DNA of 64,000 nt. It comes from Massalongia carnosa (Eukaryota). The stretch lies in NCBI GenBank assembly GCA_965645245.1, contig OZ287080.1, positions 1-64,000 of the forward strand, given 5' to 3'. Position 1 is the stretch's first letter, and each line of letters starts with the position of its first letter. The notes under the pieces were generated by a model. It was not told the origin of the DNA, searched no databases, and saw only the letters and a list, made by a program, of their open reading frames with translations. Shown here piece after piece: positions 1 to 64,000 of the stretch. Both the position numbers and the translations under genes were made by a program.

Positions 1-169
1 ACCCTAACCCTAACCCTAACCCTAACCCTAACCCTAACCCTAACCCTAACCCTAACCCTAACCCTAACCCTAACCCTAACCCTAACCCTAACCCTAACCC
101 TAACCCTAACCCTAACCCTAACCCTAACCCTAACCCTAACCCTAACCCTAACCCTAACCCTAACCCTAA
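1..169. repeat. Telomeric repeat (CCCTAA)n, left chromosome end
   Basis: Uninterrupted CCCTAA array from base 1 to 169, C-rich strand on +. Confidence 0.99.
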
Positions 170-1188
170 GTGCTAAGGAACTGCGTGTTCAAGTATCACG
201 GCCTACCTAACTCCATAGTCACCGATCGGGGCTCGCTATTTACATCAAACTTCTGGTCATCCCTATGCTATTACATGAAAATAAAGCGTAGGCTAAGCAC
301 AGCCTTCCATCCACAAACAGACGGTCAGACAGAACGTCAAAATAGTACCATGGAAGCTAACCTTAGGTCTTACTGCCGTTTCGAGCAAGATGACTGGGTG
401 CAATGGCTCCCTACCGCTGAATTTGCATACAATAACACCCGTCATTCAAGCACCAAGCTCACCCCGTTCGAGGCTAATATAGGCTACCACCCAAGGATGA
501 GTTATGAAGATAACCAAGACCCTCGATCGAAGTCGAAGACAGCTGAGGAACAGGCTAAAAATCTACGCGATTTGTTAGCAGAGTTGAAAAATAACCTGCA
601 ATTAGCCCAAGACAATCAAGCCAAATATCACAATAGAACGGTGAAAGAACGTTGCTACGCTCCCGATGATATGGTTTGGCTAAACAGCAAACATATTAAG
701 ACGAAAGGAACAAGAAGCTTGAGCATAAGTTCTTGGGTCCCTTTAAGGTGTTGAGGCCTGTAGGCACTCAAGCTTACGAGCTAGAACTTCCGAAAAGTTG
801 GAAAATACACCCAGTCTTTCATGTGTCTCTGCTGGAAAGAGACACCACTAGAAGGGAGGTAGTAGACGAACAAATGGCTGAACAGCTTGAATTCGAAGAC
901 GATGACATGCAAGAGTATGAAGTAGAGTGCATACGAGATAGTGCAGTCTATGCAAAAGAAGCAGAAGACGGACGACCGGCTGGATTATATTATCTAGTGC
1001 ATTGGAAAGGTTATCCCGACGCGGAAGACACATGGGAGCCCGTCGCCGGCGTCAAACATCTACGAAAGCTATTGAGGGAATTTCATGAGAAAAATCCTAC
1101 CAAGCCAACAGCAAAGTCCACCCCTCAGGCCACTAGGACTCCCTCATTAGCGAAAGAAACAGAACGACGCACAAAGAGGACTAAATAA
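170..1188 (+). pseudogene. pol: 5'-truncated Ty3/gypsy pol: integrase core and chromodomain, frameshifted near 700-750
   Basis: IVTDRGSLFTS and STAFHPQTDGQTERQN integrase motifs; GPF and IHPVFHVSLL; chromodomain YYLVHWKGY...DTWEP; split over ORFs 170-754 and 733-1188. Confidence 0.93.
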
Positions 1189-1565
1189 GGCCAGCACTCT
1201 TTTCCTACCACCTGCCCACGAAAAAAGGTTGGAGGTTTTTAATGAGGCTGCGCTAGGAGCTCAGCAATGTGTTGCAGTAACGTCATGCTCGATTCCATCC
1301 AGGCCAGTAGCTCTTTTCCTAGCACCTTCCCTAGAAGGGAGGTGGGAGGTTTTTAATGAGGCTGAGCCAGAGCATCAAGTTATGTTATCCTAATATCTTC
1401 CAAGCTCTTACAAATCCCAACTCTTGCTAGCCTGCATTCAAGCGGCCATCGACGTTAAAGCCATCGGCACGATTAACCGCTTGCAATTACCACGCGATGA
1501 TGGGCTGAACGCACGAACTACCTGGGATGAATTTCGCAGGAGCTCATTACTAGAAGGGAGGTAAT

Positions 1566-2063
1566 TGTAATAGCGCGGCAATACAGGACTGCGCTAGCTC
1601 CTGGGATGACTCACCCAAGAAGACCGGGTGACTGATAATCCGGATGCTTGGTCATGATAAGGCGGATAGCAATACTAAGCCATCAGCAATCAGCCTTACC
1701 AGTTTGTTAGGCAGCAACTGAAGCTATTCAGATAAGCCTCGATCTCATGGGAGGCCTGGGACGCCTAGGAGACCTCAGCTGAAGGCAACAAGGCTATCTG
1801 CTAGACCTCAGCTGAAGGCAACAAGGTTATCTGCTAGACCTCAGCTGAAGGCAGCAAGGCTATCTACTAGACCTCAGCTGAAGGCAACAAGGCAGACAGG
1901 TAACCAGACAAGTAGTTAGTAAATAGGACCCCAAGGGGTATATAGAAAGCTCGATTCCCATCTTCAGGGAATCAGCTTTTAGCTTTAGCACCTACCAATC
2001 TATTAGCAGTCACACTGAGCATTATAACCCATAAGGACTAGTGTCTACTGTCCCTCTTATACA
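1566..2063 (+). mobile_element. 3' LTR of the telomere-truncated gypsy element
   Basis: TGTAA...TATACA termini; preceded by polypurine tract AGAAGGGAGG (~1552-1561); TATA-like TATATA near 1938; interrupts the ORF to its right. Confidence 0.85.
1771..1893 (+). repeat. 33-bp tandem repeat (about 4 copies) within the LTR
   Basis: GACCTCAGCTGAAGGCAACAAGGCTATCTGCTA units start at 1771, 1804, 1837 and 1870. Confidence 0.9.
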
Positions 2064-2657
2064 GCCTCGCGACCCTGGGCTTGATGATCTACTACGTCGT
2101 CATCTTCTGGCTCGTCGTCTGCCGCCGCGCCATTAGCTGCCGACTCGACACTCTGTCCAGCCATCAGCTCTTCAAGCTCATCTAGGCTTTTCTGCCGGAT
2201 CTCCTCGAGCATCTTCAGCCTCGGTCGATTCCCACGCTCCCAGAGAGGCTCGAGTCCCCCATATCCTATGCTCATCTTTCCGGCAACCCAGAAATCCTCC
2301 TGCCCACTGGCCAGGACCCCCTCCACCTTGAATGCGGCTAGGAGCTGTGCCCTGCCCCATCGCGGCTCTTCCTGGGAACGTCCAAATGTTTGTGCCCGGG
2401 CACGGCTCAAAAGACTATACAGCGTTGAAGGAGGGTGCTTGAACGGGACTTCGGCATGCGCTGGGTCTGCGTAGACCATCGAGAACCACATTATCTGCCG
2501 CCTAAGTCCCCGGCTCTGACTGGTCTTGGTCGACGTAATGAGACCCCGATTAGACGGGTATGGAAGGATCCAGTGCGTCAGCCGGATGAGGTGTAAAAAG
2601 TCATCAAGCCATCGATCCGCCCGGCCGTACCCAAGACGCTGTTCTAGCATCACGAAC

Positions 2658-2919
2658 TGATGAATAGTAAAATTCACGTGTAGGTATAATAGCATGATTG
2701 TCATTGAAGGTAATTATCTATGTGGGCTGTCTACCTGCTTTTATAGCAGTCACATAACAGTAATGCTGTAGGCCTCCCATAGCTGCCTGTTAGGCACCTC
2801 CATATCTGCCTGTTAGGCACCTCTTATAGATGCCTGGCAGGCACCCGTGGGACTCACGATGGATGCCTATATTGATGGTAGCCTAACCATCTAACCGATG
2901 GTAGCCTCACCATTTAACA
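2658..2919 (-). mobile_element. Solo LTR (262 bp), TSD CGAAC
   Basis: TG...CA ends; CGAAC at 2653-2657 and 2920-2924; about 55 bp at one end is the reverse complement of 3827-3881. Confidence 0.9.
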
Positions 2920-3637
2920 CGAACGTCTTGTTCAGGATCACGCGGTATGGCTTGTTACCCCAGCCACGCCGCTCTTCCTCATCGGATAGGAATAGGAAGT
3001 TGAGGAGACCTATAGCCTTGTCGAACCGCATCTTGTTCCCGGTGACCATGTGCGGTGAACCTGGCTGTCCAGTAACTGCGTCGACTAGGAACATCCTCTT
3101 CATGTCACGGTAGCAGCAGAACCTAAACTCTGCAGGCGGCTTTGCACCTTCGCGTCTTAGCTCCTTAGTCTGCTTTTTGATATTGTGCATGGCCTTCCAG
3201 ATATCTGCGTCAAACTGCTCGAGGTTAAGAACGTGAAGGTACTCCAGCCAGGACTTCAGCAATCGAGGGTTCTCCTGCACATTGTACCTCTCATACCATG
3301 ACGCCGCTTGGTTGAAACGAATGAAGACGTCGCGGAGATCCTTTACTGCTCTCCACCTCCGCTTATACTCCTTGTGCATAAGCATGTTCCCAACCAGGAT
3401 GTTCTCACCATGTGGTGCTGCTAGTCGCCACGTCTCCCAGTTGATCTTAGGCTTGAACCACCCTAACCCGGATAGCTCTATACTCTCCTTCATCCCGAGT
3501 CCTTCCTTGACGATGGTCTTCCCTCCTCGTACAACCCTCCACCGGTCCTTAAACAGTAGGGACTCTCGCGCCAGCATATTTCCACCGTAGCAGAAGCGGA
3601 GTCCCCGCAGCGCAACAACCATGATGATGGTCTCAGA

Positions 3638-3881
3638 TGTCAGATGGTAAGGACTACCATCATGGGCATTCATCAAGTGCTTATCTTCGGCGACTCTACC
3701 ACGGGGACCGAGGTGACCTCCGGGGACCGAGATTCAGTGGACCGGCTGACTCATTATTAAAAGGGTCGCCGAAAGGTCTCCAATGTGACTGCTATATAAT
3801 GCAGTAGATAGCTGACATATAATTCATACCTTCAATGACAATCATGCTATTATACCTACACGTGAATTTTACTATTCATCA
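3638..3881 (+). mobile_element. Solo LTR (244 bp), TSD TCAG(A/G), related to 2658-2919
   Basis: TGTCAGA...TCATCA; TCAGA at 3633-3637 and TCAGG at 3882-3886; removal restores YSLPETIIMVV. Confidence 0.88.
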
Positions 3882-6637
3882 TCAGGCAAGGAGTACGTCT
3901 TAGCTGTGTGGGCAAGAACATGCTCGAACAGGAAGCAGTATTTATTGATCTGGGCGTGGAGGAGGCATACAAAGTCGATTGTAGGTACAATGTAATATGC
4001 CAGTGGAGACGGGGTGTCTGCTATGTCGTCTGCGTCGTAGAGGTCCACTGGTTCCACTGTTCATATATCTCCTCCATCATGCTTAGTGATATCCGATGTT
4101 CTTCCCTCACTCCATAAGACTTCCAGCGACTGTCCATGAGGTTTGCATGAGCCCGCTTCTTGCTGTGGAGATAGGCAAACTCGCACACACCCCTAGAGAA
4201 CGTGATACCTCCACCCTCCTGTTGCAGAGAACGCACATATCCAGGGTCCAGGTCTAGGTTCTCCACCGAGTCGTTAGTAAAGACGTACACTTTCGAAGAG
4301 TCGAATAAAGTCTTGGCGAGCATATAGAATGAGAATCTATTAGCCCGTCCTTGGTCTCGTCCCCCTGCGGTGCAGCAAACAGCGTCTGGCTCATCGTATC
4401 TCGCATGGTAGCCCAGGAGTATACAGTACGCTTCGGGTTCCCTTTAGCCTTGCTTCCATCCGGGTTGAGGACCATCCTCGTCCTGCAATACTCATCTAGG
4501 CAGCACTTCTTCCACAGGAACACCTCGGCTTCGTGGTTCTCTGGTTTCTGATTATAAGGAAGCGCGCTGTCCTGTGAGGTGATCTGCTTTGCAATGTCCA
4601 CAAAGGTGCGATCTGGGTTGTAGAATTCCGGATCTGCTGCATCCAGCCACTGCCTCTTCCAGCCATTGTATGCTTCGACCAAACCAGTAGAGTCATTAGT
4701 TGCCAGCTTGGTGTTCTTGGAATGCGTGAACAGTGTTGCGCCTTGGAACCGATGAAACCCAGGATTCTCATCTATGGTCCTACCAACCAAGGTCCAGAGC
4801 TCATCGAAGTACCGCGGCTGGATCGTATGGGCAACTAACTGCTGGTTGGCAGACTCCTTCCGTTTGAGGCTCTCTGCAGATATCGCCGTGTATGCAAGGT
4901 CGGCTATGCGAGAAGAAGCCGGATAGTTCAGCAGTATGTTGGAAGACTTAACAACCTTGGTGATACAGGGAAGGAGGATGCCATCCAACCAGAGCTGCTC
5001 GTCGCGCTTACTGAGATACGAGGTATGCTCATGATCGCTTTCTTTGTGCAGGGCGGGAAAGTAGATAAACATGAGAAGATCGCTCATGCCAACCAAGCGC
5101 CCAAAGCAGTAGTGGGATATCTTATGCAGCGGGATATATCTTAGGAATGGATTGTTCATGATCGTGGAACCAGGGACCTTCAACCCAAAGTGTATGTCGC
5201 CCGTGAGATTGAGGACGGGATGGGCCTTGGGGAACCACTCTATCCCACGACGGGCAAACCCGAGACTCTGGGGGAAACAACAGGTGCTGTCGATGTCAAA
5301 ACTGACCCTTGATTGACGATTCTTCCGACTTGTAACGTGTTTCTTGGACAGGCAAAGACTCGGAGGTAGTCCATCATTATGGGGAGTGGCTTCGTCCAGG
5401 CGAGCACTAGCAGTGCCTTCGAATGCCGCCTTGTAGCCGACACCCTGGATATCGGTTGCTCTCATCAGTCGGGGACTTTTGAGGACATCGGGAAGCGGAG
5501 TGCCCCCATTGTGTAACCCTTTAACAATGGAAGTAATATCAGGTATGGATGAGCACTCTGAGTGCACACCTCGGCGTCGGTGGTGTTCTTCATGCTGGCG
5601 ATCGGCTTCGGTATGCTGCTCATGAGTGCAGCACCGGAATTTACGTAGCTACTTGGCCAGCTTAGAGGATGTGCTCTCTAGTTTACCAGGGCTCGGATTT
5701 GCGATGTGGGCACTCTGCGCGCTACGCGGTGCCTGCTGTACTGCTGGTTGTGGACTTTGGCCTAGGGGGGGTTCTCTTGAAGGCACGGGTGGTGGTGCTT
5801 CGACGGATCCAGCAGGTTGATGAAGATCTGAGGGCGTAGGTGTAGATATAGCAATGCTTGGAGATGGGCGTGAAGTGGGCGAAGTAGGGTTAGAATCGAC
5901 ACCTGTCAAAGGCTTCATCCATGATAATAGCGTGTTTCTCTGCGTTGGGAACGAAGTCCCACGTCTACTACTGACTGGTGCTACTTGACTGAGCCTTGGA
6001 AGTCCTGCTGTGACTGCGTTGTGTATCTGCAGTATGCGGTGAACTGCCCTGTTGTATATCTGTATTCGGTGGACTATGAATTGGTGTGCTGTTGTGTCTA
6101 GGTGCTGATGATTCGACATCACTAAACTGCTGGGCGGCGTAGTCAGAATACAGTGACCCGGTCTTGCTGCTCTCCTACCTCTCTTGTTGCCCAATTCGTA
6201 GTGCCTGGAGCACTTCTGCTGCCTCGAGATGGGCTGCCGACTCCTCCAAGCGTGCCGTGACCTCCACATCATAGTCTGCGTCTTCAATATTTGTCACCTT
6301 CTCTGTGCATATTTTCTCAACTTGTCGAATGATTTCGGGCTCCTCGTGTAGGGTATTTGGAGTTGCAGTTCGAGGGGGTTATCCTGGGTTAGGTATGCTT
6401 CGGGTTCAAGCTCTTCCTCACAGTCTTCTACTATATCGCGATCCGGGGGGGTTGGTATGTCTGGGCTGCTTCGCAGACCAATGGCACGCAGGGTGTAGCT
6501 AGGAATATCGGATGTAGGTAGAGGCTCGTAGGCAACAAAGTCGGCGGAACCTGCAAGACCAACTGGGCGCGATGGATTGTGGTAATAGCCTCGATTCTGC
6601 CGTCTCTTGGCCACTGCAGCTTCATCAGCAGTAGAGT

Positions 6638-7126
6638 ACTTTCGAGGCCTACCACATAATTTTTTCAATGTCTCCGTAGAAGGCATGATCGGGAAGAGTG
6701 ACGCTAAGCAGTCGAAGTCCTAGAGATGAGGAATTTAGGAAAAAACCCTATTTCGGTTAGCGCGGTAGGTGACACGAGAAAACATCAATAAAATCCACCA
6801 GAACGGCAGCTAAGAATGTAAAATCAATGACAGGTCTAAGTTACTCATCGCATGATCACATTATTCACATCATCGCATGATCGATCACTTCTCGTAGTTA
6901 GGATTTGGATTAATATGAGAAATACAGGAAAAAACCCGAATTCGGTTAGCGCGGTACCGTGCTCCAGCAGACATGACATCTCCTCTTTGAATCATCAAAA
7001 CGCAACCAACAATGCTTACAATGGTTAACGACTGAATGAGAATGACGGTTGAAGTCCTTGCCGATTGATTGCGCCGAAATAATCCTCCACTTGTGTTCTA
7101 GCCTTCACCCCGGATTCCGACATGAT
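6638..7126 (-). repeat. 5' end, promoter region and ORF start of unclassified element copy A; direct repeat of 15027-15520
   Basis: About 490 bp of strong identity with 15027-15520, ending at ...CCGGATTCCGACAT(G/C)AT; two AAAACCC..TTCGGTTAGCGCG subterminal repeats. Confidence 0.9.
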
Positions 7127-10100
7127 GTCGCCAATACGGCTCCGAGTCGAGGTGCTCACTCAAGCATGCCCGGCGGCACTCCTGCCCGAGGAGGTAGCGG
7201 TGCAGCGCTCTTCTCTCGACCGCGGTACTCTCAGCGGCTTGCGGCTTCCATGTAGGTGAGAGGAGGACTAGCGAGTACGCCTCCTTTCTATCCCGCCCGG
7301 CCCGACCAGACTCAGGGGCGAAGTCGACTAAAGACGACGGCTCCCTGACATGCACAACTAAACAAACGTGGGCATAGTCGAAGCCAGCGCTTAGTGCAGA
7401 TGTGGCCACCATGTACGGCTGGTCCGAGGAGGCAAGCCACATTCTCAGCAGCTCCTCCTTCTGCTCAGCCGTGCCTATATCAGCTGTGTACTGGGAGCAG
7501 CAGAGTAGCTCAGCCAGCGTAGCAGCATCTTCCTTTGTCCGAACGTATAAGATAATCTTATCTCGAGCCCGATCCAAGAGCTGGCTATTCTCCTACGCCT
7601 CCCTTGCCCTCCGCGCGCCCTCTTCGAGCAGACTCCCTCGCCCAGTGGCCCACTGTACCATATAGAACAGATTTCGCCGGTTCGTCGATGCTCGAATCAC
7701 CTTGGGGTTCACCAAGTTGTTCTGCTCTTCAAATCTAGCTTGTATTGTCGGTGGTAGAGTAGCTGTTAAGTAAACAAACTGCGTACGGACGTTGAGGATC
7801 AGGGCGAGGTCAACCATAGCCTCACGATAGTCGGACGCTGTGATAGTCAAGTGAGCCTCGTCCAATACAATGCGCCCGAGGTCTTGCGTAGCCGCGAGCT
7901 TGTGGGCCTAAGTCCGAAACTGTTCCGTACATGCTGCTTCAACTGTGACAAACACCAAAGGCGCATCTCTTTGCTCGCTAGGCGACCACACCGAGTAATC
8001 GATCCCCAATTCTCCAACTCGGTGGAGGAGATCTCCTCGTAAAGATACGAGTGGCAAGACCAAGATCGTCACCCCAGCGTCCGGGAGGATGCAAGGCAGC
8101 ATGAAGAGCAGGCTCTTCCCTTCGCCAGTAGCCATGATAACTACTACCTGCTTAGTCCATGACATGATAGTAGTCATAGCCCGCTCCTGCGCTGCTGACT
8201 TCCACTTCAGCGTGTTATCTAGGTGCAGCTTTCTTGCACTGTTCAGCAGAGCCGCAGCTGACCACTTCTTCCGTGGCCGGTAGACCCCCATGGCGATCTT
8301 CTTGAGCATTTGCGGACCACCAATGTCTTCACCATCCCGCTTCCTCTTCCCAGCAGGTCCAAGCAGCTGGTCAAGCCTCCAGAAGTCCTTTTACAGAGTT
8401 GAAGCACGCAGATTTCGGCGGATAAGGCCATCCCACACGTTCCCAAAGTTAGCATTGTGTTGGTTTGCATATGCCCGGTTGACAGTCCGCGTACTATGGT
8501 TCCGCTGCTTGGTCATAATCCGAATGTCCGCCTCGATCTCTTCGGCATCCTCGTTGTTAGCCCCCTCGTCAACCTCAAAGCACCCAACGTCAGCTGCAAA
8601 CTTAGTTTTGACGATATTGACCGTCATCTGCCGCCAGTTGGCAATGTGTAGCCGGGGGACGCTGGCCCGACTACACGCCTGCTCCATGCACCGCGTGAGC
8701 CGGTTGTCAGCCCAGACCTTGCCGTCTTGCCACCACAAGTATGGAGAGATAAGGGCATGCGGGGCAGACCGGCGGAGGAAGACCTAGAGGAGCGGGACTA
8801 CAACTACCAAGTAGTCCAGCAAGAGGTCTCCAATAGGTGCAGGCAAGAACCGGATATTATCCTTAAACTTGCCCGTCTGCTGCTGACCTTTGTGGTATGT
8901 GGTGTGCAGCATGACTAGCCCGTGCTTGAGGTAGACGCTTCGCCGCCGCTGGGTGTTACGCCAGGTGACGGAGAACAGTTCGCTCTCGCGCAGAGTCTGG
9001 CCAGAGCCCATGTGGATCAAGACTAAGAGCCTTTTCAGGAACTCGTTAGCCACGGCCTCATATCGTTCAATCGCTTTCTCCCGCCAGACCTTAGCGCCAT
9101 CCGCGTTGGCATCCAGGAACGAGTCCCGCAACGGCTTCGAGGCTTGGATAACGGTTAGCAAAGACCTCGCCAGTGGCTTTACCAGCTCAACCTTCACCCG
9201 GTGCTGGCCAAAGAACCAGCCAAAGGCATCGGCGTCTAAGTTGTCCTTTAATGCCCAAGCACGCATCCGCGGAAGGTTCTGGGTCCCGAACATCAGCTCG
9301 TCGTAGAGTAGGTGCTGGGCTTGCTGGAACTCGGAGAGTAAGAGCCGCGGCACGTGATCCATATGCAAATAAACGTCTCGGTAGGTCAGGACCTTCTCGT
9401 CCACATCCCACTGCGCTTGGTGCGGCCCAATAACCGCCTTCGAGACAGTAAACAGCAGCAAGCGCCAGCCGAGGATCTCGCCCATAGGAGTCTCGGTGTC
9501 CTGCTTCAAGAACTGCCCGCAATACTGCTCAATGCGCTCGAGTGTATCCCCTAGCTCCGCCTTCTCCAGACAGGCGCTGGCGTGGAAGATGATTAGCTGC
9601 ACAATCCAGATTACGCCAGACAAGCAGCTATTGTAATTGCCCGGCTCCTTCCAAGTCTTGGTGTGTGGCTTGACGCTGAGCATGGCGCAGAAGCTGAGCA
9701 GTGAGGAGCTTTACCGATTGCCTCCAAATTCGTGGCAGATCAGCGCCATTGAGAGCACCGACATGGCCTTTCTCAGCGCAGGCCCTTCTTGCTCGACGGC
9801 ACTTTGGAAAGCCACTTCCCACGCATTCTCCTGAGCACCCGTGAGCTGGATATGGCTCTCGGGGGTCCGCTGGTCGCTGTCGGCCGCGGTGAAGTGGTCG
9901 CCCCGGTAGGCCACCCGGTAGCTGTAGGTCAAGAACTGCTTCCAGTAGCCGAAGTTGGTCTTGAGCGTATTAGGCTCCTTCTTCGGGTCGAACGCGCGTC
10001 TTCTGCCCTGGGGCAGCGGCAGTATGGAAGCGGCTCAACGCCAGCTGCCGTGGCCAGGTCAGCATGCAGTCGGGGCCATCGAAGCACCAGCTGTGCACCT

Positions 10101-10842
10101 CTAGAAAGATCTCGTCCATCACCTCTAGCATCAGGAACAGCTCGGGCTCGCTCTCGGCAGCCTTCGGTACTGCAAAAGAGGCGTGCATCTCGTCCTTCTT
10201 TAAGCCCCGCGTGTGCTCCTCGATGCCCGTCCGTCTCAACCACGGCACCACAGCGGATCGGTGGCCATCGACGCCATGAACGAGGTTGGCCTCTGCCTTA
10301 GCATCCTCCTCTGCAACAGCGGCGTCCTGGTCGAGCAGCTGAAAGAAGTCTTCGCCCCCTGAACCCAAGCTATCAGCGCTCCTGTATCCGGAGCTCCCTG
10401 GCGCCTCGGCTCTTCCCTCATCCTCTACCACAAAATACCGAACTAAGCGATTCTCGGCAAAGAAAGTCTGGAGTTTGCAAGACCGCCAGAGGGGGTTCTT
10501 CTTATGCCATGCAGGCTTGATTTGGTGGGCTTTTGACACGTGCCGTTCGATAGCTTGGAGGCTTTGGGTAAGACCAGACGCGCAGGTCAAGCACTGGAAA
10601 CCGTCGAGAAGCCGTAATCCGGGGATCGAGTGGGCCGGCAGCTGCGCGAGCTCCGGCTCCGGCGCGCAGAGGTCGTAGCTCTCGAACAGCTCGACCTGGG
10701 CCTGGAGCTCGGGGCCCTTCAAGCAATGCGGTGCTTGCCTCAGGTGCCGAACCCAAACGCCGCGACCGGGACGGAGGCCAAAGCCGCACTCTTCACACAC
10801 CAGCACCCGCCATTCCGGCAGATAGACAAAACGGGCGCTCAT
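7127..10842 (-). pseudogene. Telomere-linked helicase (TLH-like): N-terminal DUF3505-like Zn region, central tyrosine-recombinase-like region, RecQ helicase; frameshifted and 3'-truncated
   Basis: RVLVCEEC...HLR and CLTC...ERHVSKAH at the N-terminus; helicase motifs MATGEGKS, LPLVSL, DEAH, LTATLPP, VATSALSAGFD, ESGRAGRD and CRR..LS.HLD; subtelomeric position. Confidence 0.88.
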
Positions 10843-11055
10843 GATCCTCTCCCTATGCCCTAGCCGCTTCTCAGCTCCCTCGTGGGGCGATTAGAGGTCG
10901 CGTTGCCAGCGACGGGGATTCTCGTGTTATGGTGCACGTTTTACGGTGCAGCGGTGCGTGCCGACGCCGAAGCGGAGGGAAATCAGCCAATCACACCTTA
11001 CGCGTTTCGTGTTACGCCGCACAACGGGCGATTTCTACAGGCAGATCGTACCAGA

Positions 11056-11100
11056 GGGCTCCTCATGCAGGAAATTTGGAGTTGCAGTTCGAGGGGGGTT
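11056..11100 (-). repeat. Short remnant of the unclassified-element ORF (copy B), homologous to 6337-6380
   Basis: GGGCTCCTCATGCAGGAAATTTGGAGTTGCAGTTCGAGGGGGGTT versus GGGCTCCTCGTGTAGGGTATTTGGAGTTGCAGTTCGAGGGGGTT. Confidence 0.85.
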
Positions 11101-11112
11101 AGGGTTAGGGTT
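11096..11112 (+). repeat. Short interstitial telomeric tract GGGTTAGGGTTAGGGTT
   Basis: Almost three TTAGGG units exactly at the junction between the copy B remnant and the end of the YR gene. Confidence 0.75.
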
Positions 11113-12118
11113 TCAAATTGAATAGTGAGGCCTGGGACGTCTGAAAGTATAGCTGAAACGCGTTTGATGACCATCTTCCGAGTCTCTGAATACTCTCATC
11201 CAGCATCCCGTGGTCGGCGGCGTGTTGTGCTGCTCCTTTTCTGAAGCTGTATCCCGAGTATGCCGAGTCGTTGATGCCGGCGGCTATCAGTCTCTTTTTC
11301 AGGGATGCTATGACGGAGGCTCTGGTGAATGCGGTGCCGAGACGAAAAAGCGGGGATGTAGATGGCTGAGGATCATTTCTGAAAAGACGCCGTAGTGCTG
11401 TCACGGGGCAAGTGCTCTCATTGGTCGCTGCCAGCACTATCTGAACTCCTGAGTGATTTGTGTCTGTTTTGCTTCTTTTGAGACGTAATGTCGCGTATTG
11501 ATCGTTCTCGGCGAATGAGATGTCACCTCGTGTAGGTTTCAATCTCTGAAAAGATGTCTTCTGACGATCGGCGACAGTGTAGGTGATTTCCCCGAGTCTG
11601 AGGAACCCTGCCCATGCAACTTTGAATGTCGCGTCGATGTTGAGGTCTTCGGCCGAATGAGCGGGAATACTGGTGATTTTTGTCAGTAATTCTTTTGAAA
11701 TTGGTAGGCGTCTTCTTTTTGTCTGAGAAAAGATCCTTTTTCCCCCTTTCAGCATCAATTGAAGTCTCGGCCCCTCGAATGGGGTGAGGCCGTATCCTCG
11801 GTCTACATGGTATGATTTGAGGCCGGCGAGGTAGCTCGCTGCCGTCTCTGGTTTTATCTTTCCCTGCTTGGGTGTGCCGCCCCCGTATAGTCGACCGGCT
11901 AGCCATTCCTCGAGGGACTCGGTTGTTGCAGGCCACGACGTGCGTCCCGTCGTCGCGCAGAATGCCTCGTATGAGTCGATCGCCGTCCCGTACCCTTTTC
12001 TCGTGTCCGCCGAGTGTCCGTGCCAGACGAGGCGTTTTACCAGGGTTGACCCTGGTGTGGAGGATAGGTAGGTGGAGGGAGGTTGACCGAATTGTATGGG
12101 TTCTGCCAATGAGGGCAA
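11105..12118 (-). CDS. Tyrosine recombinase of Ngaro-like element
   Basis: AGFLRLGE, LKRSKTD, YSGYSFRKGAA and LGRWSSNAFQLY motifs. Confidence 0.92.
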   Translation of the reverse strand: MPSLAEPIQFGQPPSTYLSSTPGSTLVKRLVWHGHSADTRKGYGTAIDSYEAFCATTGRTSWPATTESLEEWLAGRLYGGGTPKQGKIKPETAASYLAGLKSYHVDRGYGLTPFEGPRLQLMLKGGKRIFSQTKRRRLPISKELLTKITSIPAHSAEDLNIDATFKVAWAGFLRLGEITYTVADRQKTSFQRLKPTRGDISFAENDQYATLRLKRSKTDTNHSGVQIVLAATNESTCPVTALRRLFRNDPQPSTSPLFRLGTAFTRASVIASLKKRLIAAGINDSAYSGYSFRKGAAQHAADHGMLDESIQRLGRWSSNAFQLYFQTSQASLFNLKP

Positions 12119-14121
12119 AAGTTAGCCAATCTTTCATCATCAAAACGTGACAGGGCGTCTGCTAGTCCATTGGAAGTGCCACTGATCCATTGACAACGTA
12201 GTACGATGTCCCACTTTGCAGCTATGGACAGTATTTCTCGTAGAGGCGCGTTGGCCGGTCCCTTGAGGGTTAGAGTCGTGAATCCTGTGTATGCTGTGTT
12301 GCTGTCGGTAAAGACAAGGATCTGTCGATGTCGCCATGTCGGCGCCCATTTCTGAAGGATTAGAAGGATAGCCTCGACTTCTCGGACGTTTATGCTCGGT
12401 GATTCTTCCTGATTGAGGACTAGGACTCGGGCCCTACATGCGTTTTTTTGATTCACGAGCTCGTTGTCTTGTTGAAAATAGCCTCCGAGACCCGTGAGGC
12501 ATGCATCCGTATGCACCTTGATCGTGTCTCGTGTTGACGTCTCGAAGAAGACAATACCGTTGAAGTCCACTAAAAGTTTGTTCCACCAGATGAGATCCTG
12601 TCTGACCCATGTGGGAATTCTTCTTTTGACCCGACGATGACTGCCCGAGGGAAATGAGGCTATAAAATTCCAGAATAATCGTAAGAAGACTCGGCCCAAT
12701 TTGACTGCCTGTGCGCAGAAGCTTAGGAAGCCCGCTATTGACTGCATGTCGCCGAGGCTGATTGTCGTCTCGTTTAGTGCCTTTGTAGTGATGATTCTCG
12801 CTTTTTCCAGCTTGTCCGCTGGCAGACGAATAAGACTGTTGATGGTGTCGACCTCGAGTCCGAAGACTGTCGCTGTCGTTCCCTCGGCGTCTTTTGAGTC
12901 GTTTCTCGGGATGCCGAGAATGTCGGTGAGAATGTTGTAGGCTTTTGTTTCTTGGTGCAATCGTTCTGACGATGTCTCGGATGGGAAAATTGCAACGAAG
13001 TCGTCTAGATAGTGATGTAATCTCCATTGTAGAAAGGATTCCAAAATCCAATGAAAGCCTTCCGCAAAAAGATTGAAGATGAACGGGGCCGTCGACAGTC
13101 CAAACGAAAGGCATGTCTCGGTGTAGAATTCGTCATTCCATCCGAAACCCAGAAACCATTGATGATGAGGTGCGACGGGAACGTTTCGAAAGGCGTCTTT
13201 GACGTCTCTTTTCACTGTGACAGCACCTTTGCCCTCTGACAGAATCAATTGAATAATGTCGTCGAGTCTGGCGTATTGTAATTTGGATGCCTCTTCTGGA
13301 ATGTTGTCGTTGACTGATGTTTGATTGGGATGAGACAGATGATGAATGCGTCGCCATCCTCCGTCATGTTTCGGGACCAAGCCGAGGGGGGAGGCCACAA
13401 ATAGCTGACTCGGGGCGGCTATTCGTCTGACTCGGCCATTCCTGAGGTCCTCTTGAAGCATATTCTCGATCGTTTCCGGGTCCTCATTCGCTGATGTCAG
13501 ATTTTTTTCGATCCGAAGGATGTCTGTGGGGCCTTCGTATCCGATTTGTACTCCGAAACGAAGGATCATGGGTAGATGGACTCGGAGGGGGCCCGGATAC
13601 TCTTGAAGTAGGGTTGCCCATGCGGACGGTACGAGGGGAGATGGGCTGTCTTTCAAACGCTGACGAGATGCGTCTACGAGTTGAAACGAAGGGATTGTAT
13701 TTGGTCTGATTGGTGCAGGTAAGCAGGGATGGGACGTCATGAATTCAGCTATTGAAGCTATTCTACTGCCTCCTGCACCAACCCCTATTTCTTCGTTGGG
13801 CATGTCTTCTGGCCATGCCCAGCCGCGCCGCACGATTTGCATTTGTGCTGTCGGTAGCACGACGGCCAGGTGCAGGTGCCGCTGTTGTACTTGTCGCAGA
13901 TTTCCCCCGCTGCCTTCTCGGCCCTCTCGGCCCTGTCTCCTCTCGGGGTCGGTCGTCGGGACGGCGGGGATCGTGAGCGGCGACGGCGTAGGACTGTCAG
14001 GGGGGTGCAGAATCGAGCTTGGAATTCGTCGGGCATTTTCCATTGGGATGCGTCGGATGGCTGAGACGCGATGATGTGGGTGTGGGTTTCGATGGCGAGG
14101 GGGAGGACTGCTTCCTGCCAC
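12037..14121 (-). CDS. pol: Reverse transcriptase-RNaseH of Ngaro-like element (true start probably near 13740-13800)
   Basis: SPLGLVPKHDGGWRRIHHLS, DVKDAFR, LSFGLSTAPFIF, HYLDDF, TDAC, FTDS and NGLADALSR. Confidence 0.93.
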   Translation of the reverse strand: MAGSSPPPRHRNPHPHHRVSAIRRIPMENARRIPSSILHPPDSPTPSPLTIPAVPTTDPERRQGREGREGSGGNLRQVQQRHLHLAVVLPTAQMQIVRRGWAWPEDMPNEEIGVGAGGSRIASIAEFMTSHPCLPAPIRPNTIPSFQLVDASRQRLKDSPSPLVPSAWATLLQEYPGPLRVHLPMILRFGVQIGYEGPTDILRIEKNLTSANEDPETIENMLQEDLRNGRVRRIAAPSQLFVASPLGLVPKHDGGWRRIHHLSHPNQTSVNDNIPEEASKLQYARLDDIIQLILSEGKGAVTVKRDVKDAFRNVPVAPHHQWFLGFGWNDEFYTETCLSFGLSTAPFIFNLFAEGFHWILESFLQWRLHHYLDDFVAIFPSETSSERLHQETKAYNILTDILGIPRNDSKDAEGTTATVFGLEVDTINSLIRLPADKLEKARIITTKALNETTISLGDMQSIAGFLSFCAQAVKLGRVFLRLFWNFIASFPSGSHRRVKRRIPTWVRQDLIWWNKLLVDFNGIVFFETSTRDTIKVHTDACLTGLGGYFQQDNELVNQKNACRARVLVLNQEESPSINVREVEAILLILQKWAPTWRHRQILVFTDSNTAYTGFTTLTLKGPANAPLREILSIAAKWDIVLRCQWISGTSNGLADALSRFDDERLANFCPHWQNPYNSVNLPPPTYPPHQGQPW

Positions 14122-14822
14122 TCGTACACCTTGGCCAGCGTGAGGATTTTTCCGTGGAATGCCGACATGGTGGCGTGAAGCTGTTGACTCGATTTCCCGA
14201 AAAGACTGACCATGATCGAGGTGTAGTTGATGAAGCTCTCGGTCCAGACGTCATGAACTGTCTTTCCGAAATCTTTGTAGGTCCCGGATGCCTTTCTCAA
14301 CCTCAAGGCGCCGTCTTCGATGCCGATGCGGTCTTGATCCTTGTATGACTCGTATTGCATGCCGTGCATGTGTCGGAGGCGGGAGAGGTTGATGGCTTTG
14401 AATTTATTTGAAAAGATCTTGATGATCTCGTCCTGTGGTAGGCCCGCGAAACGGGGTGCTATGCTTCTTACTTCGAGAGGGGTCTCACCTAGGTCTTCGT
14501 CGTCATCGCCGACGACACGACTCGGCTTGCCAGCAGGAATGACGGCCGCTATTCGGGCGTCAGATTCTCGGCGCATGCAGTCGATTTCTAGCTGCATTTT
14601 TTCCACCTCCTTCTCGGCGACCAATGCCTTGGACTCGGCAATTCTAGCCTCAGCCTCGGCCGCCTTCGCTTCCGCCTCGGCTTTCTTCTTTTGTAGGGCG
14701 AAGATTTGATTGGATTGGGCCTGCGTCAATCCGACAATCTTCTGGGGGTCGGGGACTATGTCGTCCATCAAGGTGCTTTGGGAAAGGGTGTTCGTCATTG
14801 GGAGGTAGGGGCACCGAGACAA
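13785..14822 (-). CDS. gag: gag-like ORF1 of Ngaro-like element
   Basis: Coiled-coil N-terminus; C-terminal C..YN...C...C...H.C..C....H....C zinc finger; lies upstream of and overlaps RT. Confidence 0.8.
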   Translation of the reverse strand: MSRCPYLPMTNTLSQSTLMDDIVPDPQKIVGLTQAQSNQIFALQKKKAEAEAKAAEAEARIAESKALVAEKEVEKMQLEIDCMRRESDARIAAVIPAGKPSRVVGDDDEDLGETPLEVRSIAPRFAGLPQDEIIKIFSNKFKAINLSRLRHMHGMQYESYKDQDRIGIEDGALRLRKASGTYKDFGKTVHDVWTESFINYTSIMVSLFGKSSQQLHATMSAFHGKILTLAKVYEWQEAVLPLAIETHTHIIASQPSDASQWKMPDEFQARFCTPLTVLRRRRSRSPPSRRPTPRGDRAERAEKAAGEICDKYNSGTCTWPSCYRQHKCKSCGAAGHGQKTCPTKK

Positions 14823-15026
14823 CGTGAGGTCGACGACGAGTCAGTGAGATTGGAAAAGCAGCAAGCACTGACAGCGAGGTAGGGGCACCGAGACATCGTG
14901 GGGTCGACGACGAGTCAGTGAGATGGATGAGGCCGAGTGAGAAGAAGTAAATGATGAAAGAATTTTCAGAGGGTGATTCTTAATTTACTTTGACTCAGGG
15001 GCCTCACGTGACATAGAACCATCTCA

Positions 15027-15520
15027 ACTTTCGAGGCCTACCACATAATTTTTTCAATGACTCCGTAGAAGGCATGATCGAGGAAAAGTGAAGCTGAGCA
15101 GTCGAAGTTCTAGAGATGAGGAATTTAGGAAAAAACCCTAATTCGGTTAGCGCGGTAGGTGACACGAGAAAAGAACGGCGGCTAAGAATGTAAAATCAAT
15201 GACAGGTCTAAGTTACTCATCGCATGATCTCATCGCATGATCACATTATTCACATCATCGCATGATCGATCACTTCTCGTAGTTAGGATTAGGATTCGCA
15301 TGAGAAATACAGGAAAAAACCCGAATTCGGTTAGCGCGCTATGGTGCTCCGGCAGAATCAAGTGACATTACTTCTCCTCTTTGAATTATCACAACGCAAC
15401 CAATAACGCTTACAATGGTTAACGACGGAATGAGAATGATGATTGAAGTCCTTGCCGATCGATTGCGCCGAAAAAATCCACCACTTGTGTTCTAACCTTC
15501 ACCCCGGATTCCGACATCAT
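15027..15520 (-). mobile_element. 5' end of unclassified element copy B, inserted into the ORF of copy C
   Basis: Direct repeat of 6638-7126; interrupts copy C at WYDKY|. Confidence 0.85.
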
Positions 15521-18500
15521 ATACTTATCATACCAGGACTTTGCCTGGTTGAAACGGACGTAGAAGTCCCGGAGATCTTTGACTGCCCTCCACCTCCGTT
15601 TGTTTTCCTCGTGCATGAGCATGTTTCCTACCAGGATGTTCTCACCATGCGGTGCTGCTAGCCTCCATGTCGCCCAGTCGAACTTGGGGAGGAACCAGCC
15701 AATTCCGCAGCGCTCGATGGTCTTCTTCATCCCGAGACCCTCTTTGACGAGGACCTTCTGGCCACGCATCTGCTGCCAGTGATCCTTGAAAAGGAGCGAT
15801 TCTCGCTCGAGTAAATTACTGCCGTAGCAGAACCGGAGTACTCGCAGTGCAACGACCATCACGATCGTCTCAGGTAAGGAATAGGTCTTCGCTGTGTTGG
15901 CCAGGGTGTGCTCGAAGAGAAAGCAGTACTTATTGATCTGGGCATAGAGGAAGGCGAGAAGGTCACGCGTGGGGATAATATAATACGGCAACGGAGACCG
16001 TCTATCGTCGATATCGTCGGCATCGTAGAGGTCCCATTGCCACCATTGCTCATAGATCTCCTCCATCATGGTCAGAGAAATCCGATGCTCTTCTCTCGTG
16101 CCGTACGATCTCTAGCGGTTGTCGAGGAGATTTGCATAGTCCCGCTTCTAACCATGCAGGTAGGCAAATTCGCACACGCCCTTGGAGAAGATAACGGAAC
16201 TACCCTCTTATTGCAGAGACCTTTCATATCCGGGATCTAGTGCGAGGTTTTCTACCGAGTCGTTGTCAAAGACGTACACCTTCGTCGAGTCAAAAGGCGT
16301 CTTGATCAGCGCATAGAACTGGGAATATATCAGTCCATCTCGGCATTCAACTCCCTGCGGTGCAGCGAAGAATGTTTGGCCTACTGTATCTCGCATAGTG
16401 GCCCAAGGATATACGGTAGGTTTTAGGTTCCCTTTTGCTTTGCTACCATCTGGATTAAGAGTTGTGCGGGTCCTAGAGTATGCGTAAAGGCAGCACTTCC
16501 TCCACAGGAACGTTTCAGCCTCGTGATCGTCGGGGATCTGGTCATACGACAATGCAGAATCCTCAGATGTGGTCTGCTTTGCCAGGTCGACATACGTACG
16601 ATCCTTATTGTATAAATCCGGATCGGTTGCCTCCGACCAGCGCCATTCCCACATATTATATGCATCGGTCAAGCCAGGCCTGCTGAACTCGAGCTTGGTG
16701 TTCTTGTCGTGTGTGAAGAGCGTCGCACCTTGGAATCGATGGAAGCCTGGATTCTCCTCGATGGTCTCCTGGATGGCCGTCCAGAGTAGGTCAAGGTACT
16801 TTGGCTGTATGGCGTGCTTGAGAAGCTGCTCACGCGCAGACTCTTTCCGTGCGAGGCCTTCGGAAGAGACAGCAGTAGCGTCCAGGCTGGCGACACGAGA
16901 AGACGCAGGATAGTGTAGCAGGATATTGGAAGATCCAACGACCTTGGTGACTGAAGGAAGTACAATAGCATCCGTCCAGAGCTGCTGGTCATGCTTGCTC
17001 AGGTAGGTAGAGTGCTCATAGTCACTCTCTTCATAAAGCGCAGGAAAGAAGACGAATACAAGAAGCTCGCTCATTCCAATCACGCTACCAAAGCAGTAGT
17101 GCGGAACCTTGTGCAGCGGAGCATATCTCTCAGACGGCCTGCCATTGGCCGTGTATCCGCGGACCTTCAGGCCAAAATTAATGTCCGCCGTAAGGTTGAG
17201 GAAAGGGTGGACTCTAGGAAACCAGTCGACACCTCGGCGTGCGAATCCAAGGCTGGTTGGGAAACAACATGTGCTGTCAATATCGAACGCAACCCTAGGA
17301 CGGCGGTTCTTACGGCTGGCTATATGGTGCTGGTTGAGACAGAGGTTACGGGGGAGTTCCTGCTCCCTTGCCTCAGCATCTCCCAAAGCTGCTTTTACAC
17401 TAGTGCCCTCGAACGCAGCCTGGCAGTCGGCGCCAGGGATATCGGTAGCCCTCATGAGCTTGCTGTTACTGAAGACATCCGGCAGTGGCCTTCCTCCGGC
17501 ATGGCTCCCCCGAAGCATCGAGGTAATCCCCGGAATAGAGAAGCACTCTGAATGTACATCGGGGCGTTGGTGATGTGCCTGGTGCTTGCGTTCTGCCTCT
17601 GCATGTTCCTCGTGTGTACAGCCCTGAAATTTCCGGAGCTGCTTGGCTAGCTGTAAAGCCGTCCGCTCTGGTAGAGGAGAATCAGTATTCGTAGGATCTA
17701 AGCCGTCATGTAATACCCTAGGTCTGGCTGGCGTGGGCACCTCGCCAGGGATTGGGTCAGCCGCCAAGGGGGGGGTTGTAGGCAGTGCCTCCGCTTGCTC
17801 ACGCCCGTATAGTGGCTGAGGCAAAGGCAAAAGCGAAGGAAAGCTGGGGGGTAGGCATCGAGTCGCCGGGGGATGCTTGGCAGTAGTGTCTAAGCCTGGC
17901 CTTACCCATGATAAGAGGGTGTTTTTCTGCGCCGGAAAAGACGCGCTCTTACTCCGTCGGCTTTGTTTTCCACTTGATGCAGACTGAGGGGTTATGCTAT
18001 TGCTGTTGTCATTGCTGCGGGGCGCATTCTGCTGTGATCTCTGCAACTTTATTGTAGATCTATTAGGTTCCCGGGCTTTGCTAAGCTCTTGTTGTACGCC
18101 CAAATCAAAATTCTCAAACTCCTAGAGGATGTAATCAGAATCATGTGACTTTGTCTCAATCCTCGCCCGTCCGCTGCCGTGTAGTACATTCGGGGTGTTC
18201 ATAGCTTCCGAGTCGCCAGTCGCCATTGCCTTTACTCGCGCTGCAATTTCGGCATCATACTCTTCCTCTTCGCCGTCGCCGGCTTGCTCGTCGATTTGTA
18301 TCTGCTTGATACGTCCTATAACTTCTGCCTCTTCCGGCGTGCTTGGTAGGCAAAGCCTGTGACATGGGCTGGGCAGTTGTGATAATCGAGAATCGGGTAC
18401 TCTGTTATTATGTTCTCACCAGAGTCAGGCGGGATTCAAATATCCAGACTTATTCGGAGCCCAATCTCGGGCCGCGTGCTGGCAGGAGCTCCGGACGATA

Positions 18501-18646
18501 TTGATCGCTCGAACGTGATGAAGTCGGCTGGACCTGGAGGATGAAGTCAGTGGCGCCTCTTACAGTTAGTGTTTGCTCTTCCCACTTTCTCGCTACAGTA
18601 TATTATCTGCGCCGCCCGCCACGCTGCTTCGAAGGTATTACTGCAT
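15521..18646 (-). pseudogene. Large ORF of unknown function (unclassified element, copy C), diverged paralogue of 2064-6686, 3'-truncated
   Basis: Shared blocks FDIDSTCCFP, PLHK.(P/S)HYCFG, D(L/I)AKQ, FLW.KCCL, WATMRDT, REEHRIS and ESLLFKD.W; the N-terminal GPADFITFE...IGLRIS matches GSADFVAYE...IGLRSS of copy A. Confidence 0.87.
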
Positions 18647-18727
18647 TATCCGGGGCAAGTACTGTATTAGGATAGATGGATTATCTATAAGAGAGGGTCG
18701 GGCCAATGTAAATAAAGCACCGACAGG

Positions 18728-19017
18728 AGATGTCCCGAAAACCTCGATTTGGCAAAGCGTATCGAGCCCTCTTCTAGTAACCACATATCTTTGTGTAACT
18801 CCCGCGAAAAAATCATCTATAGGTATAGAAACTACGGATATTGATAGTGCGTCTTCTTATGACTATATCCTATATACGAACCTTCTTTATATCTCTTAAC
18901 TCTGGTTGCCTGGGTACCTCTCTGACGTCGTGTCCCGAAAACCTCGATTCGGAAAGCGGTAAGTATTCTGCCTCTCTGACGTCATGTCCCGAAAACCCCG
19001 ATTCGGAAAGCGGGGAG
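18728..19017 (+). repeat. Three subterminal repeats TGTCCCGAAAACCYCGATTYGG.AAGCG upstream of copy C
   Basis: Copies near 18731, 18931 and 18985; resemble the AAAACCC..TTCGGTTAGCG repeats of copies A and B. Confidence 0.8.
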
Positions 19018-19214
19018 AATTCTGCCACCCCACGATTGCCGCTTTCGGTAATCCCACCTCGAACACTACCCCCTTCGGCGCCTTATATCTCCTACCACGA
19101 TGCTCGCACGACAAGATGAGGTAGAGCGCTGACCTGATAAGATCGTTCCCGATCGTTTCCCCGAAAAAAATCTCTAAAGTCCATCCTGACCCTAAGGCCC
19201 ATTTTCCCATTCAT

Positions 19215-21240
19215 ATTGCCCGCTGAGCAAGTGGTTTCTGAACGTGATACCACCAGGCTCAGAGCTAAACATATCAATTAGAAGGAGATGACAGCGATTC
19301 TGTACGCCATACGGCGGTGGCTCCGCATGTGCAAGGGAGCTCATCTCCTTCTCTATTGCGACAGCTTTGCTGTAATGTCCGTGGTCAAAAAGACCTCCAT
19401 TCGGGGCGGGGCCATGAATCCCCTCCGGAATATCGCCATGATGGCGGCAATATATGACATTGAGATTGCACAACACTGGCTGTCTACCAAAGAAAATTTC
19501 TTAGCAGATTGGTTGTCCCGAGGACTATTTGGAAAAATCGCTGACAATTACCCCAACCTGCAGGGCATTTCATCGAAAAAATAACGGCGTCACTCGCCCG
19601 CGACCCTCCAGAGACTTGGTATAACGAGGTTCCGCTGGATCGCCGAGCAGCCAGATATTTATGGTGGGGCATAGAAATTAGGATTCGAGGGCTATACTAT
19701 TCAGCCCGGAAAAGCTACACGACCCACTGTCAATTAGCAACGAATTTCCCTCCCTTTCCAGCGACAATTCGAAGCCTTTCGGCATGGACAGCCGCCATGG
19801 GTCAGCGAGGGCTCCGCCCTAAAACCATCAAAACTATTTAGCTGGAGTACGATCGTGTAATAGGGTAGGCCTAGTATGCGTTCGTTGAACGTAAGACTGG
19901 CCTATGCGGCTATGTGGGATACGTACAGCCAAAACAACCACCAAGACAATAAGGTCCCGCCTAACCAAGTTAGGCATAGTGTGGGGACTTAACTTATTAT
20001 GGAGATGTTTTCGTAGTACACGAATTATCCCCTCGCCTCGCCTCACCTCCCCTAGCTCGCCTGCCTAGTCTTATCTACCAGTGTCTTTCGGCGAAGTATT
20101 TCGGAGACCGAAAATACTAGGTAGTATGGGCAAGGTACGGAAGAAGAGCTTAGGTTGTGGATTGTCCTATCCTATATAGATCTATGATCAAGCACTTCAA
20201 AAGGGTAGCATTTAGTCTACCCTTTGACCCGACCCTACCTATTTGGTACCTCTATTTTGACCATCACGTTGTGTAGCCCCTGTGGATCCCATCTTCCAGT
20301 AGTGAATGCCTGCTGGGAGAAGGTCTCCCCGTTTCAGATCGAGCCAATTGGACATGTACCTAGGGGACCTGGAGGTTATTCACCATCCAGTCCTAGACAG
20401 AATAATTGCGGGAATAAAACGAATGCACGGTAAACCAGAAAGACGACAAAGGCTACCAATCACACGCAGCATTTTGATAAAATTGCTACGGAAACTAGAC
20501 ACTACTAACGAGGTCCAGGCAACACTTCATGCGGCATAGAACTTCGCATTCGCCGCCTTCTTAAGAGCGGGAGAATTTACCTACAAACAGGGAGAAATGC
20601 CAGACTCCAGCTTCGATTCATGGCATTTACTAAGAAATCGGTGGATCTACAGGCGGATCGAATAATTCTTTCCCTACCGTCATCCAAGACGGATCCCTTT
20701 CGAAGGGGTAGAAAAATATATATCGCAGCAACATACCACGAAGCATGCTCGATCACCTCCATTCGGAACTTGTTTACCCGATTCCCGAAACCAGCATCGT
20801 CCCATTGTTCCAGGTTCAGGTCAAGGCCTTCACTCGTGAATATTTAGTGCAGGCCCTACGGAGTGGCCTCCGGGCAGTTGTCGTCCGAGGGAATTACTCG
20901 GGTCATTCGTTTCGAATGGGTGCAGCAACAACGGCCAAGAACTCGGGCTTGCTGGAGGAAGATATTCAGAACTTGGGCCGATGGAAATCAGACTCGTATC
21001 AATTGTATATTCAGACACACCCGGACCAATTAATAGCGACTTCCCTTCGGTTTCAACGACCCCCCGCCAAGTTCCGAACCGCACCACCGTAGGTGGGCCA
21101 TTCCCTGCTTGGGGTTGGGAGTTTTTCCCCTCACTACTGCCCAAACAAAGCCATTATAGGAGGGGCCCTCAGCAAAACTGAGCGCCAGCAGGGCAGCAGC
21201 GAGGAGAGTTACACAAACATAGATAGAAATTATATATATT
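19215..21240 (+). mobile_element. Degenerate Ngaro-like element fragment: RNaseH end and tyrosine recombinase, split by a solo LTR
   Basis: EMTAIL, LYCDS and ENFLADWLSRG; FLRAGEFT, SKTDPFRRG, SGHSFRMGAAT and LGRWKSDSYQLY; close to the element at 48440-52590. Right boundary approximate. Confidence 0.88.
19856..20336. mobile_element. Solo LTR (481 bp), TSD GATCG
   Basis: TGTAATAGGG...CCCCGTTTCA; GATCG at 19851-19855 and 20337-20341; removal restores GVRS|SQLDM of the YR gene. Confidence 0.9.
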
Positions 21241-21269
21241 CCGCTGACACGATGGAGCCCGCGGATTAC

Positions 21270-24200
21270 TATCTAGTTAAGTGCGATCATTGTAACTTTC
21301 GAATCAGAGCCAGCTTGTCCAACACAACTGGGAGATGTAATACTTAAATGTATAAGAGCTAAGACAAAGAAATACTGACTTTAGATCAGGGAAACTCACT
21401 AAAATGATCCCTCATACCTGTGCCATATCAAACCACTCCAGCCATTCAGGTAGCAATGCTGTTCAGTATTTAGCCACCAATAAGACAAATCAAGCGCTTG
21501 TGCTAGCTGATCATCGGGTTAAATCAAGGCATTTAATGACAGTCGAGACTTTCAGTCGAGGAAACAACACAAATTATATGGCGATGTGGCGCACAAAAGA
21601 GTTTCTCAAGATTAAGCTGTTTGGCAATACTAAGCAAAGCTTTCAATATATACCTGCATTCTTGTCAGCATGCGAAGAACAAAACGATACACGAATAGCA
21701 TGGACAAATCTGGAGCTAGATGAGAACGGTTGTTTTAAACGATTTTGGGTACTGCCAAAGGCGACTGAGCGTGCTTTTCGTCATTGTTATCAAAGCTAAA
21801 AGACAGGAAAAATTCAACACTATACTCAACAGAATTAGAGCGACGAGACCTAATTGCGCAGGCTATATTGAAGACATAACTCCAGAGCAGTGGGCTGTAT
21901 ATGCTTTTCGTCGTCCTCGATATTGTCAATTAGGCTCTAATGCTCAAGAGTCGCAAAATAATATTTGGCTATAGGCACGTCATATGCCCGCATTGCTTTG
22001 TCTCTATCAGATTTGGAACCAATGCATAGACAAACCTTATAAACGGAACAAGCTTGAACACAAGACAGATAGAGTCACTGATTATGCCTGGAGATGGATT
22101 CAAGATAGACGGAAACAATCGGTCGAGTATACTAATCAAAATTCTCGTCCTTTCTGCGGTATCGTCACTACTGGTACTGGAAGTCATCACAGCGAGGATC
22201 TGGGAGCCAAGACGTGTACTTGTCATGATTTTCAGGATTATGAGATGCCATATGATCATGCCGTTGCGTTATGTATGAAGTAAGAAAGAGAACCAGAGGA
22301 TTTTGTCAGTCCCATCTTTACAATCGCTGAGTACGAGGTTAGCGCGAAAAAGTATTGACGGATTTTCGCTTATTTTGCATTTTTCCCCTCCTCTTCTCCA
22401 AATCATCATCATGAATCAACCTTCCCATCAGCTCAATTCCGAATTGGAAACTCCCATACGTCAGCGAGTACTAGATCTATATCATGACAATCATATGCAA
22501 TATTTAGAGCAACTGGTGTACCCACACCAACTGTGCTAAGATGGACCAAATCTGGAGAATCTCGGCACGATGCGCATCCTCGCTCGGGACGACCTGTCAA
22601 ACTCAACCCCAGAGACGTGCGACATCTTGTGCGTGCAGTGACGAGTTCTAAAGATGGTAGACAAGCATCCTACATGAAGACAGCCAAAGATCTTGGAATT
22701 CAAGCTTCAATGTCGACTATTCGAACGGCGCTTCGAAAAGTAGGCTTTCGTCGCTGTGCGGCCTGTCCCAAGCTCATGATTTCCTGGAATAATCGTCGCA
22801 AACATCACAAATGGGCGCGAGAGCATCTGTCGTAGCAAGAAGAAGACTGGTTGCGAATTATTTTTACCGATGAGAGCGAGTTTGAAACGGGACAGAGAGC
22901 TCGTCAGTTCGTTACCCGAAGGTCAGGGGAAAAGTACTGTCCTGATTGTCTGAATAGCTTTAAGCACTCGGATCGACAGTCAGTCATGATTTGTCGAAGC
23001 ATATGTGGACAGCAGGCCAGCGAGTTGGTGGAGTTTAGGAAGACTTTGAAGAAGAGAAAGAGGGGGAAAACCAAAGACCTATTGAAGGACTCGATAACCA
23101 CCACTGATTACATCAATCAGATCTTGGAACCATGTCTTTTTCCTTCGTAGGAAGCTCTCAAAGCACAAGGCCACCGTCCCATCTTCATGTAAGACAATGC
23201 GAGCATTCAAGATTCCAAAGAGGCTCGTTTGTGGCTACGACAACATCAGATAGAGGTCATGACCTGGCCCCCTTCGAGTCCTGATCTCAATCCCATCGAG
23301 TACATGTAGAGGGGCTGTAAGCAGAAGATCAAACGATATCCTCGTTTAGTTACGAATGCAAAAGACATATTCATAGCAGGAACGAACGAATGGAACGGGA
23401 TGGTGGTGGAAAATAAGCATCTGAAATGGATCAACACGATACGAGATCGTTGTCGGGCTGTGATTAGAAATCATGGTTTTTCCACCAAATATTGAGTGTA
23501 AAACATGCTTCAAATTTTCAGATCAACTACTTCATACATACGTCTGACTTCGACATCAATAGTAGAAATTATCGTGTTGAATTGAAGGTTTAGTATTTTT
23601 GATTGTGGAGGTGATTGAAAGATCGATTTAGATTTTCTCGCTTAATCCGTCAATACTTTTCACCCGAACCTAGTACAAGGCAACATACCAGTCATTTTTA
23701 CTTCCTATTGATCTTAATGTTCTCGCAGCGGCCGATATGAAACCACCAGAATTTGTAGTCCAGGCTGCTCGCCCAAAAATCAGACGTGAGAGAAGAAAAC
23801 AATTTGATTTATCAAATCAGAGGATGAGATGCTCAATCTGCAAGAGTTTCAAGCATAAAAGGCGTACATGTGATCACTCGGGACCTCCCGCGAGTGAACT
23901 TTTCTGCAAGTACTGCAAGTAGTAGATCAAAACTGCTTCTCTCTCTCAATCTAGTCACAACGAAGACGAAGTTGATAAAGAGAATGACAATGACTTTAAT
24001 GACAATAATAGCGACATCAATCATGACGGCGAGAGCGACAATAAGAGTATCAATACTGTCATAAGTGACTGGAATAGATTCAGTGATCGTTCTTTTGTTT
24101 TTATGTCTCGCAGATTCTCGGCTCAAAACGATGAAGATATTGCGACCAAGAGTGACAAGAGTTTTACATCTCATCGCGACAAAAATATTATCCTCGAGAG

Positions 24201-25532
24201 TGAAGTGAATTCCTTATCTCGATCTAAATCGTCGTCAACTGTAACAGACTCATCGGAAGAGACTAAGGAAGAGCAAAAGAACTATACTCGTTGGGCTATT
24301 CGATGGTTAGAAATTGATGAGACACAGTCACAACACTTTTAAACGTTTGATATGAATCAGACATTTGCTGGAACACTACAGGGATATAGAAATTACAAAC
24401 GCCGCTTTCCAGAGGCGGCCGAAGAAGATGCTCGCAAAAAATGAATACTTTATGCTAAACAGATAGGTACTAACCTTATAAATAAATCATGGCTAATCAT
24501 TGAGAGCAGCGTCGAAGATATCTGACAGAGAGACAGTATCAAATTATCGTTCCTTATTTCGAGCATATAGCTCCAGCTCTATCGTCGCATACTTCAGTTC
24601 TTAGAAAGTTATTAACCCGCCCATTATGGACATATCCTCAAAGACTATATCCTTTTCCTCAACGCATTCTATTATGAGAGCCAACACGACTTTCGGAAGG
24701 GGAGAGAACACCAGTGGGCTATGATTCTGATGACTTTCCGTACGAGAAAGAAGATGCATTATCGGAAGAGAGAGAGGAAGTCGAGAATACATTAGCGGAA
24801 ATGCGACAAGAATTCGGGAATACATAAGCAGATAATGAGCGACAGGAAGCTGATAATATACTAGTGGAGGAGCAAATTTGGAGCATGCTAGAGAAAGGTA
24901 AAGAACGTGATCGGGCACTTATCTCACCTGATAAATCTAGATCTGGACGGATATTGAAACCTACTGTAAGAGTACGAGAAGCTTTACACACAAAGCATGC
25001 CAACTTAGCGAAGGCAGCTTTAGAAAGCTCTAGAGAAGTGTCATTGACTGACTTAACAAACAAGTCACCTCCTCGAAAACGACAAAAGCGAGGGAAAAAG
25101 CCGAGTCAATAGATGGGTCTAGAGATTATCCTTATAGAGAGAAAGGAAAAGCAATCGTATATTCTGTCATGAATTGACAGAGCATCTGCCGGTGTTTCAT
25201 GTGCCACTTCTTCGGAGGCAATTTTTGTGGTGAAGGAATGACATATTGAAACATGATAGTCTGGGATAGAAATTAGATCATGATACTGTATTGTGATTTT
25301 TTCTGTATATTTTTGTATAGGTATCTAGTCGCTTTTCCTCGTACTTGTCATTTAATCGTGCGGTCGCAATATTCCAAATGACCCCCAAATAACCCCATCA
25401 ATTAATTACAGTTTGGGGGTCATCGTACAGCGCCAGAAGCCAAATTACGTGTATATTACGGTAAATGACCCCCAAATAACCCCCAGGCAAGATTGGGGGG
25501 TTATTTGGGGGTCATCTCAGTTATTTGCTCTC
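21270..25532 (+). mobile_element. Degenerate Mutator-like (MULE) transposon with SWIM finger, zinc knuckle and probable right TIR
   Basis: CTCHDFQDYEMPYDHAVALC (SWIM-like); CSICKSFKHKRRTC knuckle; internally repeated terminal sequence ending TTATTTGCTCTC at 25532; catalytic core largely deleted; boundaries approximate. Confidence 0.65.
22334..23673 (+). mobile_element. Tc1/mariner DD34E transposon, degenerate copy
   Basis: Near-identical to 38761-40109 with several stop codons; TA on both sides; removal restores FTIAEY|KATY of the MULE ORF. Confidence 0.93.
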
Positions 25533-26340
25533 ATATAAAACCCCTCTACCTACAAAACCCTGTTCAAAATGACTGTTTTCTGACCAAGGGGGGGTCTGAC
25601 CTATAAAACCATATGTGGGACAATTTGAAATGATTTGTAAGCTACAGGGTAATTCTGTATGTTAAACTAACTGATTTCTCCCAAAAATTCTCTGAAAAAC
25701 AGTCTTCCTCTACGTCAATCCCGTTATCATCACGATCATTTGTTTCATCGTCTGTAACAATCAATTGAGCACCCTGTTCACCTTCCAAAAATAACCAATT
25801 CCCATCCTCTTTCTGTACCTCATCACCGGTCTTCTGAATATTATCCACCGTGTCGGGTACTTCCACCTCTTGTATATCCTCCTGACCGGCCGAAAGCCTC
25901 CTTTCTCCCACTTTTACGTCTGGAATAACTTTGATTGAAAGCTCGGTTCTTTGGATCACGTATACTCTCGGAGACCAGCACATAGTAGCTATCATCCACC
26001 TCTCACGCTGAGCATTTCCCATTTCGAGATCAGTGTCGCTCGTGATTAGCTTACTGGTCCCGTACCCAATTACAATAAGCCTTTGTTCCACTTCTCGAGC
26101 TTCTCGTCATAATGAATGTCGGCAAGCTCGGAAATTCGATTTTTCAGAGGTTTGTTGATGGCTACGTCGAGAACCCGCACAAATCCGGTACAGCCGGATG
26201 GATTAAACGATGCCGTGATATTCAAATCTCGAAAAGCTTCATTACCCTGTCAATTTGTTAGGAATCAGAAGTAGCATTAAATTCAATTACAAACCTCGTC
26301 GGTTTTTTGTCCCGCAAATATATCTAAGGATAAAAATCGT
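25533..26340 (-). pseudogene. pogo/Tc5-like DDE_1 transposase remnant
   Basis: Minus strand 26085-26220 reads PSGCTGFVRVLDVAINKPLKNRI, matching the typical P.GCT...Q.LDV..N.P.K motif; acidic C-terminal tail. Confidence 0.65.
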
Positions 26341-29300
26341 CGAGTATTAATGTTTGAAAATCCTGTAGTTGCGAATTTATACTGCTATTTTAGCCAACGA
26401 ATAATGACTTTTGTATTGCAGCAAGCCTTTGCGTTCCACGGAACCACTACCCCTGAATCATACTGCTGCATTTTTTCTGATGGGACTGTTCTTGACGATA
26501 TCTCGACCCTGAAATATAGGAAGAGGTTTGCAGCGATTTACACTGTCATGAAATCGAGCCAACCCGATCCAGAATCAATCCCGCAGATGAATCTGACTAA
26601 GCTCCCTTTCCTCTATTCAGCTTAGTCAGAATCTCATTAACTAAATCGAGTTTAGACCCCTCTCAATGGCTTCAGGTCAAAGCTTTACCATCAACATCAA
26701 AGCGTCCAACGACAGGAGAACCTCATCTCTACCTTTTATCGGCAATCACCTCGTCAAACCTTCTAACCGTACGTCTCCTAATAGGGGGAGATAAACACTG
26801 ATCGAATCTTCATGAAAAGGGGTTCTAGAAAAATATAAAAAGAAGGACAAGTTAATTAGATAATTGACTCCTTGTCCGACGTCTTGTATAGCAATCCATC
26901 ACCTAGCTATAGCATTATTAATAAAGAAATCTTGATCACCCAATCCAATTCCTTGGAACATTAGTTCAATCCCCTGCCTAGTCCTTGACATAATTAATTA
27001 CTGACTATTCAATGATTTTAGTTTCGACACAAGGTGGTCTGGCAGGTGGACAAAAGGTGGTCTGGGTTATGGACAAAAGGAGGTCTGGGAGATAGAAAAA
27101 AGATTGTCTGGTAGGTAGACAAAAGATGGTCTGGGTGATAGACAAAAGCTTGTCTGGGTGGCTGGGTGATGGACAAAAGGTGGTCGGGCAGGTACTCTAG
27201 GTGGCTGGGTGATAGACATAAGGTGGTCGGGCAGGTGGTCTGGCAGGTAGTCTGGAGGATAATCAAAAGTTGATATAAGTGATGAACAAAAGTTGGTCTG
27301 CCAGGTGGACAAAAGGTGATATTAGCGGTCGACAAAAGGTGATCTGGCAGGTAGAAAAAAGGTGGTCTGGGTGATGGACAAAAGGTGGTCTGCCAGGTGG
27401 TCTGGATTATGATCAAAAGTTGATATGAGGGATAGACAAAAGGTGGTCTGGTAGGTGGAAAAAAGGTGGTCTGGCTTGTGGATATAAGGTTGTCTGGCAT
27501 GTGGTCTGGACGATGATCAAAGGTGATATGAGGGGTAGACAAAAGGTGGTCTGGCAGGTGGACAAGATATAGCCTGAGAGGTGGACAAAAGATTATATTA
27601 GTAGTGGACAAAAGGTGGTCTATATGATAGACAAAAGTTGGTCTGGCAGGTGGTCTAGACGATTATCAAAAGGTGATATGAGGGGTGGACAAAAGGTGGT
27701 CTGGCAGGTGGACAAATATGGCCTGACACGTGACAAAAGATTATATTAGTAGTGGACAAAAGGTAGTCTAGATGATGTACAAAAGGTGGTCAAAAGGTGG
27801 TCTGGACGATTGACAAAAGGTTATCTGGGAGATGAACAAAAGTCGGCCTGACAGGTGAAAAAAAAGTTATTAGTTGTGGACTAAAGATTGTCTGGGTGAT
27901 GATCAGAAGTTAGTCAAGACGATGAACAAAAGATGATATAGACGATAGACAAAAGAGGATATAGACGATTGACAAAAGATGATCTGACAGGTAGACAAAA
28001 GATGATATAGGAGGTGGAAAAAGGGGATCTGAGTAGTGATCAAAAGGAGGTCTGAGTGATGGTTAAAAAGTTGTCTTGCAGGTGGATAAAAGATGATATG
28101 AACGTTGGTCAATAGATTATATGAGTGATGAACAAAAGATGACATGAATAGTAGTCAAAGGGGGTCTGAATGATATGCAAAAGGTAATCTAGGTGATGAT
28201 TAAAAGGTGGTTTGGATGATGATCTGTCAGTTGATCTGGACGATAGATAGAAGATAGTCTGGAGGGTGGACAAAAAGTAATACGGGTGACGATCAAAGTG
28301 TGATCAGGGTAGTAGTCAAAAGGTGGTCAAGAAGTTGATCAAGAGATGGTTTGGATGATTGACAAAAGGTGGTCTAGATGGTAGAAAGGTGTCCTGAGTA
28401 GCAGACAAAAAAATGTCGAGGGGAATTTACAGGGAAAAAAGGGAGGTTATTTGAAAAGCGGCAGAGAATATTTGAAGGCTATTTAGGAGCTAGATGTGGG
28501 GCCTTATTACAATCAGCGTAGGCTATCTGGGAGACTATTTGAAAGATGCTTTGACAGATTATTTGGCGGGTGTCAAGGAGGAGATAGCGCAGGGCCGTTG
28601 CGGAGCGAAGCGTAGCAGTTCCGGAGCAGATATCCGAGATATTTTGAGATTCGCATGAAAAATAGTGTAAGAGTCAGACCTGGCGATTAGCAGACACCAG
28701 GTCTAGGGATATGTGACAATATGAAGACATTAATGGTTTGCTATACTAATATACTAAAAGAAGTATGTAGGTAAAGCGGAAGACTAATCGTTGAAGATTG
28801 CATCTCCCTCGAGCAGCCTCCTTATATATCTGTCAGGGCATAGAAGGAATAAGGGCTAAGCTAACTAAGCGGGGCTTAGTTCTACGGCTAGGCTTAGTCA
28901 TATGGAAAGCAGTTGGTCTGCGTTACGCGGTTGGTATCTACTGCCGAGAGTATAGTACGAGCGATCGAGATATACGAGGATGCTCTTACGACTAGTGAGC
29001 GGATGGTACGATACAGTCAGCACAGTGTCCACGATACAGTCAGCACAGTGTTTACGATACAGTCAGCACAGTGTCCACGATGCAATCAGCAGAGTGTTTA
29101 GCCGGCTTATCCGGTAGGAGTAATGGGCGGTCAAGATAGTTACAGTATCAAGGGCCCAGAGGGTCAAGGGCTTCGGTCCGGGTATATAAGGAGGCTGCTC
29201 GAGGGAGATGCAATCTTCAACGATTAGTTTTCCGCTTTACCTACATACTTCTTTTAGTATATTAGTATAGCAAATCATTAGTGTCTTCACATTGTCACAT

Positions 29301-29422
29301 ATCCCTAGGCCTGGTGTCTGCTAATCGCCAGGTCTGACTCTTACAATTCTAATCGTTCTATCCTTCAAGGAGTGACGATCCGTTGACACATTTATACACC
29401 TTCTATACACTATCGTCCCGCC

Positions 29423-30664
29423 ATGTCCGCGCAAGAAGTTGCCTCTGATACCATGATGCCGGAGGAGCGGATCGAAGAACTTTCGGATTCTGAGGGCCCT
29501 GGAAGAGGAGCCCTGACCCCAATGGAAAAAGTAGTCGAACCCATTCAACCCCTGACGTTGGACGAACAGATAGCGCAAGCTGAGCGCAGGCGTAGCGAAC
29601 TTAAGAAGGAAGTACGTCTGAGGAATTTGAAAGCCAGTATTGAGCAACTGCAAGAACAAACTCAAAAGCCTTCGAAACCTCCAAACCCTAACGGATCATC
29701 CAAGGAACCGGTAATGAGAGGAGCCATTAACCCTCGTTCTGACGACGATGTAGAGATGACGAGTAGCCAGTCAGTACCTGTTGTTGTTTACAGGAGACGC
29801 GCTGCTAGACCCGAGAAAGTCAGTCCCTATCATGGAAAAACGGTCAAGGAACATCTGGATTATGAGCGGAACTGTAGAGTGGCGTTTCGCGTGGCAAAAG
29901 AGGACTTCCCAGATGATGAATCCAAGATCGCTTTCGCAATGCAATCGCTGGAAGGGGAGCCTAAGGAAGGTTGGCATCGATATGAGGCAGACGGTGAAAT
30001 GCAAAATTATACCTTCGAAGAGTACTTGAAATTCTTGTTAAATATTGTCGAGGACCCAGTTAATCGAGGTCTGCATATGGCCCAATTATTTGCCGAAGCC
30101 AAGCAAGGAGAGAAGCAAACGGTAAGAGCTTTCGAGGCGCTCTTGAGTAGCCTCGAGGACCAGTTGCCCTCCTATACCGAAGAACAAAGAGCGACTCATC
30201 TGTTTACTAAGTTGCGGCCGTCTATTAGAGCAGCTATAGGCAACTATCAGAATATTCCAAGGACTAGAGAAGCTCTGGTGACTCTGGCCAGTACGCTGGA
30301 AAACAATCAGAAAAGAGAAAACGATGTCTTAACGACGTCGAAGCATGAGCGTCCAAATGGTTCTCACCCCCCTCGCACTAAATCACATAGAGATAAGAGG
30401 AACGAGGAGATAAAGGACACTGACAAACCAAAACCTACGAAAGACGGTAAAAGGGGTCAGAAAAGAAAGCATGCTGAGACAAAGGAAAGTACCGACGAGG
30501 TGACATGTTATCGCTGCGGAGAACAGGGTCACTACTCCAACAAGTGTCCCAACCCTCCTAAAGACGACAAGGAGCCGAAGCACGGTGTGAACGCCGTCGC
30601 AAAGTCGGGAAAAGCCAAACCTCCACGGAAAGCTCGCCAGCCGATGGAGGGAAACGATCAGTAG
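29423..30664 (+). CDS. gag: Gag with CCHC zinc knuckle
   Basis: 413-aa ORF with CYRCGEQGHYSNKC. Confidence 0.93.
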   Translation: MSAQEVASDTMMPEERIEELSDSEGPGRGALTPMEKVVEPIQPLTLDEQIAQAERRRSELKKEVRLRNLKASIEQLQEQTQKPSKPPNPNGSSKEPVMRGAINPRSDDDVEMTSSQSVPVVVYRRRAARPEKVSPYHGKTVKEHLDYERNCRVAFRVAKEDFPDDESKIAFAMQSLEGEPKEGWHRYEADGEMQNYTFEEYLKFLLNIVEDPVNRGLHMAQLFAEAKQGEKQTVRAFEALLSSLEDQLPSYTEEQRATHLFTKLRPSIRAAIGNYQNIPRTREALVTLASTLENNQKRENDVLTTSKHERPNGSHPPRTKSHRDKRNEEIKDTDKPKPTKDGKRGQKRKHAETKESTDEVTCYRCGEQGHYSNKCPNPPKDDKEPKHGVNAVAKSGKAKPPRKARQPMEGNDQ

Positions 30665-33600
30665 AAAGCGAGCCAAGCCTAATTCCTGAGGGGACTATAA
30701 CGAGGGGAGTCCAAAAATACCCGGCGACAGTGTTGCTTGATGGAGCAGCCGAGATTAATGTGATTAATCAGGGATTCGCCGTCGCTTCAGATCTTAGACC
30801 TATTGAAAGCGAACTACCTGCTCCTCAATTCATGGATGGTAAAGAGGTTTACTGCTATGGAGCTTATGAGGTAGTAATGGCTCTCGAGGATACTTGGCAG
30901 CGACAGCGCACCTTTACCAGCGTGTTTTACGCAATTGACAAACAGGGCCCTGACTTGGTGTTGGGTCTCCCTGGTCTCAAACAGCTGGGTATCGTAATCG
31001 ATTATGGAGCGAAGCGCTGGCGTTATGGCTTTCAGTCTGATATGTTCGAGTTGTGCAAGCCTAAACAGTTTGCGAAGACCCTGGATTCCGGGGCACCACT
31101 CTATGCTATAGTGGCTCAACCCATTGCACCTTCTTCCGAAAGACAACCTGTTAATGTTGGCGCTGTTGATGAGAACAACAGCCGGAACACCAACGAAACG
31201 CAGGGGATACCTGTGGAATTTGCTGAATTCCAGGATGTTTTTTCTAAGGACAGAGCCAATCAATTAGCTACGCACAAGGACTGTGACCACGCTATCGATT
31301 TAGAAGGCGGTGATCCACCTTATGGTCCTTTATACAACTTATCGAATACGGAGCTTAAGACTCTTCGGGAATATCTTGACGACGCCCTGGCGAAGGGTTG
31401 GATCCGGCACTCCACCAGTTCTGCAGGTGCACCAATACTATTTGTGCCTAAGAAGGACGGTACTCTGCGCCTCTGCGTTGACTATCGAGGATTGAATAAG
31501 GTGACCAAAAAGAATCGTCATCCGCTCCCTCTTATCACGCAGATACTGGATCAGTTAAACGGGTGTTCCTATTTTACCAAAATGGATTTGCGAGATGCTT
31601 ATCATCGTCTCCAAATCCGCAAGGGCGACGAGTGGAAGACGGCATTTCGATCCCGTTACGGACACTACGAGTATATGGTTATGCCTTTTGGATTAGCCAA
31701 CGCCCCTGCAACTTTTCAAGCTTACATCAATAAAGCTTTATCTGGGATCGTGGATGTTTTCTGCGTAGTCTATCTGGACGATATATTGGTATTTTCCAAA
31801 GATAGAACCTGCCATGTGGAGCATGTTAAAGAGGTGTTACGTCGTCTAAGGAAACACGATCTCTATGCAAATCTTAAAAAGTGCGAGTTCTTTGCTCCGG
31901 CCGTGGAATATCTAGGGTTTATCATTAGCAGCGATGGGATCTCCATGGATCCACGCCGGGTTGAAACCGTGCGGGATTGGCCTGCACTTCAGTCCTTTCG
32001 AGACATTCAGGTCTTTCTAGGATTCGCCAATTTCTATCGACGTTTCATACGTCATTATTCTCAAATCACTAGGCCATTGACTGACATGCTGAAAGGCATG
32101 CAGGCTGGGATAAAAAGGTGTACTTTTTATCTTACGGCCGAAGGAGTGGAAGCGTTTAGCAAGCTGAAAGAAGCCTTTCAGGGCGCGCCCATCTTGGTTC
32201 ACTTCGATCCAGAACTGCTCATTCGCCTAGAGACCGATGCATCGGATTTCGGAATCTCTGGCATTATCTCCCAGTTGCAGAAGGACGGGCAATGGCATCC
32301 CGTCGCTTTCTACTCGCGGAAGATGATACCGGCCGAGCGCAACTATGAAACCCATGATCAAGAGTTGCTGGCCATTGTGATGTGTTTTAAACACTGGAGG
32401 CATTACCTGGAGGGTAGCCTGCACCCCGTTGAGGTCCTGACAGACCACAACAATTTGAGGGGTTTTATGAATATTAAGGTGTTGAGTGGTCGGCAAGCGC
32501 GATGGGCTATGAAATTAGCCGCTTATGATTTCGTAATCATGCATCGCTCGGGAAAGACCAATCCTGCCGATGCACCGTCTAGGCGCCCTGATTATCAGAG
32601 CATCAACACCGAGGTGACGAGATTGTTGCCTACTCTTCAAAAGAAGCTGAGCAAAATAGATTCCTTATGCGTAGGTTATACGCCGGGGATTCGTACGGTG
32701 CTTGCCGCACTTAGGTATGATCTTCGCTCAAAGATAGCTTCGTCCGGGATTGAACCCCTGGAGAATTTAGAGGGTGAAACCTCTAAATCAATTACTTCTC
32801 TTGACGAAGAGAGTGATACTTTTGAAGTCGGCTTGACGCAATGTATTCCCCGGGCTGTAGCTGTTGCCTTATCAGATGAAGAAAAGCCTTTGGAAAGTGC
32901 TTCCAAGTCAGTGCTTGAACTCATCAAGGCGCTACAGGGGAAAGACGCATTCGTGTCTAGCAGGCGAGAGACCGTTGCTAAGTCTTTGAAGCGCAAGGGT
33001 GGTCGCTCCCCCGAAGCAATTTGGACTATAGATAGCAATGATCTTCTCAATCATCGTGGCAGAATTTACGTGCCCGATGAAGAATCTATTCGTGCGGAGC
33101 TGTTGCGGCGTCATCATGACGACGAGCTCGCGGGTCATTTTGGTGCGGAGAAAACAGCTGAGTTGCTTACCCGCAAATACTATTGGAAAGGACTTAACAA
33201 GACTGTGAAGAAGTACACGGAATCCTGCGACATTTGTCAAAGGACGAAGGCGCCTAGGCACCGACCTTACGGGGTTATGCAATCGCTTCCACGTCCTTCC
33301 GGTCCTTGGAAAGAAATCACTATGGATTTCATAACTGGGTTTCCACCTAGCAAGCGTTTCGGCCGGGTTTATGACTCGTGCCTAGTAATTGTGGATAGAT
33401 ATACCAAAATGGCGCTATACATCCCGGTTACGAAAAAAATCAATGCAGTGGACCTGGCAGAAATTCTGTTTGAATCGGTAGTATTACAGTTCGGCGCTCC
33501 TGAGGGCATAGTATCGGATAGAGGGTCGGTCTTTACCAGTGAGTACTGGTCAGAAATTTGTTTTCATTTAAAGACGAAACGCCGGCTTAGCACGGCCTTT

Positions 33601-34413
33601 CACCCTCAAACTGATGGCCAAACCGAACGACAAAACCAGACCCTTGAACACTATTTGAGAGTTTACTGCACTGACAATCAATCCAACTGGGTGGCACTAT
33701 TGCCCCTAGCACAATTTGTCTACCAAGTCAGTAATCAAAGTACGCTTGGGTGCAGCCCCTTTTATTGTATGTACGGCTATAACCCGGAGATTCGCTACGA
33801 AGTCGGGGACGACATCGCTGTGGAGAGGGTGCCCGCTGCGAAAGAACGAGTAAAGCAATTACACGAGTTCAGATATTCTTTAGAGGCACGCTGGAAAAGC
33901 GTATCCGAAGCGCAGGCCAAGTACTACAACAGGAAACATCTTGAGAAAGATTTCAATGAAGGGGACTTGGTAATGTTATCTGCCAAGAATCTAAAACAAA
34001 AAAGGCCTAGTAAGAAACTTTCACATAAGTTTTTAGGTCCTTTTCGCATTCTAGAAGCAGTCGGCAAGCAGGCATATCGTCTTGCTCTTCCTACGACTTA
34101 TAGAATTCACCCGGTCTTTCATGTCTCTTACCTAGAACCTTACAAGCGAAGAGATGGTCAAGAGCATATACCGTTTCTACCCCCACCTGAAATTATTAAC
34201 GATGAACAGGAATGGGAAGTGGAAGAAATTATAGGTAGAAGGTCTGAGAAAGGGGAAATATTCTATAAGGTAAAATGGGTAGGATACCCTGAAGAATATG
34301 ATGAGTGGGTACCAGAGAAAGATCTGGATGGAGCCTTAGAACTAAAGCAGGATTTCGATGCCAAGCCGAAAGCAAAGCGCAGGCTAATCAAGAAACTACA
34401 GGTTACTCGCTGA
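30607..34413 (+). CDS. pol: Pol (protease, RT, RNaseH, integrase, chromodomain), probably expressed by -1 frameshift
   Basis: LLDGAAE, LRLCVDYRGLN, YLDDILV, ETDASD, GHFG, SDRG, TDGQTERQN and YKVKWVGY; frame is open upstream of 30730 and overlaps the gag end. Confidence 0.95.
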   Translation, partial: GKSQTSTESSPADGGKRSVESEPSLIPEGTITRGVQKYPATVLLDGAAEINVINQGFAVASDLRPIESELPAPQFMDGKEVYCYGAYEVVMALEDTWQRQRTFTSVFYAIDKQGPDLVLGLPGLKQLGIVIDYGAKRWRYGFQSDMFELCKPKQFAKTLDSGAPLYAIVAQPIAPSSERQPVNVGAVDENNSRNTNETQGIPVEFAEFQDVFSKDRANQLATHKDCDHAIDLEGGDPPYGPLYNLSNTELKTLREYLDDALAKGWIRHSTSSAGAPILFVPKKDGTLRLCVDYRGLNKVTKKNRHPLPLITQILDQLNGCSYFTKMDLRDAYHRLQIRKGDEWKTAFRSRYGHYEYMVMPFGLANAPATFQAYINKALSGIVDVFCVVYLDDILVFSKDRTCHVEHVKEVLRRLRKHDLYANLKKCEFFAPAVEYLGFIISSDGISMDPRRVETVRDWPALQSFRDIQVFLGFANFYRRFIRHYSQITRPLTDMLKGMQAGIKRCTFYLTAEGVEAFSKLKEAFQGAPILVHFDPELLIRLETDASDFGISGIISQLQKDGQWHPVAFYSRKMIPAERNYETHDQELLAIVMCFKHWRHYLEGSLHPVEVLTDHNNLRGFMNIKVLSGRQARWAMKLAAYDFVIMHRSGKTNPADAPSRRPDYQSINTEVTRLLPTLQKKLSKIDSLCVGYTPGIRTVLAALRYDLRSKIASSGIEPLENLEGETSKSITSLDEESDTFEVGLTQCIPRAVAVALSDEEKPLESASKSVLELIKALQGKDAFVSSRRETVAKSLKRKGGRSPEAIWTIDSNDLLNHRGRIYVPDEESIRAELLRRHHDDELAGHFGAEKTAELLTRKYYWKGLNKTVKKYTESCDICQRTKAPRHRPYGVMQSLPRPSGPWKEITMDFITGFPPSKRFGRVYDSCLVIVDRYTKMALYIPVTKKINAVDLAEILFESVVLQFGAPEGIVSDRGSVFTSEYWSEICFHLKTKRRLSTAFHPQTDGQTERQNQTLEHYLRVYCTDNQSNWVALLPLAQFVYQVSNQSTLGCSPFYCMYGYNPEIRYEVGDDIAVERVPAAKERVKQLHEFRYSLEARWKSVSEAQAKYYNRKHLEKDFNEGDLVMLSAKNLKQKRPSKKLSHKFLGPFRILEAVGKQAYRLALPTTYRIHPVFHVSYLEPYKRRDGQEHIPFLPPPEIINDEQEWEVEEIIGRRSEKGEIFYKVKWVGYPEEYDEWVPEKDLDGALELKQDFDAKPKAKRRLIKKLQVTR

Positions 34414-36690
34414 ATCCAGCGAAACCCTTCTTATTCGCCATCTCATCACCATCGGAACCTTCTGCTTTCTCGTCCGGCACCTTATCATCACCATCAGTAT
34501 CTTCTACTTCCTCGTCCGACTCCTCATCACCCTTTTCTTCCTTGAGACTCTCGCTGGAGGAGCTTTCGGAGACAACAGTCTCGTACTCCTCACCGTCTTC
34601 ACCTAAATCAACAAACCACCAACGCTAGCGTTACCGAGCTCGGATCTCTGCTGATAATCGCCATCGTCCCCTTCTCCGCTACTTCTAGCGCTTGGAGCGG
34701 CATCGGCGACCCAGCATTACCGAGAAGCTAGTGATATTTACATCTACCTACGTCAAGCGCCAGGTATTCGCGCTTTCTACACAACAAACTTGCTATCTAC
34801 GCGACATCTTCTATCACGTCCCTACACACTCCCTTCCGCGTTCGAGTACTGTACGTGCTGGAGGACCAGCACTATAGGAGAGGAGGCAATTGTCAGGGCA
34901 TAGAAGGAATAAGGGCTAAGCTAACTAAGCGGGGCTTAGTTCTACGGCTAGGCTTAGTCATATGGAAAGCAGTTGGTCTGCGTTACGCGGTTGGTATCTA
35001 CTGCCGAGAGTATAGTACGAGCGATCGAGATATACGAGGATGCTCTTACGACTAGTGAGCGGATGGTACGATACAGTCAGCACAGTGTCCACGATACAGT
35101 CAGCACAGTGTTTACGATACAGTCAGCACAGTGTCCACGATGCAATCAGCAGAGTGTTTAGCCGGCTTATCCGGTAGGAGTAATGGGCGGTCAAGATAGT
35201 TACAGTATCAAGGGCCTAGAGGGTCAAGGGCTTCGGTCTGGGTATATAAGGAGGCTGCTCGAGGGAGATGCAATCTTCAACGATTAGTCTTCCGCTTTAC
35301 CTACATACTTCTTTTAGTATATTAGTATAGCAAATCATTAGTGTCTTCACATTGTCACATATCCCTAGGCCTGGTGTCTGATAATCGCCAGGTCTGACTC
35401 TTACAATATCCGGACCGAAGCCCTTAACCCTCTGGCCCTTTGATACTGTAACTATCTTGACCGCCCATTACTCCTACCGGATAAGCCGGCTAAACAATCT
35501 GCTGACTGCATCGTGGACACTGTGCTGACTGTATCGTGGAAACTGTGCTGAATGTATCGTAGACACTGTGCTGATTGTATCGTACCATCCGCTCACTAAT
35601 CGTACGAGCATCCTCGTATATCTCGATCGCTCGTACTATACTCTCGGCAGTAGATAGGAGCCGCGTAACGCAGACCAACTGCTTTCCGTATGACTAAGCC
35701 TAGCCGTAGAACTAAGCCCCGCTTACTTAGCCCTGCCCTTATACCTTCTATGCTCTGACAAATAGCAAGCCAAATAGTAAGCAAATAAAAAGTAGTAGCA
35801 AATTAATCTCAGGTCTGAGATGGCACAGTCTCGTCTATATAGTACTGAAGTAGTAATAATGCGGAGAGGACGTCGTGCGGATAGGACAAAAAATTCTCCT
35901 CTTGCCTCCACCGTATTATATCGTTTTACTTCGGAAAACTTGGTAGATCAACTGATCCTGTAGATACCAATCCGTATCGCGAAAACTACGTTTTTTACGC
36001 CCGTTGTGGGAGTGAGAGGTGGTCGTTATTTGAGGTTTTCATGTTTTGATGTTCCCGAAAACCGCGCTTAATCCGTCCGTGTAACGAACTTGCAAAAAAC
36101 CTCGATTCGGTTTAATGTTCACTCGATGTAGTTTAGTGTCGATTTTGTCAACATTATTATTGTTTTGTTGACGCGTTGCTACTTTATCATTTACTGAATT
36201 ATCTGCTTTGTCTAATTCATATTTTATTTCAATCATTATTAATTACTTGCTATTCATTGATTTTAGTGCTAGACACAAGGTAGTCTGGCAGGTAGACAAA
36301 AGGTGGTCTGGGTGAGGGACAAAAAGAGTTCTAGGTAATAGACAAAAGACAGTCTGGCAGGTATACAAAATTTATTCTGGGTGATAGACAAAAGGTGGTC
36401 TGGGTGGCTGGGTGATGGAAAAAAGTTGGTCGGGCAGATGGTCTGGCAGGTGGTCTGGAGGATGATCAAAAGGTGATGTAAGTTATATTCAAAAGTTGGT
36501 CTGGCTGGTAGAGAAATAGTGATATTAGCGGTAGACAAAAGGTGATCTGGCAGGTAGAAAAAATGTGGTCTGGGTGATAGAAAAAAGGTGGTCTGGCAGG
36601 TGGTTCGGATTATAATCAAAAGTTGATATGAGGAATAGACAAAAGGTATTCTGGCAGGTAGACAAAAGGTAGTCTCGCAGGTGGACAAAA

Positions 36691-36861
36691 TGTGGCGAAG
36701 CGAGATAGTGAATAGATTTGTACCATTGCGCCACCTGTCCTTCCCGACCAAAAGGCACAATACTTAGTCCGCAGACCAAGCTCTATTCTACTATAACTGG
36801 GTCTCCTGCTATGTTTGCTGTAGGTCCTGCCGTCCGCACCACGCTTGGTCGAACCGTTACA
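36691..36861. mobile_element. Solo LTR (171 bp), TSD CAAAA
   Basis: TGTGGCG...CGTTACA; CAAAA at 36686-36690 and 36862-36866. Confidence 0.8.
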
Positions 36862-38760
36862 CAAAAGGTAGTCTGGCAGGTTATCTGGCAGGTAGTCGGG
36901 ATTATTATCAAAAGTTTATATGAGAGATTGACAAAAGATTGTCTGACAGGTGGACAAAAAATAGTTTGGCAGGTGGACAAAATGTGGTCTAGCAGCTAGA
37001 CAAAATGTGGCCTGACAGGTGGACAAAAGGTTAAATTAGTAGTGGACAAAAGTTGGTCTAGATGATGGATAAAAGGTTGTCAAAAGGTGGTCAAAAGGTG
37101 GTCAAAAGGTGGTCAAAAGGTGGTCAAAAGGTGGTCAAAATGTAGTCTAGACGATATACAAAAGGTGATCTATGTGATGAACAAAAGTTGGCCTGACAGG
37201 TGAAAAAAAGGTTATTTGTTGTAGACCAAAGATGGTCTGGGTGATGATCAGAAGTTGCTCAAGACGATGAACAAAAGATAACATGGAAGATGGACAAAAG
37301 ATGATATAGAAGCTTGACAAAAGATAATCTGACAGGTGGGCAAAAGATGATCTGATTGGTGGACAAAAGATGATATGGGAGGTGGAAAAAAGGGGATCTG
37401 AATAGTGAACAAAAGGTTGTCTGAGTGAAGTTAAAAAGGATGTCTTGCAGGTGGACAAAAGATGATATTAACATTGGTCAACAGATGATATGTGTAAGGG
37501 ATAAAACGAGTTCAATATCAATAGCCTAGTTCTACACCAAAATCTTCAGACGAAGTCTAAAAGCTTTACTCGGGCGGAGTTCTATATAACCCCTGAAAAG
37601 TCGGTTCCTCGGCATATTACCTAATCGATGCTAGTCTGATGTCAGGTGACCTCAGGACCCTGACACTACCCCTCCTCTGAGACGGCGGCTCCGGACGTCG
37701 ATAGTTGACTGTTATTCATAAATAGGACATCCTTTGGGGCGTTGGGTTTTCGTTTATTGTCTGTATGAAATTTTCTGATTTCTTCTTTGGCGCGAATGAA
37801 ATCAGTCCATGGCTGCCAAGGTTGGTTTGCGTTCCAGTCATCCCATGAGCCGATATAGGTTGCTTTATACTGAGTGCCGTATTTCTTAGTTTCACGGCAG
37901 TCGACGATTTCGAGGACTTCATATTCTTCATGAGGACTGGATTCGGCGTCTTCTTGAATCAGTATCGGGGGACCCGATTCAATAAGTTGACCGGGGAATG
38001 GGTTCGTTGGAGCCAGATGAAGTTTCCATGGATGAAATAGGGGTGTGAGCCCCACTCTTTTCAAGTGTTCGGGAATTTCAAATTCATAGGCCTTGTTATC
38101 TATTTTTCGGATGATTTTCCATGGCCCCGCGTTTTTGGAACTCAGGGAGCGACTCTGCTTGTCGACGGAGAAATCTTTGGTGTTGACATATACTATGTCT
38201 CCTATCTTGTAGTCTGGATGTGGGGCCCGCGACTCATTGGCATATCTCATCTGATCTGCCTTTGCCCAGGTTAGGTGCTCGATAAGCCATTTGGTCATGG
38301 CTTCTTGTCGGGCGGTTATTTTGTCTGCCGACATCAGTTCCGCGTGTCCGGTGACATTTGAGTCAAAAGGCTGAGGCGGCTCCGAGCCACTACGAGGGTG
38401 ATAACCGTGATCAGCGAAGAAGGGGGACATTCCGGTTGAAGCGTTCGTATGATTATTGACTGCAAATTCGGCATCTGGTAAGTAGTCCACCCAGTCGTCT
38501 TGAGCATGTCTGACGTATGCTCTCAGGTAGTTCTTCATAACCTTATTCGCATTTTCGGTTTGACCATCTGTTTCTGGATGATGCGCGGAGTACGGTTTCG
38601 ATTTGACTCCTAATCGCTGACAAATTCGCTTCCACAGATGGGCTGTCAATTGCGTCCCGCGATCGTGGACGATGGAGTTTGGCAAGCCGTATGTTGAAAA
38701 GACCCGACGTTTGAGGACTTCTAGTACGTCCTTCGTGCCTATATCCACCATAGGTTCGTA

Positions 38761-40109
38761 CGAGGTTAGCGCGAAAAGTATTGACGGATTTTCGCTTATT
38801 TTGCATTTTTCCCCTCCTCTTCTCCACATCATCATCATGAATCACCCCTCCCATCAGCCCAATTCCGAATGGGAAACTCCCACACGTCAGCGAGTACTAG
38901 ATCTATATCATGACAGTCATATGCCAGCTGCTCAAATATTTAGAGCAACTGGTGTACCCACACCAACTGTGCGAAGATGGATCAAATCTGGAGAGCCTCG
39001 GCACGATGCACATCCTCGCTCGGGACGACCTGTCAAACTCAACCCCAGAGACGTGCGACATCTTGTACGTGCAGTGACGAGTTCTAAAGATAGTAGACAA
39101 GCATCCTACATGAAGATAGCCAAAGATCTTGGAATTCAAGCTTCAATGTCGACTATTCGAAAGGCGCTTCGAAAAGCAGGCTTTCGTCGCTGTGTGGCCT
39201 GTCCCAAGCCCCTGGTTTCCTGGATCAATCGTCGCAAACGTCTCAAATGGGCACGAGAGCATCTGTCTTGGCAAGAAGAAGACTGGTTGCGTATTATTTT
39301 TACCGATGAGAGCACGTTTGAAACGGGACAGAGAGCTCGTCAGTTCGTTACCCGAAGGTCAGGGGAAAAGTACTGTCCTGATTGTCTGAATAGCTTTAAG
39401 CACTCGGGTCGACAGTCAGTCATGGTTTGGGGAGGCATATGTGGACAGCAGGCCAGCGAATTGGTGGAGTTTAAGAAGACTTTGAAGAAGATGAAGAGTG
39501 GGAAAAACAAAGACCTATTGAAGGACTCGATAACCACCACTGATTACATCAATCAGATCTTAGAACCATGCCTTTTTCCTTTGTACGAAGCTCTCAAAGC
39601 ACAAGGCCACCGTCCCATCTTCATGCAAGACAATGCGAGCATTCAAGATTCCAAAGAGGCTTGTTTGTGGCTACGACAACATCAGATAGAGGTCATGACC
39701 TGGCCCCCTTCGAGTCCTGATCTCAATCCCATCGAGTACATGTGGAGGGGCTGCAAGCAGAAGATCAAACGATATCCTCGTTTAGTCACGAATGCAAAAG
39801 ACATATTCATAGCAGGAACGAACGAATGGAACGGGTTGGTGGTGGAAAATAAGCATCTGAAATGGATCAACACGATGCGAGATCGTTGTCGGGCTGTGAT
39901 TAAAAATCATGGTTTTTCCACCAAATATTGAGTGTAAAACATGCTTCAAACTTTCAGATCAACTACTTCATTCATACGTCTGACTTCGACATCAATTGTA
40001 GAAATTATCGTGTTGAATTGAAGGTTTAGTATTTTTGATTGTGGAGGTGATTGAAAGATCGATTTTGATTTTCTCGCTTAATCCGTCAATACTTTTCACC
40101 CGAACCTAG
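38761..40109 (+). mobile_element. Tc1/mariner transposon, intact copy, TA TSD
   Basis: Imperfect ~30-bp TIRs sharing GAAAAGTATTGACGGATT; TA at 38759-38760 and 40110-40111; removal restores KRRLY|EPMV of the host integrase. Confidence 0.95.
38837..39931 (+). CDS. Tc1-family DD34E transposase (364 aa)
   Basis: RSGRP, IIFTDESTF, FMQDNA and WPPSSPDLNPIE with 34 residues between the second D and E. Confidence 0.95.
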   Translation: MNHPSHQPNSEWETPTRQRVLDLYHDSHMPAAQIFRATGVPTPTVRRWIKSGEPRHDAHPRSGRPVKLNPRDVRHLVRAVTSSKDSRQASYMKIAKDLGIQASMSTIRKALRKAGFRRCVACPKPLVSWINRRKRLKWAREHLSWQEEDWLRIIFTDESTFETGQRARQFVTRRSGEKYCPDCLNSFKHSGRQSVMVWGGICGQQASELVEFKKTLKKMKSGKNKDLLKDSITTTDYINQILEPCLFPLYEALKAQGHRPIFMQDNASIQDSKEACLWLRQHQIEVMTWPPSSPDLNPIEYMWRGCKQKIKRYPRLVTNAKDIFIAGTNEWNGLVVENKHLKWINTMRDRCRAVIKNHGFSTKY

Positions 40110-43100
40110 TACAACCTACGTTTGGTCAATCTGTCCACGATAACCAAGATATTTTCGCACGTCCGGCCCCGTCTGTGACATTTGGGCAGTTTGACTACAA
40201 AGTCCAGAGATAAGTCTGTCCATTTTCTTTGAGATGGGTAGTGGGGCTAATAGTCCTTGTTTCTGATCGTTGTACGCCTTGGACCTTCGGCATGTAGAGC
40301 AGTTAGTAGCGTATCTTCGACAATCATCCTTCATGGACATCCAGAAATAGTTCTCCATCATTTTGGCATACATGCCTCGATACCCGGGGTGTCCTTGCTT
40401 CGGGAGATTATGATGATCTGATAAAAGACGCAGCTTCAGCTTGTCGAAATTCGGAATGAAGAGGCGTGTTTTGTAGTATAGTCTTTCGTGACGGACTTCC
40501 AAGTCACCCATCGCCAGTCTCAGCCCGTTGCTTAGAATTTTATCGGGCAATTTCTTCAGATTTTCCAACTTAGCCTTCATGACTTCCGGAATCATTGCGT
40601 CTTCTTAATATGCCTCCGCTAAAAGATTTTCTAATAATTCATCAGGCTTTTCTGCATCCGAATCATCATTCGAATTGATTGTGAGCTCCTCTACCGCCAA
40701 GTCCTCTACTTCCTCATCCCTGATTTGATCGGATGAGTCAGTAGTAATGTTGTCTTCAACCCGTTCTCGATTGGCCATGGATCTGGTTGTCACGTACAGC
40801 TTCAGGTCCTGTTTCACTTCATCGTCCAGCTGATTTTCTTTTAGCAGCACCTGATATTGATATCTGGTGCGATCATCCTCCGCGTCCATCGGCAGATCTT
40901 GCTCTCTTCTGGTGAGGGCGTCCGTTTTGCCCCCTTGCTTGCTTGGTCTATACATAATGCGAAAATTATATTCCGCCAGCATCTCAGCCCAACGCACTTG
41001 ACGGCGATTTAGTTGTTTCAAAGTCATGAAGGTCTCCAGATTCTTATGATCTGAGTAGACCTTTGTTGATTGCTCTACTCCCGCTAGCTCCGGTCTCCAG
41101 ATGACGAAACTTTCTACGATGGCTAGGAGTTCTTTATCGTAGATCTCATAATTGCATTCGGCGGGGCTCATCTTCTTCGAGAAATAAGCCACGGGTTTCA
41201 GAACGCCTTCATGCATCTGAGAGAGTATCCCCGATACTACGAAGTCAGATGCGTCTGTCTCCACCCAGGTCTCTAGCCTTGGGTCGTAATGAGCAAGAAT
41301 CGGCGCAGAGGTAAAAGAAATCTTCATGTCTTCGAAAGCTTGCTGACATTCAGTGGTCCGCACGAAGTCTTGATACTTGGTGCGTCTCTTTCCGCCTTTC
41401 GTGACATATTGCTCTCCGCGGGTTAGCTCGGTCAGACACTTCACCTTTTCGGAGAATCGCTCAATGAAGCGACGATAGAAGTTAGTGAATCCAAGAAAGG
41501 ACTGCACCTCTTTTACTGACGCGGGCGTCTTCCATTCTAGTATGGCCGTTACCTTTTCTGGGTCCATTCTAACGCCATTCACCCCCACGAACATTCCGAG
41601 GTACTTGACTTCGGAGACAGAGAATTCACACTTGTCTATGTCCAGTTGAAGTCATCTTTCTTTCAGACGACGAAGTACCTTCAGTACCTGCTCGATGTGC
41701 TCCGTTTCTGTTTCACTGAACACCAGTACGTCGTCCAGATAGGCGGTGACGAAATAATCTAAGTATTCTCGCAGGGAGTTATTGATATAGCTCTGAAATG
41801 TTGATGGAGCGTTGCATAGTCCGAAGGGCATCACAAGATATTCAAATTGACCGTATCGAGTATTGAACGCCGTGAGCCACTCTTGTCCCTCTTTAATCCT
41901 CATCCTATTGAATGCATGAATGACGTCCAATTTAGTAAACCACTTTGCTTTGGCGAGTTTCGCCAATGTCTCGCTGATCAATGGAATAGGGTATCGACTT
42001 TTCTCCGTGATATTATTCAGATCTCGATAATCTACGCAAAAGCGAAGACCCCCGCCTGGTTTCCTGACTAATAGTACCGGCGCGGCCGCCTTTGACGAGC
42101 TCGGACGAATAAACCCTTTTGCTAAGTGCTCATCTAGATATTTTCTTACCGCGGTCAATTCCTGTTCGGACATGGGCCGATAATTCTTGATGAACGGGGG
42201 CTCGATCCCGGGCATAAAATTGATTTCGTGATCCTCTTTTCGATGAGGTGCCAATTCGTCTGCCTTAGCCCTCATGAAGACTTCAATCTCGCCATGATAG
42301 GCCTCGGGTACTCGTTTTTTCAATTCTTCCAGAGTATATTCGACTTTGTCTTTCATGAAATTCTCATGATCGTCGCTGGTGACTGCGTTGATACTTGAAG
42401 CAGTCAGAAGCTTCTTCTCGTACCTATCTAACTTCTTGTTGAGCTTTTCCCTCGGATAGAAACAGTAAGTCTGATGACCCGATCTTCGAAGAAGTTTCAT
42501 AAATCGCTTCGGGGTGAGGGACTGAATATCGAAATTTTCAAAGGCCTCGTTCTTTGCTGAGGCAGTCGTTTCCTTCTCCAAGATTGTGGATTCAAATTTT
42601 GAGACTGAATGAGATCGAGGTGCGCATCCCTTACTGACGCACCGATTGGAGAACGTCATGGTGCGTTCAACCCAATCAATGTGAGGGTTATGCTCCTGCA
42701 GCCATCCATCACCGATGATCAAGGTATGATTACCTATGTCGGCCAGATAGCAGAATAACTTTTCCTCATGATCTCCGATTCTGACGGGAACGATAACGGC
42801 CTTATCAATGATTTGATGGACTTTTCCATCCCCAAGTTCCAGTCTGACCCTGTCTCTTTTTTTTAGTCTAATGGTCTCTAGTTTTCTTTTGCGCGCAAAG
42901 GATTCATGAAGAAACTGAGCTTCACTCCGTTATCGATCATCAACCGATTTTCATTAGAGGCTATACTACATCTAAATAAAAGATGCTTGCCCGGAACGAG
43001 ATGATCGACAGAAAGAACAGATGCTCTAACAACCCTTAATGAAACTTCTCGACATTCCTGATGGCGACTATCATCAGGAATCATTCTTTTTCCGAGTCCT

Positions 43101-45959
43101 CGGACTAGGATGAGTCTTCTCGAATGGCGACTCTACTGAGATTCACTGCTTGCCTAATGCAACAGGGGTCTCGGCCCCTATGCCCTGATCCTCTGCACGA
43201 CCAACATCGGCCCTGTCGTGACAGAGTCTCTCGTTCCCCGTCCTCCAACTTGGGCGGGTGAAGCGTCCCCTCGTACCAAGCTCCTACCCATCCTTCCGGT
43301 TTGGTCGAGACCTGTCCGAATTTCGAGTTCGGGTTGGCGGAGATGGCGGAGTTGGTCGTACTCGCTTTTGGTTTGACTGTGATCGAGGTACTGGAGGTGG
43401 CGGTCGTGGTTTTGTTTAAACCACGACCGACGGAAGAAGAAGGAGAAGTCGTCGTTTTCGCGGGCTTCTGAGATTCCGACTTCGCGTACTTCTGATTCAT
43501 CTCCTTTCTTCCCTGTTCGATTTTCCTGGCTTCATGCAAGAGGGTTTCTAGACTGATAAAGTCCCGTCCCAATAGAGACAGCGCGATGTTCGGCCGCAGG
43601 GTGTCCTTGAACGTCTCAATTCTCTCATCCGCGGGGGTTTTTGCACGTTGCCAGAGTTTGAACATTCGATGATAGTATTCAGTCACCGTTACATCTTTGT
43701 TCATGCTTATTTCTTTCAATTCCTTCTTCGCGTCCTTTGTCAAATATCCTATCCCGAGATAGCTCTCAATTTCCTTGGAGAACGTATTCAAAGAGAGAGT
43801 GGGACCGGCATCCACTACCCAGGTGTGTATGGCGTCGAAAATGGGATCCTTCATCTGCGATAAGGCGTAGTCGATTTTCAACTCCTCACTAGTTTACATT
43901 GGGGAGTCGGTTCTGATTTTTCTTTCCACCGTAAACGCCCATGCACTATAGGCGTCTGAGTTGGAACCGTCGAGGGCCTCCTTCGGGTTGGTGCCTTTGG
44001 GTCGATAATTGCTTAAGGGGGCAGCGACGGCGGATTGATCTTCAGTTTGACCAGTCGATGAGGTCGACGTCTGAGTAGCTTCGCGAGCTAGACGTTTTAT
44101 CTCTGATATTTCACTAATGAGGTCCGAGTTTTCCGCTTTGACCTTCTGAGTCTCCAATTTTTCAGCCGCGATATCCTCCTCAAATACTAGTCTCTCGTGA
44201 TCCCAGCTCTTTATCATTCGGGTCCATTCTGCCTGTAGACCTTTTAGATCTTTGTTTCTTTTTTTCAAGTCCTGATATTTCTCGATCAAGACCTCATGTT
44301 GTAGGAGCGTGCCGGCTAGAACAGTGTACCATATGTCGCCGTCTCCCTTTAGGACGAGGGCCCTTCTCAACTCTTCTCGATTGGCCACCTTGATGATCAT
44401 AGCTGATTTCGACGGATTGCTTTCCGTCAGACTTCGATAAATGGCATAATTGCTTATGTCGATTTTCGGTTCTGAGGTCGGGGCCTCGATCTTCGGTTCC
44501 CTGCCTTTGTCTTTGTTTGTCGGCAAAACAGTGTCATTTCCCACCTCTTCGTTGGCGGGTTCATATTCGCCTGGTATGCTCTGTGTCGATTGTCGCGACA
44601 TGGAGCGAGCTCTAGTGTTGAAGGCCGGCCCCGAGGGAGCGACATCTCTGCTGGATGATTCTAATGAGTTCATGTTTTCTGATTAGCCTAATGATTCTGA
44701 TTGTAGGTCTGAAGATTGTGTGAGGGATAAAACGAGTTCAATTTCAATAGCCTAGTTCTACACCAAAATCTTCAGACGAAGTCTAAAAGCTTTACTCGGG
44801 CGGAGTTCTATATAACCCCTGAAATGTCGGTTCCTCGGCACATTACCTAACCGATGCTAGTCTGATTTCAGGTGACCTCAGGACCCTGACAATATGAGTG
44901 ATGGACAAAAGATGATATGAATAGTTGTCAAAGAGGGTCTGAATGATTGATAAAAGGTGATCTAGGTGATGATTAAATGGTGGTCTGGACGATGATCTGT
45001 CAATTGATCTGGACGATAGATATAAGATAGTCTGGAGGATAGACAAAAAGTAATACGTGTGACAATCAAATTATGATCAGGGTAGTAGTCAAAAGGTGGT
45101 CAGGACGGTGATCAAGAAATGGTTTGGCTGGTTGACTAAAGGTGGTCTAGATAGTAGATAAACGGTTTTCTGGATAGCAGACAAAAAAAATGTCGAGGTA
45201 GAATTTTCAGGGAAAAAAGAGAGGTTATTTGAAAAGCGGTAGAGACTATTTGAAGGCTATTTAGGAACTAGATGTGGGGCCATATTACAATCAGCGGAGA
45301 CTATCTGGGAGACTATTCGAAAGATGCTTTGACAGATACTTTGGCGGGTGTTAAGGAGGAGATGGCGCAGGGCCGTTGTAGAGCGAAGCGGAGCATGTCC
45401 AGAGCAGAAATCTGAGATATGATGAGATTCGCATGAAAAAATAGCAAGCCAAATAGTAAGCAAAAGAAAAGTAGTAGCAAATTAATCTCAGGTCTGAGAT
45501 TGCACAGTCTCGTATGTAGTTACCGTCTACATCCAATTATGAATACGATTGTATTCCATCAAGTCGGCGGTGTATAGAGTTACTTTGATCGCATAGCGTA
45601 GCTGACTCAGCTTTACTTTCACGAGGAAGCGGGAAGATAGAATAGTTCGAAACGAAGTGTTCCGCTCTCAAAGAACATCAATATCACTTGATGCTTCCCT
45701 CGGGTCCCGAGGGATGCACTAACATTTAAGTTGAAAATTTAAAGGTAAACTTTATTGGAATCGGCAATTACTTAGTCGTTTCTTGTTCGATTAGTAAAAT
45801 TCTGCATATCATATACCTAATTATTAATTACGTTACACATCATCTCAGAATTCGGTTAATTTTATATGAGGTTCGCTTATTTAAAAGTTCTTCGATTAAT
45901 CTCGCGTGCTGGAGAGGTCTCTTTTAAGCGAGTTTCAAATTCGCTTAATTATTTTGGTG

Positions 45960-48281
45960 GCAGGAGACCTTCAAATCAAGAACCATGTATACAGGCGATT
46001 TATGGATACGAAAAGTTTAAGCCCCCGCCAGGTTTGCTGGGCGCAAGAATTCTCTCGTTACAAATTCCGCATCGATTATCGTCAAGGCAAGGCTAATGGA
46101 GCTGGCGATGCTTTATCTCGTTAGCCTCAGAGGAGCCAAGGCGAAGAGGAAGTGCTTCGAGCTGAAAATACTCGAATCCTTCACCGATTGCAGTCCTCGC
46201 TGACCAGCGCAAGCATCTCTGGTATCACTAGTATTCAGCATCTCACCCCTCCTCACCACGTCATCATCTGCGGAACGCACGTCTTCCCTTAGCTACGTCA
46301 GTTTTGGGTTACGCTCCGCCAAGACTTGACCTCTGAAGGTCCTTACAAAATCAGCATTAGTGGCATGAGGTTGAGGTTGCAGGAGTTGCAGGTGGAAGAT
46401 ACACAAGCTCAAATGATCAAAGCAGAGAAGCTTGGAAAAGATGGCTGGGAAGACACCGAGGGGACTTTGCATTATCAAAGCCTGCCTTATGTCCCTGAGA
46501 TCCTCAGAACTGAGCTAAGCAGCAGGCGTCATGATGATCCATTAGCAGGACACTTCGGTATCGAAATGACGCGGGAACTCATTGCGAGAAAGTACTTCTG
46601 GGAGACTCTCCGCCGCGATGTCGAGAGCTATGTCAAGGGTTGCGACGTCTGCTTATTCTAAAGCGGTCAGACACAAGCCTTACGGAAACCTACAGTCACT
46701 GCCAGTGCCAACTCATCACTGGAAAGACTTGTCTATGGATTTTGTGCTAGAGTTGCCCGAATCTGCTGATTGGGAGCGCGACAGTTACGATTCGATCCTG
46801 GTCATTGTCGACCGGCTTACGAAGATGGTGCACTATGAGCCAGTGCTGACAACGATCACTGCACCATGGCTAGCAGAAGTAATCTTAGACGTGGTAGTTC
46901 GTCACCACGGCTTGCCAGACTCTTTCGTCAGCGACCGCGGCTCAATTTCCACTTCCAAGTTCTGGTCTTCCTTATGCTACTTTTTAGGTATCAAGCGACG
47001 CCTCTCTACCGCGTTCCATCCACAGACCGATTGGCAGATAGAACGCCAGAACAGCACCATGGAAGCCTACCTTAGGGCGTTCGTCAACTAGGAACAAGAC
47101 GACTATGCGCGCCTGCTTCCGATGGCGGAGTTTGCGTACAACAATGTGAAAAACGCGAGCACATGGCATACGCCGTTCGAGCTCAACTGTGGTTACCACC
47201 CCCGTATCCCATATGAGGAAGACATAGCCCCCGCTCCAGGTTCAAGTCAGCAGAAGAACTAGATGCAGAACTAAAGGACTTGATGGCTATCTGCAAGGAA
47301 ACCCTTCAGCACGCACAAGAATGGCAGACAAGGGCCCACAACAAAGGAACCAAGCCACGGAGCTATGCACCTGGCGATAAAGTTTGGTTGAACAGCAAGT
47401 ATATTAAGACTAAACGTAATCGCAAGCTAGAGGCTAAGTTCTTTGGGCCGTTCCGTGTCTTGCAACTAGTGGGCAAGCAAGCCTACAAGCTGGAGCTTCC
47501 AAAACGGTGGCGCATCCATGATGTCTTTCATGTATCACTGCTGGAGCAGAACACCACAAGGAAGGGGCGGGTAGACGAGAAGATCGCGGAGCAGCTGGAA
47601 TTCGAAGCTGGTAACGATGAGGAGTACGAGGTTATTGTAATAGAAGCTCTGCTGGCATAGTAAAAGGCTCACTTTTGAAACGATTGATTTTTTTATCTAC
47701 CTATCTAAGGACCGTGTTTATATAGATAGAAAAACATGCTGAAAACCGTTCTCCCTATGACTCACCTTCCTGCTTCCTAGAAATCTAAGATTGGTGATTG
47801 ACTCGTATCCAATTTATGACTCGATGGTAATGTTCATAGAAGTTTTGCGGTGCTTCTCGAAGTCGTTATGTGTTGCCTAATGTTTTTACCAACGCACTAA
47901 TCCCAATGCGGTACTATGTGACTCTGAACACTTTACTAGGCATCAGCCGGGTGACTTTGCACATTACAACAGAGGTTGAAGGCACTTTGGATTGCGCGGT
48001 CTACGCCAAGGAGTCAGAAGCTGCCACCTACCAGGCTTCTACTATCTGGTCTCCTGGAAGGGCTATCCAGAGGATGAAAGTACGTGGAACCCGGCGGCAG
48101 CGATCAAAACCTTCGGAAGATTGTCAAAGCCTACCATGAGGGTAACCCCACCAAGCCAACAGCAACCTCTCCTCCTATCAACACCGCACCGCCAATGGCT
48201 AAGCCGACCGTTAAGCCTAAAAGCAAGCGGAAATGCGGCCGACCAGCTACCAGCACTCGGAGCAAGAAGGCGAAAAAGTAG
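45960..48281 (+). pseudogene. pol: Degenerate Ty3/gypsy pol fragment (RNaseH end, integrase, chromodomain), related to 170-1188
   Basis: WAQE..RY.F.I.YR.GKAN, HDDPLAGHFG, SDRG, STAFHPQTD, IHDVFHVSLLE and YYLVSWKGY; many stops and frameshifts. Confidence 0.9.
47633..47971. mobile_element. Solo LTR (339 bp), TSD GAGGT
   Basis: TATTGTAAT...ATTACAACA inverted termini (first TG reads TA); GAGGT at 47628-47632 and 47972-47976; splits EEYEV|EG. Confidence 0.88.
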
Positions 48282-48614
48282 AAGCCTCGGGGTTTCTCTC
48301 CTGCCACCTACTATGGAGTCTAGGAAAGGTTTTCCCTTCGTTTTCCCGTTATATTATCAGGGTTTAAGGGTTTTTCATCGATCTCGAGAAGTCTGTTTTC
48401 CCTATGTTCTCCCGTTGTCTTATCAGGGTTCTAGTTCGTGTCAATCTCGTTATATTGCTACTAAGTATGTTTGGGCTATTGCTCACAGCCCCCGGCCTCG
48501 AGAGGGGGACTCGATAAGGGCCTTGCTGTCTACTAATGTAAGACCCTCTCGCAGGCCTTGGGCTGTGAACAGACTCCCAATCCCCAACATGGAACGACCC
48601 GCTTGCGGTGTTGT

Positions 48615-49630
48615 TCAGGACCTAGTGACTGGATTGTGAGGTTCCGTGGGTAATGTTTGAAGGCGTTTTGAGGCGTTAAGAAGGTAAGTGGGGTGGGTTT
48701 GTATGTAAAGCTTGTATGCGTCTGACTTCCATCTTCCTAGCATCTGAATCTCGTCTTCGGTGAGTCCTGCCCGTCGCGCTGTTGTTGCCGCACCTCTTCT
48801 GAACGAGTGGCCAGAGAAATTTCCTATATAGCCCAAGTTCCTTAAGGTGGATTTCATCGCTGTTGTAATGTAGTCTCGAGTGAAGGACTGACCGTTTTTA
48901 AAGAGTGGTGCGGCCGGAGAACTTGGGAATCGCCTATATAAATTTGTAAGAGAAGCTAGTGCACAAGCAACATCGTTGGTAGCCGCAATTGTCAGTGTTA
49001 TGCCTCGGCGAAAGGGATCGGTTTTGGAGACTGGTAGAGAGAGCTGTAGGTGATCTGCTTCGAACCTAATAGATTTTCTGGTGAGGTGCCATTGATCAAA
49101 GCTTGGGTCTAGTACATCTTGCGTTGTGTAAGTAAATTCTCCGGCTCGTAAGAAGCCTGCAAACGCTAAGCAGTACGCCGCATGTAAATTTGCGCCTTTC
49201 TCTTTCGTTTGATCAAGACGACTTAGCAATTTGATTAAGATCTCTCTAGTAATTGGTAACCTTTCACGTTTCTCGGCTTCACCGTTCTTTCGCTTTATGC
49301 CAGTAAGGATGCGATCTAACACCGGGTGATGAAATACGTCGAGATTACCGAGGCCCATATCTATCTGGCATGATCTTATGCCCGTCAAGTAGCTCTTAAT
49401 AGTTTTTGGTTGCAGGCGTCGTTCACCCAACGCTGCGATCCACGAAGACAGCGTCCGGATGTTGGCTGGAAATGGTGGCGCGTTGAGGTTTACCCTACAG
49501 TAAAGAACGTATCCCTTTCTTGCCGTTGTGTATAAAGATCTTGTCTTAGTGGCCAGGCCCCACCAGAGGTATCGTGCTGCGATTTCGTCTAGAGGTACCT
49601 CACTGTACCAAGATGGGGGTGGATCGCGTC
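48615..49630 (-). CDS. Tyrosine recombinase
   Basis: AGFLRAGEF, SKTDPFRRG, SGHSFRRGAAT and LGRWKSDAYKLY; frame stays open upstream of 49430 toward the RT end. Confidence 0.92.
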
Positions 49631-51202
49631 CTATATTGCTGAGGGTAGAGCCTGAAACTGAGGGATTTTGTCAGCCAGTTTCTTCAAAAGTCCTCTAGAC
49701 AAGAGATCAGCAATATAATTTTCTTTGGATGATATCCATCGCGCTTCTATCTGGATATCATGTAATGCAGCTAGCATTGTAATTGCCCGCAGGGCATGCA
49801 TTGCTTGGCCTCGTATAGAGGTTTTATTCACTCCTTTCGTGACAGCGTAGCTATCACAATAGAGGATTAAATGACTACCCTTGCATATAGGTAGCCACTT
49901 TTTCATAGCTTGAAGAATTGCTGTCATTTCTTTGACGTTGATATGCTTTGCCCTAAGGCGCGTAGTAAAGCGTGTGCTAAAAGCCTGCCGGGCTGCTTGT
50001 ATATTATGCAAATTTTGATCCTCGCTGAGGATAAAGCCGCCCATACCATATGAGCCGGACGCATCTGTCCATATTCTCATAGTATGTCTAGTACGGTTGA
50101 GCAGATGTATGCCATTCCATTTAGGTAGGAAATGATGCCACCATAGAAGATCAGCCCTCATGTCCTTGTTAAGATGGATTAGTTTAGAGGTTACGCTTGC
50201 CGTAGCATTGAAAAGACGGCGTAGAAAGGCTCTTCCTGGTTTTACCACTCTGGCTGCAAAGCATAAGAATCCTAGAAGAGAGTCGAGTTCCTTCCTGGGT
50301 ATGGCTTTTTTATTCAAAGCTGCCGATACTAGGGTCTTTGCTTTTAGTAACTTTTCGGAAGGCAAGCGTGCTTCCATGAGCGCGGTATCGATTTCAATGC
50401 CGAGGAAATCGCAAGTCGTTCCAGTTCTGTTCTTTTCGAGCTTGATTTTCATGCCAAGATCTTTACAAATGTTGTGGAAAACTTGATCAAACTTTTCAGC
50501 ATCTGGTCCGGTGCTGACTATTATTAAAAAATCATCCAAGTAATGAATAGCGTCTTTCCAACCACAGTTGTACAATATCCAGTTGATACCCTTCGCGAAC
50601 AGATCAAAAAGGAACGGCGACGTTCTCAGCCCAAAGGGTAAGTATTTATCCATCCAAAAGGAATCCTGCCACTTGAAACCTAGTAACCACCAATCGCTTT
50701 TTGCTACTGGTATGTGGCGAAAAGCGTCCGCAAAGTCTCTTTTAATAAGAATACACCCTGGCCCGCGTTGCTCAATCAACCTAATGGCTTCGTCGAAGCT
50801 GGTATATTCCAGGGAGCCCCAGTCTTCCGGTATGTGGTCGTTGACTGAGCTACTCTCCGGATACGATAGATGATGGATTCGCCGCCAACCACCGTTAGCC
50901 TTTGGTACAAGGCCTAATGGGGAACATATAAAGCAAGAAGGAATGTTGTTGACTTTCTCCAACCGATTACTAGCTATTTGTTCTTCGAGGTCATTGGTAA
51001 GAACTTCCGGTGCCTCATTTGCAGAGGCAAGATTATCGCTAATAATGAGTTGATGTGGTCCTGTATAACCAACTTTGGCACCGTAGGTGATGATATCGAT
51101 AATTGTTTGTGTGTAAGTGCGATCCGGGTGATTGGCCAAATGTTTCTCCCAGCCTTCTTTCTTCAATGGGCCCGGTGGGATCTTTGTTAGATTGTCCGTC
51201 AA
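49631..51202 (-). CDS. pol: Reverse transcriptase-RNaseH
   Basis: SPLGLVPKANGGWRRIHHLS, LPFGLRTSPFLF, HYLDDF, WTDASG and NYIADLLSR. Confidence 0.94.
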   Translation of the reverse strand: MTDNLTKIPPGPLKKEGWEKHLANHPDRTYTQTIIDIITYGAKVGYTGPHQLIISDNLASANEAPEVLTNDLEEQIASNRLEKVNNIPSCFICSPLGLVPKANGGWRRIHHLSYPESSSVNDHIPEDWGSLEYTSFDEAIRLIEQRGPGCILIKRDFADAFRHIPVAKSDWWLLGFKWQDSFWMDKYLPFGLRTSPFLFDLFAKGINWILYNCGWKDAIHYLDDFLIIVSTGPDAEKFDQVFHNICKDLGMKIKLEKNRTGTTCDFLGIEIDTALMEARLPSEKLLKAKTLVSAALNKKAIPRKELDSLLGFLCFAARVVKPGRAFLRRLFNATASVTSKLIHLNKDMRADLLWWHHFLPKWNGIHLLNRTRHTMRIWTDASGSYGMGGFILSEDQNLHNIQAARQAFSTRFTTRLRAKHINVKEMTAILQAMKKWLPICKGSHLILYCDSYAVTKGVNKTSIRGQAMHALRAITMLAALHDIQIEARWISSKENYIADLLSRGLLKKLADKIPQFQALPSAI

Positions 51203-51247
51203 GGTGTATGGAAAGGACTCCGCGATGGATAAGAATGGGGCGGTTAG

Positions 51248-52486
51248 TCATTGCCTTGATGGGAGAGGCATCGAATTTGGGTTAGAGGGTTGATTTTTTC
51301 CATTTGTACAGTCCATCGCCCGATGTTGCTTTCCACATTTCTCACACACATGTTGGAATCTACAATATACGGGACAGTCTTTGCCATAGTTGTATTTCTT
51401 ACAGATAATCTTTTCGCCTGAGGTTTTGAAAGCCGTAGAATTATCGTCCGGTTTTGCAAAGTAAGCGGACGGTTTCCGCACAAGATGCCTTTCCAAGGAA
51501 TGGTCCATTTCTTTCCATCCATCCGGGTTGTCAATCCCGCGAAAGGCTCGAGATTTGTGGAAATTCAAATGAAAGATGCGAACCGAGTCCCAGGTGTAGA
51601 AGGCGTATAATGATAGAAGATGGTCCTGATAAGCCATGAAGGCTCTCATCAGGTTTATCTGGAGACCGGGGTGTGCAAAGTGTAGTAGTATCATCCAATA
51701 TACCCCGAGACATCGTATCAAATGAACTATCCCTTTGATATCTTTTAAGGAGCCATCTTCTTCTCTCGTGGCGATTTCCAGACCTTCTCCGAGTTTGACG
51801 TATCTAGAGTTGGTTTGAACTCCGTCGATGTCGGTACATAGCTTGGTAATGTTGATTGGGTCAAACGTATTCTCGGAGATTTGCTTTATCCATATGGGCT
51901 TGATAGTGGGATATTCGTTCATAAGAGAAACAAAACGAGGATCCATACCTTCTGTATACAATGAGTTTGGTCGATGCGGTGGAAATGATGTCGGAAATAA
52001 TAGGGAAGGCTGTTGAGCTGAGGCTACTGGCCCAGGGACCACGTCTCGGGCACGTGCTTGTTGGGTTTCGATATCCCGCCTAAGACTTACTCTTTCTCTT
52101 TCCTCGGCTTCCCTGCGGGACATTTCGCGTTGTGCTCTAAGTTCAATAATGTCATCAGGGGTGCGAGAACGGGTTTCCGGTATAACAGGCCCTTGTGAGG
52201 AGGAATTAAACGCTGAAGATGGAAGAGGAGAAGGTTGAGGATGGCTTTGAAGGGTTGCCGTGCTGTCTTGTGAGTCGGGTACTTCGACGTCTGGGTTGGA
52301 GTTGGCTAGATTTGCCCTAGCTCTAGTTCTAGTACGGGCTAGAGTGCTGCCTTGTGTGCGGGAGGTAGGCTTGGTGATTCTGTTGGAGATGCGGGTGGCC
52401 ATTTTTGGAGGAGAGGGATTTGAATAGAGTAAATTTAAGTGTAGTGGTTGTATAAATTTGAATTGGGTGAAAAGAAAACGTTGCAA
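51248..52486 (-). CDS. gag: gag-like ORF1
   Basis: C-terminal CKKYN..C...C...HVC..C...H....C finger, as in 13785-14822. Confidence 0.8.
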   Translation of the reverse strand: MQRFLFTQFKFIQPLHLNLLYSNPSPPKMATRISNRITKPTSRTQGSTLARTRTRARANLANSNPDVEVPDSQDSTATLQSHPQPSPLPSSAFNSSSQGPVIPETRSRTPDDIIELRAQREMSRREAEERERVSLRRDIETQQARARDVVPGPVASAQQPSLLFPTSFPPHRPNSLYTEGMDPRFVSLMNEYPTIKPIWIKQISENTFDPINITKLCTDIDGVQTNSRYVKLGEGLEIATREEDGSLKDIKGIVHLIRCLGVYWMILLHFAHPGLQINLMRAFMAYQDHLLSLYAFYTWDSVRIFHLNFHKSRAFRGIDNPDGWKEMDHSLERHLVRKPSAYFAKPDDNSTAFKTSGEKIICKKYNYGKDCPVYCRFQHVCEKCGKQHRAMDCTNGKNQPSNPNSMPLPSRQ

Positions 52487-52830
52487 ACAGTGCTATCAAA
52501 ATGCTATGCTTTTTGATTGTCTTGAGATGTGAGATGATGAGGGATACCGTCTGGGACCTCCTCTTTATATATCTTCTTCCTATTCTCCTTGTCCTACTCT
52601 ACCATCCCAGTATGCCCCATCAACGCGGCCCATAGCAAGGCATACACAAATCCGAAACCTAACTGTCGTCCGAAGGATCGATGCGGTGCTAAGATCTCTA
52701 TGCCGTGCTGAGACATCCTTATGGTGCTGAGACATCTATGCCGTCCGAGAGATCCATGCGGTGCCGAAATCAAAGCGGGAGCTGTCTCGATTAACGACGC
52801 ACTAGCTCTCAGCATAGCCGAACTAGGCTT

Positions 52831-53994
52831 CATAATCACCTCATCGCCATAAATTCGGCTAAGGATCGCTATCCTACCGACTTGCGCAAACCGATTTTCC
52901 AGCGTTTGGCGAGTCGGGTCACCCCGTTTGCACTTCGAAAAATTCCTGGTCAGTACAATTTGTTGGTTGATCAACCAACGGCGATCAGGGCCTGCACCGA
53001 GGTCTTTACTACTGTCACCGGCCTGCCCTGTAGTCACATAATTCAGGAACGACTGTACGATGACGGTGTTTTGTTGTTGGAGGATGTCAATCCTCATTGG
53101 AGGTTGGTTTTGATCAAACATTGTTGAATTCAACTAATTATAGATCTAGATTTGAAAGAGACCTTCCAGCTGATAATAATGATCCCTTGCTGACGGTGCA
53201 GGATCCCGCTGTCGTGCGACCTCGCGGACGCCCTCGAGGTTCCGAAAACAGAAGACAACAAGTCTTTGAAGCTTCCACCCTGCGCGAACCTTCCTTACTC
53301 GAGCGGATTGAGGCGGAAATAGGTGATCTACAAGGCGGGGAGGTGGCTCCGGACGTGGAAGCTGTCGTACATCGAGCTGATCCTGTAAAAGAATGAGGTT
53401 ATTCATTGTTGTTATATTAATGATTCTATGACTCTACTTCTAAGGTCTAAAATCATCCTAGTCCAGGATTTGTGCCGCATACCGGAATAGGTCTACTGTT
53501 ACACGTGACAATAATAATGTCTAGCGCCATAGGTTGGTATCCAACAGATCCAGCTCCAGGGAGGGGACGCGGGCGGGGGGTACGAGCACGAGGACAGGGA
53601 CAGCGACAGCGACAGGAATCGAGACAGGGACAGGAACAGGGACGGAGAAGAGGGCGCAGACGAGGTAGGGCATCTCGGGCAAGGGGCGCTGCTACAAATC
53701 AAGAAGGGGCGATACCGAATGAGGTTTAGTGGCATGAAATCAGAGTCTTATTCATGAAGATGATGCTAATCGACTCTATTTCATCAAGGCAATTGCTGTC
53801 CATGAGAGATGTATACATACTTTTCAATTCAAATTTTGAACGTGGGCGAAAATTTTCAGTCGCTTATCCTAATGAGGTTTAGGGAGGGGTCCAGCCCTCC
53901 CCCTAGAATTTTTTTGTGTGGGGTGTCTAGATAGCCGGAAGTGGTGTGTCTAGGTAGCCGGAGAGGGTGTGTCTAGGTAGCGGATGGGGTGTCC
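52831..53994 (+). mobile_element. MULE transposase C-terminal fragment and right TIR
   Basis: CT..F...TGLPCSH (SWIM-like), VNPHW and RPRGRPRGS; terminal region with three GTGTCTAG(G/A)TAGC repeats ending GGGGTGTCC. Confidence 0.7.
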
Positions 53995-54000
53995 ATATAT

Positions 54001-54119
54001 CAGTACCCTTTTCTGTTGGGTAACCCAACGATAACCCAACCCAACCCAAAACCCATTGGGTTGGGTTCTTATTTTAATAACCCAATCCAACCCAACCCAT
54101 AACCCATTGGGTTGGGTTT
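54001..54119 (+). repeat. Transposon-end-like segment (CAGTACCC plus AACCC/GGGTT subrepeats, hAT-like), duplicated at 59017-59110
   Basis: 53970-54100 is nearly identical to 58988-59110. Confidence 0.6.
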
Positions 54120-57100
54120 TGTTAAATATATAAGGGTCAAACGGCATAATCAGGGAATTGGGTAGATGTTGATTGTATTGTGGAGGATGTGGAAAAGTGG
54201 GAATCTATCTAAGGGGGGAGGCCACGTGTCTAGTCGGGCCGGAATAACCCTTCGGATATATCATCCTGAGTTACCACTGATGTTTAGGATTAGTTATCCT
54301 ATAATTTGACACACCCCCTCGGATCTAGAAACACCGTTTATAGATCTGGAATCAGTCCAGTATAATCCCTTATATTCCTCATCTTGATGCTTTGTCCTCC
54401 GAAACATGCCACCTGAACGCCCGATTGTGAATGCATTAGACGATTTTTCAAACTTTCCATCTTTCGTATCGAGTCCAATCTTTCCGATATGTTCACCAAT
54501 CCTATCAATCTTATGAATCCCTCGTGCTTCTGCCTTGATAAGGCCTTCGTCAATCCGTCCGCCGGCATCTTAGCTGTGGCCAACCATCTTATCGACACCC
54601 TACCGGCCTGATATTCCTGTCTCAACCGGTGATTATGTATGTCCACATGGCGAAGCCGAGTTTGAAGCTTCATATCTTCACTAGTTATCAAGTTGATAGT
54701 CTGTTTGTTGTCGCAGTCGATGATCACCGGTCCCTCCAGTCTCACCTTGATGGCCTTTAACAGTCGTCTTAGATACATTGCTTCTTTGGTGGTGTCCGAC
54801 AAGGCCAGCAATTCGGCCTCAGTGCTCGATGTGGTCATCGTCGCCTGTTTGCTTGCTTCCCATGCAACCGGTCCTCCGAACAGCGTCATTATATATCCTT
54901 GAGAACTTTTCCTATCCTTGTTGTCCGCGAAGGACGCGTCGCTAGCACATAGGAACCCTTGTATCCCTTCCTCTTGTTTCCTTCATATTGAATCGCAAGG
55001 GTTTTGGTGGCGTATAGGTATTCTAGGACTCGCATCGCTGCCTGGTGATGTTCATCGGAAGGATTTATGGAGAATTGGGATAGTTTGGACACCGTGAATG
55101 CGAAATCTGGTCTGGTGGTTATGGCTGCGAATAGGGCTGTTCCTATCCTTTGTTGATAAAAGTGAATGGACCGATGGGAAGCTTGGTTTTCTGAGAGTGT
55201 ATATTGAGTTGATATCATAGGAGTATCTGGTAGTTTCTTATCTAGTTGAACATCGAATTTATTAGCCATCTTATCAATATAGGCCTCTTGGGATAGCCAT
55301 AGAAGTCGTTTAGACCTATCTCTTATGACTCTGATTCCTAAGAACCATTCGATTTCACCCAGTGATTTCATGGTGTATATTGAACATAAATGCTCGATGG
55401 CTTTCAAGGCCTGACCCTCGATCGATTTGTGGTAACAAAATACCGTGTCATCCACATAATAGAATGCTAGGATTCCGCCTCTCATCATTATACATGATTC
55501 TTGAGGTATGGCCCTAAATTCCATGGATTGAAATGTTTTTGACAGATGCTTCTGCCATAGATATGGTGACCGTCTCAGGCCGTAGAGTGCTTTTCTCAGT
55601 CTTAACACATATTTTTGTTTTAGACCATATCTCTGATTTAACCTCTTCCACCTTTGAGCTTTACTGTCCGGGACTATACCGATTCAAGGTGATCAGTCCT
55701 TGTCGACTAGTTCTCCCGAATGGTTTCTCACCTAGACTGGCCGCGTTTTATCTTGGGTGTGAAGGCCTTCCTTTTACGGAAGTCATCATTTCACCAGGGT
55801 TCGCCGCTGTTTGGTCTTCTGATAGAGTCGTCCTCTTTTCAGTGCCCGCCCGCTCGACGGCGAATGCGAATGCCTCCCTGTGAATGGATAATATGGTGGA
55901 ATACGTATGTATACCACCTCTTCCAGCGGACAGTTGACAAATGCATTTACTGCATCGAGTTGTCTAGTTTCTAGCTCATACTTCGCAACTAACGCCATCA
56001 TGGACTTGAACGCTGAGCTGGCCAAAGTGGTCGCTCGTGTTGGTAGTTTCCCAACCTCTTGTTGATTCCCACATACTACTAATCTAGCTTTGCATTTTAC
56101 CAAATAGCCATCACTGTCTGTCTTGTAGGTGAAAACCCACATGCAGTCCAGCACTTGATTTCTTATGGTATGCTTGCTTTCGACTAGTTCAAAACGTCTC
56201 CATCTTCTCATGCTCACCGAGATGTTCTCTGATGGCATCGATGAAGTGAGACTCGAACATGTGACCCTCCAGGTCACGTATGGTTTTGGGAGGTGGGGGT
56301 AGATTCAACTTATGGAACTTAATGAACAACCGACCAGCGATTTTCCTTTTCCCTAGAGTGTAGTCATCTGGTTTCCCTTCTGGGAATATAAACCAACAGT
56401 TCTCGAGATTATGGCCTGGTCTTTCACACGCAGGGCATATCTTATCGTGCCTTTTCCCTCCACGGTGAGATTGTCCAGTTGTATTTGCCCTCTTTCTCTT
56501 AGTGGCTGTATTGGCTACTTCTTCTAGTAGGCCATCTTCGTCTTCGTCGTCCACTAACGTCTGGAACGCGGCTCCCCGGACCGTCTGCTTCACTCCATCT
56601 CTCAAGTATTCTCGGATTTCTCGTAGGACTTCTGGATATTGCGATATGTCATTTCTTGCGGCGTCGTTGCCTCTGGATCGAAGTGCATAGGATAGTTCTG
56701 GTGCGTGTGGTTTCATCCACGACGACATATTTCCAAGCCATATTGCGTGCTTGAACTCCGACAAATCGTGTTGTCGGGCCTTGGCTACTACCTTCTCCCA
56801 CTTATCCAACCAGTCTAGTGGTTTCGCCTTCATCCTAAGCAACTTATCATATTTCTCTTTCGCCAACGCCATGGAATGTCCCGTCGGAGGTGCCATAAGG
56901 TTTCGTAAGATAATGAGACACTCCTTTACTGACATACTCGCTTTCAGGCTCGTTTGGTTTGTGATCTGAACTGTTTCTACCATGTGTTTTCTTATCGTCG
57001 TCAACGAGGTTTCTTGTCTTATATAGTCTTTCTGATCCGATTCGTAATGTTTTCTTGCATTATCGAACATTCGCTGATTTGCGGCTGAGAGTTTTGTGTA

Positions 57101-57568
57101 TAGTGTCTCTCCTTGTACTATGTCTGCTACTACCGGCTTGTAGTGAGCTGCCGCAGGAAGAACAGTAGGTTGGTCTGGATTTGCCATATTCCAAAACTCG
57201 TTAGCTGATATCGTTTTCAATTCATCATACCACGTCTCTCAATCCTCTGATGTCTCGAGGATTGTCCTCATCGTTTTGGATTCTGCTGCCATTTTCGCGA
57301 TTGCTGTCTCGTTGAATTTAAGAATCTAATGCTCTTGACGATTTGCGGTGTCTTTACGACTATCCGGGCTCATTACTGTCAAATATATAAGGGTCAAAAG
57401 GCATGATTAGGGAATTGGGTAGATGTTGCTTGTATTGTGGAGGATGTGGAAAAGTGGTAATCTATCTAAGGGGGGAGGCCACGTGTCTAGTCGGGCCGGA
57501 ATAACCCTTCGGATATATCATCCTAAGTTACCACTGATGTTTAGGTTTAGTTATCCTATAATTTGACA
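54120..57568 (-). mobile_element. Internally deleted Ty1/copia element; 192-bp LTRs (54120-54311, 57377-57568)
   Basis: Matching LTRs; PBS-like GTAATGAGCCC; PPT GAGGGGGTG; gag with CPACERPGH fused to the RT start; CKARLVVCG, LDAVNAF, ALYGL, YVDD, SSTEAE and ADGLTK; no protease or integrase. Confidence 0.92.
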
Positions 57569-58587
57569 GATTTTGCCTTATTCAGGAATCATTCCACGGC
57601 TATACGATATTCCCTGGTTGTCTCGTAAAATTCAACCGTCGTCTTAGCAGCCCTATGCTGCATTACCCAGTTTTCACAGAAATTGGGCGCCCATTTCTTC
57701 CCTGATTGGAGATATTCATTGATGAATATGGTCTCGGAGCCAAATAGGCCTGTTACATTGAGCTCAATAATTTGTCCCTTAATATTCTCCCAATCAGCTA
57801 CCCATGCCTCTATTTTATCTTTAATGGGCGGGGTTTTTAGGGCTAGAAATTGCTCATGCAATTGCTCTTTGACTTGGTCATCTGACCGCTTATATCTTGC
57901 AGCCAGAATTTTCACTATTTCCCTAACCGATAAAGCCATCTTATTGGGGGGGATCTATGCTCGTGTGGAGCTCTTTAGTGCATTGTCCACTATTCTGAGT
58001 CCTTGGGCGACCTTCTCCACCTGTTTTTCCTTTATCTTATAGGCTGATATCTCTATTTTATAGTCCTCCTTTTGCTCAGCCGATAAATCGCCGTATTTCT
58101 CAGCCGATTTGGTGGCTATTACAAATCCACCTTCTATATTGGGGTAAGCAATTCCCCCTGCTGGCTGTGCTTGAATAGGGACTTGATATTGTGAAACTTC
58201 CGGATATTCTCCCCCTTCGGGCTCCGGTTTTGAACTATTGGGGTCCACATATTGCCATACCTTCGCTTTCTCGGATATTCCTTGTAATTCCCTAATCCAT
58301 AGATAATAATTCTTGAGAGTTAGGGCGAGCATCGTTGCTTTGTTGGTCTCCTCCATTTTGATCGTTTTGTTGGATCGTTTTGGGAAGAGGGTTTTATTCA
58401 ACTAGATCAATGAGAAGGAATTTGAAGCTTCTATGCTCACCGGGCTCATAAATATCAAGCTGTATGGGCTAATGTGGATTATGGGTGAAAAGGAGTGGTA
58501 TGTATCGATCTATGGGAGGTCTAGGCTAGCTAACTGAGGGATATCTCATAGGGGTTCGTGGGTCATGTGACCTCCAAGCGCCTGACA
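57569..58587 (-). mobile_element. Second copia remnant: short 5' LTR (about 58453-58587) and truncated gag
   Basis: TATGAGCCC PBS-like site next to a T(A)TCA...TGACA LTR; ORFs 57955-58401 and 57589-57939 resemble fungal copia gag. Confidence 0.7.
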
Positions 58588-58949
58588 AGATAGCATATGA
58601 ATTTGTGATACTCTTTATGGTAGTTCGACGTCAACGAAATAAATGTTTTATCTATAATTGTTAAATTATCCTCCTACCCCTTTGCGGGTGTAGCGCAGCC
58701 CTGTGAGCCTTGGCGCGCTAGGCAGTATATAATAGCATGTAGACAGATCTCAACAGAACACACCTTTATACAGTCTTCTCTCCACCCTACCTGATATACA
58801 ATTTAACTATAATCTACATTTTACTTTGTGATAGTCATTAAAATAAATCTAAAATGATTGAAAATCCTAACTCATGTGATAAATATTGCATTCGTGTTTT
58901 GTGGTAGTCATGCTAGTAGTCATCATTTACACTCGCAGATTTTTTCTAT

Positions 58950-59024
58950 GGGTACTGATATATGGATACCCTATCCGCTACCTAGAGTCTAGGTAGCGGA
59001 TGGGGTGTCCATATATCAGTACCC
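58950..59024. repeat. 75-bp near-perfect palindrome (37-bp arms, 1-nt spacer, 2 mismatches)
   Basis: GGGTACTGATATATGGATACCCTATCCGCTACCTAGA-G-TCTAGGTAGCGGATGGGGTGTCCATATATCAGTACCC. Confidence 0.92.
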
Positions 59025-59671
59025 TTTTCTGTTGGGTAACCCAACGATAACCCAACCCAACCCAAAACCCATTGGGTTGGGTTCTCATTTAATAACCCAA
59101 CCCAACCCATTCCGCGGCGTATATGTCACTGGCCGAAGGCCGGCCCATACGGGCGTGGTTCTATATGACTATTGTACATAGGAAAACCTTTTAAGGAATA
59201 AAAACCTAGTAACCAGTATCCCTCGTGGTGGTAAAACATTGATAGAAAACATTACCCAACGTTATATAAGTATACAACCGTAACCATTAGGTAACGTTAT
59301 GCAGATATAATGGTGTAGGCTAGAAGAAAGAGACAGTTAAGAAGATGGCGAAGGGGATGAAGTTTAAAATGGAAAATATGGTGCAATTAGTCAATTGGGT
59401 TGTGTTCTTCCTTGTATTTATAGAGTACAAAGACTGGGCACTAATTGAAATTCATACGTTGCTTAAGTAATAGTGCCGGGAGAGGGGCCACGCCATACTA
59501 ATTTGGGTGTGGCTATCATGTCAGCTCAGCCCTGCAGGGGACCATCGCGAGGCGAGTTGCCGCTCTCTGTTCAGCGCTTCACTGCTGAACCGACCCTCGC
59601 CGGCCCTCTATCGATCCGCCGCTCAAAGACGCTTGGTGACAGCTGCGCTCGATGATTAGCCCTTAAACTGG

Positions 59672-62600
59672 ATGGCCACGAAGAAGGGCACCGTTTTCCG
59701 CGTCACCGGTCTCGCAGCCTCGCAGTCTGACGACGAACTGAAAATAACGCTGAGGGATGCCATCAACAACAAGCTGTCGGAAGAAGAACACTCGAAGCTA
59801 GATATAAGTGCAGCTATTGTACCCTCTTGCTACGAAAATGAGCAGGAAAGGGTCGCGCTGGTGGAGTTCCACGGCGGGGTGCCTAGATTCCTGTCCGAGC
59901 TGACAGCCAACCCGCTGGGAGACTGGCAGGTTGAGATGGCGGACACGGACATTAGCTTTGACTGCCACTTCTTCGGATTCACTCAACTGTACGCGCCAAA
60001 GTCAGATGCGCCGGTTGCCGCAGAGTACGTAGCACTTATCTGAATGTGTAGCCTGTGTCCGTTATTCCTGACTACTTTCTTACTGCTCACTGCTAATCTA
60101 CCACGTCTCAGTATAATTGCAATCACTGGCCTTGACGGACACGCATACGGGTCATGGAGGGGAAAGGGAAACCTCGGGCGAATGTGGCTGCACCACTTCC
60201 TGTCCAAGGACCTGCCATGCTGCCGCACGATGATCTATGGCTACAACTCCAAGCTGTCAAGCCATGGGATCGACACAATTATGGACTACGGCCGGGAGCT
60301 GGAAGAAGAGCTCAAGAAGGTGCGGAACACTGAAGAGGTAAGCGGCTGTTACAATGTACCATCGCGAGCGGAAGCATGAAGCTGATGGCTGCGATGCGCT
60401 AGCTGAGACAGCGGCCGCTCTTCTTTATCGCGCACAGCTTTGGTGGTATTATACTTGCTCACGTAGGTCGTCTGCTGTGACAGCTATATGCCTAAGGCTA
60501 AGCAGCAGCATAGTGCCTTGTCAAGGCGGTTCAGGCCAACGAAGATGATCATCCAACGATAGCAACCCTCTACAGAGCTACGTACGGCATGCTTCTGTTT
60601 GGGATTCCACACAAGGGGCTCGTGGTAGATGATATCCAGAAGATGCTGGCTGGGCAGGACAATCACCCGCGAAGTGCACTACTTCAGCAGATCCGATCTA
60701 AGTCTGACTCGCTAGCGTTTCAACTAGCAGATTTCAAGAATCTCATCCGAGACCGGAAGGTGGTAAGCTTCTACGAGACGGGGCAGACTAGGCAGCTTGA
60801 GTTTGTATGATCCTCTAGGATAAGATTATAGGAGACCACTGATATTTTGGCAACAGGACCGCGAAAGCAAATGCTGGAGAAGGACTGGCGACTTCATCAC
60901 GACAGTAGATATCGACTCGGCCCTTCTTCAGCTGCCAGATTCCATGGAGGAAAAGATCCCTCTAGACTCCGATCACTCGATGATTGTCAAGTTTGATAAC
61001 AGGAATAATCGAGGGTATACCAGTGCGCGGGACAAGCTTAAACAGTTTGAGCAGGATGCACCGAGTGTGGTTGCGGCTCGTTTTTGTACGTAGCCTTCTA
61101 TTCTATGCTAGATCACATCAAGATTAGTTTTTGTTTAACCGTCCTTATGCTTGGTTCTGGGTAATAACGGCCGAGTTCTAGTGCGAGCGCAAAACAGACC
61201 CAAGCCTTGTTCCACGGTCCCCTTCCAGAGAGATAGCGCGTTCGTGGGCCGAGAGGGCATTCTTGCAACAATAAGCAAGAAGCTTGAACAAGCAGCCTTG
61301 CCTGATCACGGTCGAGTGGCCCTGAGCGGTCTAGGAGGCGTAGGGTATGCATTTCCATACATTGTGCTGTGAGAGGTAATGCTCATGTTCGTACTAGGAA
61401 GTCCCAGATCGCTATCGAGTATGCGTACAGAGTCAGAGAGTCGACTCCGCAAACCTGGGTGTTTTGGGTGCATGCGAGCAACGCCAACAGATTTGAGCAA
61501 GCTTATAGAGACATCGCTACCAAGGTCGAACTCCCCAGCCGCGATGAAGCAAAGGCTGATATCCTCCAACTCGTATATGACTGGCTCGGCGATGAGAGAA
61601 ACGGCCGATGGCTTATGGTAATCGACAATGCCGACGACGATGAGGTTTTCTTTGCCGCCGACGAAGATAACGTCGGTATTGCGGAGAAGAGCGCCATCCC
61701 CAGCCACACCAGGCCGCTTGAAAGCTTCATCCCTCAAACGCCGAACGGAACGATTCTCATCACCTCGAGGAACGAAACTGCGGCACAAAATCTCGTTGAG
61801 CCGCATGGCAGAGTTGTCAAGGTGGAGCCAATGGATGAAGAGGACGCTCTAGCGCTGCTCAACACACGGCTACCATTTAGCGAGTCTAGTAGAGTGGATG
61901 CGAAGGCGCTTGTCCGGGCTCTAGAACGCATACCTCTTGCAATTACACACGCTGCGGCGTACATCAAGACAAGAGCATCCACGACAACCATGTCCGATTA
62001 CCTTGAGCTGTTCCGTGAGAGCGAGGCCAATCAGGTGCGTCTCCTAGGCAAGAACGTTCTAAAGGACCTTCGGCGAGACTACAGCATACGGCATGCGGTT
62101 ATCGCGACGTGGCAGATCTCGTTCACTCAGATCCAGAAGACGGAGCAGCCAGCTGCAGATTTGCTTGCATTGATGAGCATGTTCGATAGGCAGGGAATTC
62201 CAATAGCCCTTCTGCGGAACAGCACCAGTCGACTCGACTTTGACGACGCTCTGGCGCCGTTGCTAAGCTTCTCCCTTGTGCGGGCCGAGATCGGAAAGCA
62301 GTCATTTGAGATGCACCGTCTAGTGCAGCTATCCATGAGAAAGTGGCTCGAGGCGGCCAAGCAGCTAAGCAAATGGACAAAGGAGTCGATAAGAGTTCTA
62401 GCCGCAGCATTCCCCAACGGAGACTATAAGACGTGGGCGGATTGTCAAGTACTCCTTCCCCACGCAAGAGAAGCTATTGGCCATGGAACAGAAGATGAGG
62501 TGGACGTGACAAATCAGGCACAGGTTGCTTCAAACTTAGGATGGTACTTACTCCTTAGAGGTGAGTACAGAACGGCGGAGAAAGTTGTTCGAATGTCAGT

Positions 62601-64000
62601 CGAAGCAAGAGAGAGGGTACTTGGGCCAGAGCACCCAGACACGCTCACCAGTGTCAGCCATCTTGGGTGGTTGTTTGAGAGCCAGGGCAAGTACGAAGAG
62701 GCGGAAGCGATGCACCGGCGAGCGTTGGAAGGAAGGGAGAAGGTACTTGGGCCAGAGCACCCAGACACGCTCACCAGTGTCAGCCAGCTTGGGTCGTTGT
62801 TTGAGAGCCAGGGCAAGTACGAAGAGGCGGAAGCGATGCACCGGCGAGCATTGGAAGGAAGGGAGAAGGTACTTGGGCCAGAGCACCCAGACACGCTCAC
62901 CAGTGTCAGCCAGCTTGGGTCGTTGTTTGAGAGCCAGGGCAAGTACGAAGAGACGGAAGCGATGCACCGGCGAGCATTGGAAGGATACGAGAAGGTACTT
63001 GGGCCAGAGCACCCAGACACGCTCACCAGTGTCAGCCAGCTTGGGTCGGTGTTGTCGAGCCAGGGCAAGTACGAAGAGGCGGAAGCGATGCACCGGCGAG
63101 CATTGGAAGGATTGGAGAAGGTACTTGGGCCAGAGCACCCAGACACGCTCACCAGTGTCAGCCAGCTTGGGTCGTTGTTTGAGAGCCAGGGCAAGTACGA
63201 AGAGGCGGAAGCGATGCACCGGCGAGCGTTGGAAGGAAGGGAGAAGGTACTTGGGCCAGAGCACCCAGACACGCTCACCAGTGTCAGCCAGCTTGGGTCG
63301 TTGTTCGAGAGCCAGGGCAAGTACGAAGAGACGGAAGCGATGCACCGGCGAGCATTGGAAGGAAGGGAGAAGGTACTTGGGCCAGAGCACCCAGACACGC
63401 TCACCAGTGTCAGCCAGCTTGGGTCGTTGTTTGAGAGCCAGGGCAAGTACGAAGAGACGGAAGCGATGCACCGGCGAGCATTGGAAGGATACGAGAAGGT
63501 ACTTGGGCCAGAGCACCCAGACACGCTCACCAGTGTCAGCCAGCTTGGGTCGGTGTTGTCGAGCCAGGGCAAGTACGAAGAGGCGGAAGCGATGCACCGG
63601 CGAGCATTGGAAGGATTGGAGAAGGTACTTGGGCCAGAGCACCCAGACACGCTCACCAGTGTCAGCCACCTTGGGTCGGTGTTGTCGAGCCGGGGCAAGT
63701 ACGAAGAGGCGGAAGCGATGCACCGGCGAGCATTGGAAGGATACGAGAAGGTACTTAGGCCAGAGCACCCACACACGCTCACCAGTGTCAGCCACCTTGG
63801 GTCGGCGTTGTCGAGGCAGGGCAAGTACGAAGAGGCGGAAGCGATGCACCGACTAGATTTGAAAGGATCTGAGAAGGTACTTGGACCAGAGCACCCAGAC
63901 ACGCTCACCAGTGTCAGCCAGCTTGGGTCGGTGTTGTCGAGCCAGGGCAAGTACGAAGAGGCGGAAGCGATGCACCGGCGAGCATTGGAAGGATACGAGA
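59672..64000 (+). CDS. Fungal NLR-like protein: alpha/beta-hydrolase (SesB/lipase-like), NB-ARC, TPR array; about 6 introns; 3' end outside window
   Basis: ITGLDGHAYGSW, MIYGYNS, FIAHSFGG and DHSMIVKF; FVGRE; P-loop GLGGVG|KS split by GT-AG intron 61345-61397; WLMVIDNADD, ILITSR, PLAI and MHRLVQ; last exon open to 64000. Confidence 0.92.
62611..63996 (+). repeat. Eleven 126-bp (42-aa) TPR units with very high internal identity
   Basis: Unit EKVLGPEHPDTLTSVSQLGSLFESQGKYEEAEAMHRRALEGR every 126 bp from 62611. Confidence 0.97.

Follow-up and report, generated by a model that had tools for sequence, protein, structure and literature searches.

A putative tyrosine-recombinase-like domain fused to the RecQ-type helicase in the family of telomere-linked helicases (TLH), as read from a subtelomeric pseudogene

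For over twenty years, telomere-linked helicase (TLH) genes have been recorded at the chromosome ends of fungi; a choanoflagellate is reported to have them as well. The TLH domain is said to have been defined by Rehmeyer et al. in 2009. In Magnaporthe oryzae, TLH genes are subtelomeric with the 3′ end toward the telomere, according to the available parts of two reports (PMC1635262; bioRxiv 10.1101/2024.02.27.582403), the second of which, in those parts, describes the domain as conserved and the function of the protein as undetermined. Among Botrytis strains a TLH gene is present or absent, as stated in the accessible portion of bioRxiv 10.1101/2022.03.07.483234. At bacterial chromosome ends, the Borrelia enzyme ResT is of the tyrosine-recombinase type and also unwinds DNA 3′-5′ like RecQ, as described in the available part of PMC5388405.

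The first 64,000 nucleotides of Massalongia carnosa contig OZ287080.1 (GCA_965645245.1; hereafter the window) begin at a true chromosome end, and a TLH pseudogene lies on the minus strand ~7 kb from it (Table 1). By tblastn, residues 1-282 of P0002, a relative of 1439 aa, matched 10842-9994 and residues 277-1239 matched 10013-7125, at 91% identity. The homology stops at residue 1239, and the 3′ end of the window copy is thus missing. The copy is dead: it has one frameshift, five in-frame stops and a 3′ truncation, and two of 17 near-invariant positions are lost (P347T, and W548 to a stop). The first three defects bear out an earlier sequence-only reading, which had called the gene a pseudogene. 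Decay is common among such copies, with stops in 26 of 59 metagenome TLH loci.

The gene combines C2H2 fingers, the TLH domain, a RecQ-type helicase and a subtelomeric position, and is accordingly a member of the TLH family, which comprised 2753 clusters at 50% identity (E ≤1e-3). One relative bears the source name "atp-dependent dna helicase tlh1", and two others (L003 and L011) have terminal TTAGGG arrays downstream of the TLH gene. The helicase-matching part of P0002 matched RECQ5 (E 1.5e-25), BLM, RECQ1, WRN and RecQ. The recombinase-like region sits between the OrsD-type zinc fingers and DEAD/Helicase_C.

At the DNA level, the closest metagenome loci matched only 7126-10843, from the start codon to the truncation point, so that the homology covers the coding region alone. 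When the boundaries were compared with these loci, no terminal repeats, target-site duplication or recombination site of a TLH "element" were found. GC content was 55-61% along the pseudogene, with no AT-rich RIP signature across it. The upstream telomere-like dimer is absent from relatives at the same position or orientation; at least two telomere units occurred in 7 of 77 loci. A DIRS-type recombinase is encoded 260 bp from the pseudogene.

Table 1 Coordinates of the features in the window. Residue numbers refer to P0001; counts give the close (87) and distant (54) relatives that keep the residue.
Feature	Position	Strand	Remarks
Terminal telomere array (CCCTAA)n	2..169		True chromosome end
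TLH RecQ-like helicase pseudogene	7126..10842	-	3′ end toward telomere; truncated at 7126
RecQ-type SF2 helicase core (DEAD + Helicase_C)	7290..8195	-	Pfam; broken by the stops at 7908-10 and 7593-95
In-frame stop	7593..7595	-	
In-frame stop	7908..7910	-	
Tyrosine-recombinase-like catalytic domain (putative), the "TLH domain" of the literature	8355..9107	-	
In-frame stop, TAA	8391..8393	-	In place of near-invariant W548
Y522, candidate nucleophilic tyrosine	8469..8471	-	86/87 close, 52/54 distant
H513, candidate H/W position	8496..8498	-	85/87 close, 51/54 distant
R468, candidate Arg II, in W-R-Q	8631..8633	-	87/87 close, 53/54 distant
In-frame stop, TAG	8784..8786	-	Within recombinase-like domain; Q in relatives
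K382, candidate catalytic Lys	8889..8891	-	Directly after strand beta2; 86/87 close, 52/54 distant
R349, candidate Arg I, in R-x-x-E (RESE)	8988..8990	-	87/87 close, 51/54 distant
Helical N-terminal part of conserved TLH region	9108..9993	-	Model 1 residues 1-200: generic helical matches only
In-frame stop	9711..9713	-	
Frameshift, frame -2 to frame -3	9994..10013	-	Two tblastn segments overlap; translations
N-terminal OrsD-type double C2H2 zinc-finger domain	10522..10833	-	PF12013, E 3.6e-13, residues 4-107 of 9970-10842 frame
Interstitial TTAGGGTTAGGG	11099..11110	+	257 bp upstream of TLH start codon; orientation opposite to terminal array

The sequence-only reading had proposed that the region upstream of the helicase carries the catalytic R, K, R, H and Y of a tyrosine recombinase. 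All four strings it named are present in P0001, the minus-strand frame of the window at 7098-10034 with stops read as X, where residue 343 is the first of GSGQTLRESEL, 378 of TTYHKG, 462 of LHIANWRQ and 510 of QRNHSTRTVNRAY. The five codons all fall within 8460-9020, and His and Tyr are spaced by nine residues, as had been stated.

Two template-free models were searched for related folds, model 1 with 439 aa (pLDDT 76, residues 110-370 mostly >85) and model 2 with 251 aa (pLDDT 90.1, pTM 0.86). Both matched tyrosine recombinases and topoisomerases IB almost exclusively, in Foldseek as well as in an independent search against 48,161 chains. The top seven Foldseek matches of model 1 were all Xer or Cre, as were the first 22 rows listed for model 2 (probability up to 1.00), at weak E values (0.009-0.04, none <1e-3) and low TM-scores (0.25-0.42). 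Taken together with the sequence comparisons, the models show for the ~230-residue TLH domain, upstream of the RecQ-type helicase, a predicted tyrosine-recombinase/type IB topoisomerase fold closest to Cre/Xer.

In the models, the domain has helices around a three-stranded sheet, with the Tyr on a C-terminal helix. The candidate Arg-Lys-Arg-His-Tyr set follows the canonical order on the canonical secondary-structure elements, as far as models and alignments show. Arg I begins the helix following a long helix, Arg II is in a helix, and the C-terminal helices hold the His and, nine residues on, the Tyr. The Lys adjoins the beta2-beta3 hairpin, as a candidate catalytic Lys: in model 2, K382 directly follows strand 64-71 and precedes strand 82-87, and hhalign places it in a gap. 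By the ends of the structural-alignment ranges, R468 lies within 0-3 residues of Cre R292. The stretch with H513 and Y522 had a pLDDT <50 in model 1 and of 71-84 in model 2.

One alternative is an active type IB topoisomerase-like swivel, which would nick and religate DNA to relieve the torsional stress of its own helicase, with no strand exchange between partners; RecQ-Top3 and reverse gyrase offer a functional comparison. Similarity to type IB topoisomerases (vaccinia/variola, Deinococcus, Leishmania, human) was lower than to recombinases, and the TLH protein is without any topoisomerase-specific N-terminal domains. We consider such a swivel fairly improbable.

Conservation was examined in 87 close relatives and in 54 distant representatives with a median identity of 29%. 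Only 17 of 560 aligned positions were at least 90% identical among the distant representatives, and all five named residues are among them (Table 1). E352, which completes the R-x-x-E of box I, was kept in 53 of the 54. Arg II (R468) is present, as is a His at the H/W position about nine residues before the Tyr. The His expected three residues before Arg II (H-x-x-R) is absent: at position 465, 56 of the 87 close relatives have A and 30 have S. H463, within the string LHIANWRQ, is not conserved, only 9 of the 54 distant relatives having it. Metagenome DNA gave R-K-R-H-Y in 51 of the 59 loci covering all five positions, and 6 of the 8 exceptions carry 5-18 stops.

These patterns bear on the alternative of a catalytically dead recombinase-fold module that would bind DNA and only target the helicase to subtelomeric sites, for which the kinetochore protein Ndc10 and domesticated Crypton recombinases provide precedents. 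Such a module is rather unlikely, since each candidate residue is kept in 51-53 of the distant representatives in an otherwise largely variable domain, most copies departing from R-K-R-H-Y have stops as well, and pure DNA binding has no need of a Tyr with a His nine residues before it.

With hhalign, the TLH catalytic profile aligned to 13 E. coli recombinases plus Cre with a score of 30.6 (P 0.0015), at a weak probability of only 16.5%; all 21 controls scored lower (reversed columns, 11.4; 20 column shuffles, maximum 19.4). R349 and E352 fell on Cre R173 and E176 in 5 of 5 settings, and H513 and Y522 on W315 and Y324 in 4 of 5. The fifth, a Viterbi run, kept R349 on R173, with H513 and Y522 outside its coverage. 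This run alone placed R468 on Cre R292 and A465 on H289, and the realigned alignment had R468 on R270 (Cre residue numbering was checked). Noise-level results came from the profile against 120 DIRS-type recombinases, the family encoded next door (probability 0.6-1.2%), and from a mixed full-length alignment against Cre alone; the sole suggestive piece in these runs was a non-significant local alignment before Arg II.

Library searches were negative. Pfam gave no match on the domain, either in the window segments or, with E up to 10 allowed, in 39 diverse members; neither set had a hit to Phage_integrase (PF00589) or DUF3435 (PF11917). None of 8 proteins had a relevant match in PHROGs, and a sequence-profile search of the PDB returned no matches at E up to 10. 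Stand-alone or bridging relatives were sought with the domain profile among 5.8 billion proteins; the matches listed (120 of 185) were all TLH family members, and none of them had PF00589 or PF11917. Despite the null Pfam, PHROGs and PDB searches, the near-invariance of the five residues and the profile alignment therefore argue for a Cre/Xer-like catalytic domain.

A protein-language-model lead named NDC10_II, Phage_integrase, DUF3435 and ResT-TelK_cat as the nearest named clusters (0.83-0.85), and ESM Atlas returned only unnamed clusters for a whole 548-aa relative. The ResT-TelK_cat lead (0.83), the telomere linkage of the gene family and the joining of such chemistry with RecQ-like unwinding in ResT, as given in the available part of PMC5388405, would suit a telomere resolvase (ResT/TelK/TelA type) making or opening hairpin ends at fungal telomeres; resolvases were rejected as the closest kind, and we regard this reading as very unlikely.

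When the domain was shuffled 1000 times, a loose ordered R..K..R..[HW]..Y pattern arose 892 times, and 16 of the 25 ORFs of at least 250 aa in the window have it, so the bare motif list is no evidence. The occurrence of all five named residues among the near-invariant positions does exceed chance. That an unrelated helical domain carries the motif by chance, which the shuffles and the lack of recognition by any HMM library would favor, is highly improbable.

In the passages of the literature covered, no paper was found that states a recombinase fold of the TLH domain. Published alignments of the domain (bioRxiv 10.1101/2024.02.27.582403, Figure 1B; 10.1101/2022.03.07.483234, Sup. Fig. S7), as well as Rehmeyer et al. 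2009, could already mark some of the five residues.

The proposal of the sequence-only reading, a recombinase-helicase fusion rather than a simple helicase, thus gained support from both fold searches, from residue conservation and from the profile alignment. As a whole, the best explanation, which we hold to be moderately probable, is that a Cre/Xer-like domain, joined to a RecQ-type helicase, would be catalytic and act in strand exchange at chromosome ends. The data suggest that TLH proteins may cut and rejoin DNA besides unwinding it. In intact members, the Tyr would attack a DNA phosphodiester to give a covalent 3′-phosphotyrosyl intermediate, with R, K, R and H stabilizing the transition state. 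The fused 3′-5′ RecQ-type motor and the zinc fingers could deliver or remodel the substrate, e.g. by unwinding, branch migration or handling of G-rich telomeric DNA. The likeliest role would be to exchange strands and in this way spread, or rebuild, the subtelomeric blocks that carry TLH among the chromosome ends.

If strand exchange at the ends is the role, TLH would therefore be the recombinase-helicase of a selfish, end-restricted element. Tentatively, and with distinctly less confidence, TLH genes might provide, as one protein, the machinery of mobile or end-maintenance elements of a eukaryotic class not recognised before, in which a tyrosine recombinase fused to a RecQ-type helicase would recombine TLH-bearing blocks onto ends. 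If true, this would explain why TLH genes are multi-copy, strictly subtelomeric, patchy among strains and induced on telomerase failure. The recombinase-like domain offers a concrete mechanism by which subtelomeric blocks may move between ends or be rebuilt without telomerase, and its conserved Arg-Lys-Arg-His-Tyr set makes TLH function directly addressable by experiment. We know of no other architecture combining a tyrosine recombinase with an SF2 helicase, and the fusion proposed here would be an addition to the recombinase superfamily.

Among known systems, the window gene belongs with the TLH family (Magnaporthe TLH1, S. pombe Tlh1/2, Ustilago UTASa, and the Fusarium and Botrytis TLHs), sharing two C2H2 fingers, the TLH domain, RecQ motifs and a subtelomeric position with the 3′ end toward the telomere, as far as the available parts of the family's descriptions go. 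The closest enzymes are the Cre/Xer recombinases (archaeal XerA 4a8e/5hxy, XerH 5jjv, XerD 1a0p, Cre 1kbu/4crx). In contrast to these, the TLH domain has no Pfam Phage_integrase match and no His three residues before Arg II, it has an acidic loop of ~20 residues between Arg II and His, and it forms, together with zinc fingers and a RecQ-type helicase, one eukaryotic, subtelomeric protein of ~1440 aa.

In fungi, the same enzyme superfamily occurs in selfish multi-copy elements, namely Cryptons, DIRS/Ngaro and the DUF3435 "Captain" of Starships, and to our knowledge none of these has a fused helicase. DUF3435 was among the language-model leads (0.83), without a PF11917 match in the 39 members, and the neighboring DIRS-type recombinase has no detectable profile similarity to the TLH domain. 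Helitron Rep/Hel, the only protein of its eukaryotic mobile element, likewise joins a DNA-cleaving covalent-tyrosine enzyme to a helicase; the likeness is by analogy only, its HUH nuclease and Pif1-type helicase folds being unrelated to those of TLH. For a pairing of recombinase and unwinding at chromosome ends, Borrelia ResT, as characterized in the available part of its description, is the nearest functional precedent.

The telomere-linked helicase (TLH) gene copy lies beside a real chromosome end, as shown by the terminal (CCCTAA)n array at the left end of the window. Its 3′ end points towards the telomere, as it does for Magnaporthe TLH in the available part of PMC1635262. In a tblastn search with P0002, an intact 1439-aa relative, frame -2 matched its residues 1-282 and frame -3 its residues 277-1239 (91% identity). 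Pfam recognised an N-terminal double C2H2 zinc finger of OrsD type (E 3.6e-13) and C-terminal DEAD and Helicase_C domains, and gave no match for the ~440 residues separating them, which include the TLH domain. In P0002 the helicase belongs to the RecQ type, with RECQ5 (E 1.5e-25), BLM, RECQ1, WRN and E. coli RecQ as best PDB sequence matches. The accessible text of bioRxiv 10.1101/2024.02.27.582403 gives TLH protein function as undetermined.

The window copy had been called a pseudogene, and it is one: it has one frameshift and five in-frame stops, and its homology ends at 7126, ~200 codons before the normal end. The GC content of 55-61% means that it is not heavily RIP-mutated. The ~200 C-terminal residues that it misses are cysteine-rich in the family consensus of P0002 and relatives, with several CxxC-like pairs, and look like a further zinc-binding module 3′ of the helicase.

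Features in the window and in related metagenome loci, with residue conservation in close and distant relatives
Feature	Position	Strand	Details
Terminal (CCCTAA)n array	2-169		sequence
ORF of unclassified repeated element	4254-5648		464 aa, no Pfam match
TLH pseudogene	ATG at 10842 down to 7126	minus	tblastn with P0002
Frameshift, TLH copy	near 9994-10013	minus	
In-frame stops, TLH copy	9711-13, 8784-86, 8391-93, 7908-10, 7593-95	minus	
R349 codon	8988-90	minus	reading frame; 87/87 close, 51/54 distant
K382 codon	8889-91	minus	reading frame; 86/87 close, 52/54 distant
R468 codon	8631-33	minus	reading frame; 87/87 close, 53/54 distant
H513 codon	8496-98	minus	reading frame; 85/87 close, 51/54 distant
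Y522 codon	8469-71	minus	reading frame; 86/87 close, 52/54 distant
DIRS-like element, recombinase	11105-12121	minus	338 aa; weak Phage_integrase, E 0.04-0.09
DIRS-like element, reverse transcriptase and RNase H	12037-14250	minus	RVT_1, E 1.4e-11
DIRS-like element, gag-like ORF	13785-14840	minus	351 aa, no Pfam match
Conserved upstream stretch (metagenome loci)	L004 4641-4709; L005 7298-7360; L015 6502-6571; L006 98-160		

The sequence-only reading had proposed a recombinase-helicase fusion from an R-K-R-H-Y motif, and its four quoted strings are all present in the TLH reading frame. With loose spacing allowed, an R..K..R..[HW]..Y pattern occurred in 892 of 1000 domain shuffles and in 16 of 25 long window ORFs, so the motif alone is no proof. 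Conservation was a fair test, because the five residues had been picked without any alignment in view. The 439-residue middle region retrieved 238 proteins comparable in length, and 1.84 billion representatives, searched by profile, yielded 2753 clusters at E <= 1e-3, 1326 of them at <= 1e-10. Conservation was scored in a close set (87 relatives, identity at least 44%) and a distant set (54 representatives, 23-74%, median 29%). Identity in the distant set is 90% or more at just 17 of 560 aligned positions (F332, L333, P347, R349, E352, N360, R365, Y380, K382, R395, P414, L433, W441, R468, H513, Y522 and W548), and all five proposed residues are among them. The window copy has lost two of the 17 (P347 to T, W548 to a stop). 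Conservation does not extend to H463 in the third quoted string (9 of 54 distant representatives), and the recombinase His three positions ahead of Arg II is absent, TLH having A or S before R468.

At the DNA level, 59 of 77 metagenome loci span all five codons, 26 of the 59 contain stops, and 51 encode R-K-R-H-Y; six of the other eight also have 5-18 stops. Both tandem paralogues of the L005 locus hold the full set. These alignments indicate strong constraint on the R-K-R-H-Y set of the TLH domain; an inactive DNA-binding module is one of the two main rival readings of the same domain.

Two template-free AlphaFold2 models were built. Model 1 (window 8391-9710, 439 aa, 78-row alignment) had a mean pLDDT of 76.1, mostly above 85 for residues 110-370 and below 50 for the last 65 residues, which include H and Y. 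Model 2 (window 8355-9107, 251 aa, 99-row alignment taking in the distant set) reached a mean pLDDT of 90.1 and a pTM of 0.86, with 71-84 for the H/Y helices. In model 2, a long helix is followed by a short helix starting with R40 (R349), the strands 58-61 and 64-71, K73, the strand 82-87, further helices, the R159-bearing helix, an acidic loop, the H204 and Y213 helices and a last helix. This is the element order of the canonical recombinase catalytic domain, as in Cre. Against 350,542 PDB chains, Foldseek found no match at E < 1e-3 for either model. XerH and Cre took ranks 1-7 for model 1 (E 0.04-0.26), and the first 22 matches listed for model 2 (ranks 1-28) were XerA, Cre, XerH or Tre, with E from 8.8e-3, probability up to 1.00 and low TM-scores (0.28-0.42). 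The predicted models thus side with the proposed recombinase fold, their top ranks being Xer/Cre-type, all at E > 1e-3.

VIA-align, run on both models against 48,161 representative chains independently of Foldseek, likewise gave matches that are nearly all tyrosine recombinases or type IB topoisomerases. Residue equivalence was read from where structural alignments begin and end, with Cre numbering verified. From model-1 R360 (R468) to the end of the Cre alignment is exactly 11 residues, as it is from Cre R292, and model-2 R40 lies within 0-3 residues of Arg I of Cre. The same holds for R40 and the Arg I position of XerH, lambda Int, XerD, Flp and three topoisomerases. A topoisomerase-like swivel is the other main rival.

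A TLH catalytic profile (142 rows) was aligned by hhalign with 13 E. coli K-12 recombinases (PF00589) plus Cre. The score was 30.6 (P 0.0015, probability only 16.5%, 154-189 columns), against 11.4 for reversed columns and a maximum of 19.4 (mean 13.1) for 20 column shuffles. R349, E352 and N360 fell on Cre R173, E176 and D184 in all five settings, and H513 and Y522 on W315 and Y324 in the four settings extending to the C-terminus. R468 matched R292, with A465 on H289, in the Viterbi alignment only; on realignment it matched R270. The longer TLH hairpin left K382 in a gap. No HMM library (Pfam, PHROGs) or PDB sequence-profile search recognised the TLH domain. A lead towards the recombinases came from a protein-language-model search, with NDC10_II, Phage_integrase, DUF3435 and ResT-TelK_cat as named clusters at 0.83-0.85, under the tool's reliable level. 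The domain is unlikely to be a telomere resolvase.

Positions 11105-14840 (minus) hold a DIRS-like tyrosine-recombinase retrotransposon, which has three long ORFs. Its recombinase has 293 relatives (best 97% identity) and adjoins the TLH gene, so that two different recombinase-type genes lie ~260 bp apart; a profile of DIRS-type recombinases had no similarity to the TLH profile. In the gap that separates the 3′ end of the DIRS-like element from the TLH start codon, TTAGGGTTAGGG (11099-11110) is oriented opposite to the terminal array, and block 170-11110 is therefore bracketed like a small linear molecule. In the relatives the dimer recurs neither at this place nor in this orientation. Direct repeats of 91-97% identity (6692-7126 and 15082-15520) flank the TLH and DIRS block, and the left copy's edge is exactly where the TLH gene breaks off. 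Another pair (3285-4779 and 15522-16766, 74-81%) is part of an unclassified repeated element.

No recombination site or element ends were found for the window TLH copy, whose DNA homology to its closest relatives (81-92%) is confined to 7126-10843. Among themselves, some relatives share a whole upstream paralogue or a 63-70-nt upstream stretch; in several, the latter lies ~85-150 bp 5′ of the TLH start codon (82-84% identity). It was undetected in the window copy by blastn. The metagenome contig L005 carries a tandem pair of diverged, like-oriented TLH paralogues (2897-7282 and 7430-11230), without stops. At 1461 aa the upstream one, also found in L004, is complete; the downstream frame extends beyond the end of the listed frame.

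The predicted structures place the TLH domain in the tyrosine-recombinase/topoisomerase IB fold as a Cre/Xer-like member. Intact TLH proteins would cut and rejoin DNA via a phosphotyrosine intermediate; the zinc fingers and the RecQ-type motor fused to the domain may prepare or move the substrate. The family occurs in many copies, which are confined to chromosome ends and often decayed, and it varies between strains; we therefore favour a recombinase-helicase serving either a selfish, end-restricted element or a system of end repair by recombination. Presence or absence of the gene among strains of one species is described in the accessible part of bioRxiv 10.1101/2022.03.07.483234. Across the full-text passages covered, the TLH domain is nowhere called recombinase-type, and we regard this as a known gene family in which a domain of tyrosine-recombinase type would form a new fusion. 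The closest precedent in function is ResT of Borrelia: according to the accessible part of PMC5388405, this telomere enzyme is of recombinase type and also unwinds DNA in a RecQ-like manner.
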